This document shows positions 1-64,000 of a stretch of DNA of 64,000 nucleotides, in pieces. Numbering within the stretch: the stretch's first letter is position 1; each line of letters begins with the position of its first letter. The stretch is from Coleofasciculus sp. B1-GNL1-01 (lineage in GTDB: Bacteria > Cyanobacteriota > Cyanobacteriia > Cyanobacteriales > Coleofasciculaceae). The stretch is taken from assembly GCA_040220235.1 (NCBI GenBank), contig JAVJTO010000082.1; one strand, given 5' to 3'. The notes beneath the pieces are model-generated. The model did no database searches. It was not told where the DNA came from and saw only the letters and a program-made list of their open reading frames with translations. The position numbers and the translations under genes are program-made.

Positions 1-1
1 A

Positions 2-1642
2 AGACGCCTAATTGTCCGAGAGGGAGCCCAGGTATCGGCGGCAACTTTTGGTGAGGGTGTAGGGGGAAATTTAACAGTGAATGCTACTGAGTCGGTGGAA
101 CTTATTGGTGTTTCGGCTTCTGATTTGCTTTCCAGTGGTTTGTTTACGGCGACCCAACCCGAAGCAACAGGAAATGCTGGAAACTTAGAGGTAAATACCA
201 GAAAGTTAATTGTTCAAGATGGGGCACAAATTTTCGCGGGTACGGGTGGGGCGGGTGATGGGGGAAATTTGACGGTGAATGCTGCTGATTTTATAGAAGT
301 AAGCGGAGTATCACCAATTGTTCTATTTCCCAGTGGTTTGTTTACTGTCGTAGAGGCAACAGGTACAGGCAATGCTGGAGACTTAGAGGTGAACACGGGG
401 CGGTTAACTGTTCAAGATGGGGGACAAATCTCGGCTAGCACTTTTGGGGTGGGTAATGGGGGAAATTTGACGGTGAATGCTGCTGATTCTGTCGAAGTAA
501 CCGGAGTATCACCTGATCTATTTCCCAGCGGTTTGTTTAGTACAGCTGATGATTTCCCTTTGATTGAAACAGGATTAACTGTAGGCAATGCTGGAGACTT
601 AACGGTTAATACCAGGCAATTGATTGTCCAGGATGGGGGACAGATAGCTGCTTCAACGTTCGGCAATACTGGAGAAGGCGGGAATTTGCTGGTGAACGCG
701 GTTGAGTCTGTGGACGTCAGGGGTACAGGTCCGGAGGGGGCGATTGGTGGTAGTAGTGGCTTACTGGCTGACGCCACTGACGGGTTTAATGATTCTGGGA
801 CGGTAACTGTAAACACCGAACAGTTGCGGGTTGAGGATGACGCCAGGGTGGCGGTGAGTAATCAGGGGACTGGTAATGCTGGAAACCTGGAGGTAAAAGC
901 CGGTTCTATCTTTCTGGATAACCAAGGAACCCTGACTGCTGAAACGGCATCCGGTGAAGGGGGAAATATCAAACTAGAGTTACAGAACTTACTACTCATG
1001 CGCCGCAACAGTCTGATTTCTGCAGAAGCGGGGGGGACGGGCAATGGTGGAAATATAGACATGGATACGACATTCCTAGTGGCGTTTGAAAATAGCGATA
1101 TCATTGCCAACGCCTTCGAGGGCAGGGGAGGGAATGTGCAAATTACAGCCCAAGGAATTGTGGGAATTGAGTTTTGCCTTCAGAATACCCCAGAAAGTTG
1201 TATCACGGTCAGCTCTGAGTTTGGTGAAGATGGTGTGGTGGTGATTAACACGCCAGATGTTGACCCGAGTAAAGAACTGGTTACGTTGTCAGAGGATGTT
1301 CTGGATGTGAGTAATTTAGTCGCTCAAGGTTGTGGCGCAGGTCAAGGGGGAAACTTGGGTGAGTTTATTGTTACCGGGCGCGGAGGTTTACCCCCCTCTC
1401 CAGGTGACATAATTCCGAGTGAAGTGGTGCTTGAAGATTTAGGAACTGAGCTAATGCCAACGAGGAGAAATGATACTAGTGGAGGGATTTTTCCCAATTC
1501 GACGCCTTCGTCTCCAGCACCCATAGTAGAAGCCCAAGGATGGATTAAAATGCCTGATGGTCAGATTATTCTTACTGCCCAAGCCGGGAATGTCACTCCT
1601 GATGATTCCTGGCATCCGGCAGTGACTTGCCAGGTACGGTGA
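2..1642 (+). CDS. Filamentous haemagglutinin-family (S-layer/TPS beta-helix) exoprotein, 5'-partial
   Basis: Frame is open from base 2 (RRLIVREGAQVSAATFG...). Repeated GNAGNLxVNTxxLxVQDGGQI units; typical cyanobacterial C-terminus (F.vTGRGGLP...IVEAQGW). Confidence 0.9.
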   Translation, partial: RRLIVREGAQVSAATFGEGVGGNLTVNATESVELIGVSASDLLSSGLFTATQPEATGNAGNLEVNTRKLIVQDGAQIFAGTGGAGDGGNLTVNAADFIEVSGVSPIVLFPSGLFTVVEATGTGNAGDLEVNTGRLTVQDGGQISASTFGVGNGGNLTVNAADSVEVTGVSPDLFPSGLFSTADDFPLIETGLTVGNAGDLTVNTRQLIVQDGGQIAASTFGNTGEGGNLLVNAVESVDVRGTGPEGAIGGSSGLLADATDGFNDSGTVTVNTEQLRVEDDARVAVSNQGTGNAGNLEVKAGSIFLDNQGTLTAETASGEGGNIKLELQNLLLMRRNSLISAEAGGTGNGGNIDMDTTFLVAFENSDIIANAFEGRGGNVQITAQGIVGIEFCLQNTPESCITVSSEFGEDGVVVINTPDVDPSKELVTLSEDVLDVSNLVAQGCGAGQGGNLGEFIVTGRGGLPPSPGDIIPSEVVLEDLGTELMPTRRNDTSGGIFPNSTPSSPAPIVEAQGWIKMPDGQIILTAQAGNVTPDDSWHPAVTCQVR

Positions 1643-1686
1643 TATCTGCATTTAAACTGGGTGTTCGGCATTTAAATCTTAACCCC

Positions 1687-1716
1687 TGTAGTAGCGAGCA
1701 AGATGCTCGCACTACA
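1687..1716. repeat. REP-like palindrome
   Basis: tgtagtagcgagca-aga-tgctcgcactaca imperfect inverted repeat between two genes. Confidence 0.7.
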
Positions 1717-1764
1717 AGAATGGGAAACCGTTATTTACAGTAATTGGGAATTGGAAGCAAGAAT

Positions 1765-4419
1765 ATGGCGCGAAAACAGTCGGCATTTTCCCGAAATAAG
1801 GCAATAAGTAACTCTGCTCATTGGTTATGGAAGGTGCTTCTTTTCACCTGTTCACTTTTGACGGTTTGTTTGCTCAATATCCCAGCCCAACCAGCACAGG
1901 TTGTATCAGAGTCCTCTACCTTGCCAGGTTGCTCCTTACCTTCTAGCCTCTGTCCTGGAACCTCTGCCTTTTTATCCCAGCAAACTCAACAAGGTCGAAA
2001 TCACTATGAAGCGGGTCAGTTTGCCCAAGCCGCTCAAATCTGGGAACAAGTGGCTGCGTCTTTAGCAACCGAGGGAGATCAACTCAATCAGGCAATGGTA
2101 CTGAGTAATCTCTCCCTGGCATATCAACATCTGGGACAATGGAGTCAGGCAAAAAGTGCGATCGCCAAAAGTCTGGAACTGTTGACCAACGGACAAGGAA
2201 TGGGTGATAAAATGGCGCAAACTCGTGTTTTCGCCCAAGCCCTAAACACCCAAGCTCAGTTACAGTTTACCCTGGGTCAAACAGAGCAAGCTCTGGCGAC
2301 CTGGCAACAGGCGAGTGAGATTTATCAGCAGGCAAATGATCAAGCCGGAATCCTGCGTAGCCAAATTAATCAAGCTCAAGCTCAAAAACGCTTAGGACTT
2401 TACCGTCGGGCGGTGAACACTTTAACCCAGGTGCATCAAAGCCTAGAAAACCAGCCTGACTCCCCAATTAAAGCGGCTGGCTTGAGAAGTCTAGGGAGCG
2501 CTTTTCTTCTGGTTGGCAACTTAGAGCAATCTCAAACCGTCTTGCAGCAGAGTTTACAAGTGGCTCAAAACCTAGAATCTACCCAGGAAATGAGTGCCAC
2601 ATTATTGGACTTAGGTAATACCGCCAGAGCGAGGAAAGATGAAGCCGCTGCTATAGAATTCTATCAACAGGCAGCCGCGATCGCACCGTCACCCCTGATC
2701 CAAGTTCAAGCTCAACTCAACCAATTAAGTCTACAGATTCAACAACAGCAGTGGCAACCCGCCGCAGGACTGGTGGCTCAAATTCAGTCCCAATTGGACA
2801 ACTTGCCAGAGAGTCGCGGTACAGTCTATGCCCAGATTGATTTGGTCAAGAATCTGATTACCTTATCACAAAACCGTCCCCATGCTTGGGAACTTTACAC
2901 CAATTCAGGACGCCTACTCGCCAACGCCCTGCAACAGGCTCAACGTTTAGCAGACCAACCCGCTACAGCCTACGCCTTGGGAAATCTAGGCAGATTATAC
3001 GAGCAAACCCAGCAATGGCGTCATGCTCAAACGCTCACCGAACAAGCCCTACGCCTTGCTCAAGCCATTAAAGCACCCGATATTGCCTACCGCTTTTCCT
3101 GGCAATTGGGTCGTCTGCTCAATGCCCAAGGGGATACTCAAGGTGCGATCGCGGCTTATACTGAAGCGGTTAATATTCTACAAGGGTTACGCCAAGACTT
3201 AGTTTCTATTAGTCCAGAGGTGCAATTTGCGTTCACAGAGACAGTAGAACCCGTCTATCGGCAACTTGTCAATCTTCTCTTACCCGCAGGTCAGCAAAAA
3301 CCGAGTCAGCAAAATTTGGTTCAAGCCCGTCAGGTGATTGAATCCTTAAAATTAATCGAACTGGAAAATTTCTTCCGAGAAGCCTGTTTAAATCCCCAAC
3401 CCCAACTGATTGATCAAATCGATCCCACTGCTGCGGTTATTTATCCGATTATATTACCCAACCATTTAGCCGTCATTGTTTCTCTACCAGAACAACCCCT
3501 AAGCTACTACGACACTCAGCTTTCCCAAGAGGAGGTAGAAACTACTTTAGATCAGTTGCGTCAACACTTCAGCCCAGTCTTGTCTGACAAAGAGCGTTTG
3601 CGTTTATCTCAACAAGTCTACGACTGGCTGATTCGACCCATTGAGACTCAGTTAACCACCAGTGGGGTTAAAACCTTAGTCTTTGTCCTTGATGGCAGTT
3701 TACGCAATATTCCCATGGCAGTCCTCTATGATGGGAATCAATATCTGGTCGAAACCTACAACATTGCCCTGACACCCAGTTTACAACTATTAGAACCCAA
3801 ACCCCTGTCACAGCAAGCCTTAACCTTACTGACTGCTGGTATCACCAAAGCCCGCCACGGTTTTAGTCCTCTCCCCAACGTCGCCCAAGAAGTTGTTCAA
3901 ATTCAGCAGGAGTTACCCAGCGTCGTGCTACTGGATCAAGCCTTTACCAAGGAAGCCTTGCGCCAAAAAATTGAGTCATCCTATTTCCCGATTGTTCACA
4001 TCGCTACCCACGGTCAGTTTAGTTCCACGGCAGAAGAAACATTTGTATTGGCTTGGGATGAACCAATTCAGGTCAAACAGTTCGATAACCTCCTCCAATC
4101 TGCTCACTCAAGTCGGAATCAGGCGATTGAGTTGTTGGTTCTCAGCGCTTGCGAAACCGCACAGGGGGACAAGCGAGCGGCTTTGGGTTTAGCTGGTGTG
4201 GCGGTGCGAGCGGGTGCCCGCAGTACCCTAGCCACCCTATGGCGTGTGGATGATGCGGCAACGGCAGAATTTATGAGTTTATTTTATCAGGAATTAACCA
4301 ACAATCCCGCCAATAAAGCAGAGGCGCTGCATCGAACTCAGTTAGCACTTCTACAAAAGCCTCGGTATCGAAATCCTTATTATTGGGCACCTTTTGTCTT
4401 AGTGGGGAATTGGCTTTGA
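1765..4419 (+). CDS. TPR + CHAT (caspase/HetF-like) domain protein
   Basis: N-terminal hydrophobic segment, TPR-like repeats, CHAT motifs HIATHG and LSACETAQGD with the His/Cys dyad intact, C-terminal YYWAPFVLVGNWL. ATG at 1765. Confidence 0.92.
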   Translation: MARKQSAFSRNKAISNSAHWLWKVLLFTCSLLTVCLLNIPAQPAQVVSESSTLPGCSLPSSLCPGTSAFLSQQTQQGRNHYEAGQFAQAAQIWEQVAASLATEGDQLNQAMVLSNLSLAYQHLGQWSQAKSAIAKSLELLTNGQGMGDKMAQTRVFAQALNTQAQLQFTLGQTEQALATWQQASEIYQQANDQAGILRSQINQAQAQKRLGLYRRAVNTLTQVHQSLENQPDSPIKAAGLRSLGSAFLLVGNLEQSQTVLQQSLQVAQNLESTQEMSATLLDLGNTARARKDEAAAIEFYQQAAAIAPSPLIQVQAQLNQLSLQIQQQQWQPAAGLVAQIQSQLDNLPESRGTVYAQIDLVKNLITLSQNRPHAWELYTNSGRLLANALQQAQRLADQPATAYALGNLGRLYEQTQQWRHAQTLTEQALRLAQAIKAPDIAYRFSWQLGRLLNAQGDTQGAIAAYTEAVNILQGLRQDLVSISPEVQFAFTETVEPVYRQLVNLLLPAGQQKPSQQNLVQARQVIESLKLIELENFFREACLNPQPQLIDQIDPTAAVIYPIILPNHLAVIVSLPEQPLSYYDTQLSQEEVETTLDQLRQHFSPVLSDKERLRLSQQVYDWLIRPIETQLTTSGVKTLVFVLDGSLRNIPMAVLYDGNQYLVETYNIALTPSLQLLEPKPLSQQALTLLTAGITKARHGFSPLPNVAQEVVQIQQELPSVVLLDQAFTKEALRQKIESSYFPIVHIATHGQFSSTAEETFVLAWDEPIQVKQFDNLLQSAHSSRNQAIELLVLSACETAQGDKRAALGLAGVAVRAGARSTLATLWRVDDAATAEFMSLFYQELTNNPANKAEALHRTQLALLQKPRYRNPYYWAPFVLVGNWL

Positions 4420-5883
4420 TTATTGGTCATTGAAGGGTAAAGTAACAGTGACTGTAGTCCCTTGATTCAGTGTACTGTTAATCTGAATCTGACCATGATG
4501 ATTGTCTACAATCGCTTTAGCGATCGCTAACCCTAATCCCGTACCCGCCGCCGCATCCTTGGTTCTAGCGGGATCGATGCGATAGAAGCGATCAAATATC
4601 AGCGGTAATGCGGTTTCGGGAATCCCAATACCATTGTCGCGGACTTGAACTTGAATCCAGGAGGAACCTTGTCGTCCACCTTTACTAGGATGCTTGACCA
4701 ATTCGAGTTTCACCTGCACCCACCCTTCTTCATCGTTCTCTGTTTTCGGGGGAGTATATTGCACCGCATTACTGACAAGATTGGTGAATAAACGTGCTAA
4801 TTGATTCCAGTCGCCGAGAAGGGTAAATGCTTCGTCATCTAAGGGTTGTAGGGGGGGCTGGGAAGCGCTAAAGCGCTTACTACTAACGGTGCGATCGCGT
4901 GCGTCTGATTCCGAGGTAGAATCAACGGATAATTCAGCACTCGTATCGTTAGATTTTAAATCGAAATCCGGAATTTCTGGCAAATGCAGCGACAGAAAAA
5001 TACCTTTTTGATCGGCAATTAACTGTTGTTCTTCAATCACTTCCATCAGCAACGCATCTAGGGGGACAGGTTGCCATTCGGGTTGTACCATACCACTATC
5101 AACCCGCGCCAAAAAGAGCAAATCATTCACCAATCGTCCCAAGCGCTGAGTTAATCGTTCCACTACCTTAAGTTGGTGACGTTGCCATTGCGGTTCCATA
5201 TCGGGATCAGCTAGTGCTACTTGCACATTAGTTTGAATCGTGGCGATGGGATTTCTTAACTCGTGGGACGCATCAGCAGTAAACTGTTTTAACCGTTGGT
5301 AGGAGTCGCGCACGGGTTTCATAGCAAGTTCGGAGAGTAACCAACCAATTGCAGCGGTGGAGAGAATCATTAGCGTGGTTCCCACCGTTAAATCGACGAT
5401 TAACTGGCGGATGGGTTTAGTGACTTCAAACCAGGGATGACTCACCCGTAAATAGCCTAAAACATACCGTCCCAGTTCTACTCGCTTGGTGAACTGACGC
5501 AGCAGGTGATCCGGGGATAGATGGACAGTTTCCGCTGTTTGTCGGGGATGCAGGGGAATATCCAGGGGGTCTGAGAGGGTTGACCACAGCAACTCACCCG
5601 TGGGACTAAACCATTCTAAGTCAATGTGGTCATCTTCCACCGCTTGGGTATTATCGCGAAAACTGGCTTCTACGTTAATCTGATAAGGAGTAACCGTTCC
5701 CTCACTGGGCTGAATCACTAGAGAGCGATCGACAACTTCCACCACATGCTTTAAGGTATCGTCCACCCGTTCAATTAAGGTGCTGCGAACGTACAAATAA
5801 ACCCCTGTCGCAAATAGTAATAATAAGACAGCAGTAACTGTTGTATACCAAAGTGCCAGACGGCGACGAGTAGCTTGAAACAT
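4420..5883 (-). CDS. Membrane sensor histidine kinase (possibly ManS-like)
   Basis: Two TM helices, H-box FTADASHELRNP, N-box NLVSNAVQY, G-boxes DNGIG/GTGLGL. Start MFQATRRR at 5883. Confidence 0.9.
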   Translation of the reverse strand: MFQATRRRLALWYTTVTAVLLLLFATGVYLYVRSTLIERVDDTLKHVVEVVDRSLVIQPSEGTVTPYQINVEASFRDNTQAVEDDHIDLEWFSPTGELLWSTLSDPLDIPLHPRQTAETVHLSPDHLLRQFTKRVELGRYVLGYLRVSHPWFEVTKPIRQLIVDLTVGTTLMILSTAAIGWLLSELAMKPVRDSYQRLKQFTADASHELRNPIATIQTNVQVALADPDMEPQWQRHQLKVVERLTQRLGRLVNDLLFLARVDSGMVQPEWQPVPLDALLMEVIEEQQLIADQKGIFLSLHLPEIPDFDLKSNDTSAELSVDSTSESDARDRTVSSKRFSASQPPLQPLDDEAFTLLGDWNQLARLFTNLVSNAVQYTPPKTENDEEGWVQVKLELVKHPSKGGRQGSSWIQVQVRDNGIGIPETALPLIFDRFYRIDPARTKDAAAGTGLGLAIAKAIVDNHHGQIQINSTLNQGTTVTVTLPFNDQ

Positions 5884-5914
5884 TGTATAAGTAGTGGCGT
5901 GGCACACCCAATTT

Positions 5915-6000
5915 GATGAATTAGAATTACGCCCGGAAACCGTAGGGGCGCAAAGACTTGCGCCCGATTCAATGGTAAAATCTCTTCCACAATTTTAGCT
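5915..6000. repeat. Dispersed repeat with gtaggggcgca..tgcgccc palindrome (second copy 46076-46161)
   Basis: gatgaattagaattacg...gtaggggcgca...tgcgcccgattcaatggtaaaat...ccacaattttagct occurs twice in the window. Confidence 0.8.
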
Positions 6001-6089
6001 TAACTCTTTGAACCCGTTTCAACGGGTTTTAGCTTTTAGCCCCAACTTTAGTTGAGGGCTTAAGTCAGCTAGATGGACAATTTAATCTC

Positions 6090-7301
6090 TCAATCTCTTA
6101 ATACCAAATGCCGCTGCGCGTCAAAGGCAATCGTCCCTTGCTGCTGTAACTGATTGAACAGTCGAGTAATCGTGACTCTAGTGGTGCAACAGGCGTTAGC
6201 AAAATCCTGATGCGTCAGGCGAATGGTTAAACGAGTCCCCTCTGATGTTGGTTGACCAAATTTCGCTTTTAACCAGTCTAGGAAACAGTGCAAACGGTCT
6301 GTTATTTGCCGCTTGCCCGCCATGGCTAATAAAAATTCTGTCTGTTGTAACCGCTGATTAAGCAGAGGTAACAGCGTCTGAGATAGTTGAGAAGAGGCGG
6401 CAATTTCAGTGCAAGAAATACTAATTAATTCTGCTGTTTCCGAGACAACAGTGGCTTCGTACATCGGTAGCGATGTCATACTAGAACTGAAGGGCATGGA
6501 TTCTCCAAGTAATCCCACGATTATTTCATCACCACTTTCGCTAACTGTACTCAGTTTGATCACACCTTGGCAGACGATCCAAGTAGTATGGGGTTTGAGA
6601 GAAATTGTCTCGCCTTTATGATAGATATACCGAGGGTGATTATGGTAAAGGTTGGTATTATTACAATAATTGTCTCCCCTCAGCCCTGGCTGGCGATCGC
6701 GAATATCCTGTACGATCCAGCACAAACGGATCGGCTGATTGTCTAAATCACAGTGGGGACTTACCGTCAAAACCGCCTCCAAGGGTTCACGTTGACGCGG
6801 CTGAATCTGAGCGATCCATTTTTGTGGTATATTATGCTGCTGAATCTGGATGAGTTTAGCTGGAAACTTGCGGCGATCGGATTTAATCAAATAGATATCT
6901 AGGGGTTTACCGACTAAAAACTGCTGCGATACATTCAGTAGGTTGGCAGCGGCTTGATTGGCGTCTATAATTTTCCCTTTGGTATCCGTTTCTAGGTAAG
7001 CATGGGGCAAGAACTGGAGTAGGTTTTGATAACGCTGGCGTTCGGCTGCTAATTCTACTCGCATCGCTGCCGATTCCTCCGCCTGTGCTAGAAGTTCCTC
7101 CATCGCCACTTGCAGTTCTTCTGAAGCCATACCGAGTTCTTTAAAGGCTGAGGGTAGTAGGTGGGATTTTTCGTTTGCAGTATTGACACAGTGGTAAAGC
7201 TGATCTAAGCGTCCTTGTAATGCCTCAACTTGCTGCATAAACCGCTTCAAGTCACTGTCAAATCTCCCAGCACTCATTTTTCTGTGTAAATATTCCCCCA
7301 T
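6090..7301 (-). CDS. PAS-domain Crp/Fnr-family transcriptional regulator
   Basis: Coiled coil, PAS (YLETDTKGKIIDANQAAANLL), Crp effector-like domain and Crp HTH (RLTHQDFANACCTTRVTITRL). Start is 7301 or 7277. Confidence 0.85.
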   Translation of the reverse strand: MGEYLHRKMSAGRFDSDLKRFMQQVEALQGRLDQLYHCVNTANEKSHLLPSAFKELGMASEELQVAMEELLAQAEESAAMRVELAAERQRYQNLLQFLPHAYLETDTKGKIIDANQAAANLLNVSQQFLVGKPLDIYLIKSDRRKFPAKLIQIQQHNIPQKWIAQIQPRQREPLEAVLTVSPHCDLDNQPIRLCWIVQDIRDRQPGLRGDNYCNNTNLYHNHPRYIYHKGETISLKPHTTWIVCQGVIKLSTVSESGDEIIVGLLGESMPFSSSMTSLPMYEATVVSETAELISISCTEIAASSQLSQTLLPLLNQRLQQTEFLLAMAGKRQITDRLHCFLDWLKAKFGQPTSEGTRLTIRLTHQDFANACCTTRVTITRLFNQLQQQGTIAFDAQRHLVLRD

Positions 7302-7607
7302 AGATAGATTTTCAGGTGTCTTATTCAGTGTTTGGGAAGGATTAATTGATTCTGCCCTGCAAATACGTCTGTATTCACAGTAACAAAGCAACTTAATATA
7401 AGTCCCCATCTTTAGACAGACGTAAGAGTCTAGCAGGAATTGATATGCTACTAGATGTCAGTCAAGTTAAAGGTTCAGCATTATCCCGACCGACAAGCAA
7501 GATGTAGGCATAGGGATCTCCATTCATCCCAGCTCAACCCCTATCCGGCTAGGATTAGCAACCTCTCTTTTGACTCATAGCCACTCACCCTTCATTTACA
7601 GAGAGAT

Positions 7608-7889
7608 ATGAATTCTCAAACCACTTCTCGTCAAACAGCTTTTGTGTCTAAATCCAGCCAAAGTACATCTAACAATCACCAAAGTCTCTGCTGTTATATC
7701 AATCAAACCAGCCAGGTTCAGATTATCCGGCTGGTGAATCAATCCCATACTAATTGGCAACGGGTTATTTTTTCCGGTGAGCGTTTTCTGTTTGAAGCTG
7801 ACTCTGAATCTAACTTAGAGATTATGGTGAATGAAGCGGTTTCTTCTCTAGTTAATTGTAAAAAATTGTTAGTAAAACTTGAAGCCTGA
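7608..7889 (+). CDS. DUF1830-family small protein
   Basis: LCCYINQTSQVQIIRL...QRVIFSGERFLFEA..ESNLEI matches the cyanobacterial DUF1830 pattern. Confidence 0.75.
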   Translation: MNSQTTSRQTAFVSKSSQSTSNNHQSLCCYINQTSQVQIIRLVNQSHTNWQRVIFSGERFLFEADSESNLEIMVNEAVSSLVNCKKLLVKLEA

Positions 7890-7965
7890 TTCTTGGTCAA
7901 GTAATTTTCTCTGTTTGATTGGCGCAGTAAACAGTATTCCTACCCTAAACAAGAAGATCAGCATC

Positions 7966-8352
7966 ATGTCGCAGAAAATTATCAATTTAACCTGTCTCCT
8001 TGTCATTCAAGAAGTCAAAGATATCTTGGTAACTTATCCAGAGACTCCTTATCAAGAGGCATTTGCTCAGGCAGAATTATTTAACCAGCTCGTTAACCAG
8101 GTATTAAGTCGAATTCCGGATCAATCTTATACTATCCTGTACGAATCTGAAAAACTCCCCAAAAACCCTAGACGCTTTTACTCTTCCATAGAAGAGCGAA
8201 TGATGGTCGAAGAACTGATTCATCAGACTATTATTGCTCTACTGAGAACGCAGAGAAAAAAAACGTTACATTCCCCGGCATCAGAAGACAACCGTTCTGC
8301 TAATGCAGCGATGAGTTCCAACGAAAAACTCTATCGTTGGTTCAGCTATTAG
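7966..8352 (+). CDS. Conserved cyanobacterial protein, possibly ComFB-like
   Basis: MSQKIINLT.LLVIQEV..IL..YP..PYQ.AF...L...VLSRIP pattern. The ComFB similarity is from recall only. Confidence 0.5.
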   Translation: MSQKIINLTCLLVIQEVKDILVTYPETPYQEAFAQAELFNQLVNQVLSRIPDQSYTILYESEKLPKNPRRFYSSIEERMMVEELIHQTIIALLRTQRKKTLHSPASEDNRSANAAMSSNEKLYRWFSY

Positions 8353-8452
8353 GGCGTTGAGATCAGGATACAGCACAGGACTTAATATTATGTCGGGTTG
8401 AATACTTACACGAAGTCCCTAGACATAAATTTTGTCCGCCAAACATTCCGGT

Positions 8453-8518
8453 AGATCCCCGACTTCTGAATCCCATTCATTTAGGTAAGCAGGATTTCGA
8501 CAAAGAAGTCGGGGATCT
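8453..8518. repeat. Inverted-repeat element agatccccgacttct/agaagtcggggatct (related copy ~46248-46280)
   Basis: Perfect 15-bp inverted repeat. Confidence 0.75.
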
Positions 8519-8619
8519 GGAGTGTAAGAGTACGATGAAAACGTTGGATGATACAATAGTCGCCAATGCCAAATCATGTCGGTTTTGGCTGAGTCAATCC
8601 AGGAGTCCCCCTTCACCTG

Positions 8620-9672
8620 ATGTCCAGACGAACGGCGAACCCGGCTAATGTATTCAATCGAATTCCCGGACGCGCTTATCTGTTGATTGCGATTGTGATT
8701 TTCGCGTCAGCCAATGCGGTAATCCGGATGTTAACCAATTTGGGAGATCAAAATCTAATCGATGGCAGAAATCCCATCTCGTTCTGCAATGTTCTGTTTG
8801 CGGGAAATCTTTGTGCCTTAATCGCCCTCATCTTAATCTATGGCAAGCAGTGGAATGTTGAGTCCATAAAACGTCTCTCCTGGACAGATTGGCTAGGATT
8901 GACGGGGGTGGCAATACTGTCCGGGGCATTAGCTCCGGCTTTAACATTTATGGCACTAGACTTGACAATGGTCAATAATGTGGTGCTAATTGGTCGCATT
9001 GAACCGCCCCTGATTCTGGCGTTATCCATACTATTGCTGGGAGAACGGGTAAATAAGTGGGTGATAGCGGGTGCGGTGGTTTCGTTCATTGGCGTTTCTC
9101 TGACTGTATTACTTCAGACTCCCGCCACGGATATGGTGAATATGGGAAGATTCCAGATTGGCAGAGGGGAATTATTTGCCGCAGGTGGTGCCGTGGCGTT
9201 AGCCTTGTCCACGATTATTAGTAAGGTGAAGTTACGTCAGATTCCGTTGGCTATTTTCAGTATCTATCGTATGGCAATGGCAACATTAGTGTTCTTGGTG
9301 GTTGTCTTGATGCTGTTTGAACCCAATCATTTTATGGATGTGTTTTCGCCTTTTCTGTGGCAATGGATGTTGATTTACGGCATGGTGATTGTCGTCGGGG
9401 GTCAACTCTGTTGGTTTCGCGGATTAAAGACAACAGGTGCAGCGGATGTTTCCTTAGCCAGTTCCTTTAGCCCCATTGCCGGAATTTTAGCGGCATATTT
9501 TATTCTGGGGGAAGCGCCCACCATGGCGCAATATATCGGTGGGGCGGTGATTATTGGCGGTATTGTCCTCAATCAGATTGGTGTGTTTCGCAAAATGGCG
9601 GAAACGATTACGCTGCCACCTGGGAATTCCGATAAGGAAGCGGATACAGAGGTGGGCTTTAAAGGAGTTTGA
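8620..9672 (+). CDS. EamA/DMT-family transporter
   Basis: About 10 TM helices in two EamA halves (IEPPLILALSILLLGERV; SPIAGILAAYFILGEAP). Confidence 0.9.
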   Translation: MSRRTANPANVFNRIPGRAYLLIAIVIFASANAVIRMLTNLGDQNLIDGRNPISFCNVLFAGNLCALIALILIYGKQWNVESIKRLSWTDWLGLTGVAILSGALAPALTFMALDLTMVNNVVLIGRIEPPLILALSILLLGERVNKWVIAGAVVSFIGVSLTVLLQTPATDMVNMGRFQIGRGELFAAGGAVALALSTIISKVKLRQIPLAIFSIYRMAMATLVFLVVVLMLFEPNHFMDVFSPFLWQWMLIYGMVIVVGGQLCWFRGLKTTGAADVSLASSFSPIAGILAAYFILGEAPTMAQYIGGAVIIGGIVLNQIGVFRKMAETITLPPGNSDKEADTEVGFKGV

Positions 9673-9720
9673 ACCACCAGTTATGGACTATTTGAGGTTC
9701 ATATCATCCCCTTTTGCCAC

Positions 9721-9801
9721 GGCGATTGAAATCGCTGCTACACAAACAAAGTCCGCCTGCGCGGACTGGGTTATCAGGGGGGTAGTTAACCCGGATTTAG
9801 T
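9721..9801. repeat. Small dispersed repeat (second copy 45987-46067)
   Basis: ggcgattgaaatcgctgctacacaaacaaagtccgccNgcgcggactggg...gttaacccgNatttagt occurs twice, with two hairpins. Confidence 0.85.
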
Positions 9802-10192
9802 CGGATAGGATATACCGTAGGGTGGACACTGCCCACCAGCATACCAGTCAGTACCATTCGTCTTAACTTGAATGGCACTGACTTTAGATTTTGTAGTCAG
9901 CGCTTTAGCGCTTCTGGCACTAAAGTGCCTACTACGAAACCAGCTTAAGTCAGTACCATCCGTCTTACATTTAGGCTATAGGAATAATCAGGAATTTAAA
10001 TCGATACCTGGGAAATGCTCTCTCCAGCCCTCTATGCCGCTACTACAGCGGTTTTACGGCTATCTCTGAACGTTTGTCAAGTCGTAATACCTGGTTTAAA
10101 TCCCAATTGACGTAGAGTTGCCGTTTAAGTTTTATTACAATTAGAATAACTACTTTGAACAATTGTTAACTAATTGCTGCCCTACTTCGTGC

Positions 10193-10693
10193 ATGATGTT
10201 CATTACCAACCAACTGCCCACCGCAACTCTTGAACTCAAGCCAGCCGTTAACCAGGCGTTTAACGACTTCCAGCGCCTGTCTGTTGAGGATCAGTTAGGG
10301 CTGCTTTGGGGAATGTACCAAAACCTAGGTTGTTCTCTAGCACCAACACCTGCGGGTGCGGCACGGCTATTTTTGACCCAAGGGTTGCTGCATCGGATCA
10401 AGCAAATGCCTGCTACTGAACAGTTAGCGGCGATGCAGGACTTATTACAGGAGACAGATAGCCCCATCAGTCGTCAATACGGACTATTCACGTTGAAAAC
10501 CAAACTGGCGTTTTGGACTCAGCTATTTGATTGGATGTCCACAGGTGAAGTGAGTCCAGTGGCAATCGCTTCTTCGCTTTCTTCCTCAGCTACAACCCTG
10601 TTGAGAACGATCGCGTTATTAGACCTGAATGAGCAAATTTCCCTATTCAATGAGATCATTGACCAGATGGGTGTTGCCCCTTTAGCCGCTTAG
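10193..10693 (+). CDS. Helical carotenoid protein (stand-alone OCP N-terminal domain)
   Basis: FQRLSVEDQLGLLW.MY, PAGAAR, EQLAAMQDL...DSPISRQYG, TKLAFW motifs of the OCP N-terminal domain; no C-terminal domain. Confidence 0.85.
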   Translation: MMFITNQLPTATLELKPAVNQAFNDFQRLSVEDQLGLLWGMYQNLGCSLAPTPAGAARLFLTQGLLHRIKQMPATEQLAAMQDLLQETDSPISRQYGLFTLKTKLAFWTQLFDWMSTGEVSPVAIASSLSSSATTLLRTIALLDLNEQISLFNEIIDQMGVAPLAA

Positions 10694-10712
10694 GAATTTG
10701 GCGGTTGGGTAT

Positions 10713-11030
10713 CTATTCAAGTTCAACTTCTAATAGCCCAACTGTTACAGCAGCAAAGGCAAAGGCTACACCCAAAGGCATAGGCGACTGGAAATAAACG
10801 GTCAAAATAGCGGCAACAACAGTAACCAACATTGCCCCAATTGACCACCACTTTTCTTCGCCACTCCAGCCTTTTTCCGCTTTAATCCATTTCAAGGCGT
10901 CCGTCGGTAGTGGTTCTGGAATTACAGCGCCCGGTGGGAACGCCCAATAGTTATTGCGCTCAACATATAAGTCTGTCCAGCCGTTCTCGTAGCACCATTC
11001 GTTTAACCAAGCTTCACAGTAATGTTTCAT
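10713..11030 (-). CDS. Conserved cyanobacterial small membrane protein (Slr1957-like)
   Basis: W..EWC.ENGWTDL...YWAFPPGAV.P.P motif plus two C-terminal hydrophobic helices. Confidence 0.7.
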   Translation of the reverse strand: MKHYCEAWLNEWCYENGWTDLYVERNNYWAFPPGAVIPEPLPTDALKWIKAEKGWSGEEKWWSIGAMLVTVVAAILTVYFQSPMPLGVAFAFAAVTVGLLEVELE

Positions 11031-11128
11031 CGGATTTTGTTAAAATGTGTTAAATTAGTCTGCTTTACAGCCTCAATAACATTAGCAAATCTTTTTCCAG
11101 ACTAAAAGAGGAATAAATACCTAATTCG

Positions 11129-11151
11129 TCATTGGTCATTGGTCATTGGTC
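11129..11151. repeat. STRR-type heptamer repeat (tcattgg)x3
   Basis: Read directly from the sequence. Confidence 0.7.
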
Positions 11152-11159
11152 TTTCGTTG

Positions 11160-11455
11160 CTTACGGGGTGACAAGCTAGCTGAAGTGTTGAGCCATCCGG
11201 CTTTTAGCCCATTTCTTCTTGTCACAGATAGGGTCAGAGATAGCAGTTTTTTGTGGGGGGGGAGACCCCCCCCACCCCCACAAGGGGGGGCGGGGCGCCC
11301 CCCCAAACCCCCCGCGCAACGCATCGCTAATCCCATACCTCATCCGGTGGTCTTCATCTGTCAATAAGAATGTCAATAAGACTTCATCTTTGGAGATATT
11401 AATGTCGCTCAAAACCTGATTTTTAAAGGTTTTGGACGGCTTGTCACCCCTTCAG
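11160..11455. mobile_element. MITE / internally deleted IS with IS4-family (IS10/IS50-like) ends
   Basis: 17-bp terminal inverted repeats cttacggggtgacaagc (11160-11176) and gcttgtcaccccttcag (11439-11455), 2 mismatches. No transposase and no target duplication; G/C-run hairpins inside (11250-11315). Confidence 0.7.
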
Positions 11456-11456
11456 G

Positions 11457-11648
11457 GCAACCGTAGAAGTGGTGGGGATGGCACCAGAGGAGGAGTGTGA
11501 ACAGGAAATGTTTGTGGAGATTGCCTGGGATGATTATACGCTGGCGGTTCCGTTGATTCAGCTAGAGGCTCCAGAGGCAGATGCAGAAACCCAACAGGCG
11601 ATCGCAGATTGGCATTACTGGGTGAATCAAGGCTATGAGTTTGGGTAA
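11457..11648 (+). pseudogene. ccbP: 3' half of a CcbP-type calcium-binding protein gene
   Basis: Translates ATVEVVGMAPEEECEQEMFVEIAWDDYTLAVPLIQLEAPEADAETQQAIADWHYWVNQGYEFG*, matching the CcbP C-terminal pattern (TVEV.GMAP..EC...M.VE; TQ.AIADW.YW...GY.F). The 5' half is missing at the MITE end. Confidence 0.8.
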
Positions 11649-11718
11649 ATTAAATTGATAAAGATACTCCAACAAGCAAGGCAAAAAATCTCAAGACGGC
11701 TAGCCGTGCAGACGCGAT
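11573..11718 (+). repeat. 146-bp direct repeat, copy 1 (copy 2 at 12607-12752)
   Basis: Manual alignment gives 5 mismatches in 146 bp. Contains the ccbP 3' end and a HIP1 site, and ends at gcgat. Confidence 0.95.
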
Positions 11719-11764
11719 GACCCATAGCGTGATCGCACTCACAGATGGCTCATCCTACCCCTAC

Positions 11765-11773
11765 TGCTACAAT
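11765..11773 (+). promoter_or_regulatory. Putative extended -10 promoter (TGcTACAAT)
   Basis: About 30 bp upstream of the ATG at 11805. Confidence 0.45.
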
Positions 11774-11804
11774 CAAAGCAACCTTAAACAATACATTACC
11801 GCCA

Positions 11805-12161
11805 ATGCAAATTATCATAGAAGTCCCCGATCGCCTGGGTGAAAAACTGCAACAATTGGGCGATCGCCTCCCAGAAGCCCTTGATCGCGCAATTGAGGAA
11901 CTTATCCCCCCAGAAACCATCTGCTACCAAGACGAACTCCAGATCGTCGAACTGCTTGCTAGTCAACCCAGTCCAGAAGTTATCCTTGCCATCCGCCCCA
12001 CGCCTGCTTTACAAACCCGCATGAGCGAACTGCTCGATCGCAATAAATCGGGTACACTCTCGCGATCGGAAGAAGCCGAACTTGATCGATACTTGCTTCT
12101 AGAACATTGGGTGCGTTTAGCAAAAGCTCATGCTTACAAACACTTACAAACAGCAGCATGA
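11805..12161 (+). CDS. Putative antitoxin-like protein
   Basis: MQIIIEVPD.L N-terminus; PSPE.ILA.RP...LQ.RMSELL..NK.G.LS..E..EL..Y..LEH.VRLAK family usually paired with HNH genes; ATGA overlap with the next gene. Confidence 0.65.
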   Translation: MQIIIEVPDRLGEKLQQLGDRLPEALDRAIEELIPPETICYQDELQIVELLASQPSPEVILAIRPTPALQTRMSELLDRNKSGTLSRSEEAELDRYLLLEHWVRLAKAHAYKHLQTAA

Positions 12162-12586
12162 GTTATGTATCAGCAACTCTGCGTCGGCTAGTGACTCAAC
12201 GCGCCGGAGAGCAATGCGAGTATTGCCGATTTCCCCAAACAGCTTCACTTTTCGCCTTTGAAATGGAACATATCATTGCCGAAAAACATGATGGCATCAC
12301 TGAAGTTGAAAACCTAGCTTTATCTTGTCCTTACTGCAACCGCTTCAAAGGAACTGACCTCGGTTCACTCGACCCTGAGACACAACAGCTAACCCCCTTT
12401 TTTAATCCCCGTCTTCAGAAATGGTCAGACCACTTCCAGCTAGATGGAGGAACGATCATTCCACTAACTGCCCAAGGGCGCGTAACCGCTAAAATTTTAC
12501 AATTTAACCTTCCAGAACGTATCCTCGAACGCGAGCAACTCATTATGAACGGAGAATATCCACCACCTCATCCACAAACAACATAA
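12158..12586 (+). CDS. HNH endonuclease (McrA-like, putative toxin)
   Basis: CEYC ... EHIIAEKHDG ... NLALSCPYCNRFKG zinc/HNH motif. Confidence 0.9.
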   Translation: MSYVSATLRRLVTQRAGEQCEYCRFPQTASLFAFEMEHIIAEKHDGITEVENLALSCPYCNRFKGTDLGSLDPETQQLTPFFNPRLQKWSDHFQLDGGTIIPLTAQGRVTAKILQFNLPERILEREQLIMNGEYPPPHPQTT

Positions 12587-12606
12587 TGGCTCTTTTCCCT
12601 GGCAGT

Positions 12607-12752
12607 AGAGGCAGATGCACAAACCCAACAGGCGATCGCAGATTGGCATTACTGGGTGCATCAAGGCTATGAGTTTGGGTAAATTAAATTGATAAAGATA
12701 CTCTAATAAGCAAGGCAAAAAATCTCAAGACGGCTAGCCGTGCGGACGCGAT
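12607..12752 (+). repeat. 146-bp direct repeat, copy 2
   Basis: See 11573-11718. Confidence 0.95.
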
Positions 12753-12794
12753 CACAGACGCTTAGTTGCAGAGGCGTTAGAAAGTTTACCCCAA
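12747..12794 (+). repeat. 48-bp direct repeat (second copy 13855-13902)
   Basis: cgcgatcacagacgcttagttgcagaggcgttagaaagtttaccccaa vs cgcgatcgcagacgcttggttgcagaaacgttggcaggtgtaccccaa, 40/48 identical; both begin at a HIP1 or HIP1-like site. Confidence 0.8.
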
Positions 12795-12872
12795 GTTGCG
12801 TGATGGCTGGGATTACTGGAAGCAGAGCGCGATCGCTACAATAAAGGTAATTTTCAATTATCCCTGTACTCT

Positions 12873-13202
12873 ATGACTCGTCAGGAACTGGAACATCAGC
12901 TTCTTCGCCTATCCCCTGCTGACAAAGCAGACATCATTCAGAGTCTGACCAAAACCCTGAGAACAGGCGGAAAAGGAATCAGCAAAACTCCTGGTATTTG
13001 TGGTGGAGAAGCCTGTATTGCTGGAACCCGAATTGCCGTTTGGTTATTAGTTGAAGCCCAACAGCTTGGCATCAGTGAAGCCCAACTCCTACAAGACTAT
13101 CCTCACATCAGTGCGGCTGATCTGGTCAATGCTTGGGCGTATGCATATGCTTATCCCGAAGACATTGCAGCAGCGATTCGCGCCAATAATGAGGTTGTCT
13201 AG
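12873..13202 (+). CDS. DUF433-family antitoxin
   Basis: ISKTPGICGGEACIAGTRIAV...LLQDYP.I...DL..A..Y motif; preceded by HIP1 (12829-12836) and TACAAT (12837-12842). Confidence 0.9.
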   Translation: MTRQELEHQLLRLSPADKADIIQSLTKTLRTGGKGISKTPGICGGEACIAGTRIAVWLLVEAQQLGISEAQLLQDYPHISAADLVNAWAYAYAYPEDIAAAIRANNEVV

Positions 13203-13205
13203 CCA

Positions 13206-13256
13206 ATGGCACGTTTGTATGCTGATGAGCAGAACCATGTACTCAGCATGAGCTAA
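13206..13256 (+). pseudogene. Stub of the cognate DUF5615/PIN-like toxin
   Basis: MARLYADEQ, the usual N-terminus of the PIN toxins paired with DUF433, starts 3 bp after the antitoxin, then diverges and stops after 16 codons. Confidence 0.7.
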
Positions 13257-13265
13257 ATTTCCACT

Positions 13266-13721
13266 ATGAATGATCAGAAATTAAAACGGAAAATTATAGT
13301 TATAGATGTACCCAAGTATCATCAAGCAATGAGAGCTGTATTTGAAGATGCTTTGGCATATTTTGCTGGGTTTGAAGATTTTGATTTAATTGTAATAGAT
13401 GCCAATCACACAAATTTAGCCAATGGTAATTTATTATACAAAATACAGCAAGAAATAAACCCGAAAAGATTTGTCCATATCATCTACATACAAGGCTGGC
13501 ACTATATAAATGGAGTTAAACTATTAAGTTATTTGCGTACAAATAGTTTAATTAAAACTATCCCCATTGTCATTTCATCTGCTGATGATAACATTGAAGA
13601 TTTTATGAATAAGCAATCGGTTTTCTTTGTTTCTGTTCCAATTTGTCTTTACGAATGGGGTCAAACTATAAACAGGGCATTTAAATTGGCAATTTTAGCC
13701 AGTAAAGCACAGCACAATTGA
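13266..13721 (+). CDS. AT-rich degenerate receiver (CheY-like) domain protein
   Basis: KIIVID ... INGVKLLSYLRTNSLIKTIPIVISSA ... FVSVP resembles a receiver fold without the phospho-Asp and Lys. Confidence 0.5.
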   Translation: MNDQKLKRKIIVIDVPKYHQAMRAVFEDALAYFAGFEDFDLIVIDANHTNLANGNLLYKIQQEINPKRFVHIIYIQGWHYINGVKLLSYLRTNSLIKTIPIVISSADDNIEDFMNKQSVFFVSVPICLYEWGQTINRAFKLAILASKAQHN

Positions 13722-13751
13722 CGGCTAAACCTGCTGCTACATCAGTAATTT

Positions 13752-13780
13752 GTAGGTTGGGTTGACGAAGGAAACCCAAC
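13752..13780. repeat. REP-like repeat gtaggttgggttga..gaaacccaac (copies ~46173-46203, ~56254-56286)
   Basis: Three similar hairpin copies in the window. Confidence 0.8.
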
Positions 13781-13819
13781 AGCTCAGTATTATAGCGTTG
13801 AGCGCTGGTGTATTTACAG

Positions 13820-14104
13820 ATTATGTTCAGAATTTACCCGACTTTGCCTATATGCGCGATCGCAGACGCTTGGTTGCAGAAACGTTGGCAGGTGTACCCC
13901 AAACGGTAAAGAATGCGAAATACAGACGGCTCAGGCGTTACCGGAGGTGCATCTTACACGAATCCTGAATTAGACTATATAGTTGTATTCCTAAAAGATT
14001 TGCCTGACTTTGGCAGTCTCCTTGTTCTCAATAGTAGGCAAATGCGGAGAGGCGATCGCGTGGCAATTATTCAGCATTCAGGCGGACACCTGAAGAAAAT
14101 CTCG
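13820..14104 (+). pseudogene. Fragments of an adaptor (EAD8-like)-trypsin/V8 serine peptidase gene
   Basis: 13820-13902 reads DYVQNLPDFAYMRDRRRLVAETLAGVPQ (adaptor-like N-terminus). 13955-14104, in another frame, reads YTNPELDYIVV.LKD.PDFG...RGDRVAIIQHSGGHLKKIS (trypsin-like LDY and IIQHP.G..K motifs). The catalytic His and GSSGS regions are absent. Confidence 0.6.
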
Positions 14105-14121
14105 ATAAGGATAGTTAGGCA

Positions 14122-15243
14122 ATGGCAATAAGTAACGATAGCCTTGAAAAATTATTGCCTCTACTCAGACCCTATTTACGGGATGAGAATGAGCGTCGAG
14201 CCTATTTGATCAGGGCGTTAGGCATGGATACACCTGTGTTGAATCGCCTGGTTTTAAATACACCTGTGGATTCTTTCATCACTAACATGGTGACGGAACT
14301 GGTTCGTTTAGGAAAAATACCCACTGGCAAACTAGCGCTTTGCGCCTTGTTGGAAGTGATTCGTGAAGATATGGGTGTAGACAACCGGGCAAAAGTAGAT
14401 AAACTACTTCAACAACTGCGAGAGGAGTTAACTGAGACACCTGTTGCTCAAGAATCGGTATCATCAAAACAAGACGCTCAAAATTTGCAGTGCGCTGTTA
14501 TCCTCACGGCTATTCCTATTGAATATAGAGCTGTTCGCGCTCACTTGACAAATCTCAAGGAAGAGATACACCCTGAAGGCACTATCTATGAACGAGGAAA
14601 CTTCTTATCTAATGGTCAATCATGGCAAATAGGAATTGTTGAAATCGGGGCAGGTAATACTGAGGCGGCTGTAGAAACGAAGCGAGCCATTGATTATTTT
14701 AAGCCGACTGTTGTACTCTTTGTGGGTGTAGCAGGTGGAATTAAACATGTTGACCTTGGTGACGTGGTGGCGGCAACAAAAGTTTATGGGTATGAATCCG
14801 GAAAAGTTGTCGAGGAAACGTTCCAACCTAGACCCAATACCAGCCTCGTAAGTTATCGTTTAGAACAGAGAGCTAAGGCTGAAGTTAGGAAAGAAGAGTG
14901 GTTAAACAGGATTGGAGAATCGATTCCAACACCAAAACCTCGCGCTTTCACAGGAGCCATAGCCGCAGGGGACAAAGTGGTGGCTTCAACGAAGTCTGAT
15001 GTGTATCAGCTTCTGCGGACAAACTATGGTGATGCGCTGGCGGTGGAAATGGAAAGTCATGGTTTTCTCAAGGCTGTTCGTGCTAATCCAGAAATCAATG
15101 CATTAATTATCCGTGGTATCTCCGATCTCATTGATGGTAAAAGCAATGCTGATGCGGCTGGCTCTCAGGAGAAAGCAGCACAACACGCTAGTGCTTTTGC
15201 ATTTGAAATCTTGGCAAAACTGTTAGGCGATGGCAATCAGTAG
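14122..15243 (+). CDS. Effector-associated-domain (EAD-like) + nucleoside phosphorylase/MTA-SAH nucleosidase-fold effector
   Basis: ~100-aa helical N-terminus shared with the next gene, then AVILTAIPIEY, GAGN, FVGVAGG, LGDVV, AVEMESHG, IRGISD motifs of the PNP/UDP fold. Confidence 0.88.
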   Translation: MAISNDSLEKLLPLLRPYLRDENERRAYLIRALGMDTPVLNRLVLNTPVDSFITNMVTELVRLGKIPTGKLALCALLEVIREDMGVDNRAKVDKLLQQLREELTETPVAQESVSSKQDAQNLQCAVILTAIPIEYRAVRAHLTNLKEEIHPEGTIYERGNFLSNGQSWQIGIVEIGAGNTEAAVETKRAIDYFKPTVVLFVGVAGGIKHVDLGDVVAATKVYGYESGKVVEETFQPRPNTSLVSYRLEQRAKAEVRKEEWLNRIGESIPTPKPRAFTGAIAAGDKVVASTKSDVYQLLRTNYGDALAVEMESHGFLKAVRANPEINALIIRGISDLIDGKSNADAAGSQEKAAQHASAFAFEILAKLLGDGNQ

Positions 15244-16330
15244 CGATATAATTCAAAAATTATTGCCTCTACTTAGACCCCTTATGGAGGATGAAAACCA
15301 GCGTCGAGGATACTTGATGAGGGCGTTGGGAATGGATGCACCCGTGTTACGTCGTCTTGTCTGGAGTACGCCTGTGGATGTTTTCATTACAGGTATGATC
15401 AAGGAACTGGTGATCTTTGGTGAAATTACCCCGGGTCAACCCGCGCTTTTGGCTTTGTTGAATGTGATTCGTCAAGATGTGGGTCGAGATATTCAGCTAC
15501 ACATTGATGAACTCATTGTAGAAGTTCAAACCCAACAGAACGTTCTCCCGATTCAAACGCCGCCTCATTTACTGTTTGATTTGCTGCTCATAATGGATTT
15601 TAAGCAGCAGGTGCGGTTGGTGAAAGAAGTCATGACATCACATCAAATCGCGGCTTTCTTGGTTCACGGTGAGGCTTGCTGCGGACAGCAACTTTTAGTG
15701 ACTCGATTATTCCGGTTGAAGCCACAGTGGAAGACGATATCGCCGATTAAGATTGATGTGAATCATAACGGTATCGGGAACAAGATTCCTCTCCTGTGGC
15801 GACGAGTGGCGGCTTGGTTTGGGTTGCCAAAAGAGGCTGAACCGAAAGAGATTATTGATCAAATTTGCGATCGCGTTTCCACTCAAGATGTTATTTTTAT
15901 CTTTGATAGCGTGGAGTATATGCTGCCCAATGTCCTGGTGGCGTGGCTTCAAGAGTTCTGGGAACCTCTGGTAAAACGAATTGAGCCAGAGTCCTGTCTG
16001 ACTCCAGAGGCAACCCATCTGTTAATGTTCTTGGTAGATCATAGAGGCAGCATTTGTCAATCAACGATTCAATTGGCACAGGAATGGGAGCAACCCGAAT
16101 ATCCTCGGATTCCTTTGCACTTGCCACCCGTGAGTCCATTTCCGCCAGATATCTTAGAGGATTGGCTAGATATGGTGACGGGATTTAGGGATATACAGAT
16201 ACCTGCGGGGTTAACCTCTCAACTCTTATTAGAGAAGTCAGAAGACGGGATTCCTGAATTTGTCTATGAGGAAATTTGTTGCCACTGCGGCTATGATTGG
16301 GAGGGAGAATTGGCAAAATGGTTAATTTAG
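15230..16330 (+). CDS. EAD-like + inactive STAND NTPase (iSTAND)
   Basis: Same N-terminal domain as the upstream gene; degenerate Walker A AFLVHGEACCGQQLL (GK replaced by GQ) and Walker B-like VIFIFDSVE; overlaps both neighbours. Confidence 0.8.
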   Translation: MAISSDIIQKLLPLLRPLMEDENQRRGYLMRALGMDAPVLRRLVWSTPVDVFITGMIKELVIFGEITPGQPALLALLNVIRQDVGRDIQLHIDELIVEVQTQQNVLPIQTPPHLLFDLLLIMDFKQQVRLVKEVMTSHQIAAFLVHGEACCGQQLLVTRLFRLKPQWKTISPIKIDVNHNGIGNKIPLLWRRVAAWFGLPKEAEPKEIIDQICDRVSTQDVIFIFDSVEYMLPNVLVAWLQEFWEPLVKRIEPESCLTPEATHLLMFLVDHRGSICQSTIQLAQEWEQPEYPRIPLHLPPVSPFPPDILEDWLDMVTGFRDIQIPAGLTSQLLLEKSEDGIPEFVYEEICCHCGYDWEGELAKWLI

Positions 16331-17235
16331 CAGATGCACTGGCGGCTAGTGGGAAACCATTCTATCAGGGTAAACTCATTTCACCTCAAGAGTGTCAGGA
16401 GAATGGACTCACGCCTTATTTACCCTCACCCGAACTGATTAATGCGGTTAATCTTGCCATCTTTCTGGAAAAACGCCCCCTGTTACTCAAAGGTGAACCC
16501 GGATGTGGTAAAACTCGCTTGGCGCAGGCGGTGGCTTACGAATTAGGATTACCCTATGAGCCTTGGTATATTAAATCTACCAGTCGGGCAAGAGATGGAC
16601 TCTACACCTACGACGCCGTAAGACGATTACATGATGCTCAACTGGTGCGGATGGGGGAAAAGAGTCAATCGAAGGTTGATGATTTAAATAATTATATTGA
16701 AATGGGAGCGCTGGGACGGGCGTTTGCTAATTCCCAGCGCACGGTGGTATTGATTGATGAAATTGATAAGGCGGATATTGATTTCCCTAACGATTTGTTA
16801 CGAGAGCTTGACGAGCAGCAATTCGCGATTGAGGAGACGGGAACGGAAGTTAAGGCAAATTTCCCTCCGATTGTATTTGTGACGAGCAACGATGAAAAGG
16901 ATTTACCCGATGCCTTTCTGCGCCGTTGTCTGTTTTATTACATTGAATTTCCTAATTCACAATTAACCGAGATTGTCAAGGCTCACTTTCCGGAATCATC
17001 GCCGGAGTTAGTCGAGGGAGCAGTGCAGCGTTTTAGGGAACTGCGGCAGACAATGGAGAAAGGGAAATCAGGAAAAAAGGTGAGTACCAGTGAGTTGCTG
17101 GATTGGTTTGCCGTGTTGCGTCAATTTCCTCAAGATCAGGTGTTGCAGCAGCTTGAGGGTAAATTGCCGTTTTCAGAAGTGCTGCTGAAGAAATGGGAAG
17201 ATCATCTACGTTATAGCAGTAGAGATATTTCTTAG
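16318..17235 (+). CDS. MoxR-family AAA+ ATPase
   Basis: Walker A GEPGCGKT, Walker B VLIDEIDKAD.DFPNDLL, TSN.EK.LPDAFLRRC, K.STSELLDW. Confidence 0.95.
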   Translation: MVNLADALAASGKPFYQGKLISPQECQENGLTPYLPSPELINAVNLAIFLEKRPLLLKGEPGCGKTRLAQAVAYELGLPYEPWYIKSTSRARDGLYTYDAVRRLHDAQLVRMGEKSQSKVDDLNNYIEMGALGRAFANSQRTVVLIDEIDKADIDFPNDLLRELDEQQFAIEETGTEVKANFPPIVFVTSNDEKDLPDAFLRRCLFYYIEFPNSQLTEIVKAHFPESSPELVEGAVQRFRELRQTMEKGKSGKKVSTSELLDWFAVLRQFPQDQVLQQLEGKLPFSEVLLKKWEDHLRYSSRDIS

Positions 17236-17250
17236 GAGAAACCGACTGGT

Positions 17251-17277
17251 GTAGAGACGTTGCATGCAACGGCTCTA
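17251..17277. repeat. REP-like palindrome gtagagacgttgcatgcaacggctcta (relatives ~25806-25830, ~62193-62217)
   Basis: Hairpin in the moxR-vWA spacer. Confidence 0.75.
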
Positions 17278-17315
17278 AATAACATAAATGTTCTGTTCGA
17301 CTCGAACCGTTAACC

Positions 17316-18407
17316 ATGAACCCCAATCAGTTACCACTGCTGGATATTTTTAACAGCCTGCGACAGCGCCATGGTTTGCCGTTGGGGGTGGATGAGTATT
17401 TAACAGTCTTGCGATCGCTTCAATCTGGCTTTGGTATAGGTACTCGTCAGGAAATCGAGCAGCTTTGCTGTCTGGTGTGGGCAAAATCTGAGGAAGAGAG
17501 TCGCCTAATTCGACGGCTATTTGAGCAAATGTGGCGGTATTCTCCAGATACTTCTGATCAACCTAAACCCTCATCTCCATCACCAGAGTCAGAAGAATCC
17601 TCGGCTGAAATACCCGAATCTGAACCCTTACCGGAATTGGAACCACAGCCCAATTTGACCCCAGAACCCGTGCAAGCTGTGCAAGCCGTGCGGAGTAGTC
17701 GGCGGGATAGGGAATTGAGACGCCCTCGCTATAGCCTACTAACTGAGTATTTCCCGGTGACTCGCCGACAGATGAAGCAAACCTGGCGTTATTTGCGTCG
17801 CCCAGTGCGGGAAGGAATCCCCACAGAATTAGATGTGGAAGCAACGGTGGCAAAAATGGGGCGTGAGGGTATTTTACTCGAACCCGTGCTGATACCTCCC
17901 CGTAAAAATCGGGCGGATTTGGTGTTAATGATTGACCAAGATGGCTCAATGGTACCCTTTCACCAGCTATCACGACAGTTAGTCGAAACAGCACAGCGCG
18001 GTGGACGGTTGAGACAGACCCGTGTATTTTATTTTCATGACTATCCTGATCAGTACCTGTATCGTCATCCCGCGATGTTGAATGCTCAATCGATGTCTGA
18101 GGTATTGGAAGAGATTGGAGAACGGGCGGTTGTACTAATTATCAGCGATGCAGGAGCCGCACGGGGAAATTTTGACCCAGAACGGATTGACAGCACTAAA
18201 GTATGGATTGAGCAGGTACAGCAGTCAGTACGGTATTGCGCTTGGCTCAACCCAATGCCGAATCAATGGTGGCAAAATACCACGGCTGGGGAAATTGCCC
18301 GTTTATTACCCATGTTTGAGATGAGTCGTCAGGGAATGAACGCGGCGATTGGTGTATTGCGAGGCAGATATATCGCTTGGGAGAGGATGTACTCATGGCT
18401 GCTGTAA
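17316..18407 (+). CDS. vWA (CoxE-like) domain protein
   Basis: ELDVEATV, MIDQDGSMVPF (MIDAS-like), FYFHD.P, IISDAGAARG, WLNPMP...W..T.A motifs. Confidence 0.92.
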   Translation: MNPNQLPLLDIFNSLRQRHGLPLGVDEYLTVLRSLQSGFGIGTRQEIEQLCCLVWAKSEEESRLIRRLFEQMWRYSPDTSDQPKPSSPSPESEESSAEIPESEPLPELEPQPNLTPEPVQAVQAVRSSRRDRELRRPRYSLLTEYFPVTRRQMKQTWRYLRRPVREGIPTELDVEATVAKMGREGILLEPVLIPPRKNRADLVLMIDQDGSMVPFHQLSRQLVETAQRGGRLRQTRVFYFHDYPDQYLYRHPAMLNAQSMSEVLEEIGERAVVLIISDAGAARGNFDPERIDSTKVWIEQVQQSVRYCAWLNPMPNQWWQNTTAGEIARLLPMFEMSRQGMNAAIGVLRGRYIAWERMYSWLL

Positions 18408-20137
18408 CATCTAATCCTAACCAAGCCCGTGCTAGGCGAGTTGCAGTTAAACGGGTTGAAGGGTTTGCCAAGCAATTTGGCGAAGCCCATCGAAACTTGG
18501 CGCGTCACGCCGCATTTCCCCTCTCACTCACCCCTGATTTGCTCTACCAAATTTGGGCAAACTTTGTCCCGGAAGCGCCTTGGGAAGCTGTAGCTCATCT
18601 GCTGCTGTCGCGCCTGTGTCGGCAGGTGGGGTATGAGATGTATGAAATGGATATAAGCGATCGAAATCTGTTATTGAGGGAATTAAAAGAGCAGTTTGGG
18701 CAAGAAAGATTAGACGAATTGGCTGAGTTTTTACTGGATTATGTAGCACAGCGACTGACTGATGATGATCCGGATACTCAGAGTTTAGCTGAGGCTCAGG
18801 AATGGACAGCGTTGGCGTATACTAAGCCGAATGAACTAGCGCGTGAATTGGCAGAGGCTTTGAGCGCAAGGGTGAAACAAGAGGATATGACAGAGGTGTT
18901 TCGTCTTACTTCGTTGGTAGAAACTTTTGCAGAGCCGTTGCTACAGGCAGGATTTGAACCATTATTAATTTACTCTCGCCAGATGAGCACTTTTGTTCGC
19001 GGTAATCATAAAGATGTAGAGGTTCAACTTGCCTTGTTAAAGCGAAAACCACATTACGTGCAGATTGCTGGAGTAAAATTACCTACTTTACGTCTCAATA
19101 CTCAGGATATAGTCTCCGAGCAGAATAAAGATGAACAACTACGTCAACTTATTACAGAAGTGCTTAAATATCCGACACAAAGTCTGGTGCGACGACAAGC
19201 AATGAATCAACTGCTCCGAACAATTCAAAAACTACCAGGATTAATGAAATCTTCGCACTTAGAGTATGAGTCTGCTCTACAGCAAACGTGGTTGAGCTTC
19301 ATCCAAAATATTGATAAATTTAATCTAAATAAACCTTCGCTTCACAAGGAATTAATACTATGGATAAATAACAATATTCGTCATGAAATTCTAAAATATA
19401 ATTTAGATGAATACAGAAAAAAACGAATGTCTGTTGCTGTTGATAATGTTGATGTTGCTGATTTTTTAATTGATTTTAATGATGGTTTAGAAGAAGTTGA
19501 AAGAATAAACAAACAGGATATTTCGCAAAAATTAAACTTATTTATGTCACATAGTTTTAGAAATATGCCAGAGGGATTGCAAAAAATTTACCAACTTAGT
19601 AAAGTTATTCAAATATTGCAAATAAATGATATTGACACGCCAGCTATATTTAAATTATCACGTCGTGAATATTCTATTAAACTTAAAGAATGCAAACGAT
19701 TATTATTGTTTAATTTAAACAAATGGAGTAGGACTAATTTAAACATTAATCTAGATTACAAAGACACAAATCAAGTTAATACTTTGGTCAATTATATAGA
19801 TGATTGGGTGATATCATATTGCCAGTCTTGTTTATATCAAACTTTACAAGATTTTCTACTTCATAAGTTAAGTCATGAAGCCCAATTCTTGCTCTCATAC
19901 TACAATCATAATTGTGACACACAAATACTAGCTCAATCTCTAAATATGTCAGAATCAGTAGTAAATCAAAAAATCACAATAGTTAAGCAAAAATTAAAAG
20001 AAAGGTTACAGGAATGGGTACAAGAAAATTTTGATATTTCTCTAGATTTATCAATAACCGTAGAAGAAAATATAGTTACATTTGTTGAAACATGGTTACA
20101 AGATATCTCAAACTGGAATAAGGATATTTGGTGCTAG
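18395..20137 (+). CDS. MoxR/vWA-system associated protein with an AT-rich, sigma-factor-like C-terminal region
   Basis: N-terminus F...FGEAH..LA.HAAFPL.LTPDLLY.IWANF.P.APW..VA.LLLS.LC..VG.E.YEM is typical of the last gene in cyanobacterial MoxR-vWA-iSTAND operons. The tail (DEQLRQLI.E...P..S..RR.A...L; YE.ALQQTW; two HTH-like ...L..W.....I.L...WL units) resembles cyanobacterial sigma-70-like proteins. Confidence 0.7.
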   Translation: MAAVTSNPNQARARRVAVKRVEGFAKQFGEAHRNLARHAAFPLSLTPDLLYQIWANFVPEAPWEAVAHLLLSRLCRQVGYEMYEMDISDRNLLLRELKEQFGQERLDELAEFLLDYVAQRLTDDDPDTQSLAEAQEWTALAYTKPNELARELAEALSARVKQEDMTEVFRLTSLVETFAEPLLQAGFEPLLIYSRQMSTFVRGNHKDVEVQLALLKRKPHYVQIAGVKLPTLRLNTQDIVSEQNKDEQLRQLITEVLKYPTQSLVRRQAMNQLLRTIQKLPGLMKSSHLEYESALQQTWLSFIQNIDKFNLNKPSLHKELILWINNNIRHEILKYNLDEYRKKRMSVAVDNVDVADFLIDFNDGLEEVERINKQDISQKLNLFMSHSFRNMPEGLQKIYQLSKVIQILQINDIDTPAIFKLSRREYSIKLKECKRLLLFNLNKWSRTNLNINLDYKDTNQVNTLVNYIDDWVISYCQSCLYQTLQDFLLHKLSHEAQFLLSYYNHNCDTQILAQSLNMSESVVNQKITIVKQKLKERLQEWVQENFDISLDLSITVEENIVTFVETWLQDISNWNKDIWC

Positions 20138-20155
20138 TAAATAGGAGATTGCTTT

Positions 20156-20485
20156 ATGGCAAGATTAAATTATCCCGAACTGGTGAAAACAATCCTTAAG
20201 ACGCACTTTGCCCAACTTCAAGATGACGTAACTGAAGTACAGTTAATTCTTGATAGAGAACGTAATCACTACTTATTAATGCTCGTGGGGTGGCACAACC
20301 AACGACGAGAGTATGGTAGCCTAATTCACATTGATATCAAGGATAACAAAATTTGGATTCAGAGTGATGGAACAGAAGTGGGAGTTGCCAACGAATTGGT
20401 TGAGGCTGGAGTGCCACATAAGGATATCGTATTGGCGTTTAAATCTCCCTTCAAGCGACAATTTACCGACTATGCCGTTTGTTAA
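20156..20485 (+). CDS. xisI: XisI-family protein
   Basis: D.ERNHYLL..VGW....R.YG..IHIDIK..KIWIQ.DGTE.GVA.ELVEAGVP..DIVLAF..P..R..T.YAV. Confidence 0.92.
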   Translation: MARLNYPELVKTILKTHFAQLQDDVTEVQLILDRERNHYLLMLVGWHNQRREYGSLIHIDIKDNKIWIQSDGTEVGVANELVEAGVPHKDIVLAFKSPFKRQFTDYAVC

Positions 20486-20524
20486 CTGCAATGATATAAT
20501 TTAGACAAACTTCAGGAGAAACTA

Positions 20525-20779
20525 ATGAAAGCCATTGAACTAACAGGAACCCTGGATGAAACAGGTCAATTATCACTCGATCATCCCATTGAAAATGTTG
20601 CCCCTAGTCGCGTGCGAATTATTGTACTGTTTCCCGATGTTACCGAAGAAGTCGAAACCGATCCCGATGATACTCCCCTTGAAGAAGTGAAAGCAAGTCT
20701 CAGGAGAGCTTTACAGGAAGCAAAAGCAGGACAACGCATACCCCTTTCTGAGATGTGGGAAGGAATCGATGTCGAATGA
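20525..20779 (+). CDS. Putative antitoxin
   Basis: MKAIE.TGT.DE.GQL.LD.P...ASLRRALQEAKAGQRIPLSEMWEGID; TGaTATAAT at 20492-20500; overlaps the toxin start. Confidence 0.7.
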   Translation: MKAIELTGTLDETGQLSLDHPIENVAPSRVRIIVLFPDVTEEVETDPDDTPLEEVKASLRRALQEAKAGQRIPLSEMWEGIDVE

Positions 20780-21132
20780 AACGCCTTTAGTCAAAATCGA
20801 TTTAACACCAGAGTACAAACGAAATCTGCGGAAATTGTCAAAAAAATATCGACAGATACGCTCGGATGTTCAGCCAATTATTGAACAACTCCAAGGGGGT
20901 AACTTTATTGGCGATCGCATCCCCGGAATGAGTGAAGAATATGTCATCTTAAAGTTAAGGATTAAAAATAGCAACATTCAAAAAGGAAAAAGCGCAGGTT
21001 ATAGACTGAATCTATCAAGTTGAGTCACCGACGAATGTACTTCTATTAACAATTTATTCTAAATCAGACCAAGAAGATATTAGTCCTAATGAAATTCGTA
21101 GTATCTTAGCTGAGTTCGATGGGGATGAATAA
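20769..21132 (+). pseudogene. RelE/HigB-like toxin with a +1 frameshift
   Basis: Removing one A at ~21009 restores KGKSAGYRLIYQVESPTNVLLLTIYSKSDQEDISPNEIRSILAEFDGDE* (stop 21130-21132). A sequencing error cannot be excluded. Confidence 0.85.
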
Positions 21133-21251
21133 AAGAGCGATCGCTCAGAGTCTTCCGGACATGATTATGGAGATTATTTTGTGGTAATTTATCATAGCTA
21201 GTCTAGAATAGCCCAAGCTTTTTACGAGAATCAGAAATGACTGAGTTTCAT

Positions 21252-21348
21252 TTACAGCAGTTTTCAAGTTAGTAGACTACAGACGATGATTGCGCTGAAA
21301 AGCAAGCCGATACAATTTTGTATTCCATAAACATGAAAAGCGCTGTAA
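21252..21348. repeat. MITE-like small inverted-repeat element
   Basis: ttacagcagttttca ... tgaaaagcgctgtaa, 15 bp with 2 mismatches. Confidence 0.55.
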
Positions 21349-21439
21349 GTCAACTGTAAATACGGCTCAAAGCATTGATGGCTAAGGGTTTCGGAGTTGT
21401 GCAGCAAGCTCTATTTCCGGAATGAGCAAGCGTGACATT

Positions 21440-23932
21440 CTATTTAAGATAAGCTACCGTTACCCCCGATCCACCTTCCGCTTGCTTTGCTAATTCAAAC
21501 CGATCAACCAGGGGATGGCGTTCTAAGAATTCATGTACCCCAGCCCTTAATTTTCCAGTTCCCTTACCATGAATAATCCACAATACCCCAGAGGCGATCG
21601 CTTGGGAAATGGCTTGTTCTAACTCGACTTCAGCATCAGCCACACGCGATCCGCGTAAATCAATTGTATTTTTCTCGGTGCGAATTGGGGGAGTTGGAGG
21701 GGATGAGACGGCGGGTGCAGGAGTAGATGCAGGTTTTGATTTGACAGGCATTTGCGCCTTTTCACCCTCTAGGGATTCGATATCTGCTAGGAATACCGTC
21801 ATTTTCATTAAGCCAAAGCGTACTCTGAGTTCCCCATCTTCATCCGCAGGCGTCAAGACTTCCGCCGTTTGATTTAGGCGAGGAATGCGGATGCGATCGC
21901 CTACTTTGGGTTGAAAGGCGGGTTTGGCTTTAGCAGGGGGTTTGGGGATGTGACGCTGCTCAATTTCCTTCAGCGCATTGGTGGCTTTTTGAGCATTTTG
22001 AGCGATTTGGGGTCCTTGCTGTAATTTGCGAATTACCTGGGCAATTTCTTCCCTGGCTTGGGCGATCGCATCTTGTACCGCCTGTTCTTGAGAGAGTTTC
22101 AATTCTCGTTCTCTCTCCTGCAAGAGTTTGGCTTTACTGGAGACTTCTTGATGCAAACGTTCGGTTTGTTGGAGGAGTTGATTCGCTTCTTGGGCTTTGG
22201 TTTCCTGATCCCGCCGTTGGGCTTCGAGTCCAGAAATCACCTGGTTTACCTCTTCGGAACTACTTCCGACTAAGGTTTGAGCAAGGGATACCACGTCTGA
22301 TTTTAATCCTAACCGTTGAGCAATAGTTAACGCATTAGATCGACCCGGTATTCCCCAGAGTAGGCGATAGGTGGGGGAAAGGGTGACATCATCAAACTCC
22401 ACCGAGGCGTTCTCAAATCGTTCATCTTGATATTTCAGCGCCTTGAGTTCGCCATAGTGCGTCGTGGCTACGGTAAGCTGGGCATGATCGGCAAGATATT
22501 TGAGGAGTGCGATCGCTAAAGCACTTCCTTCGGCTGGATCAGTTCCCGCACCAATTTCATCCAGTAAGACGAGGGCGGATGTAGGATGTGAAGTTTGAGA
22601 AATAAAGGATAAAGAATCTTGTTCTTTGTCCACTACATTATCTCCCTCATCTCCCTCATCTCCCTCATCTCCCTCATCTCCCTCATTCCCCGTTCCCAAT
22701 TCGTCTAAAATCCGACTAATCCGGCGAATATGACCGGAAAAGGTAGATAAACTCTGCTCTAAAGACTGTTCATCGCCAATATCTGCCAAAATTTGCTCAA
22801 ACCACGGCAGTTCTACGGGTTCCTTGGCGGGGACAAATAAACCCACTTTTGCCATGAGTGCGGCTAACCCCAATGTTTTTAAGGTAACGGTTTTACCCCC
22901 TGTATTCGGTCCCGTAATTGCCACGACTTTTATTTGGGGCTGAATCTGGATAGTAATCGGTACAACTGGCGCATCTTCTTCATGCTGATGTTGCCAGACT
23001 AACAGAGGATGTCGCAGTTGGCGTAGGGTAATCGATTCTCGTTGATTCGGATCAATGAAGCGCGGCGGATTTGCCTGTAACCAGAGGCTATATCGGGCTT
23101 TGGCTGTGGCTAAATCTAACCGAGTGGCGACGGCTAATACCTGTTCTAGATCCGGCTTAACGGCGGCGACTTGTTCGGTTAACACCCGGCGCACAGCTTC
23201 GGCTTCGGCTTGTTCTCGGCGTTTATAGGTTTTGAGTTGATTCCCTAATCCAACGATCGCATGGGGTTCGATGTACAGCGTAGCCCCTGTACTAGAAGCG
23301 TCATGAACGATACCCGAAACCGAGTCTTTTTGGGGGGCTTTCACCGGGAGAACAAAGCGATCGCCCCGTTGGGTGATTAAGGGTTGCTGGAGTGCGCCGC
23401 CTTGACGCTGTACAATGTTTTGGAGCGTTTGATAGATGCGATCGCGTAAGGATTTACTGTGCTGTCGAATTTCTGCTAGTTTCGGACTCGCGCGATCGGT
23501 GACATCGCCGCGTTCGTCGATACAACGGTGAATTTCTTGTTCTAATTCGGGATAGGTACGGATATCAGCCACGAGTTGGTTGAGAACCGGGATATCCTCT
23601 TGATCGTCGATGAGACGCCGTAAACGCCGGACACCTGCTAAAGTTGTTGCGATCGCCAGTAAGTCTTCCCCGGATAATATCCCTTGTCGTTCAGCGCGTT
23701 CTAGCGCATCACCAATATCCTGAATCCCCTCAAACGTCCAGCCATGGGTTAACTGACATTCCAGTTGATAGACTTCTTTTGTCTGCGCCAATAGATGCAG
23801 ACTTTCCGCCAAAGTAGCGGGAGGATGGAGATGGCGAGACGCGATCGCGCCTAGTTTGGTGGCGGCGAAGGTTGCCAGATGTTGACACAGGCGTTGCCAT
23901 TCGAGTAGTTCTAACGTTTCAGATTGAATCAA
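21440..23932 (-). CDS. mutS2: Endonuclease MutS2
   Basis: ITGPNTGGKT, QSLSTFSGH, LLDEIGAGTDP.EG, C-terminal Smr domain (IDLRG...IIHGKGTG.LR). Confidence 0.97.
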   Translation of the reverse strand: MIQSETLELLEWQRLCQHLATFAATKLGAIASRHLHPPATLAESLHLLAQTKEVYQLECQLTHGWTFEGIQDIGDALERAERQGILSGEDLLAIATTLAGVRRLRRLIDDQEDIPVLNQLVADIRTYPELEQEIHRCIDERGDVTDRASPKLAEIRQHSKSLRDRIYQTLQNIVQRQGGALQQPLITQRGDRFVLPVKAPQKDSVSGIVHDASSTGATLYIEPHAIVGLGNQLKTYKRREQAEAEAVRRVLTEQVAAVKPDLEQVLAVATRLDLATAKARYSLWLQANPPRFIDPNQRESITLRQLRHPLLVWQHQHEEDAPVVPITIQIQPQIKVVAITGPNTGGKTVTLKTLGLAALMAKVGLFVPAKEPVELPWFEQILADIGDEQSLEQSLSTFSGHIRRISRILDELGTGNEGDEGDEGDEGDEGDNVVDKEQDSLSFISQTSHPTSALVLLDEIGAGTDPAEGSALAIALLKYLADHAQLTVATTHYGELKALKYQDERFENASVEFDDVTLSPTYRLLWGIPGRSNALTIAQRLGLKSDVVSLAQTLVGSSSEEVNQVISGLEAQRRDQETKAQEANQLLQQTERLHQEVSSKAKLLQERERELKLSQEQAVQDAIAQAREEIAQVIRKLQQGPQIAQNAQKATNALKEIEQRHIPKPPAKAKPAFQPKVGDRIRIPRLNQTAEVLTPADEDGELRVRFGLMKMTVFLADIESLEGEKAQMPVKSKPASTPAPAVSSPPTPPIRTEKNTIDLRGSRVADAEVELEQAISQAIASGVLWIIHGKGTGKLRAGVHEFLERHPLVDRFELAKQAEGGSGVTVAYLK
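22640..22684. repeat. In-frame 9-bp tandem repeat (atctccctc)x5 inside mutS2
   Basis: Encodes (EGD)5. Confidence 0.9.
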
Positions 23933-24110
23933 AGCCCAATATTAAAGGTTACCCTTATGTTTATTATTAGACAATTTTCCAGCAGAGGCGAGTGAGCCTA
24001 ACCGTACTCTATCGGAGAAATCCTGTGGAGTTGTTCTCTGGTGGAAGGAAATAGTCGATCAGTTCTACCAAAAGGAGAAGTAATTTATATACACCCAGTC
24101 TACCCGTTAA

Positions 24111-24329
24111 CTATGCCGTCGCTTTCCTGGGGATAGATAGGGAGCTATTAATCACCCAGCCTTGTTCTTCCCAGGGTTCAAGCGGAGTGATGGAATAGTA
24201 GGATGTCATTTGCTCAAGCTGACGCAAATCCTCAACCTGTACGCCCTGAAAGAGTTTGTCTAAGGCGTCGCGATCAACTGAGGTTAGCGGAACTCTGGGG
24301 TATATACGAGTTTGTGTCTGTTTTGCCAT
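24111..24329 (-). CDS. Small hypothetical protein (paralog of 25448-25657)
   Basis: Shares PL...D..ALDK.F.G......Q.E...SYY...PL..WEE.GWV with the second ORF. Confidence 0.7.
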   Translation of the reverse strand: MAKQTQTRIYPRVPLTSVDRDALDKLFQGVQVEDLRQLEQMTSYYSITPLEPWEEQGWVINSSLSIPRKATA

Positions 24330-24523
24330 AGTTTAATCCTGAATCAATTTCTGCATGGGGATGCTTATTAACAAATATTACAGAAGCTTTACATAAATAC
24401 ATCCGCCATTTTACGGAGATTGTCTGCTCCGGGATTCTGACTAGAGAGGCATTCCATACGTTGTGTCTTTTGTCAATATTTTTATAAACTGTATAAAATT
24501 TAACTAAAAGGCTGTTTGAAGAT

Positions 24524-25314
24524 TTATTTTTCGGGTTTGTCACCTTGAATCAAAGCCTGAAACCGATTATCTCCTCGAAAATTATCAAAAGATGAATCAG
24601 TTTTTGCCATCTCTCGATACTCTTCAGGATTAAACTTAATGGCTTGTTTCAAGCTTTCAACGGCTAGGCAAATTCGATTGCTCGAACTAATCGTTCTTGT
24701 AGTGGCACATTTAACCGTTGGAATAGCTCATCAGCTTTTGGGGATTGCTCAATGCGCCCACCGTACATTTTGCTGTTTAAGTCGTCAATGAAAAACAGCA
24801 ATTTTTTATCCGTACCAATCTTATCCTCTGGAAATCTAGGGAGTGCATCCAGCCACTCACCACGCTTCAGGTGAAGAATTGTCCAGCCTTCAGTATTCAG
24901 TCTCTGTGCTAAATTTGCTGCTTCCCGCGTCTTACCGATTCCTGTCGGTGCGAGAATCAAAACCCAGCGCGATTCGTCCAGCTTTTGTTTCAATTCGTCG
25001 TGAATGCTACGCCCAGAAATTCGCTCCTGATATGGGATATTGTAATCAGCTAGCGGATCATTCGTATCACCACCAAGAATAGCTGGCAATACCTTACTTT
25101 GTGGTTTTATGACATCAAAAGGAAAAGTGTCAGGAAGAATTTGCCGCTGGCGACGTTGCTGGAGCATCCACCAGAATAAACGCACAGTTAGAGGTACAAT
25201 TCCAACGCCAAGGATGACGATGAAACTATCCTTGTTTTCACTGATTAATGTCAGACTGGTTTCCAGCAAGCCTTGCACCTGTTGTAGCCAAACGTAGAGA
25301 ACCTGGTTAATCAT
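24524..25314 (-). pseudogene. Internally deleted TM-P-loop ATPase-TPR gene
   Basis: The 5' part has a TM helix, Walker A APTGIGKT and Walker B LFFIDD, and stops at 24664. 24667-24524 in another frame reads LAVESLKQAIKFNPEEYREMAKTDSSFDNFRGDNRFQALIQGDKPEK*, a typical cyanobacterial TPR-protein C-terminal cap. Confidence 0.75.
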
Positions 25315-25447
25315 GGGAGGAGTCAAATAATTAAGAACCGCTCCTGAGCATCGCACTCTTTCCCACATTTTATCCGAGGAACTTTAAGTTGGCAGGCGTA
25401 CTGTTGCTGAGTTTAGCTCGATAAACTACACTCTACCTCAATGGTCT

Positions 25448-25657
25448 TTAAACGGTAGAGTTATTACAACCCGATAAGCAGCCACCGCGCACCCATCCTT
25501 TCTCTTCCCAACGATCTAAGGGTGCTACAGCATAGTAAGAACTAATCGTTTCTATTTGATTAACGAACTCACCATCTAATCCTGAAAATATTTTATCTAG
25601 CGCTGCTGTGTCTTTGTGATTCAATGGCATTTTTGAATTTCCCCGATCCCTTAGCAT
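25448..25657 (-). CDS. Small hypothetical protein (paralog of 24111-24329)
   Basis: See the paralog above. Confidence 0.7.
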   Translation of the reverse strand: MLRDRGNSKMPLNHKDTAALDKIFSGLDGEFVNQIETISSYYAVAPLDRWEEKGWVRGGCLSGCNNSTV

Positions 25658-25884
25658 GTTGATTACCCTGTATTTTCAATCTATCTTTATAGTTTATTAA
25701 CAAAATGCAATAGTGTTCCGTTTTTTCTATAGATATCTCTTATAAGTCCTATTGCCATCTCTAGCTCTGATCGGCAAATGGCATCACCTTGCTCCCCCAG
25801 CTTCCAGACGTGCCATGGCACGTCTCTACATTGCTTCCCCAGCTTCCCCCGCTCCTCTTTACCACAACACTTATTCAGCAAGCC

Positions 25885-27774
25885 CTATTTAATCTTCCCC
25901 CTAAGAAAATAAGTCGTCATCTTCCCTTTGCCTTTAACCTGAATAGTACCTCGTTCCTCAAACAGATAGTTATCCTGCAACTTTTTATACGTAAACTCAG
26001 TAACCTGAATTTTATCAGGAAGCCCTTGGGATTCCATGCGTGAGGCAATATTGACTGTATCTCCCCACAGATCATAACTAAACTTTTTAATACCAATGAC
26101 TCCAGCAACAACGGGTCCTGTGTTGATGCCAATCCGAATACTTAAGGTTTGATTATTCTGATCATTAAATTTGGTAATCACCCGTTGCATATCCAGTGCC
26201 ATATTCGCAATCGCTTCGGCATGATCGGGGCGAGGAGTGGGTAGTCCTCCCACCACCATATACGCATCACCAATTGTTTTAATTTTCTCTAACCCGTAGT
26301 AATCACTCAATTCATCAAAAGCAGAAAAAATCCGGTTGAGTAATTCAACAACTTGGGCGGGTGGAAAGCGAGCCGATAATTCGGTGAAGCCGACAATGTC
26401 GGCAAACAGAACCGTGACTTCTTCAAAGTTATCAGCAATTGTACTTTCGAGTTGTTTCAACCGTTGAGCAATGAGTTTGGGTAAGATATTGAGTAGCAGG
26501 CGTTCCGCTTGTTCTTGCTCATAGTGCAGGGCTTCTTGCCATGCTTTCCGCACCGTAATATCTTCTACTGTTCCTTCGTAATAAATAAAATTACCGTGGT
26601 TATCGCGAAAGGCTCGTGCCTTCTCTTCAATCCAAATCTTAGTGCCATCTTTTCGGTACACTTGTGATTCAAAATCTGAAACTGATCCATATTTTTCTAA
26701 GATGCGGACTAATTCATCATGACGGTTTGGCTGAACATAAAGCTGACGATTAAGATTAACTAATCTTTCACAAAGTTCCTCTGCTGAAGCATAACCATAA
26801 AGAGTCGCTAACGTGGTATTTGCCATTAAAAAACGCCCACTCGGAGTAATCTTAAAAATTCCTTCAACTGAATTGTCAAAACTACTCCGATATTTTTCTT
26901 CGCAGTTTTGCAGATTTTTGGTTAACTGTTTAGTTTTGACGATAAGCACAATGAATAAGGTTGCCGCTATCAAACCAGAAACGGCATAAAATAAAATTCG
27001 ATAAATTTGAGTTTTCCTTAAAAACACTTGATAAGAATGCTGATAAATGTCTAGGAGCTGTTCACTTTTTTGCTCCGTGGGCAATTCCAGAATTTGCAGC
27101 ACCAGACTATCCACCTGAGATTCATGGGTCACAATAATTTCGGCATAGATTAGGGCGGCATCGAGTTCAGAAAGACTCAGGGCAGAGGATGCTGTCAATA
27201 CATCGGCACGTTGCCGAATTGCTGCCATTTGTCTCTGGATTTTGAGAATTAATTCATCACTGGGAGATAGGGTATAAATTAAAACATCGTTCAACAGAGT
27301 ATTCAATTGATTGATTAACGCATCAGCGCTTGGTTCCGTTGCGGCTTGACTCGATAATTTTTGAATTGTATTTGGCAGGGATTTTAAAGATTGATTTAGA
27401 ATCGTTTCTTGTTCAATTACTTCTGCGATTAAATCCTGCTTGTTTTGAAAGAGGGAGCGATTCTGTTGTAAGGCTAACTTGATTTCTGGATAATACTCTC
27501 TATTAACAAAATCAGGTATATCTTCTAAGTTATGGTGTAAGTCACCAATCTGACTTAAATCATTAAGAATAGTTTCATGATTCTTGAACGAATCCTGTTG
27601 AGCCTGCAATATATCTGTATTTAAAGTTGCGTCAGTTTCCTGGAGCTGGTGTAAGTTTGACAGATACTGATGATGTTGACTAAAATTAATAGTCTGAGCT
27701 TTAATGAATAATATAACCCATAAAAAAGTTCCGCCTGCAGCAATTCCTATATTTCGCATAGCGGAGAACTTCAT
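25885..27774 (-). CDS. Class III adenylate cyclase with a DAHL-like extracellular sensor and PAS
   Basis: TM-helical sensor-TM, PAS/PAC, VLFADIVGFT, KIKTIGDAYM and YDLWGDTVNIASRMES; the Lys/Asp pair indicates ATP specificity. Confidence 0.92.
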   Translation of the reverse strand: MKFSAMRNIGIAAGGTFLWVILFIKAQTINFSQHHQYLSNLHQLQETDATLNTDILQAQQDSFKNHETILNDLSQIGDLHHNLEDIPDFVNREYYPEIKLALQQNRSLFQNKQDLIAEVIEQETILNQSLKSLPNTIQKLSSQAATEPSADALINQLNTLLNDVLIYTLSPSDELILKIQRQMAAIRQRADVLTASSALSLSELDAALIYAEIIVTHESQVDSLVLQILELPTEQKSEQLLDIYQHSYQVFLRKTQIYRILFYAVSGLIAATLFIVLIVKTKQLTKNLQNCEEKYRSSFDNSVEGIFKITPSGRFLMANTTLATLYGYASAEELCERLVNLNRQLYVQPNRHDELVRILEKYGSVSDFESQVYRKDGTKIWIEEKARAFRDNHGNFIYYEGTVEDITVRKAWQEALHYEQEQAERLLLNILPKLIAQRLKQLESTIADNFEEVTVLFADIVGFTELSARFPPAQVVELLNRIFSAFDELSDYYGLEKIKTIGDAYMVVGGLPTPRPDHAEAIANMALDMQRVITKFNDQNNQTLSIRIGINTGPVVAGVIGIKKFSYDLWGDTVNIASRMESQGLPDKIQVTEFTYKKLQDNYLFEERGTIQVKGKGKMTTYFLRGKIK

Positions 27775-28310
27775 AATCAGCTCAGGTTCAATCGATTTAA
27801 CAGACCTTACACCTAAACAGGCAACTCGATCAGGATAGATATCCTATCCACTCTTTTCAGGGCGTGAAAGGGCTAACAAAGACATCGTTTGCAAAACTTT
27901 GCGAACATGATGATCCATCAGCCGGAAAACTTCTCCAGCTAGGGTGTTGGCTCGGTTTAGGTTATGTCTTGTTAGATACCTTCAACCTAGAATCGGCAAA
28001 ACAGTTTAAATTCATCACCCCACCTGGGTTGATGTCTCGCTCTGTTCTCCAGGTGGGACATACAAGCGTCTGCCTGATTCTGCTCAAAGCCGATCGCCCG
28101 TCTATACTGACAGCGACGGAGTAGCAAAAAAAACATGACAGACCAGAATGGACTTCTCCGTCACCTTTGGGTGAAGACGTTTTACTCTCAGCCAGATAAT
28201 ATAGAAACACGCTGCACTGGGGTGTAAGTTCTACTTAAAATAACTTCCGGTTCCAATCCAGTCCGGAAGAGTTACCCCATACAACAGTGTTAAGTTTTAT
28301 TGAGAAATTA

Positions 28311-28922
28311 TTAATCGGTCGCGGATTTCTGGTTACCAGATGCCAAGGAATTATCAGGTGATGCTGACCAAGGTTCTGGGGGACAAGCGGAGCGATCGCG
28401 CACCAACCGCAGATACTCTTTCTGATTGAACGATTCTGGGGGATGAGGAGATTCTCTTGTCTGATTTTTGGGATCACCCGACGCCTCTCGATCGCCACCG
28501 CCTCGATTCTCCGCGTTACGAAGGCGGTGGTGAATCGCCCTCAAGCGATTCTGAGTATTGATCGGTTCTCGCGGTTTGGGTAAATCTGTATTGGGCCAAT
28601 TGGATAAATCACTACAGGTACAGGACTCTGGCGGTGATCCCACGTTAAACATAGGAACAGGCATATCACAGCGGGAACAGGGTTCAAGATCCCACTTGGA
28701 TGTCAACAACTCAGAAATCGTCTGGCTAGTTCCGGTGAGATAACAATCTCCGCTTTCGGGGGAAAGCAGATATTGCCAGAGTTCCTCAAACTCTTGACTG
28801 TAGCGATCGCCAGCAATGATTCGCTGTGGTTGCAGCACCTTTTCACCATTGTGGACGACAATTGTTTTGCCAACCTGAAACCAATAGGCTAGGTAGCGTT
28901 TGACTTGTTGTTCAGATGCCAT
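28311..28922 (-). CDS. Conserved cyanobacterial hypothetical protein
   Basis: MAS.QQVK.YLAYWFQ.GK...CYL.GT.QTI.ELL...W....C.RC.MP...C.C.DL..WPN motif. Confidence 0.75.
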   Translation of the reverse strand: MASEQQVKRYLAYWFQVGKTIVVHNGEKVLQPQRIIAGDRYSQEFEELWQYLLSPESGDCYLTGTSQTISELLTSKWDLEPCSRCDMPVPMFNVGSPPESCTCSDLSNWPNTDLPKPREPINTQNRLRAIHHRLRNAENRGGGDREASGDPKNQTRESPHPPESFNQKEYLRLVRDRSACPPEPWSASPDNSLASGNQKSATD

Positions 28923-28976
28923 AGAATATATAAGACCTCAGCAGCAAAAGCTGCTTTATTGTTACCGTCTGTATTT

Positions 28977-29531
28977 CTATGGTAGCGATTCCCGCGATAG
29001 CGGTGATCCCAGGGTGCTGAGATTAAGCACATGACCACCCGTAACCAAATACACGGGATTGGCAATCATACCGAACTGACGCACGACTTGACCGAGGCGA
29101 TCGCGAAAGGTTCTGCCTAGAGGATAAGCCGGAACTACACCCCAACCCGTTTCTTCAGCAACCAGAATGATGGTGGCTGAGGTTTGGTTGGCAGTCCGCA
29201 AGAGGGTATCTGTGATATCCTGCCAAATCCCATCCTCTTGATCCAGGCAATTTGCCACCCAGGTTCCCAAGGAGTCAATTAACAGACAGTAATCCGGTTG
29301 ATCCCACTCCAGAATCGTCTCGACTAAATCTATCGGCGTCCACACCAAAGTCCACTCAGCGGGGCGTCTCTGTTGGTGCTTCTCAATCCGGGCAACCCAC
29401 TCCAAATCGTTGGGATCAACCTGTGCCGTTGCCACATAAACAACCTGCTTATCCGTCTTATCGGCTAATTGTTCTGCCCATTCACTTTTTCCAGAACGGG
29501 CTGGACCCGTGACCAGGATAAGCTGACCCAT
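28977..29531 (-). CDS. cobU: Adenosylcobinamide kinase / cobinamide-phosphate guanylyltransferase
   Basis: LVTGPARSGKSEWAE, YVATA, RI.KHQ.RRP..W, EETGWGVVP, R.FRD.LG. Confidence 0.95.
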   Translation of the reverse strand: MGQLILVTGPARSGKSEWAEQLADKTDKQVVYVATAQVDPNDLEWVARIEKHQQRRPAEWTLVWTPIDLVETILEWDQPDYCLLIDSLGTWVANCLDQEDGIWQDITDTLLRTANQTSATIILVAEETGWGVVPAYPLGRTFRDRLGQVVRQFGMIANPVYLVTGGHVLNLSTLGSPLSRESLP

Positions 29532-29727
29532 CGATAGTGTGGTTCCCGCGATCGCTTTTATATGCCGTGATCAAGTTTAATCGACGTTGGGCAAAAATTA
29601 GCGATTTGCCGAATCTCTTCCCAGATTGGGTAAAAATTGAATAGGTAGGTGGCAATGTCCCCAAACCCAACCCTAGGGACGGCATCTGCTGCAATCAGCG
29701 TGATTTTTGCCCAGTGGCATCAAAAAC

Positions 29728-30447
29728 ATGAAACCAGAACTGCAACGGATCGAAAGCACTCTATCTCAGTTAGCCCAGGATGACCAAACCCCATCCACGG
29801 CGATGGCGTCGCCAATGGACTCCACTGGGGATCAGTCTAGCGACTCCGTCAAAGGGAAAGAGCCTTCATTTTCGATTAGTGTGACGCCATTTCCGGCTCA
29901 AAAGCAGCAAAGTAAAACCCCAACACTGCCGAAACTCAAATCCGCTAGCTTCAGTGAACATCGCCATAGCGCCAATCCCGCCTTGGCAATGAATCTGCTC
30001 AAAGAAATTGAAGAGATTGTCTCGGGTTGGCAGAAGCAACTGCATACCATAGTCCGGCAAATTCAAGATATTTATATGGATGGACCAATCGTTGAGGGGT
30101 GGTTAGAATCTCATGCCCGTCAACCGGAAGCGGATCACCCAGGAGTACGCCGTGCTGAAGTGGATCGACTCATGGACTATGTAACCCAACCGTGGCATCA
30201 ATCCCAGGGCGATGCGAATGTCACCTGTGAATCCCCCCGTGCAGGGTATCGCCTTTGTGGATTAGATGCAGATGGTCAGTTTTGGGTGCGTATCTGTCCG
30301 GCGGATCAAGTGCCTAGTGTCAGTTTAGCGATCGCACGTTATCAGAAGCTACGACAACTACTGAGTCGCAAAAATGATCTGGAAACGCGCCTCAGCCAGC
30401 TTGCAGAAACCCTAGCGGTATTGCACGCTCATCTGGGTAACGACTGA
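29728..30447 (+). CDS. Conserved cyanobacterial hypothetical protein
   Basis: Long ORF with the conserved-looking IQDIY.DGPIVEGWLES and YRLCGLD..G..W...CP..Q...VSLAIARYQKL. Confidence 0.75.
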   Translation: MKPELQRIESTLSQLAQDDQTPSTAMASPMDSTGDQSSDSVKGKEPSFSISVTPFPAQKQQSKTPTLPKLKSASFSEHRHSANPALAMNLLKEIEEIVSGWQKQLHTIVRQIQDIYMDGPIVEGWLESHARQPEADHPGVRRAEVDRLMDYVTQPWHQSQGDANVTCESPRAGYRLCGLDADGQFWVRICPADQVPSVSLAIARYQKLRQLLSRKNDLETRLSQLAETLAVLHAHLGND

Positions 30448-30841
30448 ACCTTTAACTGAAAGTTGGCAGGTTAGTGAGTTAGGAAGTTATAACATTGATG
30501 GAACGTAATCGCACTTATGTGTCTGTTTCCCATCCCTTATCCCGTGCAAATTCTTTAATTGAGAATGGTACTGTAGCCTATCCCACCAGAAGAGAAACGA
30601 TCAAAACGCTAAACTATGAATTGGAGCATCTAGCCAAACGTTTGTTTAACCAGTAGAAATGGTATGGTCAAAGTGACAAAATTTCATAACCCTCTCCAGG
30701 AATCGAGGGAATGCTACGATTGGCGCTATTGATCACAGTTCCGCCTGCCCCAACTCGAACACGTTTTAAATCGTCTTCATTATCAGCGTTCAAACTACAA
30801 GTAAACCGTTCCCGTTCTCACCGATTCAATCTTTTTAAAGT

Positions 30842-31798
30842 ATGACTAGTCTTGATTCTAAAGTTCCCGTTTCGGTTCTAATTCCGGCAAAAAACGAAGA
30901 AGCTAATCTTCCGGCTTGTCTGGCTAGTGTGGCTAGAGCCGATGAAGTATTTGTAGTGGATTCCCAAAGTAGCGATCACTCTATCGAAATTGCCGAAAAA
31001 ACGGGTGCGAAAGTCGTGCAATTTTATTTCAATGGGCATTGGCCCAAAAAGAAAAACTGGAGTTTGGAAAATCTGCCCTTTCGTAATGAATGGGTGCTGA
31101 TTGTGGATTGCGATGAACGCATTCCCCCAGCGCTTTGGGATGAAATTGCTACGGCGATTAAAAATCCCAACTATGAAGGGTACTATATCAATCGCCGGGT
31201 TTATTTCTTAGGCAAGTGGATTCGCCACGGGGGAAAATATCCAGACTGGAATCTGCGCTTGTTTAAACATCAAAAAGGTCGCTATGAAAATCTGGGAACT
31301 GAAGGAATTCCCAATACAGGAGATAATGAAGTTCACGAACACGTTATCCTGCAAGGGTTAGTTGGTTATCTCAAAGCAGATATGGATCATATCGACTTTC
31401 GGGATATCTACCATTGGCTGGAACGACACAATCGCTATTCTAACTGGGAAGCCCGGGTCTACCTTAATATGCTCACGGGTCATGATGAATCAGGTACGAT
31501 TGGTGCTAATTTATTTGGGGATGCGGTACAGCGTAAGCGTTTTTTGAGAAAGGTTTGGGTGTGGCTGCCATTTAAACCCACCTTGCGGTTCATTATCTTT
31601 TACTTTATCCAATTCGGTTTTCTGGATGGTAAAGCAGGTTATATTTACGGACGCTTGTTGAGTCAATACGAATATCAAATTGGTGTCAAACTCTACGAAT
31701 TACGTAAATTTGGCGGTCATCTCAATCCAGAGGTGGAAACATCAACTGTATCATCTGCGAAATCTCCGGCTACTTCTGCGGTTTCTCCCAATTCCTAA
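30842..31798 (+). CDS. Glycosyltransferase family 2
   Basis: VSVLIPAKNEE, VVDSQSSD, DCDE (DxD), VHEH. Confidence 0.93.
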   Translation: MTSLDSKVPVSVLIPAKNEEANLPACLASVARADEVFVVDSQSSDHSIEIAEKTGAKVVQFYFNGHWPKKKNWSLENLPFRNEWVLIVDCDERIPPALWDEIATAIKNPNYEGYYINRRVYFLGKWIRHGGKYPDWNLRLFKHQKGRYENLGTEGIPNTGDNEVHEHVILQGLVGYLKADMDHIDFRDIYHWLERHNRYSNWEARVYLNMLTGHDESGTIGANLFGDAVQRKRFLRKVWVWLPFKPTLRFIIFYFIQFGFLDGKAGYIYGRLLSQYEYQIGVKLYELRKFGGHLNPEVETSTVSSAKSPATSAVSPNS

Positions 31799-31879
31799 TC
31801 GGCTGTTACATTGTTTAAATTACTGATTAATATTCGTACTATATACAATGATTTCGCCATTATTGATATTAAGGTTTAA

Positions 31880-32521
31880 ATGCCGAACAGCTTATCTATG
31901 AGCCGAGACTTAAACACCAACGTTCCAGATTTCACCGAACCTCCTGTTTTAGATGATACCCCGTTAGTTGATTTGCGAAATTATGACCAGTCCAATTTTG
32001 ACCGGGGGCGTCCAAGCTGGTTCATTTTACTCTGGTGGTTGGTGCAAGCTATTGCTTTTCCGATAAGTCCACATAATTTTAATGGCTTTCGCCGCTTTAT
32101 CCTGCGGCTATTTGGTGCCAAAATTGGTCAAGGGGTACTCATCCGCCCAACTGCTCGCTTTACCTATCCTTGGAAGGTAGAAATTGGGGACTATAGTTGG
32201 ATTGGGGATGATGTGGTTTTGTACAGCTTAGAGCAGATTCACATCGGATGCCATTGTGTAATTTCTCAAAAAAGCTATCTTTGCACCGGAAGTCATGATA
32301 TCCAAGATGCGGCTTTTAGCCTGAAAACGGCGGAAATTAGCGTTGGTAACGGAGTTTGGATTGCTACCGATTGCTTTATTGCTCCCGGTGTGCAAATTGG
32401 AGCGAATGCCGTTATTGGCACCCGCAGTAGTGTTTTTAGTAATATTCCAGCTCAACAGGTGTGTTGGGGGACACCCGCCCGCCCCCATTATCTACGGCAA
32501 ATTCGGGAATTAAATCAATAG
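31880..32521 (+). CDS. hpsU: WcaF-like polysaccharide O-acetyltransferase (HpsU-type)
   Basis: Hexapeptide repeats, LRLFGAKIG, TYPWKV.IGDYSWIGD, LCTGSHD; follows a GT2 gene. The symbol is from recall. Confidence 0.75.
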   Translation: MPNSLSMSRDLNTNVPDFTEPPVLDDTPLVDLRNYDQSNFDRGRPSWFILLWWLVQAIAFPISPHNFNGFRRFILRLFGAKIGQGVLIRPTARFTYPWKVEIGDYSWIGDDVVLYSLEQIHIGCHCVISQKSYLCTGSHDIQDAAFSLKTAEISVGNGVWIATDCFIAPGVQIGANAVIGTRSSVFSNIPAQQVCWGTPARPHYLRQIRELNQ

Positions 32522-32620
32522 GCACAACAAAAGTTAATGGTATAGCTCGGCGGAACGATGAATAATCAACAAATGACAAATGACAAATTACGCTCCCCAC
32601 CTACTTAGTTGGAGGAAACC

Positions 32621-33265
32621 ATGCAAGTGCAACTCAGGCAAATAATTCTTCCCCCCGGTCAACAACTGCTAATGACCGATGTCAGTTGGCAAATGTATGA
32701 ACAACTGCTAGAGGAGTTCGGTGAACAAAGGGGTTCACGGATTAATTACAGTCAAGGACTCTTGGAAATTATGGTACCTTTACCCGAACATGAAGATGAT
32801 AAAGTAATGATTGCCGACTTTGTAAAGGTACTTCTGGAAGAACTAGACATAGAGTTTAGAAGCTTGGGTTCAACAACATTTAAAAGTGAAACCATGCAAC
32901 AAGGGATAGAAGCGGATGATTGCTTCTATATTGAAAATGAAGCAGCCGTTCGTGGAAAAAAACGCATCGATTTAAGCGTAGATCCGCCGCCCGATTTAGC
33001 CCTGGAAATTGATCTGACCTCCCGCACTCGATTTAATAACTACGAAGCATTAGGAGTAGGGGAACTGTGGCGGTTTAACGGGACGAAATTAGAAATCAAC
33101 ATGCTGCAAGACGGTGAATACATCCAGGTCAGCGAAAGTCCTCATTTTCCCGGATTTTATTTGGGTGAAGCACTCCCTGACTATTTAGAACGGAGTAAAA
33201 TTGAGGGGCGAAATCAAACGATGAAACTTTTTCGGGCTTGGGTGAGACAGCGAAAAGAAAACTAA
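32621..33265 (+). CDS. Uma2-family (PD-(D/E)xK) endonuclease
   Basis: VSWQ.YE.LL, LEIM.P.PEHE, LGSTTF, EAD.CFYI, PPPDLALEID, Y.ALGV.ELWR; GGAGG RBS. Confidence 0.92.
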   Translation: MQVQLRQIILPPGQQLLMTDVSWQMYEQLLEEFGEQRGSRINYSQGLLEIMVPLPEHEDDKVMIADFVKVLLEELDIEFRSLGSTTFKSETMQQGIEADDCFYIENEAAVRGKKRIDLSVDPPPDLALEIDLTSRTRFNNYEALGVGELWRFNGTKLEINMLQDGEYIQVSESPHFPGFYLGEALPDYLERSKIEGRNQTMKLFRAWVRQRKEN

Positions 33266-33284
33266 ATTAGACCGAAAAATTAGA

Positions 33285-34565
33285 TTATCTATCCGACCAA
33301 CTTTCCTCAATCTTATTCAAAACACTATCCACATCTTCTCCACCCACATAATCTACAATACCTGTCCAAAATGTACCTGTTCCCACGGCTCCTGGCATCA
33401 TATCTGAACCATCAAAACGCACAACTTTTGCATTAGATAAAATCTCAACTTGTCGTTTTGTCACCTCATCTGGATACGCATCTAAACTCACCTGTTGATG
33501 CGGAGAGAGATAACCACCAATACCTGCCAAGATTTCATGAGGCTTTGATGTTGCTAAATATTCCATTAACTTTTGCGCCTCTGGAGTATCGTTAAACATG
33601 GCAACGATTTCTCCTGAGACTAACACAGGGGTATCAATATCTTGATTAATCGTAGGGAATGGAAAAACATCAACATCTTTACCCATCACCACATTATCGG
33701 GGAAAAACGATGTAATAAAGCTGCCCTGATGATGCATATAGCAACTGGGTGATTGTTCAAAAAGACCCTTCGGTGAGTCTCCAAATGGGGTACTCAGTAC
33801 ACCCGTTGTACCCCCAAGGACATATTTAGGGTTAAGGGCAATTGTGCCAAATTTTTCAAAAGCTGCCTCAACAGTGGGATGATTGAAGGGGATTTCATGA
33901 GTAATCCATTGATCATAAACCTCTGCCCCAGCCTGATGCAGCATGATATCTTCTACCCAATCTGTCCCCACCCAACCTGTAGCACTACCATTTTCCATAC
34001 CGATACACCAAGGAACACCGCCATCGGCTACAATTTTGTCTGATAATGCGATCATTTCATCCCATGTTGTCGGAACTTCATAGCCCTTGGCTGTAAAGGC
34101 GGTTGGGTTATACCAAACTAAGCTTTTGACAAATGCCCGATACCAGATACCATAGATTTGGTCATCAACGCTAGCTAGATTCAACCAATCCTGAGCATAA
34201 GCATCAGATAGCTGCGTCATATCCATAAAGGAATCAATCGCCACCAGCTTTCCTTCGCGGGCAAAGTCAGCCATCAAACCCGGTTGGGGAAACATGGCAA
34301 TATCCGGCGCATTACCTGAATCAACCCGCACGGGTAATAGAGTAGCAAACTCACTTGTGCCTTCGTAAACTACCTTAATTCCTGTTTCTTCAGTAAATGG
34401 TGCTAGAGCTTTTTTAAGTTCCTCCTCACCCTTGCCTGTAACGACTCCCATAATGGTCACGGTATTGCTTTGAGCAGACTCATTTTGAGCCGGACTACAA
34501 GCGGCTAAAAGTATTGGTAAGCTCAATAGTAAAGTCAGTGTTTGACCAACTTTTGCTCTCAACAT
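33285..34565 (-). CDS. Sugar ABC transporter substrate-binding lipoprotein (AglE/GgtB-like)
   Basis: Lipobox LAAC, PDIAMFPQPG, KSLVWYNP, GW.GTDWVED, RFDGSDMMPGAVG.G.FW. Confidence 0.88.
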   Translation of the reverse strand: MLRAKVGQTLTLLLSLPILLAACSPAQNESAQSNTVTIMGVVTGKGEEELKKALAPFTEETGIKVVYEGTSEFATLLPVRVDSGNAPDIAMFPQPGLMADFAREGKLVAIDSFMDMTQLSDAYAQDWLNLASVDDQIYGIWYRAFVKSLVWYNPTAFTAKGYEVPTTWDEMIALSDKIVADGGVPWCIGMENGSATGWVGTDWVEDIMLHQAGAEVYDQWITHEIPFNHPTVEAAFEKFGTIALNPKYVLGGTTGVLSTPFGDSPKGLFEQSPSCYMHHQGSFITSFFPDNVVMGKDVDVFPFPTINQDIDTPVLVSGEIVAMFNDTPEAQKLMEYLATSKPHEILAGIGGYLSPHQQVSLDAYPDEVTKRQVEILSNAKVVRFDGSDMMPGAVGTGTFWTGIVDYVGGEDVDSVLNKIEESWSDR

Positions 34566-34794
34566 TTCTATTTTCTACCAAAGGGGAATAAACTGAATCT
34601 AATGATGCACCCCACTGGTTTACTTTTAACAATTAGTATTCGTATCGATGCTGAAAAAATCAACATCAATATCTGGTATCATAGCTTTTCCAAGATAACC
34701 TTGATTTTGGCGATCGGCAATAGCTGATGACTGATAAATTTTAAATAATGAATTATGAATTTCCTTTTCTCTGTTCTTGGTTCTCTGTTCCCTG

Positions 34795-35439
34795 CTACGG
34801 AGATAAACGTTGTATCATCCAGCTACCCTCTTCTGTGCGTTGATAGAGCAATCGATCATGTAACCGACTTGGACGCCCCTGCCAAAACTCCATGGCGACA
34901 GGAATTAACCGAAATCCTCCCCAGTAAGGTGGACGGGGTATGGTTTTAGTCTCATACTCTTTTTTAAGCTGTTGTAATCGTTGCTCCAGTACCTCGCGGC
35001 TGTCAATCACCTGACTTTGCTCAGATGCCCAAGCCCCCAGTTGAGAGTCTTGGGGACGGCTATGAAAATAAGCATCTGACTCCTCAGCCGACACCTGTTC
35101 AATCTGTCCCTCAATCCGCACTTGTCGTTCTAGCTGAGTCCACCAAAAGGCGATCGCACCCCAAGGATTTGCGAGTAACTGTTGTCCCTTGCGACTTTTG
35201 TAGTTGGTATAGAAGACAAACCCCCGCTCATCGTATCCTTTCAGCAGTACCATCCGTGCTGACGGTTTTCCATCGGGTGTTGCTGTTGCCAGAGTCATCG
35301 CATTCGGTTCTGGTAATTTTGCCGCGATCGCTTGGTCAAACCATAAGGTAAATTGCTCGAATGGATTCGGATGAGCATCTTTTTTATTTAACTGCTGTAG
35401 GCTATACTCTTGCCGCAAATCGGCGATGCTTTTACTCAT
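34795..35439 (-). CDS. pdxH: Pyridoxamine 5'-phosphate oxidase
   Basis: [47 protein letters not shown]. Confidence 0.97.
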
Positions 35440-35522
35440 TTTTTCAATTTTTGCTCCAGACAAAAGGTTTTAGCATCTATTGCTAAAATTATCAAGACAC
35501 TGTAGACTCAAAGGCTAGCCGA

Positions 35523-35885
35523 ATGCGACAACTAAATTTTCTGCTCATCTTTGCTGTATGTTTAGCGTTGGTTCTATTTAGCTTGCAAAACACTCAACCC
35601 GCGTCGATTCAAATCATTGAAGGTGTTGATGTTGAGGCTCCTCTAGCGCTAGAGCTGATTATCGCCATGGGACTTGGTTCTGTATTGGCATGGCTTTTTA
35701 GTGTTTGGGCGCAGCTACAGCGACAGCTAGAGTCCTGGAAAGCCGCTCGTCAGATCCGAGCGAAAGAGGAACGCATTGAAGAATTAGAACAAGACATGGA
35801 ACGCTACAAGGCAGAAGTTGAAGAACACCAATTACCCGCACTATCGGCATCTGAAACGGTAACAGAAGGTACCATCGTTGAGTAA
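35523..35885 (+). CDS. LapA (DUF1049)-family membrane protein
   Basis: LVLFSLQN...PLALELI...G TM pair plus coiled coil. Confidence 0.8.
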   Translation: MRQLNFLLIFAVCLALVLFSLQNTQPASIQIIEGVDVEAPLALELIIAMGLGSVLAWLFSVWAQLQRQLESWKAARQIRAKEERIEELEQDMERYKAEVEEHQLPALSASETVTEGTIVE

Positions 35886-35933
35886 AGGTGAATAGATTTT
35901 GGGGAAATGTGAGAGTGTTGAATGTTTAGTCAA

Positions 35934-36023
35934 CTCCCCCTGCTCCCCCTGCTTCCCCTGCTCCCCCTGCTCCCCCTGCTTCCCCTGCTCCCCCTGCTTC
36001 CCCTGCTTCCTCTGCTTCCCCTA
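35934..36023. repeat. 9-bp tandem repeat ctYcccctg x10
   Basis: Read directly; lies just upstream of the scpA ATG. Confidence 0.9.
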
Positions 36024-36029
36024 TCTCTG

Positions 36030-36830
36030 ATGAGACAAACACCTGCTACCGAAGCGATCGCGCTATTAATTGACCTAGCCCAACGGGGAGAAATCAATCC
36101 CTGGGATGTTCAGGTGATTGAAGTGATTGATCGCTATCTCAGTAGCCTCCCTTGGGGGAATGATGCTCAACTCAATCCCCGTGACACCGATTTGTCCCAA
36201 TCCGGACAAGCTTTTTTATGGGCGTCAATGCTTGTCTTACTCAAAGCAGAAACGCTACAACGTTTAGAGGAACCCGAAGAACCCGAATTCAGCGACATCG
36301 AAGCGGACATCGAACCCACGAATGAACCGCGCTTACCCTTATATTTGGAACGCCATATCCGTCGTCGCACGGCTGCACCCCCTCCAAAAAAACGCCCCGT
36401 TACCCTAAACGAGTTGATCGAGCAATTGCAGCAAATGGCAGATCAACTCGAAGCCACCCCCACACCCATTCGTTCCACCCGCCGACAATCTCTATCACGA
36501 GGACAAGCAGCACAAGCTATCACCCAGCTAGCTCACGATGAAAATCTCACCGACATTGCTAAACGCTTAGAACAGTTTATTTCCGGTCATTGGCATGAAA
36601 TAGCTGCCGGAAAAGATTGGCTGAATCTAGAGCAATTGCTAGAGTGGTGGACGGTATCACCAACAGTATCGACGAATGACAATCGCCCAAGGGCTGTTGA
36701 TACCACTAAACCCCTAGTCAGCGATCGAGTCGGTGTGTTTTGGGCGCTGCTCCTGTTATCGGCTCAGTCTAAGGTGGAATTATCCCAAGAGGAATTCTAC
36801 CAAGACTTAAAAATCCGGACGCTGGGGTAA
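36030..36830 (+). CDS. scpA: Segregation and condensation protein A (kleisin)
   Basis: LIDLAQRGEINPWDV.VIEVIDRYL, FLWASMLVLLKA, VGVFWALLLL...KVEL.QEEFY.DL. Confidence 0.92.
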   Translation: MRQTPATEAIALLIDLAQRGEINPWDVQVIEVIDRYLSSLPWGNDAQLNPRDTDLSQSGQAFLWASMLVLLKAETLQRLEEPEEPEFSDIEADIEPTNEPRLPLYLERHIRRRTAAPPPKKRPVTLNELIEQLQQMADQLEATPTPIRSTRRQSLSRGQAAQAITQLAHDENLTDIAKRLEQFISGHWHEIAAGKDWLNLEQLLEWWTVSPTVSTNDNRPRAVDTTKPLVSDRVGVFWALLLLSAQSKVELSQEEFYQDLKIRTLG

Positions 36831-37213
36831 ATCAATCAGGGGTGTTATCTGGGATTCCGATTGGCAGCTTAATCGGCTGTTCAATACGTGACAGAATGCA
36901 CCAATACCAGTCGAACGAACCGCATCTTGCCGTTTTGCTTCCTGGCTTCAGGCAAGAGCATTCAGATACTTATGTATACGGTATGTAGCCTCCTACATAC
37001 TTACCTAGGTCAGTGGTGTGTATTGATTGATTAGGTATCGGTAGTCACTCAAACTTTTGTGAATCTACCCCTTTGTCACCTGATCTCTGTCATTTTTCCC
37101 GGTATATAGGATGAGTCTTGACAACGGTTCGACGTCCTTAAGGGCAACCACTGAGCATCAGACTCAATTGACCAACTTGAACATTTGTGGCATAGCTTGA
37201 GGAAGATAAATTT

Positions 37214-38380
37214 ATGAAAGCCATGATTCTGGCAGCCGGTAAGGGGACTCGGGTTCGCCCCATTACCTACACCATTCCCAAACCATTGATTCCCATCCTG
37301 CAAAAACCTGTAATGGAGTTTTTATTAGAACTTCTAAGGCAGCATGGTTTTGAGCAAGTTGTGGTTAACGTCTCTCACTTAGCTCATGAAATTGAAGGCT
37401 ACTTCCGGGATGGTCAACGATTTGGTGTCGAAATTACCTATTCATTTGAAGGTCGAATTATCGATGGTCAACTGGTGGGAGAAGCCCTGGGTTCTGCAGG
37501 TGGCATGCGTAAGATCCAAGACTTTTATCCCTTTTTTGACGACACCTTTGTTGTCCTTTGCGGGGATGCTCTGATTGATCTGGATCTGTCTGCTGCTGTC
37601 AAGTGGCATAAAGAAAAAGGCTCTGTAGCTACGATTGTGACTAAACCCGTGCCGCGAGAGCGAGTCTCTAGCTATGGTGTGGTGGTGACTGACGAAAGCG
37701 GTCGGATTAAAACGTTCCAGGAAAAACCCTCGGTAGAAGAAGCTCTCAGCACCAATATCAATACGGGCATTTATATTTTTGAACCCGAAGTCTTAGATTA
37801 TATTCCATCTGGTCAGGAATATGACATCGGTGGCGATTTATTTCCCAAATTAGTGGAAATGGATGCGCCCTTTTATGCCGTATCGATGGATTTCCAGTGG
37901 GTTGACATTGGCAAAGTGCCCGACTATTGGCATGCAGTTCGGGGTGTTTTGACGGGAGACATCAAAAATGTCTCGATTCCCGGTAAACAAGTTGCTCCCG
38001 GTGTTTACACTGGATTAAATGTGGCGGTCAATTGGGACAAAGTGGATATCAAAGGACCGGTTTACATTGGTGGCATGACCCATATTGAAGATGGTGCGAA
38101 AATTATTGGTCCATCGATGATTGGTCCGAATTGCTGGATCTGTAAAGGCGCAACGGTTGATAACAGCGTTATTTTTGAATATTCCCGCTTGGGTGCAGGC
38201 GTTCGCTTAGTCGATAAGCTGGTTTTTGGACGTTACTGCGTTGATAAGACGGGTGCAACAATTGACGTGCAAGCGGCTGCCCTCGATTGGCTGATTACGG
38301 ATACCCGCCAGACACCTCCATCCCAAGATCCCGAAGAAAAGCAAGCGATTGACGAAATTCTTCTGGGTCAAAATGGTTAG
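37214..38380 (+). CDS. cugP: Sugar-1-phosphate nucleotidyltransferase (cyanobacterial UDP-glucose pyrophosphorylase CugP type)
   Basis: MKAMILAAGKGTRVRPITYTIPKPLIPILQKP, FQEKP, INTGIYIFEP, C-terminal left-handed beta-helix. Confidence 0.85.
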   Translation: MKAMILAAGKGTRVRPITYTIPKPLIPILQKPVMEFLLELLRQHGFEQVVVNVSHLAHEIEGYFRDGQRFGVEITYSFEGRIIDGQLVGEALGSAGGMRKIQDFYPFFDDTFVVLCGDALIDLDLSAAVKWHKEKGSVATIVTKPVPRERVSSYGVVVTDESGRIKTFQEKPSVEEALSTNINTGIYIFEPEVLDYIPSGQEYDIGGDLFPKLVEMDAPFYAVSMDFQWVDIGKVPDYWHAVRGVLTGDIKNVSIPGKQVAPGVYTGLNVAVNWDKVDIKGPVYIGGMTHIEDGAKIIGPSMIGPNCWICKGATVDNSVIFEYSRLGAGVRLVDKLVFGRYCVDKTGATIDVQAAALDWLITDTRQTPPSQDPEEKQAIDEILLGQNG

Positions 38381-38395
38381 TCCATAACCTCTGAG

Positions 38396-38435
38396 TTGCT
38401 CACCCAACCATCCCTGTTGCTGGTTGGGTGGGCAA
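38396..38435. terminator. Stem-loop downstream of cugP
   Basis: ttgctcacccaacca...tggttgggtgggcaa between convergent genes. Confidence 0.55.
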
Positions 38436-38481
38436 TTCCACCGTATTTAGTCGGCTGAATAAGTATTGTGGTGGGGTAAGG

Positions 38482-38544
38482 GAGCTGGGGAAGCTGGGGA
38501 AGCTGGGGGAGCTGGGGAAGCTGGGGGAGCTGGGGGAGCTGGGG
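38482..38544. repeat. 9-bp tandem repeat Ragctgggg x7
   Basis: Read directly from the sequence. Confidence 0.9.
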
Positions 38545-38555
38545 GCAACTTCTCG

Positions 38556-40655
38556 CTAAGAAGACAGATAAGTATAACTACTTAGACTCTTCTGGTAGTT
38601 TTGCAGCAACCGTTGGGATTCTGCCAAGGTAATGCTATTGTCTCGTAGAGCTTGTTCGGTACGACGACGAATGCTTTCAACTAAGTCCTCAGCGTCGTAC
38701 TGAACATAACTCAATACTTCGGTTATGGTATCTCCCTTAACCAGATGCTCAATTTCATAGCCTCTGGGTGCGAGTCGAATATGGACAGTATTGGTGTTGC
38801 CAAACAGGTTGTGTAAATTGCCCATAATTTCTTGGTAAGCTCCGACTAAAAATAAGCCGAGGTAATAGGGTTCTCTGGTTTGAGGATGAGAGGTTTTCCC
38901 CGATTCCTCTAGAACAGTCGGTTGAGTTACTTTATCTGTAAACTCCCCGCCGCTACCCTGGTTTTCCTGTACTCTCGCTTTCCTTAACGGATGCAGTTCC
39001 AGCACAGATTTAACATCCCGCAGATCGATAAACTGGTTAATTTTGCCGTCACTGTCACAGGTCAAATCGGCTAAGATACCCCGACGGGTGGGTTCCTCAT
39101 TCAGCCGATGGATAGGCATAATTGGAAAGAGTTGGTTCATCGCCCAGGAATCAGGAACGGATTGAAAGACCGATAGGTTGGCGTAATAAATCGACGCCAT
39201 TGTTTTTTCTAAGTCTTCGAGATCACTAGGTACATAGTCCTGAGTTCTAACAATATTGAGAATTTTCTCACAGCACGCCCAGTACAATTGTTCGGCTCTA
39301 GCCCGTTGAGTCAGGCTGAGATAACCGAGATTGAAGAGGCTTTTGGCTTCTTCATTAAATTGAATAGCATCGTGGTAAGCTTCTTGGTAGTTTTCGATAG
39401 CGATATTTCCGTAAGTTTCCCAAAGGTTACGGATAATCAGATGTTCGTTCTGGTGAGCAGGTGCAGGTTCTTTGGAGAGAACATCGCTGGTATTGAGGAC
39501 ATCAAAGATGAGTACGGATTGATGAGAGGCGATCGCACGACCACTTTCACTAATTAACACCGGGGCGGGAATCTGGCGGGCTTCACAGGCTTCCTTCACC
39601 TCGGCAACGATATCGTTGGCATAATTCTGCATGTTGTAGTTTTTCGAGGCGTGGAAGTTGGTTTTGGAGCCATCGTAGTCAATGGCTAAGCCACCTCCCA
39701 CATCCAGATAGTTCATATTAGCGCCCAAGGCACGCAACTCGACATAGATTTGACTGGCTTCTCGAATCGCATCTTTAATCACGCTAATCGCAGAGGTTTG
39801 AGAGCCAATGTGAAAGTGCAATAACTGCAAGGCGTTGAGCAATCCAGCATCCCGGAGTTGGTTGACACCCGAAAGGATCTCCGGAAGCGTCAGACCAAAC
39901 TTAGCGCGATCGCCTGTGGATTCTCCCCAACGCCCAATCCCTTTTGTACTCAGTTTGGCTCGTACACCGACTATCGGCTCAATGCCTAGTTTTGCCGAAA
40001 TGTCAATAATAAGCTGGACTTCTTCGAGTTGCTCAATCACAATAATCGGTTTTTGTCCTAACCGCATCGATAGCAGTGCCGTTTCGATATATTCTCGGTC
40101 TTTGTGACCATTGCAGATAAGGAGAGCGCCATCCGTTTTCAAGGTGGCTAGTGCAATCATCAGTTCCGGTTTAGAACCCGCTTCCAAGCCAAACTGATAG
40201 GGGTGTCCAACCTGTACCAACTCTTCGACCAGATGTCGGTGCTGATTGCACTTGACCGGATACACCCCCTGGTAACGACCGGGGTAATTATAACGAGCGA
40301 TCGCCTTGGCAAAACAGGCATTTAAGCGCTCAATGCGATCGGCAAGGATATCGGAAAAGCGAATTAATAACGGGAGTTCCAGATTACGTCCTTTGAGCGC
40401 TTCGACTAATTCAAACAAATCCAGGGAACCGCCGCGATCGCCTTTGGGGGAAACCGTTACATGACCGACGGCGTTAATCGAAAAGTAGGGTTCTCCCCAT
40501 CCCTGAATTCGATAAAGTTTCTCACTCTCCTCAATCGTCCAAGTGGGGCGTGATGATCTGCCCTGAGGTAGGCGAGTGTGAGCTGGAATATCCGGGTGAT
40601 GCGGTTGCTGCTTTTGCTCGCGAATGCTAATTGTAGATGTTAGCTCTCCTGTCAT
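38556..40655 (-). CDS. speA: Biosynthetic arginine decarboxylase
   Basis: YPVKCNQ (PLP Lys), GLEAGSKPEL, HFHIGSQ, DVGGGL.IDYDG, ESGRA, DLTCDSDG, GAYQEIMG..HNLFG. Confidence 0.97.
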   Translation of the reverse strand: MTGELTSTISIREQKQQPHHPDIPAHTRLPQGRSSRPTWTIEESEKLYRIQGWGEPYFSINAVGHVTVSPKGDRGGSLDLFELVEALKGRNLELPLLIRFSDILADRIERLNACFAKAIARYNYPGRYQGVYPVKCNQHRHLVEELVQVGHPYQFGLEAGSKPELMIALATLKTDGALLICNGHKDREYIETALLSMRLGQKPIIVIEQLEEVQLIIDISAKLGIEPIVGVRAKLSTKGIGRWGESTGDRAKFGLTLPEILSGVNQLRDAGLLNALQLLHFHIGSQTSAISVIKDAIREASQIYVELRALGANMNYLDVGGGLAIDYDGSKTNFHASKNYNMQNYANDIVAEVKEACEARQIPAPVLISESGRAIASHQSVLIFDVLNTSDVLSKEPAPAHQNEHLIIRNLWETYGNIAIENYQEAYHDAIQFNEEAKSLFNLGYLSLTQRARAEQLYWACCEKILNIVRTQDYVPSDLEDLEKTMASIYYANLSVFQSVPDSWAMNQLFPIMPIHRLNEEPTRRGILADLTCDSDGKINQFIDLRDVKSVLELHPLRKARVQENQGSGGEFTDKVTQPTVLEESGKTSHPQTREPYYLGLFLVGAYQEIMGNLHNLFGNTNTVHIRLAPRGYEIEHLVKGDTITEVLSYVQYDAEDLVESIRRRTEQALRDNSITLAESQRLLQNYQKSLSSYTYLSS

Positions 40656-40846
40656 ATCTGTTCGATCACCCTTAAAACTATGCCTTGCGATTGTTAATGC
40701 TAGCGCATCTCGGTAATGGCATTGAGAGGATTTTTGTCATGTTATCCAAGAAACCATGTTAAAATTCCTTCAGCAATAGTGGTTTCTCTACTCTCAAGGC
40801 GCAAAGCGTCGCGTTTTCAAGTTGATCCTGACTGTAAAGGGCGTCA

Positions 40847-41554
40847 ATGCTCAATTCATCTGACCATTCTTCCGAACAGCACAATTACCCACAGGTATTA
40901 CAGCAGCTCGTTAACAGGTATCCCTTTGTCTTTTGGGGAACAATCTGGGGCTTTCTCGTCTTGATTGGCACTGTGGCAGCAGTTGGTTTACTCAATCCTG
41001 GGCGGATTGAGTCAGATAAATCTGAGCCGAAACCTTTGGTCTCAACGATTTTGGAATCAACCGCAAGACAGACACCCTTATCGAACTCTCCGATAACTTC
41101 CTCGCCAGAAAACGCTTCACCAAAAGAAGGTTTACCCCTTACTTTATTTTTGGGTCTAGCCTTTGGTTGTGCTGCCGGTTCTTGGTTAGTCACGCAGGCG
41201 TTTAGGCAATCTACTCAACGTCGTCAAGTTATCAAACCGTCTAAACCAAGTCGGCGTAAAAAACGGCGACGCTCCGTAAATCACCGTCAAGTTTCCCAAC
41301 CCCCGCAATCGCTGGCTAAGACACAAGCCATCCAGACGCTGGACTCTTCCCAGACAGTTGCCTATGATCCGGAAGCTGAAGTAACCGTCGTACCTGATCA
41401 AGAAAAAAATCCATTGGATAAGAATGAGCAGAGTCTTGCCGAAATGCTGGACTTACGCAAACGCGAGTCTCTGGCGTCGATTATGCAGAGAAGTTTGTCT
41501 ACAGGGCGAGACATTTCTCTGAGTCGAACATCAAGTTATTTAAATAACAAATAA
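40847..41554 (+). CDS. Hypothetical membrane protein
   Basis: Two hydrophobic helices, a basic tract, and V.VVP.....PLD....SLAEMLDLRK. Confidence 0.7.
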   Translation: MLNSSDHSSEQHNYPQVLQQLVNRYPFVFWGTIWGFLVLIGTVAAVGLLNPGRIESDKSEPKPLVSTILESTARQTPLSNSPITSSPENASPKEGLPLTLFLGLAFGCAAGSWLVTQAFRQSTQRRQVIKPSKPSRRKKRRRSVNHRQVSQPPQSLAKTQAIQTLDSSQTVAYDPEAEVTVVPDQEKNPLDKNEQSLAEMLDLRKRESLASIMQRSLSTGRDISLSRTSSYLNNK

Positions 41555-41579
41555 ATTCTGGATTATCCATTAGAATTTT

Positions 41580-41617
41580 CTGTTCCCTGTTCCCTGTTCC
41601 CTGTTCCCTGTTCCCTG
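41580..41617. repeat. Heptamer repeat (ctgttcc)x5
   Basis: Read directly from the sequence. Confidence 0.8.
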
Positions 41618-41682
41618 AAAGGACGTGCTTCCCGAAGCGTGAGTACGACAAAGGACGAATAATAAATGACAAATGACACCCC

Positions 41683-42078
41683 TTATACGGGCGATGAGCT
41701 TAACTGCGCTAAACTCCAATCGGGTCGTAAGTTTTTGGCTTGGCGCAGATAAGGGTGATAAATCTCGGTTTGGCTCACTGGGGTATTAATGTGGATGAGG
41801 CATCGGATGCAGCGTTCCAGGCTTCCTTCGACATGCATTTGCTGGAGATCGAGTAATGCTACATTTTCCCAATGAGGACGTTCGCGAGCGATCGCGGCAG
41901 GAAAAATCGTATCCAAATCCCGTGTCGTTGTAAAGATTACACTGATCATTTCCTCGTGGTCGATCTGATTATGGGTTTCTATCTCATCTAAAAGTTCTGT
42001 TACAGCCTCTCGAATTGCTGCAACCGTATTTTCTGACACCGTTGTTGCCCCACGAATCGCTCGAACACGCCACTCCAC
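41683..42078 (-). CDS. aroH: Chorismate mutase, AroH class
   Basis: VRAIRGATT, FTTT.DLD..FPA..AR, V.GSL.RCIR, YL..AK.LRPD; GTG start at 42078 with a GGAGG RBS. Confidence 0.95.
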   Translation of the reverse strand: MEWRVRAIRGATTVSENTVAAIREAVTELLDEIETHNQIDHEEMISVIFTTTRDLDTIFPAAIARERPHWENVALLDLQQMHVEGSLERCIRCLIHINTPVSQTEIYHPYLRQAKNLRPDWSLAQLSSSPV

Positions 42079-42259
42079 TGTTGATATCCTCCTAAAAAGT
42101 TTTGAGTTTTGACCCTTCGCTTCGCTCAAGGGAATCTGGCTTGTAGGGGCGGGTTTAGGGATTTTCGCGCCAGCTATTGATGGTAACCTTTGTTCAAAAC
42201 CCGCCCTGACTAAGTTTTGAGCTTTGACTCTCCTGTTCCCCTGTTCCTGGAGCAAACCC

Positions 42260-43084
42260 CTAAGGTCGATAGAGCCAAAGCGGTTGACCACTGGTCGATA
42301 GTTCAAATTCTAACCAATTTATCCCTGCCGATAACCCCGAGTTCATTCGACCCGTATTGCCAGGAATCAAACGACTCAAGAGACGCTTAGGTTCCTCAAT
42401 CGTCTCACATTTTGTTTTCTCTGGGTCAAGACCCACCAGTTCGGCTGCCCAGCGACGGGCATCTTCCTCCGTTCCCAGGCGATCAACCACCCCTAAATCC
42501 AAGGCTTGCTGACCCGTAAAAATTCGACCATCAGCAAAGCTTCTCACCGTTTCCACCGCCAGGTTTCGTGCTTCAGCAACGGTTTGCACGAACTGCTGAT
42601 AACTCGTATCAATCATCTCTTGCAGAATCGTCTTTTCCGGCTCAGTGAGTTCGCGGTCAAACCCCAGAATATCTTTGTAGGGACCCGATTTAACAACTTT
42701 GAAGGACACTCCAACCTTATCCAAGAGGCGTTCTAGATTATTACCGCGCAGGATAACGCCAATGCTTCCTGTAATCGTACCGGGGTTGGTCACAATATGT
42801 TCAGCTCCCATACCCACGTAAACTCCCCCAGAGGCGGAGATATTCCCAAAACTGGCAATAATTTTTACCTTCTCCCGCAGGCGCATCAAGGCGCTGTAGA
42901 TTTCCTGAGAGTCACCAACGGTGCCGCCAGGACTGTCAATTCGCAACAGTAAGGCAGGAAATTTCTTTTCTTCCACGGTTTTGAGCGCGTCTAGTACCCG
43001 TTGGCGAGTATTACCAGCAATCAAACCCGTGATTTCGATGCGAGCAATTTGTTTACGCGATTTAGGCTTAAAGGGCCAGGGCAT
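42260..43084 (-). CDS. sppA: Signal peptide peptidase SppA (short form)
   Basis: LRIDSPGG, SASGGVY, TITGSIGV, KSGPYKD, ADGRIFTG.QA..LG.VD.LG. Confidence 0.95.
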   Translation of the reverse strand: MPWPFKPKSRKQIARIEITGLIAGNTRQRVLDALKTVEEKKFPALLLRIDSPGGTVGDSQEIYSALMRLREKVKIIASFGNISASGGVYVGMGAEHIVTNPGTITGSIGVILRGNNLERLLDKVGVSFKVVKSGPYKDILGFDRELTEPEKTILQEMIDTSYQQFVQTVAEARNLAVETVRSFADGRIFTGQQALDLGVVDRLGTEEDARRWAAELVGLDPEKTKCETIEEPKRLLSRLIPGNTGRMNSGLSAGINWLEFELSTSGQPLWLYRP

Positions 43085-43352
43085 ATCGTTTCAAAAATGA
43101 GGGATGTAGACACGAAGCGGTGTCCCGCCACGTTAAATACGTTAGCCAGCGTGAGAACCGCTATATTACTTTACCAGTTTGCACTATGTGAGCTACTTAC
43201 ATCAAATCGAAGATTTGACGAGAGGCTTCCTATCCAACAGAACTTTTTGGATCGTATGCTTAACATAAAGTAAAAATTTAGTACAATCTATGTAAAGAAT
43301 CGTAAAAAAATAGATAGGGTTGATCCCCAGCGTTGATAATAAACACGATCTC

Positions 43353-44453
43353 ATGCAGCTCAAACTAACCAACCAATCCCCTTTTGCCCCCTTACTCTTG
43401 ATTGCACCGTTTTTCCTGTGGGGGACGGCGATGGTCGCGATGAAAGGCGTTATTCCTCATACAACTCCTCTATTTATGGCGGGAGTGCGCTTAGTTCCTG
43501 CGGGAGTGCTTATTCTAATTGCAGCGTCGATGATGGGGCGTCCTCAGCCTAAAGGGTGGGTAGCTTGGTTATGGATTAGCCTGTTTGCGCTAATAGACGG
43601 TGCTTTATTTCAAGGATTTCTAGCCGAGGGCTTAGTGCGAACCGGGGCTGGCTTGGGTTCGGTGATGATTGATTCTCAGCCTTTAGCTGTCGCCTTACTG
43701 TCAGGTTGGCTTTTTGGTGAAATTATTGGTCTGTGGGGTGGCATAGGACTGGCAATCGGTATTGTGGGCATTAGTTTGATTGGGTTGCCCGATGCCTGGA
43801 TTGTGAGCCTGCTCCATGGCAATGTGACAACTGTGGAATTGAGTTGGCAGCATCTGTTTCAAAATGGGGAATGGCTGATGTTACTGGCGTCTCTGTCGAT
43901 GGCTGTGGGAACGGTACTGATTGGCTTTATCTGTCGATATGCCGATCCGGTTGTGGCGACAGGTTGGCATCTGATTTTAGGCGGATTACCCTTGTTTGCG
44001 CTGTCGGGTATATGGGAATCTCAACAGTGGGTGAACATTGACTTAAGTGGTTGGATGGCACTGGCTTACTCAACAATATTTGGTAGTGCGATCGCCTATG
44101 GGTTATTCTTCTACTTTGCCTCTAAGGGGAATCTCACCAGTCTCAGTGCATTGACGTTTCTGACTCCTGTGTTTGCTCTGCTATTTGGCAATCTGTTTTT
44201 AGGGGAAGTCTTGAGTTCCTTGCAATGGGTAGGCGTCAGTTTGACGTTAGTGAGTATCTATTTGATTAATCAGCGTCAGGAAATTGCTCAGGGATTAACA
44301 TCATTCCGCCAAGCCTGGACGAGTGTCAATCAAACCGTTACCGCCGAACCCTTAACGACGAGCGATCGCATTATCCGCAGCTTGAAGGCGATGGGGTTAA
44401 TTGCTTTACCGATCAAACTCCAGGATTCTGAAGTAGAAGGATTACCCCGCTAA
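43353..44453 (+). CDS. EamA/DMT-family transporter
   Basis: FFLWGTAMVAMK, SQPLAVALL..WLFGE, FLTPVFALLFG.LFLGE. Confidence 0.9.
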   Translation: MQLKLTNQSPFAPLLLIAPFFLWGTAMVAMKGVIPHTTPLFMAGVRLVPAGVLILIAASMMGRPQPKGWVAWLWISLFALIDGALFQGFLAEGLVRTGAGLGSVMIDSQPLAVALLSGWLFGEIIGLWGGIGLAIGIVGISLIGLPDAWIVSLLHGNVTTVELSWQHLFQNGEWLMLLASLSMAVGTVLIGFICRYADPVVATGWHLILGGLPLFALSGIWESQQWVNIDLSGWMALAYSTIFGSAIAYGLFFYFASKGNLTSLSALTFLTPVFALLFGNLFLGEVLSSLQWVGVSLTLVSIYLINQRQEIAQGLTSFRQAWTSVNQTVTAEPLTTSDRIIRSLKAMGLIALPIKLQDSEVEGLPR

Positions 44454-44471
44454 CCTATTTCAGCTTAAATA

Positions 44472-44519
44472 GCCATTCCTCTCCCATCAAAATCTTCGAT
44501 TTGACATGAGAGGAATGGC
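44472..44519. terminator. Stem-loop after the EamA gene
   Basis: gccattcctctc...gagaggaatggc, perfect 12-bp stem. Confidence 0.55.
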
Positions 44520-44622
44520 ATTTAATATGGGAGTACGTCACGAGTAAGGATTTGAGCTATCTTGGAGTGAGACTAAAATAGGCAAACTATCATGGCAAAC
44601 CCTTCAAGTTCCTAATTTCCCT

Positions 44623-45945
44623 ATGACTTGCCATCGCTCCCCCGTACTTCTAGCTGCCTACATGACCTGCCTGGGCGGGTTTATGGGCATTGGTTCTTTT
44701 GTGGGATTAAATCCTGCGATCGCCCATTCTTCGGTTAACCTATCCCCACCCCTACTCCTCGCCCAATCCCCTAGTCCCACAGGGATTGAAGAATTACCCC
44801 TGCAAGTGGGGAGTCGAGGCGAAACAGTGCAAGCCTTACAGACTCGGCTGAAAAAGCTAGGCTATTACGAAGGTGAACCTGATGGTGCCTATGGAGACAC
44901 TACCAGGCTTGCCGTTAGGGAATTTCAGGAATCAATTGATCTTGATGCTGATGGTGTTGTAGGTTTAACCACATGGACGAAGCTGCAATCAGCAGCGGCG
45001 GAAGTTCCTGAACCAGATAATTCTCCGGCGGAAGTAGAAAACGCTGAGGAGGACAACAAAAACGCGGAACAAGAAGCTCAATCCAACAACCAGCGCAAAA
45101 AACTCTTGTGGATACTCGCTGGTTTGTCTGGAACCATAATCATATTTGGTGCATTTGTATTCTTCTTACTCAAAGTAATAGACAATCCGAAAAAAAGACA
45201 AGCCTCTGCCGAAGCTGAGGAGTCTCCGCCCTCTTCCCCTTCAGAGGAACCGGAAACACCCATGGTAATGTCGAGTAGCAATGGGCTAGAATCATCATCC
45301 GTCGCATCGGTTGATACTCCATCTCCTGCTTCTGAAGCCGATAAAAATGGATACAATCCTTCAGGATTAAGCGTAACTAACTCCCACCTGACTGAATCGC
45401 CACCCCCTGTTGAATCCTCACCTAAAACCTCACTGACTAAACCAAAAAATCGGCTAGCGAAAAAAAATGGGGTCAATCAGTTAATTAAAGACTTACAAGA
45501 CTCTGATCCAGCCAAACGACGCAAAGCGATTTGGGAACTGGCACAACGGGGAGATTCTAGGGCGGTACAACCTTTAGTCAATCTGATGCTAGAGTCTGAT
45601 TCCCAGCAGCGCAGTTTAATTGTAGAAGCGCTATCCCAAATTGGCATGAAGACACTCAAACCGATGAATCGGGCGTTAGCGCTTTCCCTACAGGATGATA
45701 ATCCCCAGGTACGTAAAAACGCGATCCGGGATGTGACGTTGATGTATGAATTAGTGGCACAAATTAGTCAGTTATTATCCTATGCCTTAGATGATCCGGA
45801 GGCTGATGTTCAGGAAACAGCGCGTTGGGCATTGAGTCAGCTCGAACGAATCCGCACACCTGCCACAGTGAATAGTTTACCCCCTTCCCATAGTCCTCTC
45901 AGTTTTTCGGAAAATCAGCTACAAGAACCGCCCATGTTTGAATAG
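44623..45945 (+). CDS. Peptidoglycan-binding + TM + HEAT-repeat protein
   Basis: L..GSRGETV.ALQ.RL..LGYY...DG.YG..T..AV.EFQ...DG.VG..TW (PG_binding_1), one TM helix, HEAT repeats. Confidence 0.88.
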   Translation: MTCHRSPVLLAAYMTCLGGFMGIGSFVGLNPAIAHSSVNLSPPLLLAQSPSPTGIEELPLQVGSRGETVQALQTRLKKLGYYEGEPDGAYGDTTRLAVREFQESIDLDADGVVGLTTWTKLQSAAAEVPEPDNSPAEVENAEEDNKNAEQEAQSNNQRKKLLWILAGLSGTIIIFGAFVFFLLKVIDNPKKRQASAEAEESPPSSPSEEPETPMVMSSSNGLESSSVASVDTPSPASEADKNGYNPSGLSVTNSHLTESPPPVESSPKTSLTKPKNRLAKKNGVNQLIKDLQDSDPAKRRKAIWELAQRGDSRAVQPLVNLMLESDSQQRSLIVEALSQIGMKTLKPMNRALALSLQDDNPQVRKNAIRDVTLMYELVAQISQLLSYALDDPEADVQETARWALSQLERIRTPATVNSLPPSHSPLSFSENQLQEPPMFE

Positions 45946-46678
45946 GATTTTCGAGGAGCGATCGCGTTGGTATTAGAGCAAGAGGAGGCGATTGAAATCG
46001 CTGCTACACAAACAAAGTCCGCCGGCGCGGACTGGGTGATAACGGGGGGAGTTAACCCGAATTTAGTATAAGCAAGATGAATTAGAATTACGGAAAAGAA
46101 ACTGTAGGGGCGCATGGTGTGCGCCCGATTCAATGGTAAAATTTACTCCACAATTTTAGCTGTGCCACGCCAGTGGGTTGGGTTGAACGGAGTGAAACCC
46201 AACAGATTTTTATTGGGGTTCGTCTCTCGACCAAAATTTATAAGCAAGATCCCCGACAACTCCTACGAAGTCGGGGATCTGTCTGTGTACCTCACTTATT
46301 ACCAAAAGCGCTGTATGAAGCTTATGTGAAGTAACGTCCTCACCTGACGCGGAACTCTTTGATAAGTTTTTTTGATAGTTAAAACGTATTTATGGTGTTT
46401 TCAGGCGATAAGATTTTGACAATAATTACTTAATCACAATCAAGCTATTTTTAGATTAAGTGTTATTTAACTCGTTTTCCTTCTATCAAAGCTTTAGCGC
46501 ATTTATTAAGTTAATTTACATTGTAATAAATATTTACAACTATAAGTATTTACAAAGTTAACTTTTTAAAGTTTTCATGAAGACATTTCTTGGCTTGATC
46601 GTTTTGTCAGAATCAATAGTACGCTTACTGCTGAGGGAAACCGGATTATAAACGTTTTCAACAAGCTTTAAGGAAAAA

Positions 46679-48619
46679 ATGGCAACTTTTACCGTTACCA
46701 ACCTTTTTGACTCTGGCACAGGCAGCTTTCGTCAGGCAATCTTCGATGCGAATGCCCAAGTAGGTTTGGATGAGATTGTCTTTGATACAGGTGGTGTTCC
46801 GAGTACCATCACTCTCACCAGTGGAGCGCTTAATATTGCCGACTCGGTAAATATTCTCGGACCAGGTGCTAATCTGTTGACGGTTAGCGGGAATAACAAC
46901 TCTCGTATCTTTAACATTGATGATGGAGGCAGCGACATCCTTGATGTTCTTATCTCTGGTTTGACTCTGACCAATGGCAATGCTCAATCCGCTGATTTTA
47001 ACCCATTCCTAACTGTGGGTGGGGCTATCTATAATGCTGATGAAACTCTAAGCCTCGTGAATGCTGTGATTACTAACAACACCGCAAGAGGCATTGGTGG
47101 CAGCTTCTACGGTGGTGATAGTCAGGGCGGTGGCATCTTTAATCGTGCAGGTGATTTAACGATAACCAACAGCACGATTAGTGGCAACAAAGTATTCGGC
47201 GACGGTAACTCATACTATGGTGGCAATAGCACTGGTGGTGGTATTTTTAGTCAATCCGGCAACTTAACGATAACCAACAGCATCATCAGTGGCAACCGGG
47301 CAGAAGGTGGCGATGGCGAGTTCTACTTCTACTACAGTGGCATTGGTAGTGCTGGTGGAATCTTTAACCAATCCGGCGACCTAACAATCGTCAACAGCAT
47401 GATTAGTAGCAATGAAGCAAAAGGTGGTGATGGCGAATTCGGTCGATACAACGGTGGTGGCAGCAGAGGCGGCGGCATCTTAAACGGCTCTGGTGAGCTA
47501 ACAATAATTAACAGCACTATCAGCAGCAACCAAGCAGCAAGAGGTTCCTTTTCTCGCCGCTCCAGTAGCGGCGACAGTAGCGGCGGCGGTATTTTTAACA
47601 GCTCCGGCGAGCTAACAATAACTAACAGTACCATCAGTGGTAACAGCGCAGACAGCGCAGATGGTGTCGGTTCATATATACCCAATCCTGGCAACGGTAA
47701 TGGTGGGGGCATTTTTAACAGCTCCGGCAATCTGGACGTGAACAGTAGTACCATAAGCGGTAACACAGCAGCAGGCGGCTTTGACGACTATACTAGCGGC
47801 ACTGGCAACGGTGGCGGCATCTTTAATAGCTCTGGCAATGTGAGGCTGAACAGTAGTATTATCAGCAGCAATGGAGCATTCGGTGGCGTTGGCTTCGGAC
47901 GCGCTGGTACTGCTAATGGTGGTGGCATTGTAAATAGGGTTGGTGACCTGATAGTAACTAACAGTACTATCAGCGACAACAAAGTAGAAGGAGGTTTTAC
48001 TATCTTTAAAAACCCTACCAACGGTTACGGCGGCGGCATATCAGGTGAAGTAACCCTAATCAACAGCACCATCAGCGGCAACACAGTAGAAGGCGGCCGC
48101 AACGGCTACGGTGGTGGCATTTGGGGTAGCGGGACAGTGAGCAACAGCACTATCACCGATAACATAGCAAAAGGTGGCGGGGGTTACTACTCCAGTGGCA
48201 TCGGCATAGGTAGCGGCATCGTTAACACCGATACTATTACAATCACCAGTAGCATTGTTGCTGGTAACGCCAATGCTGATGATATTGCTGGTGGTTTCAC
48301 TTCTGGTGGTAACAACTTAATTGGCATTAATCCTCTGCTGAGTCCATTGCAAAATAATGGCGGTTTTACCGAAACTCACGCTCTCCTCCCTGGCAGTCCT
48401 GCGATTGATGCGGGCAGTAACCCACTCGGACTACTCACTGACCAACGTGGTTCTGGCTTTAACCGGACTTCGGGTAGTCAAACTGATATTGGCGCATTTG
48501 AGGTACAGCAACCGCCATCAACTTCTGTTCCTGAACCTTCGTCAATGCTGGGGTTAATTGGTCTAGTGGTTATTGGCACTGGTTCACTGCTGAGGCGGAA
48601 ACTGCAAAATAAATTGTGA
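46679..48619 (+). CDS. Beta-helix repeat (choice-of-anchor Q-like) PEP-CTERM protein, paralog 1
   Basis: GSFRQAI.DAN N-cap, GGGIFN.SG.LTITNSTISGN repeats, L..NGG.T.THALLPGSPAIDAG...DQRG...DIGAFE, then VPEPSS-TM-RRK. Confidence 0.9.
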   Translation: MATFTVTNLFDSGTGSFRQAIFDANAQVGLDEIVFDTGGVPSTITLTSGALNIADSVNILGPGANLLTVSGNNNSRIFNIDDGGSDILDVLISGLTLTNGNAQSADFNPFLTVGGAIYNADETLSLVNAVITNNTARGIGGSFYGGDSQGGGIFNRAGDLTITNSTISGNKVFGDGNSYYGGNSTGGGIFSQSGNLTITNSIISGNRAEGGDGEFYFYYSGIGSAGGIFNQSGDLTIVNSMISSNEAKGGDGEFGRYNGGGSRGGGILNGSGELTIINSTISSNQAARGSFSRRSSSGDSSGGGIFNSSGELTITNSTISGNSADSADGVGSYIPNPGNGNGGGIFNSSGNLDVNSSTISGNTAAGGFDDYTSGTGNGGGIFNSSGNVRLNSSIISSNGAFGGVGFGRAGTANGGGIVNRVGDLIVTNSTISDNKVEGGFTIFKNPTNGYGGGISGEVTLINSTISGNTVEGGRNGYGGGIWGSGTVSNSTITDNIAKGGGGYYSSGIGIGSGIVNTDTITITSSIVAGNANADDIAGGFTSGGNNLIGINPLLSPLQNNGGFTETHALLPGSPAIDAGSNPLGLLTDQRGSGFNRTSGSQTDIGAFEVQQPPSTSVPEPSSMLGLIGLVVIGTGSLLRRKLQNKL

Positions 48620-48644
48620 CACTTCTTCCCTTATTCAGGTTTTC

Positions 48645-49219
48645 TGTCTCAAAGCATTGTCAGGGGTTTGGTTCTGAGTTATCTGTGGGTCAGCCGGGAA
48701 ATAAATTTCCGGCTGATAGCTAAAGTCAGCTCAAGCTGACTAGACATTTTAACCCGTTTTAACCTGAAGTTCCCCCAGCCAAAAAATCAAAACTGCCTCA
48801 CCGTGAGGCTTTCCGCGATTTTTTAGCCGTTCTACATGGGTACAATCGCTGAAACCTTGATGTAGCGTGGGTTTCAACCGATCACTTGTCTATTGCAAAA
48901 ATAGCGCGATCGCGCTATTTTTGCAAGGGCTACATGGGTACGGTTTTTGAGGGGGTTGAGCGCTAAAACCACCACGGAATAAGGCTTTAGCCTGGGTGTA
49001 GTACATCCGCACGGGGGGAACTTCAGGTTAAACTTGAGTTCACGGCTTAGTGCTGTCTCAAAGAATTGTCACAGGTTTGGTTATGAGTTATCTATAGGTC
49101 AGCCGGGAAATAAATTTCCGGCTGATAGCTAAAGTCAGCTAAAGCTGACTAGACGTTTTAACCCGTTTTAACGGGACGCGAGCTTTGAGACGGAACTTGA
49201 GTTCACGGCTTAGTGCTGC
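48645..49219. repeat. ~165-bp tandem duplication of a multi-hairpin dispersed repeat (third related copy ~56112-56223)
   Basis: tgtctcaaag...cagccgggaaataaatttccggctgatagctaaagtcagctNaagctgactagac...aacttgagttcacggcttagtgctg occurs twice; the first copy is interrupted by a MITE. Confidence 0.85.
48760..49030. mobile_element. MITE, family unassigned
   Basis: Perfect 17-bp TIR taacctgaagttccccc / gggggaacttcaggtta; absent from the adjacent sister copy of the host repeat. Confidence 0.8.
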
Positions 49220-50427
49220 TGATTGATACCAAATCCGTGTTTTTTTCGCTTCGGCTTCCCAGACTTTTTCGGAAACGGAGAGTTAGAAAACCGAGTTAAA
49301 TCTGACTCCACCTGCAGTTGAGAGGTACTCATTTCTGTTACTAACTGCTTTTGTCCATCAGGCACATCTGCCAACGCTTCATCGGGTAAAACATAGGACG
49401 TGGCAATCAATTGTTCATCCCAGTCGATAATCTCAGGAAACCGAATCCCCGGTAATACCTGTACCGCAAAAATTTCCTGTACGGCTTCTTCAAACTTTAA
49501 AAATGCCACAGTTTGCCCTGTCTCAATATTCACCACCCAAACCCCACAGATGCGTTCCTCCAGCCGTTGAGTCAACGGAATACCACTAAATACTGCTGTC
49601 TCCCGCACTTGGGAAAGACCAATAAACGCCAAGGAACCCCAGAAGTCTATACCCCGAGTAAAGCCAGGAAGCTGAGTCACTGTCTCACATTTCCCAGACG
49701 CCAAATCAACGGTTGCTAGAGAACCATTCCCTGATTCCAATACCCAGAGACGATTTTGATACCAACGGGGTGAGTGAGGCATTGATAATTCCTGGACAAT
49801 TACCTGATTTGTCTCTACATCCATCAATACGCCACCAAAAGCCTTATTTTCTCGCCAGCCTCCTCGACTATCTGTTGTTCCTAATGCTGTGACGTATTGG
49901 GGGTAATTGTCCACCATACCTAAACCATTAAGATGACAACGGTCTTCTGGTGACAAGGCGCTGATAAAATCAGGTCGCCAACGGGGAACAAAGCTGTGGT
50001 CAAAGTCTAGAGTACATAGACAAGAAAAACGGGTATTGATAAACCAGAGTTCTTGGTCTGCCCATGCCATTTCATGGATATCAATATCCCCAGTAATATG
50101 AGAATTGCGGGGAAGATAGCAAGCGTCGTGTTTTCCAATAGGTTCCAATTTCTGAGCAACGGCTGGCACATTGCGGAGTTCACAAACTTGGTTGGCTGTA
50201 CCAATGGCAATTCTACCTCGATCCGCTGCTAAACCCATAGGTTTTTGGAAGACACGGAAGTGAGTATTGATATGTTCTCCATCAGCACGGAGGACGATTA
50301 ACTTACCCGCTTGGTAGGTGGAAACCACTAAGGAAATCCCCAGTTGGGTTAGGATTTGGGGAAAGTTCGTGGTATGGACACTCCGCATTGGGTCGTCTTG
50401 GGGTTGGTGCTGAGGAAAGTTCGTCAT
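49210..50427 (-). CDS. TIGR03032 (DUF4915)-family protein
   Basis: SL.VSTYQAGKL, H.TGDIDIHEMAW, NTRFSCLCT, SF.PRWRP.FIS.L.PEDRCHLNGL, SMPHSPR, PGFTRG. Confidence 0.88.
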   Translation of the reverse strand: MTNFPQHQPQDDPMRSVHTTNFPQILTQLGISLVVSTYQAGKLIVLRADGEHINTHFRVFQKPMGLAADRGRIAIGTANQVCELRNVPAVAQKLEPIGKHDACYLPRNSHITGDIDIHEMAWADQELWFINTRFSCLCTLDFDHSFVPRWRPDFISALSPEDRCHLNGLGMVDNYPQYVTALGTTDSRGGWRENKAFGGVLMDVETNQVIVQELSMPHSPRWYQNRLWVLESGNGSLATVDLASGKCETVTQLPGFTRGIDFWGSLAFIGLSQVRETAVFSGIPLTQRLEERICGVWVVNIETGQTVAFLKFEEAVQEIFAVQVLPGIRFPEIIDWDEQLIATSYVLPDEALADVPDGQKQLVTEMSTSQLQVESDLTRFSNSPFPKKSGKPKRKKHGFGINQQH

Positions 50428-51152
50428 CTGAAGTATGCAGTCAGTCAGAACAGATCTATTGTCCCACTTGAGCCTCTACCACCGATCGCGATTTAATTTG
50501 AGTTGAGGGGTAAGGTGCGATGATGGCGGCAATGTGCGATCGCGTTGACCACAAAGTTGACTACAAAGCGTGCGATCGCATCGGTAGCCGTCTCTCAAGT
50601 CTCACTTTACCCGATCTCAGAGGTCTTAGGGACTTGCAACTTAATAATGTACCAAGGAAGCTTGGCTAAGTTCATGAATACAGCTTTCCTCACTGGTACT
50701 TTATTTTTACGCAGCTCCCTAACATCTCGAGTCCACTCAGGTTGATCGAGTAGCCCTCTACTCAAATCCTTGACTCAGCAGCTTATATGAAGCTTGTGTG
50801 AAGCAAAGCCCTCTCTTGCCTGGGAACTCTATGATAATTTTTCCTAATGATTTTCACGTATTTTTCACGTATTTACATTGTTACCAGGCAGCGGACTTGT
50901 AATCAATTAATCATTGTATTCCTATTTAACGATTATTTTTTTCGCTTCATTGAAATAATTTGTCCCTGAAGATGGGGTTTGAGGAGATTTGTTTTAATTA
51001 TTTAACATTTCATGAGTCATGACTAAGATAATTTTTTATAAAAATTAACATATTAAAGGTTTTATGAAAATAATTTTGCTTGGGATTCAGCCTGTGGAAT
51101 GAATAGTATCCTACAGATAGAATTCCGATTATAACCTATAAGGAACAAGTAA

Positions 51153-52829
51153 ATGGCTACTTTTACAGTTACCAATCCTTTGGACTCGGGAGCAGGCAGC
51201 TTTCGTCAGGCAATCTTCGATGCCAATACACAAGCAGGTACAGATGAGATTGTCTTTGACACGGGGGGTTTTCCCAGTACCCTCACCCTCACCAGTGGAG
51301 AACTCAAGATTACCGACTCAGTAAATATCCTCGGCTCAGGTGCTGATTGGCTGACAGTCAGTGGGAACAATAACTCCCGAATCTTTAACATTGATGATGG
51401 AGGCAGCCAAATCCTCGATGTGCTGATTTCTGGTTTAACTTTGACTGATGGCAATGGTAGAGCCACTAATTCCAATTCATCCTTCGGTTTGGGTGGCGCT
51501 ATCTACAATGCCGATGAAAATCTCACTCTCATAGATGCTGTGGTGACTAATAACACAGCGAGAGGTAATTTTTTTGAGGATGGTAGTGGTGGTGGTATCT
51601 TTAACAGCTCCGGTGAACTCACGATCACTAACAGTATTATCAGTAGCAATTTAGCCGCAGGTCAATTTGAGTACTCTCCTGGTTATGGTACCAATGGTTC
51701 AGGGGGCGGTATTTTTAATGAGTCCGGCACTATAGACGTCAACAATAGTACTATCAGTGACAATCGTGCAGCAGGCGGCGATGGCTACGGGGATAGCGGC
51801 AATGGCGAAGGTGGTGCTATTTTCAATGGCTCTGGCATTATAAACGTCAACAATAGTACTATTAGTAACAATAGCGCAGCCGCTGGCTCCGGTAGAAGCT
51901 TTGCTGGTCATGGCAAAGGTGGCGGTATGTTTAACGGTTCTGGCGAATTGGTCGTAACCAACAGCACTATTAACAACAATATAGCAGCAGGTGGTTCAAG
52001 CTTTTATGGAGCTGCCAAGGGTAGTGGTGGTGGCATTTTCGGTAAAGTGACAGTCATCAACAGCACGATTAGTGACAATACAGCAAGAGCTGGCTCCACT
52101 GGGTCTTATTACTCGCCTTCTTACCCAACCACAGGCAACGGCGGTGGCATCTCAGGTCAAGTGACTGTGATTAACAGCACTATTAGTCACAATACAGCCG
52201 AAGGTGGTTCAGGTCTTTATGGTGCTGCCGGTGGTATTGGTGGCGGGATCTGGGGTAGTGGAACAGTAACGAACAGCACCATCACTGGTAATGAAGCCAA
52301 AAGTGGTAGCTGCCACCTGCCTTACTGCGAAACAGACTTCAGCTTTGGCGGCGGCATTGCCAACACAGGCAGGATGACAATCACTAGTAGTCTTATTGCT
52401 GGCAACATCGATGCTGCTGATATTTCTGGCAGTTCTTTCATCTCTGGTGGTCATAACTTAATTGGCAATGGCGATGGCACTCCAGGTTTCATCAATGGGG
52501 TCAATAATGACCAGGTTGGTACTACGGATAACCCAATTGATCCTCTACTTGGTTTATTACAAAATAATGGGAGTTCCACTGCAACTCATGCTCTCCTTCC
52601 TGGTAGCCCTGCTATTGATGCAGGTAGTAACCCTCTAATGCTGCTCACCGATCAACGAGGAGACGGCTTTAACCGGACGGTAGGCAGTCAAACTGACGTT
52701 GGGGCATTTGAAGTGCAACCACTCCCGTCAACTTCTGTCCCTGAACCATCATCAATGCTGGGTTTAATTGGGTTGATGATTCTGGGAACTACTTGCCTGG
52801 TAAAGCGCAAACTACCAAATAAATCGTGA
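51153..52829 (+). CDS. Beta-helix repeat PEP-CTERM protein, paralog 2
   Basis: Same architecture as paralog 1; ends VPEPSSMLGLIGLMILG...KRK. Confidence 0.9.
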   Translation: MATFTVTNPLDSGAGSFRQAIFDANTQAGTDEIVFDTGGFPSTLTLTSGELKITDSVNILGSGADWLTVSGNNNSRIFNIDDGGSQILDVLISGLTLTDGNGRATNSNSSFGLGGAIYNADENLTLIDAVVTNNTARGNFFEDGSGGGIFNSSGELTITNSIISSNLAAGQFEYSPGYGTNGSGGGIFNESGTIDVNNSTISDNRAAGGDGYGDSGNGEGGAIFNGSGIINVNNSTISNNSAAAGSGRSFAGHGKGGGMFNGSGELVVTNSTINNNIAAGGSSFYGAAKGSGGGIFGKVTVINSTISDNTARAGSTGSYYSPSYPTTGNGGGISGQVTVINSTISHNTAEGGSGLYGAAGGIGGGIWGSGTVTNSTITGNEAKSGSCHLPYCETDFSFGGGIANTGRMTITSSLIAGNIDAADISGSSFISGGHNLIGNGDGTPGFINGVNNDQVGTTDNPIDPLLGLLQNNGSSTATHALLPGSPAIDAGSNPLMLLTDQRGDGFNRTVGSQTDVGAFEVQPLPSTSVPEPSSMLGLIGLMILGTTCLVKRKLPNKS

Positions 52830-52924
52830 TATAGCAACCGCCACAACGGTTAGGATACGAAGTCTATCTCAAAACAATACATGGCATTCATCAATATGTC
52901 CTAATGACCCTGGCGACTGCTATA
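52830..52924. repeat. MITE-like inverted-repeat element (half copy ~62228-62253)
   Basis: tatagcaaccgcca ... tggcgactgctata. Confidence 0.6.
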
Positions 52925-52959
52925 CTTTTTCCATCTTTAAAGTTTTCTACCTCGAAGCA

Positions 52960-53064
52960 CTATAGCAATCCTATTTAGGTCGTGGCAATTTTAAAAAATG
53001 AAACCCTTGCTATACCTGGGTTTCGAGCATTTCGCTTGTTGCATCCTATTTAGGATTGCTATAG
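52960..53064. repeat. MITE-like inverted-repeat element
   Basis: Perfect 14-bp ends ctatagcaatccta / taggattgctatag. Confidence 0.7.
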
Positions 53065-53124
53065 AGACTGAAAAAAAGAGACAAAACAGAATAGGTCAAA
53101 CAACAATACATAAGGAACAAGTAA

Positions 53125-54780
53125 ATGGCTACTTTCACCGTTACCAATCTTTTTGACTCGGGAGCAGGCAGCTTTCGTCAAGCAATCTTCGACGCTAATA
53201 CACAAGCAGGTACAGATGAGATTGTTTTTGACACGGGGGGTTTTCCCAGTACCCTCACCCTCACCAGTGGCGAACTTAATATTACCGACTCCGTAAATAT
53301 CCTCGGGTCGGGCGCTGATTTTATGACAGTTAGTGGGAACAACAACTCCCGCATCTTTAGTATTGATGATGGCGGCAGCCAAATCCTTGATGTGCTAATT
53401 TCTGGTTTAACTGTGAGTGACAGTAATGGTAAAGGCAGAGCCGATCCTGGCGGTGCTATTTACAATGAGGATGAAAATCTCACCCTCCTGGATCTTGTGG
53501 TGACTAACAATACCATAAAAGACTTCGGCGTCGGTGGTGGTATATTCAATAGCTCCGGCAAGCTTACCCTAACTAACAGTATTATCAGCCACAATAGAAC
53601 ATTTGGTGTCACTTATAGTGGTGTCGGTTTGAGTAATGGCGAGGGTGGCGGCATTTATAATGGCTCCGGTATTGTAAACATACACAACAGTACTATCAGC
53701 CACAATAAAGCATCTGGTGCCTCAGGTAGACATAGTTTTAGTAGTGGCAACGGTGGCGGAATTTTTAATCGTTCGGGTGAGTTGGTAGTAACGGACAGCA
53801 CGATCAGCGATAATACCGCAGTCGGTGGTGGTGGTGCCTTTTATGCTGATTCTCCTGGGAACGGTGGTGGCATCTTTAATGACTCTGGCATGGTGAAGGT
53901 GGAGAATAGTACTATCAGTGGCAACAGAGCTTTTGGTGGATCGGGTGTTCAATTTATTAGCAGTGGTCCCGGCAAAGGTGGTGGTATATTTAATCGTTCT
54001 GGTGAGTTGGTAGTGACCAACAGCACCGTTAATAGCAACATGGCAGTAGGCGGCAGAAGCGTCACCGCCACCAATGGTCAAGCGGCTAATGGCTACGGTG
54101 GCGGCTTATCGGGTAAAGTAACGTTAAGCAACAGCACCATTAGCGGCAATATAGCATCAGGCGGTCTGGGTTACCAGGCTAACGGAGGCAATGGCTACGG
54201 CGGCGGCTTATGGGGTTGGGGTACAGTGACTAACAGTACCATCACTGGCAACGCCGCTAAAGGTGGCGATAGCTACAGTTTCAACTCCGGCACTGGTATT
54301 GGTAGCGGTATTTTTAATACAGAGACGATGACAATTACCAGTAGCATTATTGCTGGCAACACCGATGCTGCTGATATTTCTGGCAATTCTTTCACCTCCG
54401 GTGGTCACAACTTAATTGGCAATGGCGATGGCACTCCAGGTTTCATCAATGGGGTCAATAATGACCAGGTTGGTACTACGGATAACCCAATTGATCCTCT
54501 ACTTGGTTTATTACAAAATAATGGGGGTTCCACTGCAACTCATGCTCTCCTTCCTGGTAGCCCTGCTATTGATGCAGGTAGTAACCCTCTAATGCTGCTC
54601 ACCGACCAACGAGGAGACGGCTTTAACCGGACGGTAGGCAGTCAAACCGATGTTGGGGCATTCGAGGTACAGCCTTCATCAGGAACTTCTGTACCAGAAC
54701 CATCATCAATGCTAGGTTTATTAGGGTTATTGATTCTGGGGACTACTTCATTGCTGAAGCGCAAACGACAACAACATTAA
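53125..54780 (+). CDS. Beta-helix repeat PEP-CTERM protein, paralog 3
   Basis: Same architecture; ends VPEPSSMLGLLGLLILG...KRKR. Confidence 0.9.
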   Translation: MATFTVTNLFDSGAGSFRQAIFDANTQAGTDEIVFDTGGFPSTLTLTSGELNITDSVNILGSGADFMTVSGNNNSRIFSIDDGGSQILDVLISGLTVSDSNGKGRADPGGAIYNEDENLTLLDLVVTNNTIKDFGVGGGIFNSSGKLTLTNSIISHNRTFGVTYSGVGLSNGEGGGIYNGSGIVNIHNSTISHNKASGASGRHSFSSGNGGGIFNRSGELVVTDSTISDNTAVGGGGAFYADSPGNGGGIFNDSGMVKVENSTISGNRAFGGSGVQFISSGPGKGGGIFNRSGELVVTNSTVNSNMAVGGRSVTATNGQAANGYGGGLSGKVTLSNSTISGNIASGGLGYQANGGNGYGGGLWGWGTVTNSTITGNAAKGGDSYSFNSGTGIGSGIFNTETMTITSSIIAGNTDAADISGNSFTSGGHNLIGNGDGTPGFINGVNNDQVGTTDNPIDPLLGLLQNNGGSTATHALLPGSPAIDAGSNPLMLLTDQRGDGFNRTVGSQTDVGAFEVQPSSGTSVPEPSSMLGLLGLLILGTTSLLKRKRQQH

Positions 54781-54893
54781 AGTTGACGGTTGAGATTGGG
54801 GAACTCTTAACAGAGAACAGAGAACAAGGAACCCATGCATGTTGACAAGTCTTTAACTCAGTTAACCAAATTTCTGTCCAGGTACTTATCCCC

Positions 54894-56126
54894 ATGAACC
54901 GACGCAAATTTTTACAATACGCTAGCCTCTTGACTGCTGCTGGACTTACGCCGATTGGGTTACAGGGTTGGGCGGCTAGAGGAATGGCTTCCACGACTAC
55001 CAACAAACGACTCATTGTCATATTCCTGCGCGGTGGTATCGATGGATTAAATGTTGTAGTTCCCTTCCAAGACCAAGACTACTATGAAGCCAGACCCAGA
55101 ATTGCTATTCCCCAACCCAAAGAAAAAGGAGGAGTGCTAGATTTAGATGGTCATTTTGGCTTGCATCCTGCCTTGGCTGACCTGATGCCGTTATGGAAAC
55201 AAGGCAGTTTAGCATTTGTCCATGCTTGCGGATCACCGGATACCACTCGCTCTCATTTTGATGCTCAAAATTATATGGAGAGTGGAACTCCTGGCGATAA
55301 AACCACATCCGATGGTTGGATGAATCGCTTGTTAGCAACTCTCCCTGAAGCTGGACCTACTCAAGCCGTCAATATCGGTTCGATGATCTCGCCTATTCTG
55401 ATGGGTAACAGTTCTGTGGCTAGTCTACCACCAGGAAGTAATGCTACCCGTTCTCTATCAGTGGATCGTTCTCAACTCAATGCAGCCTTTGAACGCCTTT
55501 ACCGGGGGAATGATCCGATTCATCTAGCTTATCAGGAAGGACAACAAGCGCGGGAAATTTTGCTGGCTACCCTAGCGGCTGAAATGCGAGAAGCTGACAA
55601 CGGCGCACCCCCTCCAAATGGATTTGCTAAAGATACCCGGAATCTGGCGAGGCTAATGGTTGGAGATTCCCAGACTCAATTGGCATTCATGGCGTTAGGG
55701 GGGTGGGATACTCATATTAATCAGGGAAGCAGTCAGGGTCAGTTTGCCAATAAACTGAAATCTTTGGCACAAGGATTAGTGACTCTAGTCCAGGAATTAG
55801 GTTCAGTCTATTCCGATACTGCGATCGCTATCTTATCGGAGTTCGGTCGCACGGTGAAGGAGAATGGCAATGGGGGGACGGATCACGGACATGGTAACGT
55901 GATGTGGATTTTAGGGGGTGGGATTCGTGGTGGTAAAGTCTATGGGGAATGGTCAGGTTTGAGTGAATCAGCGTTATTCCAAGGACGAGATTTAGCCGTC
56001 ACCACCGATTTTCGAGACGCGATCGCATCAATCTTAGAACAACATATACAACTTGAGGCAAATCAAGTTGCTCAGGTTTTTCCTGGCTTTACTTCTAATC
56101 ATCGTTTGCAGTCAGCCTGGAAATAA
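54894..56126 (+). CDS. DUF1501-family protein with a Tat signal
   Basis: MNRRKFL twin-Arg motif, IFLRGG.DGLN.VVP, RSHFDAQ, GGWDTH, SEFGRT..ENG..GTDHG. Confidence 0.92.
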   Translation: MNRRKFLQYASLLTAAGLTPIGLQGWAARGMASTTTNKRLIVIFLRGGIDGLNVVVPFQDQDYYEARPRIAIPQPKEKGGVLDLDGHFGLHPALADLMPLWKQGSLAFVHACGSPDTTRSHFDAQNYMESGTPGDKTTSDGWMNRLLATLPEAGPTQAVNIGSMISPILMGNSSVASLPPGSNATRSLSVDRSQLNAAFERLYRGNDPIHLAYQEGQQAREILLATLAAEMREADNGAPPPNGFAKDTRNLARLMVGDSQTQLAFMALGGWDTHINQGSSQGQFANKLKSLAQGLVTLVQELGSVYSDTAIAILSEFGRTVKENGNGGTDHGHGNVMWILGGGIRGGKVYGEWSGLSESALFQGRDLAVTTDFRDAIASILEQHIQLEANQVAQVFPGFTSNHRLQSAWK

Positions 56127-56502
56127 ATTTCCGGCTGATAGCTAAAGTCAGCGAAAGCTGACTAGAGGTTTTAACCTGTTTTAACAGGTTTTAGCTTGGG
56201 TTCCGGAACTTGAGTTCACGGCTATACTCCTAGACGGGTGGTGGTAAATGAGTAGTAGGTTGGGTTGAACAACGTGAAACCCAACCAGAGTTTGTTGGGT
56301 CTCATCCCTCGGTTTAAATCAATTTGACCGCTTTGAGACCAAAAAACAGGGCTAGGGCGACACCCGTAGCACCACCGAGGATTAAAAAGTAGGCAACAAT
56401 TGCAGATCCAGACATTTACCGTTCTCTCAAAAACGTCTTACTTTAGACTATTAAATCATCAAGTGGGATAAAATACAGCCCACAGTTGCTGGAGAAAATC
56501 AG

Positions 56503-57588
56503 ATGAAATCAGTGATTCGGGTTGAAGTACCACCGCAGTCTTACGATATTGCGATCGCGCCAGGAAGCTTGGATGATATCGGCGTCTGGATGAGTCGGCT
56601 GAAACTAGGGAAAAAGGTTCTCCTCGTCTCCAATCCCGCCATTTTTCGCCGCTACGGGGAACGGGCGATCGCGGCGCTGAAGTTAGTCGGCTATCAGGTG
56701 TCTCATTGTACCCTACCCGCAGGTGAACGGTACAAAACCCTTAAGTCCATTCAAAAAATCTACGACGCCGCCCTCCAGAACCGCCTAGAACGGTCTTCCA
56801 CGATGGTGGCATTAGGGGGAGGCGTGATTGGGGATATGACCGGATTTGCGGCAGCTACCTGGTTACGGGGAATTAATGCCGTCCAAGTTCCCACCTCCCT
56901 GTTAGCCATGGTGGATGCAGCTATTGGCGGTAAGACAGGAGTCAACCATCCCCAAGGGAAAAACTTAATTGGCGCCTTTCACCAACCCCGCTTTGTGTTA
57001 ATTGATCCGCAAGTCTTACAAACCTTACCCCCACGAGAATTACGGGCGGGAATGGCAGAAGTGATTAAATATGGCGTAATCTGGGATGCTGAATTATTTA
57101 CCAAGTTGGAGAGTACAAAGCGTCTCGACCAACGGCGGTATTTAGATGAGGAATTATTGTCCTTTATTTTATCCTGTTCTTGCCAAGCCAAAGCCGATGT
57201 TGTTAGTCAGGATGAGAAAGAAGCTGGATTAAGGGCTATTTTAAATTATGGTCACACGATTGGTCATGCGGTCGAAAGTTTAACCGGATATAAAGTGGTT
57301 AATCATGGGGAAGCGGTGGCGATTGGCATGGTGGCGGCGGGTCAAATTGCTGTAGATCTTCAGATGTGGACACCGCAGGAAGCCGCACGTCAAAAGGCGT
57401 TAATTGAGAAAGCCGGATTACCGACTCAGTTACCACCGGGATTGGATATTGATGCAATTATTGATACCTTGCAAACCGATAAGAAAGTGAAAGACGGCAA
57501 AGTGCGATTTATTTTGCCCACTGAAATCGGTCATGTCACCATAACCGATCAAGTTCCAGCCGATGTAATTCGCCAGGTATTGAATTAG
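56503..57588 (+). CDS. aroB: 3-dehydroquinate synthase
   Basis: [58 protein letters not shown]. Confidence 0.97.
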
Positions 57589-57676
57589 GGACTGCTGAAT
57601 CAGGCTTGTGGTGGGGAAGCTAGGGAAGCAGAGGGAGTAAACGAATGACGAATGACAAATGACGAATGACCAATCA

Positions 57677-58243
57677 CTAACGACCATAAAACGCTGGTTC
57701 CCTTGCCATAGAAAGCGCCATGTAGAGAATATTCTGTCGTTCAATGGCAGGAAAGCTAATCGTATAAATCATATCATTTTGCTGCCACATCACCGTTGAG
57801 AAGGGGTAGGAAGGATTTTGCAGGGGTCCTTCAATCAGATATCCTGCCACATTAGGCGTTAAGGTAATGCGATCGCCTAGGGTTTCATGGCGTTGGAGAT
57901 CACGCCGAGCACTCGCTGACTCCTTGGGGTGTACCGAAAAGCTACCCAGTAAGCAGGAATTCGGACTGCGATCGCAGGTAAACAGACTTACCATATAACT
58001 TGGGGGGGCTTCGGAGGGAAAAACCCGGACAATCAGTTGGTTTGGATCAATATCCAAAAGATCATTCACTCGTAACTCAGGGGGTAAGCGCATGGCTAAC
58101 CCCACAGGCAAATTTTTTTGGATACGTTCCATAAACGGAATAAACACAGGTGCAGGTTGGGCTTCAACCGCTACCGCTAAACTAAAGACACTGAGGAACA
58201 GTGACACTCCCCAGAAACACCGTTGCCAAATTCGGTAGACCAC
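57677..58243 (-). CDS. Hypothetical exported protein
   Basis: Signal-peptide-like N-terminus (…LAVAVEA|Q) and a Cys pair. Confidence 0.7.
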   Translation of the reverse strand: MVYRIWQRCFWGVSLFLSVFSLAVAVEAQPAPVFIPFMERIQKNLPVGLAMRLPPELRVNDLLDIDPNQLIVRVFPSEAPPSYMVSLFTCDRSPNSCLLGSFSVHPKESASARRDLQRHETLGDRITLTPNVAGYLIEGPLQNPSYPFSTVMWQQNDMIYTISFPAIERQNILYMALSMAREPAFYGR

Positions 58244-58963
58244 TTCGACTCAATTTAAACTAGATGCTTAATTATTTTTAGTCTACAGCTTTCTACCCTT
58301 TTAACCGTTTACCGATAAGTAATAACGATAACGATGCTACCAGACTTGATATTACCCGTTATTCCTCCACCCTAGCTGTTTTTATGAAGAAAATGTAAAG
58401 CTATCCTAAAATTGGTTAAGATCGTAACACAATGCCCCTGATCAGAAGCAGTAAACGCCTCATAAGCGTGAACTTGCACGTTGCCAAAATAGGAGAAACA
58501 TGGTTAACCTCTCTTCCCCGCCCCTTTCCTGGAGCGCAACCTCTTCCTTGTTGCTATGTGATAAAACGTATTACCTTGGTGCTAACGTGCCAATTGAATA
58601 GGGGAAACTTTGTGAATTTTATTTCCCAGCAATACCTGCATAGCCAGGAAAGCGGAAGTCTGAATCGAGGTATAGATGTTAATTTGGGTAGCGACAACCT
58701 TGACCAACGAGTAGGTTTAGGGACAAGCGTACTGACCTTGAGCAGACAAGGATTTCGTTGGGCTAACCCGAATAGTACACTAAAGCCCTTCTTTAAACAA
58801 GAGTTTCCTAATGTGTTTAAACTATGTACACATTGTCCTATCTTGAAGCCAGGATAGGGTTTGCTCAACCAGACAACATCGATCACACTGGAGTCATCAC
58901 ATCCATGGCAAGGACGTAACACTCGTGCATCTGGCTTTGACGAGGGTAAGGAGTAGTAAGTTA

Positions 58964-61900
58964 ATGAACACGCTAGTATTGAGTAACACAACAGTCAACC
59001 TTGAGCAACTCTATCCAGATCGCCATATTGATTCGGCAGCTAAGGCAACATTTGACGATTTAACTCGTTTAGCGGCTAGCGTTGTCCAAACTCCGATCGC
59101 CCTGATTAGTCTCTGTGATGCTAAAGGTCAGTGGTTGCCTTCACAGGTGGGTTTAGACACCGATTCCACACCGCAATACTTAGAATTTTGTCGCCAAATC
59201 CGCCAGGATATAATAACAGAAAATAAGCCATTATTAGTAGTCGAAGATACTCTAGCCCTATCTGAGTCTCAGATAACGTCACTCCCAATCCGATTTTATG
59301 CCGCCGTTCCCTTAGTTACCCCTCAACAGGAAACGGTCGGTATTTTATTAGTCATTGACCGAGTGCCGAGACAGTTAACCGGACAACAAAAAGACGCCCT
59401 AACTGCATTAAGCCGACAGGCGATCGCGCAGTTAGAATGGCAAAAGAAAGTGATCGATTTGGAAAGCCAGGTGCATCAGTGCCAACGCCTGGAGAAAGCC
59501 TTGCAAACGTCTCCTCAAAACCTGGTTGATATGAAGGTGGCGCTGGATCAGGCGTCAATTGTAGCGATTACCGATTGTCACGGTAAAATTCGTTACGTTA
59601 ACGATAAATTTTGCCAGATCTCGCACTATTCAAGAGAGGAACTTTACGGCGCTGACCATCATTTACTTAATTCTGGCTATCATCCCCCGCAGTTTTTTCA
59701 GGACTTGTGGAACACGATTTCTCAGGGAAAAATCTGGCGAGGTGATATCCAAGATCGTGCCAAAGGCGGTAATCTCTATTGGGTAGATACGACGATTGTG
59801 CCGTTGGTTGATGACCAAGGTAATCCGTATGAATATATCTCAATTTGTAAGGATATAACCGAACAAAAACAAGCCAAAATTGAACTGGATCGCTTTTTTC
59901 GCCTCTCACCTGATTTAATGGCGGTTATTGGTTTCGATGGTAAGTTTAAACGCATTAATCCCGCCTTTCAAAAAACCCTTGCCTATAACCCGGAAGAATT
60001 CCTCTCCGAAGCCTTCCTCGATTTCGTCCATCCCTATGATCACAAGGCAACATTAACAGCTTGGCAAACTCTTTTAGAAAGTTCATCAGATATTTACTTT
60101 GAACATCGTTATCGATGTCGAGATGGATCATATAAATGGCTGGCTTGGAACTGTTTACCTTTAGCCGAAGCGGGTGTTGTCCATGCGATCGCCCGTGATA
60201 TTACCAACACCAAGCAACGCAAAGCCAGTCTGCTAGAACGATCGCGTTTGTCTACCTTAGAAGCCGATATTGGCGCTGTTCTCGTCGGACAAAATGGCAG
60301 TCTAGGTGAAAGTCTTAAACGCTGTACCGAAGCTATGATCCGCCACCTAAACGCCTTGGGTGCTGGAATTTGGACAGTGGCGGGTATCACCGATGAGACG
60401 CAAATGCCCTTAGTCTTAGAAATGCAGGCGAATAGTGGTGAACAGTTACCCACACACCTCTTCCCTCAACGCATCCTCACCAATCAAGGCTTAATCGCCA
60501 AAGTCGCCCAAACCCTGAAGCCAATTCATCGTCCTATCTTAACGGCGGGACATGACTTGTCCAACAAAACGTTTATCGGAATTTATCCTCTAATTGTCGA
60601 ATCTCGTCTGGTTGGGTTTATTGCCTTACACAATCGCCAACCCTTCTCTAAAATTGTGCAAGGGGTATTGGGATGGGTTGCTAATGCGATCGCGGTAGCC
60701 ATTGACCGGATTTGGGTACGCGAAGAACTCCTCAGTCGCCGGGAAGCCTTACTGTTTCAGTTAGCTAGCCAAATTCGCAATTCCCTAGAACTCGATACGA
60801 TTCTAGACACAGCCGTCACGGAAATTCGGGGATTGCTGGAGGTTGACGGCTGTCACTTTTTGTGGTTAAAGTCCAACGCCGATCAACCCAGTTTAAGCGT
60901 TACCCATGAAGCACGAGATCCGAATTTACCCAGTTTATTAGGAGACTGTCTTCCCCCACAACTTACCCCCTTAGCAGACATTATTAACCGATTACATCCC
61001 CTGCGAATTGATGATGTCAGCCAAACCCAAAATTTAGCCCCCGAAACCAGAACCCTACTCGCTGATTGGGGAATTACCTCCGGATTAGTGTTACCGCTAC
61101 AAACGAAAACCGGACAACTGGGGGCGATTATCTGTAGTTATTATCAGGGTTCGCGCCAATGGAGCGATCGCGAAGTCAAATTGCTGCAAGCTGTCGTGGA
61201 TCAACTGGCGATCGCGATCGAACATGCAGAATTATTTGCCGAAACCCGGGCGGCGGCGCAAGCGGCTCAAACCCAGGCAAATCAATTAGAAAAAGCCTTA
61301 CACGAATTGCGGCAAACCCAATCCCTGTTAATTCAGACCGAGAAAATGTCTACGATCGGTCAAATGGTAGCCGGAATCGCCCATGAAATCAATAATCCGG
61401 TTAATTTTATCACCGGGAATCTCAGCCATACAACGAACTATATTGGCGACTTATTACAACTGATCGAATGTTATCAACAATCTTATCCCAATCCCCAGGC
61501 TGATATTCAAGAGTTTATCGAAGACATTGAATTATCCTTCCTGATCGAAGACTTGCCCAAAATGCTCTCCTCCATGAAGATGGGGGCGGATCGGATTCAA
61601 GAGATCGTGATTTCCTTGCGGAATTTCTCGCGACTGGATCAAGCCGAAATGAAGCCAGTTAATATTCATGAAGGCATTGATAGTACCTTACTCATTCTCC
61701 GCAACCGGATGAAACCCTGTGGCAATTCGCCAGGGATTACACTGATCAAAGAGTACGGCGACTTGCCTGTAGTTGCCTGTTATGCGGGTCAACTGAATCA
61801 AGTCTTTATGAATATTATTAGCAATGCCATTGACGCCTTTGATGCTCTAATTAAAGCCGAGGAAAATGCTACAGAAAAGAGCCAAACAACCCTTAACCCA

Positions 61901-62161
61901 ACGATTTGGATTAGCACCGAGGTTGTAGACAAGAATCAAGCCGTGATTCGGATTCGCGATAATGGACCCGGAATGAGCGAAACCGTGCGCGATCGCTTAT
62001 TTGATCCCTTCTTTACCACAAAACCGGTGGGTAAGGGAACAGGGTTAGGGTTGTCAATTAGTCACCAGATTGTGGTGGAAAAACATGGCGGTATTCTTAA
62101 ATGTTATTCTGAACCGGGACAAGGAACAGAGTTCTGGATTCAGATCCCGATCACTGATTGA
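58964..62161 (+). CDS. Multi-sensor (GAF-PAS-PAS-GAF-GAF) histidine kinase
   Basis: GAF (FDDLTRLAA...RFYAAVPL), two PAS/PAC domains, GAFs, H-box AGIAHEINNP, QVFMNII.NA.DA, DNGPG, FDPFFTTKPVGKGTGLGL. Confidence 0.93.
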   Translation: MNTLVLSNTTVNLEQLYPDRHIDSAAKATFDDLTRLAASVVQTPIALISLCDAKGQWLPSQVGLDTDSTPQYLEFCRQIRQDIITENKPLLVVEDTLALSESQITSLPIRFYAAVPLVTPQQETVGILLVIDRVPRQLTGQQKDALTALSRQAIAQLEWQKKVIDLESQVHQCQRLEKALQTSPQNLVDMKVALDQASIVAITDCHGKIRYVNDKFCQISHYSREELYGADHHLLNSGYHPPQFFQDLWNTISQGKIWRGDIQDRAKGGNLYWVDTTIVPLVDDQGNPYEYISICKDITEQKQAKIELDRFFRLSPDLMAVIGFDGKFKRINPAFQKTLAYNPEEFLSEAFLDFVHPYDHKATLTAWQTLLESSSDIYFEHRYRCRDGSYKWLAWNCLPLAEAGVVHAIARDITNTKQRKASLLERSRLSTLEADIGAVLVGQNGSLGESLKRCTEAMIRHLNALGAGIWTVAGITDETQMPLVLEMQANSGEQLPTHLFPQRILTNQGLIAKVAQTLKPIHRPILTAGHDLSNKTFIGIYPLIVESRLVGFIALHNRQPFSKIVQGVLGWVANAIAVAIDRIWVREELLSRREALLFQLASQIRNSLELDTILDTAVTEIRGLLEVDGCHFLWLKSNADQPSLSVTHEARDPNLPSLLGDCLPPQLTPLADIINRLHPLRIDDVSQTQNLAPETRTLLADWGITSGLVLPLQTKTGQLGAIICSYYQGSRQWSDREVKLLQAVVDQLAIAIEHAELFAETRAAAQAAQTQANQLEKALHELRQTQSLLIQTEKMSTIGQMVAGIAHEINNPVNFITGNLSHTTNYIGDLLQLIECYQQSYPNPQADIQEFIEDIELSFLIEDLPKMLSSMKMGADRIQEIVISLRNFSRLDQAEMKPVNIHEGIDSTLLILRNRMKPCGNSPGITLIKEYGDLPVVACYAGQLNQVFMNIISNAIDAFDALIKAEENATEKSQTTLNPTIWISTEVVDKNQAVIRIRDNGPGMSETVRDRLFDPFFTTKPVGKGTGLGLSISHQIVVEKHGGILKCYSEPGQGTEFWIQIPITD

Positions 62162-62291
62162 TGCCACTTGAACCCTATCCTGTCCAAAGTAAAGACGCGC
62201 CATGGCGCGTCTCTACAAAATGATGCATCCTAACCGCTATGGCGGTTGCTATAATACCCAATTATCTAATCGTAAACATAAGCATCAATCC

Positions 62292-63998
62292 TCAACTCTT
62301 CTCCCGAATCCACCACGATCGCACAAGTCGAATTTCACCATAACTATAATCCTCACCCAAGTGATCCCGCAGGCTTCTCAGGGAGTTTGTCCCAACATTC
62401 TGAATCGCTTGTAAGATGGGCTTTTGCCGTTCTGCTGCTACTAATCGGTTTAAATCTATAGGCTGATTCTTCTCAATTAGCTCACTTAAGTGAGTAAGAA
62501 TAGTGCTAGGAACATAACCCCGTTTTTCCGCAATTTCCTCTACACTTAATCCTTGCTGATACAGTTGTAAGGTTACCATTTGGCTATTTGAAGGCAGAGG
62601 AACGGGTAACTTTTGCCCCTGACAAAACTCTCGAACTTCCGACACAAATCGCTCGCCGTACTGCGTCAACTTGTGAGTTGTTACCCCCGATATTTGGGCA
62701 AACTCCTCCAGGGTTTTAGGTTTTATTTGTGCCATTAACTTGAGGCTAGAATCCGCGAAAATCACATAAGGAGGAACCGATTGAGTATCCGCGATTTGTT
62801 TACGTAGCTTTCGCAATCTCTCAAACAGCAATTCAATTTCCGCCGTTCTCGGATTAACATCAGATAGCGCCTTTGCTACAGGGGTTTGAGTAATCGCAAT
62901 ATGCACAGAACGTTGTTTGCGAAGCACTTCCCAACTGCGTTTATTCAGCTTCAGTACCCGATAGCCATCCGTCGTTTCATCCATTAACCCTTGATGTAAG
63001 AGCGATCGCGCCAGCATTTTCCAAGCGTCAACGCTTTTATCCCTGCCGATTCCATAAGTTGAGAGGAGGTGATGTCCATTCTGTTCCACCTTCTTTTTCC
63101 GGGAACCCCGCAGTACGTCAATAATATGAGTCATGCCAAATCGTTCCCGACAACGCGCCACACAGGACAAAAACTTTTGCGCTTCAATTGTCCAATCTTC
63201 AACGGGTTTAGGATGACAACAATTATCACAGTTATCGCAATTTCCCTTAAACCGTTCACCGAAATATCTCAATAAAATTGTGCGGCGACAATCGGTTCCT
63301 TCAGCGTAGTCGCGAATTTGCTGTAACTGTTGACGGGCAACGCGCTGTTCTCTCGGATCAGGTTTTTGATCAATCAGATAATCCAGTCTAGGCACATCAC
63401 CGGGACTATAAAAGAGAGTACAATAGGCTGGTTCTCCATCCCGTCCTGCCCGTCCTGATTCTTGATAATACCCTTCTAGATTTCGGGGTAAGTCGTAGTG
63501 AATCACAAAGCGAACATCGGGCTTATTAATCCCCATACCAAAGGCAATAGTTGCCACAATCACTTGCACATCATCGCGAATAAAACGATTTTGATTCCTG
63601 GATCGGTCAATATCACTCATCCCCGCATGATAAGGCAAGGCTGAAATGCCATCTTTTTGCAGTCGAAATGCCACTTCTTCAACACTGCGACGACTGAGAC
63701 AATAGATAATTCCCGATCCTTTATGGGATTGAACTTTTTTGAAGAGTTGGTTATAGCTTTGGCGCTGTTTGGGTTGAATTTCGTAGTAAAGGTTGGGGCG
63801 ATTAAAACTGGCAATATGGATACTCGGTTGACGGAGTGTGAGTTGTTGGACAATATCCTGCTGTACCCGCTTGGTAGCTGTAGCGGTAAGCGCCAACATG
63901 GGAATATCAGGATACCGTTGACGTAACTGTTTAATCTGCCGATATTCCGGGCGAAAATCATGTCCCCACGCCGAGACACAATGCGCCTCATCAACCGC
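62292..63998 (-). CDS. recQ: DNA helicase RecQ, 5'-partial
   Basis: Frame is open to the window end (AVDEAHCVSAWGHDFRPEYRQ); ALTATA, ATIAFGMGI.KPDVR, QESGRAGRDG, Zn/RQC, HRDC and HTH domains. Confidence 0.97.
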   Translation of the reverse strand, partial: AVDEAHCVSAWGHDFRPEYRQIKQLRQRYPDIPMLALTATATKRVQQDIVQQLTLRQPSIHIASFNRPNLYYEIQPKQRQSYNQLFKKVQSHKGSGIIYCLSRRSVEEVAFRLQKDGISALPYHAGMSDIDRSRNQNRFIRDDVQVIVATIAFGMGINKPDVRFVIHYDLPRNLEGYYQESGRAGRDGEPAYCTLFYSPGDVPRLDYLIDQKPDPREQRVARQQLQQIRDYAEGTDCRRTILLRYFGERFKGNCDNCDNCCHPKPVEDWTIEAQKFLSCVARCRERFGMTHIIDVLRGSRKKKVEQNGHHLLSTYGIGRDKSVDAWKMLARSLLHQGLMDETTDGYRVLKLNKRSWEVLRKQRSVHIAITQTPVAKALSDVNPRTAEIELLFERLRKLRKQIADTQSVPPYVIFADSSLKLMAQIKPKTLEEFAQISGVTTHKLTQYGERFVSEVREFCQGQKLPVPLPSNSQMVTLQLYQQGLSVEEIAEKRGYVPSTILTHLSELIEKNQPIDLNRLVAAERQKPILQAIQNVGTNSLRSLRDHLGEDYSYGEIRLVRSWWIREKS

Positions 63999-64000
63999 AA

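Follow-up and report, generated by a model that had tools for sequence, protein, structure and literature searches.

Five overlapping genes in the 64,000-nucleotide stretch of DNA that we analysed (the window) combine a nucleoside phosphorylase (PNP)-fold enzyme with a sigma-like domain, which raises the question of what such a pair is for. A reading made from the sequence only had taken the two for joint outputs of one conflict system, in which destruction of nucleotides is coupled to transcription. We favour, with slightly better than even confidence, a different explanation: the locus would be an iSTAND MoxR-vWA ternary system that serves as a modular platform against invaders, in which the PNP kills, and the sigma-like tail is a non-transcribing decoy and a piece of swappable cargo. 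We observed the domain anatomy of the locus, the intact motifs of its motor and nucleosidase, and the independent exchange of cargo between close strains.

The genes g1 (14122–15243, 373 aa), g2 (15230–16330, 366 aa), g3 (16318–17235, 305 aa counted from the ATG behind GGAGGGAG), g4 (17316–18407, 363 aa) and g5 (18395–20137, 580 aa) are open reading frames of the plus strand without internal stops. As the sequence-only reading described, they all overlap (g1/g2, g2/g3 and g4/g5 by 14, 13 and 13 nt) bar one spacer (17236–17315), which holds a REP-like palindrome at 17251–17278. The palindrome has 123 matches of at least 20 nt in the genome, spread over 51 contigs; the REP-like spacer is absent in close strains, where 26 nt take its place in three of three contig runs. 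Scans of the locus for promoters (22 versus 19.3 expected) and terminators (8 versus 7.5 expected) stayed at chance level. A single RNA run contributed 0 reads and so bears on expression in neither direction.

Profile searches with Pfam confirmed the domains that had been named. g1 consists of an EAD8 adaptor (about 14122–14436) and a PNP-fold nucleosidase (about 14497–15222; PNP_UDP_1, 95.1 bits). EAD8 (PF19961 in g2) scores 76.2 bits in g1 and 73.2 bits in g2, against a cut-off of 27, and the rest of g2, the protein starting at 15230, is indeed an iSTAND (PF19995, 73.5 bits, cut-off 24) with a degenerate P-loop in which Lys-Thr/Ser is missing on motif reading, that is, an inactive STAND. g3 is a MoxR AAA+ ATPase (AAA_5, 51.7 bits, E 1.2e-13) with intact Walker A (residue 59) and Walker B (residue 143); it is short, compared with 396 aa in the C97 system of the same genome, which has a fused vWA, and, judged from length alone, lacks the N- and C-terminal MoxR extensions of the VMAP type. 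g4 is a CoxE-type vWA protein without cargo of its own (VWA_CoxE, 46.5 bits, cut-off 26.4, E 4e-12; D-x-D-G-S motif at residue 206). The N-part of g5 (18395–19084) is a vWA-L linker domain split from the vWA gene; it shares 41% identity with the corresponding part of L066, where linker and vWA form one protein, and is matched in 32 of 52 family genomes. Profile matches and published layout agree in placing the locus, with its two EAD copies, among the iSTAND MoxR-vWA ternary systems (vWA-MoxR subsystem 2 of Kaur et al. 2020, PMC7159879; split vWA-L form, Kaur et al. 2021, PMC8195603). PADLOC matched no known defence system at the core, and reported only single PNP and ATPase models.

The EAD8 copies of the cargo gene g1 and the adjacent core gene g2 have 59 of 100 residues in common (56% in the multiple alignment), and that of g1 is 68–91% identical to the EAD8s of cargo genes in L031, L034, L035 and L147. 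What the adaptor carries changes between close relatives. In the congener locus L031, both flanks are common to the present locus (96% and 93% nt), and so are the EAD8 of g1 (94.5%) and the core (92–94%), with TIR replacing the PNP and an AAA_35 STAND tail replacing sigma at the same site. Elsewhere, the tails adjoining the same XisI gene are AAA_35, PNP-WD40 and CHAT-DUF1822. Conversely, EAD8-PNP occurs without the sigma tail in G023 (98.7% nt), in G019 (92%) and in all three contig runs; a second congener and these runs retain it at about 98–99%. Thus, PNP and sigma tail assort independently among close strains and, because close relatives carry other cargo, are interchangeable parts and no dedicated pair.

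The cargo of the wider family is just as mixed. The tails of 53 other loci, kin among them not being independent, fall into 21 cargo classes, apart from 5 that match nothing in Pfam (the survey left out L040, L045, L047, L053, L065, L198, L199, L203, L208 and L209, which were cut by a contig end or unscanned); none of the 53 is a sigma factor. The partners are highly variable and unlike those of a housekeeping operon, which agrees with the earlier reading. PNP and caspase are found as tails too, so the slots show no functional sorting; since WD40, GUN4 and vWA are in turn seen as EAD8-linked cargo in other loci, ‘tail means sensor' is no rule. Some sister tails are crippled host regulators: a LexA tail is without the Ala-Gly cleavage site and the catalytic Lys, and a histidine kinase tail has Gly after the phospho-His. 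A fixed pair of outputs is not supported: the two modules are swapped separately between strains, and the founding papers had already listed PNP as cargo of related systems (in PMC7159879 for VMAP and GAP1-N1, outside the iSTAND section).

A sixth gene appears to have been lost. Upstream of g1, at 13813–14131 on the plus strand, lies the remnant of an EAD8-trypsin protease gene, in three collinear pieces in different frames, whose stop overlaps the start of g1. The pieces match residues 13–43, 203–217 and 218–272 of intact 353-aa EAD8-trypsin genes (63–100% identity), which occupy the same position in L145–L149 and L201. Of the neighbouring cassettes that had been listed, HNH, DUF433 and XisI were recognised by profile searches, as was a RelN antitoxin; RelE scores weakly (E 0.031). 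The relE gene is frameshifted and the DUF5615 gene after DUF433 is interrupted, so that broken genes flank the operon on either side; the description of the system as intact is right for the five frames g1–g5, but not for the protease remnant or these two neighbours. In the ORFs on either side of the operon we found neither a cyclase nor a sensor kinase. A Detocs-like reading, combining the receiver ORF at 13266 with the PNP, was rejected for want of a neighbouring sensor kinase and because the match of G019 to the window skips the receiver ORF yet keeps EAD8-PNP. We disregarded a joint from 14131 to 20161 (22-nt side), which is probably an artefact of repeats.

Such debris would be expected if the locus were a decaying or unselected product of module shuffling, with its activating protease lost and the sigma-like tail a passenger. 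Broken copies of the system are also common in relatives and in the present genome (the tail of C151 is split; at this site G019 has no core), and the databases searched contain one record of the tail, whose relatives appear in the full HMMER search. However, the five frames are open and coupled, with their motifs intact; G023 and three runs from three studies likewise have the PNP without the trypsin gene, the insertions and deletions listed for these runs all fall outside g1–g4, and the tail, about 30% identical to relatives, has a preserved hydrophobic core. We consider decay unlikely, though not negligible. Word-index searches, in which the tail found only itself among 1276 candidates and the sigma of P0115 (see below) only itself among 3588, were discarded as evidence of rarity, since HMMER shows relatives. 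In run X1, sequencing depth was 0.4–1.5 over the tail and about 70–180 over the core; the former may represent a rare allele or stray matches.

We analysed the tail for features of a working sigma factor. It is an AT-rich sigma2-sigma4-sigma4 chimera of two cyanobacterial sigma families: a region 2 (19124–19429, residues 244–345) of a short ECF-like family that pairs with DUF1822, a first sigma4-like HTH module (19487–19735, residues 365–447), degenerate at family-invariant positions, and a second one (19817–20035, residues 475–547). Curated cut-offs were missed, with 25.6–28.1 bits for TIGR02937 (cut-off 42.9) and 13.5 bits for PF04542 (cut-off 24), but purpose-built profiles matched strongly (short family on region 2, E 1.4e-38; long sigma family over residues 340–571, E 2.8e-44). 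The model of region 2 (pLDDT 95.5) has E. coli sigmaE as its best structural match (Z 9.2, rmsd 2.2, 89 aligned); the first HTH module resembles WhiG sigma4 (Z 7.4, rmsd 1.5, 67 aligned), and the second sigmaH (Z 7.5, rmsd 2.0, 69 aligned) and sigmaE region 4 (Z 7.2, rmsd 1.8, 68 aligned; all with the VIA aligner). With Foldseek, neither of the two tail models had a match at E ≤ 0.001. The Z scores are middling but backed by the profile matches, suggesting that the folds of regions 2 and 4 are present; the sigma-like domain of the earlier reading thus stands as a predicted fold, though not by the curated cut-offs.

The tail retains 26 of 28 conserved family columns outside its presumed DNA-reading segments and 8 of 17 inside, segments that were picked post hoc with the data already in view. 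In the helices that we take, from solved sigma complexes, to read the −10 and −35 elements, it keeps 2 of 5 conserved columns (members 3–5) and 6 of 12 (members 7–12). The substitutions of near-invariant residues fall in region 2.3–2.4 and in the first HTH. One is an R to E change, where 32 of 37 sequences and all four own-genome paralogs shown have R; another is an R to I change at a column that is R or K in 32 of 32. The loss of these residues and the independent assortment of the modules give no support to the idea that selection has coupled the destruction of nucleotides to an output in transcription.

The alternative, in line with the earlier reading, is a chimeric sigma factor that still works: vWA-L would hold the tail until its release turns on a regulon for defence or death, at the same time as the PNP destroys nucleotides. 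The complete sigma2-linker-sigma4 order with confident folds would suit this, and all 14 conserved columns of regions 2.1–2.2 are kept, which permits, and no more than permits, binding of core RNA polymerase. Because the recognition helices stay basic (net charge +5 and +3, within the respective family ranges of 0 to 7 and −3 to 4), the tail may still bind DNA. The frame is open over 280 AT-rich codons, which none of 2000 shuffles matched. In addition, two VMAP-type vWA proteins, P0115 (844 aa) and P0117 (962 aa), carry a related short-family sigma, apparently intact in P0115, and ECF sigma factors with DUF1822 are tied to other conflict systems, with EACC2-caspase (PMC8195603). Against this stand the near-invariant residues lost in region 2.3–2.4 and the first HTH, the ready-made regulon that a singleton chimera would require, the close strains that retain the PNP and exchange the tail, and a locus without a DUF1822 partner. 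We regard a working sigma factor as rather improbable.

The enzyme of g1, by contrast with this tail, looks catalytically intact and of immune type. Aligned to E. coli MtnN and a 505-aa CBASS type III effector, it keeps E134, E309-M310-E311, R331, S334 and D335, the last of which aligns with D472 of the effector. The best trees join it to CBASS and Detocs-type effectors (93/100 on 29 rows; SH-aLRT 100 on 19 rows, the second tree leaving out 10 rows, with only 3 MtnN rows present). Its close relatives are fused to STAND/NACHT, TIR/SEFIR, SIR2, CHAT, HEAT, vWA, GUN4 or AbiEii-like ATPase domains in 15 of the 24 scanned (5 of the 29, L082, L084, L087, L098 and L099, were left out of the domain scan), and PNP cargo recurs in further MoxR-vWA loci. 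To judge from its residues and the best trees, the PNP is probably of the immune type, although an AU test does not reject a housekeeping placement, and g1 is likely an ATP-destroying enzyme, the candidate killing enzyme of the platform. That the operon is instead a non-defence chaperone system, with MoxR-vWA maturing a client protein and the PNP serving in housekeeping as an MTA/SAH nucleosidase, would agree with MtnN as the best-scoring NCBIfam match, with g1 as the sole blastp match of E. coli MtnN in its genome, with an AU test that did not reject grouping with MtnN (p 0.38, only 3 MtnN rows) and with the PADLOC result, but is very improbable given cargo swapped between strains 92–99% alike, the 21 classes among 53 tails, TIR replacing PNP at the same site and the patchy occurrence of this PNP type (28 of 301 genomes).

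In the modular platform that we prefer, a constant core (iSTAND scaffold, MoxR motor, vWA co-chaperone and vWA-L linker) would hold exchangeable cargo at two slots. EAD8-PNP would dock on EAD8-iSTAND by like-with-like contact and be held inactive; upon invasion, MoxR-vWA would remodel the complex using ATP and switch the PNP on, and the active PNP would cleave adenine from ATP and dATP, as Cap17 does, arresting the infected cell. The sigma2-sigma4-sigma4 tail would start no transcription and serve as a decoy copy of a host regulator. It may be bait for invader proteins aimed at sigma factors, acting upstream of the PNP, or, once released, may occupy core RNA polymerase in a dominant-negative manner, parallel to the PNP. 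In either case the sigma tail would be one recent allele among many, without a co-evolved PNP partner.

A more specific version, which we think unlikely as it stands, makes the tail a bacterial ‘integrated decoy', a sigma mimic that traps anti-sigma or polymerase-hijacking proteins of phages and fires the ATP nucleosidase via MoxR-vWA remodelling and EAD8 docking. If so, ternary systems would be guard-type receptors that sample crippled host regulators as baits (sigma, LexA, the RelA regulatory domain, kinases), sigma would have been captured at least three times (the g5 tail, P0115 and P0117), and bacteria would possess a guard/decoy strategy watching the transcription machinery. A tail-as-sensor polarity has been proposed (10.1101/2023.09.22.558884). 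The two published models are opposed: in that of Kaur the third component is the sensor and the vWA cargo the effector, and in that of Doré the vWA cargo is the sensor. Ternary systems were predicted in 2020 (PMC7159879), and we found no experimental test or phenotype for any member of the family in the literature searched. The present locus offers a compact test of direction, in which one slot carries an enzyme whose activity could be followed as ATP loss and adenine release; its value lies in a natural allele series with an enzymatic read-out, as strains 92–99% alike differ per slot (PNP/TIR; sigma/STAND/PNP-WD40/CHAT-DUF1822).

Compared with known systems, the locus shares with the ternary systems of Kaur the EAD-iSTAND, short MoxR, CoxE-type vWA and separate vWA-L with variable cargo, as well as an enzyme in the adjacent gene that bears a second copy of the EAD, and a host that relatives and gene content place among the cyanobacteria; the trypsin gene upstream in relatives has decayed here. 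Inactive decoy cargo is a published theme (section 35 of PMC7159879). Sigma-factor cargo on vWA or vWA-L, found here, is not in the main text of that paper, where ‘sigma' gives no hits, nor does it in two supplements; the source data of Figure 1 may list it, or an EAD8-PNP architecture. P0115 and P0117, vWA proteins of ternary systems, likewise have a short-family sigma as cargo, but carry it whole on a fused SAV_2336-type vWA, whereas the g5 tail is a chimera. Both halves of this tail derive from the DUF1822-adjoining families of cyanobacterial ECF-like sigma factors; in contrast to those, it combines a short-family region 2 with the tandem sigma4 half typical of the long family, is fused to vWA-L, has no DUF1822 neighbour and is degenerate in presumed DNA-reading positions. 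Finally, g1 shares the PNP_UDP_1 fold and an aligned catalytic Asp with the Cap17/Detocs-type immune ATP nucleosidases (Rousset et al., 10.1101/2023.01.24.525353). Its identity to CBASS effectors is about 30%, and, as there, its close relatives are fused to NLR-like and TIR/SIR2 partners; its predicted control, however, is through the EAD8 adaptor rather than through a nucleotide-sensing or receiver domain.

Re-reading of the open reading frames bore out the five-gene set proposed in the sequence-only reading, with overlaps of 14, 13 and 13 nt and one 80-nt spacer, and also the repeat in that spacer, a palindrome with 123 genomic copies of at least 20 nt. Pfam likewise placed EAD8 and PNP_UDP_1 on g1, EAD8 and iSTAND on g2, AAA_5 on the MoxR gene and VWA_CoxE on the vWA gene, each above cut-off; by motif reading, the MoxR Walker motifs are intact and the iSTAND P-loop is degenerate. 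The relatives and gene content of the genome point to a cyanobacterial host, which may be filamentous. Of the RelE cassette listed among the neighbours, the RelN antitoxin gene is whole, but the relE-like toxin gene (20769-21132) is not: relative to the metagenome locus L211 and three runs, one extra base near 21009 shifts its frame. In congener locus L031, DUF433 is followed by a DUF5615 gene, which in the window is cut after about nine codons (13206-13721); behind it lies a 151-aa ORF of 31% GC with a predicted receiver fold (Atlas TM 0.71), and the region has a 98% copy in congener genome G023 and recurs in runs X1, X3 and X4. A 234-aa ORF at 24664-25368 (minus strand), the start of an nSTAND3-type NTPase, is apparently truncated.

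An EAD8-trypsin gene survives at 13813-14131 as three collinear pieces. They align at 63-100% identity with residues 13-43, 203-217 and 218-272 of 353-aa genes that are intact elsewhere; in L145-L149 and L201 such intact copies stand directly upstream of EAD8-cargo or EAD8-iSTAND genes. Given this collinearity and placement, the locus is of a six-gene type with a decayed protease. The remaining EAD8-trypsin-like matches in its own genome are partial.

Cargo at both slots is swapped at this one site. Locus L031 of congener G017 matches the window at 96% and 93% in the flanks, 94.5% in the EAD8 of g1 and 92-94% in the core, and carries TIR on EAD8 and an AAA_35 STAND domain on vWA-L rather than PNP and sigma; similarity breaks near 14440 and at 19030-19090. 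Metagenome contigs in which the same XisI gene follows vWA-L have AAA_35 (L195, L211), PNP-WD40 (L210) or CHAT-DUF1822 (L196) tails; since the XisI gene can be duplicated, both flanks are anchored in L031 alone. Of five congeners, G023 (98.7% nucleotide identity) and G019 (92%) have EAD8-PNP, and across the five the sigma tail is covered by none of the best 150 of 307 matches; one G023 contig also matches the PNP-WD40 tail at 97% identity. In public data the stretch 12.7-18.8 kb is covered by three contig sets, each from a different study, the long pieces being about 96-99% alike, with a depth over 19122-20024 of 0 in X3 and X4 and 0.4-1.5 in X1; a vWA-L-to-PNP joint is seen in two of the three. 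As congeners and contig sets have EAD8-PNP without the sigma tail, PNP plus sigma is one private combination.

Beyond the site, 32 of 52 family genomes have a vWA-L match. A tail could be read in 53 further loci, which include kin and are not independent; they hold 21 cargo classes and five tails without a Pfam match, and none of the 53 matched the sigma profiles. The EAD8-cargo slot holds TIR, WD40, GUN4, vWA or domains without assignment; PNP recurs in other MoxR-vWA loci, fused to vWA in L152 and as a tail in L155 and L210, and a distant form sits on EAD8 in L154 and L155. A strict rule that the tail senses and the EAD cargo kills is contradicted, as both slots hold enzymes and binders. Tails include a whole LexA repressor without its Ala-Gly cleavage site and catalytic Lys (L038:3698-5071, minus), HTH and RelA regulatory domains (L037:3613-5202, plus), a histidine kinase with an altered H-box (L050:8336-9844, plus), a pterin-binding domain (L145:4213-5289, minus) and a CRISPR-associated Cas_APE2256 domain (L149:2792-4489, minus); for the LexA and H-box residues we assume the usual roles. 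Judged by sequence, the LexA tail may be a bait that catches RecA filaments or phage antirepressors. A 212-aa gene recurs between the vWA and vWA-L genes (L034, L035, L036, L037, L040, L047, L198, L201, L204, L208); the single copy scanned, that of L034, belongs to the Uma2 family. The own genome (G000) has three further ternary systems: HTH-iSTAND with a split STAND tail (C151:36589-41576), Trypco1, trypsin-EAD9 and EAD9-iSTAND with an FGS tail (C44:71273-78583), and a long MoxR with a fused vWA protein and FGS-like tail (C97:441-8778).

The g1 PNP is likely an ATP nucleosidase. E134, E309-M310-E311, R331, S334 and D335 align with what we take to be the catalytic positions of E. coli MtnN. 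In a CBASS type III effector of 505 aa the counterpart of D335 is D472, the residue reported as mutated in Cap17 (10.1101/2023.01.24.525353). The g1 PNP has close relatives in 28 of 301 genomes; of 24 that were scanned, 15 have a fusion to conflict-type domains, two a fusion to CHASE2, and seven have no second domain. In the best trees the g1 PNP groups with effectors of the CBASS and Detocs types (93/100; SH-aLRT 100); the alternative, a grouping with MtnN, survives an AU test (p 0.38).

None of the 151 hits from a full HMMER search spans the whole g5 tail. Short and long sigma-family profiles were built from HMMER hits of the tail: residues 244-345 resemble short ECF-like sigmas, with six paralogs in the own genome, and residues 340-571 the C-terminal half of another, long family, in which a sigma4-like repeat occurs twice; DUF1822 genes adjoin members of both. 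Matches at E 1e-8 or better occur in 141 of 401 genomes, and among the 150 listed (there are 40 further) each is to one half of the tail, except for a single longer one, which is weak (24%, 580-aa frame). With the structure models (pLDDT 95.5 and 87.9), sigmaE region 2 aligns at Z 9.2 and rmsd 2.2 over 89 residues, and two region 4 domains at Z 7.2-7.5 and rmsd 1.5-2.0. GC after residue 305 is 0.23-0.30 against 0.455 for the genome, an AT-richness at times seen in other tails too; the frame is open, as in 0 of 2000 shuffles over the same stretch. With the lost protease on one side and the open frame and intact Walker motifs on the other, we consider it improbable that the locus is a decaying allele. 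The tail keeps all 14 conserved columns of regions 2.1-2.2 and 12/14 in helical parts, but only 2/5 in region 2.3-2.4 and 6/12 in HTH1 (Fisher p 0.001, for regions picked after seeing the data). Its helices are still basic, so DNA binding may persist; weighed against the lost columns, a working sigma factor seems less probable still. Two SAV_2336-type vWA proteins also carry a whole short sigma, intact-looking in P0115 and diverged in P0117, so sigma capture recurs. Short-family sigmas also occur with a duplicated region 2 (P0002, P0013; G000:C104 and C135) and fused to CHAT protease domains (P0027, P0033, P0079, P0088, P0141). The family itself, this suggests, is a shuffled conflict module.

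We lean, at slightly better than even confidence, towards a constant switch, MoxR-vWA-iSTAND, that would keep cargo off, a PNP that would be the killing enzyme, and a tail that would be a decoy without transcription, either bait or polymerase poison; the steps from docking onward we infer. Bait as the specific model for the tail is doubtful. A housekeeping role, which a grouping of the PNP with MtnN would suit and which faces the cargo exchange and the conflict-type fusions of PNP relatives, is very improbable.

The ternary MoxR-vWA-iSTAND layout is already in print (PMC7159879, PMC8195603), and the iSTAND role was still termed proposed in 2026 (PMC12839542). PMC8195603 describes TRADD-N proteins that bear ECF-like HTH domains, and EACC2-caspase genes adjoined by ECF sigma with DUF1822, and Doré et al. 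(10.1101/2023.09.22.558884) propose the cargo-as-sensor direction. 'Sigma' has 0 occurrences in the main text of PMC7159879, whose source data may list rare architectures, and sigma cargo of this kind was not found in print in literature surveyed mostly through listings. As PMC7159879 counts 86 C-terminal domains for VMAP systems, fresh cargo is to be expected in such systems. The main value of the locus is a natural allele series open to testing, in a system of a kind already known and predicted, with one cargo, the sigma tail, apparently unreported.
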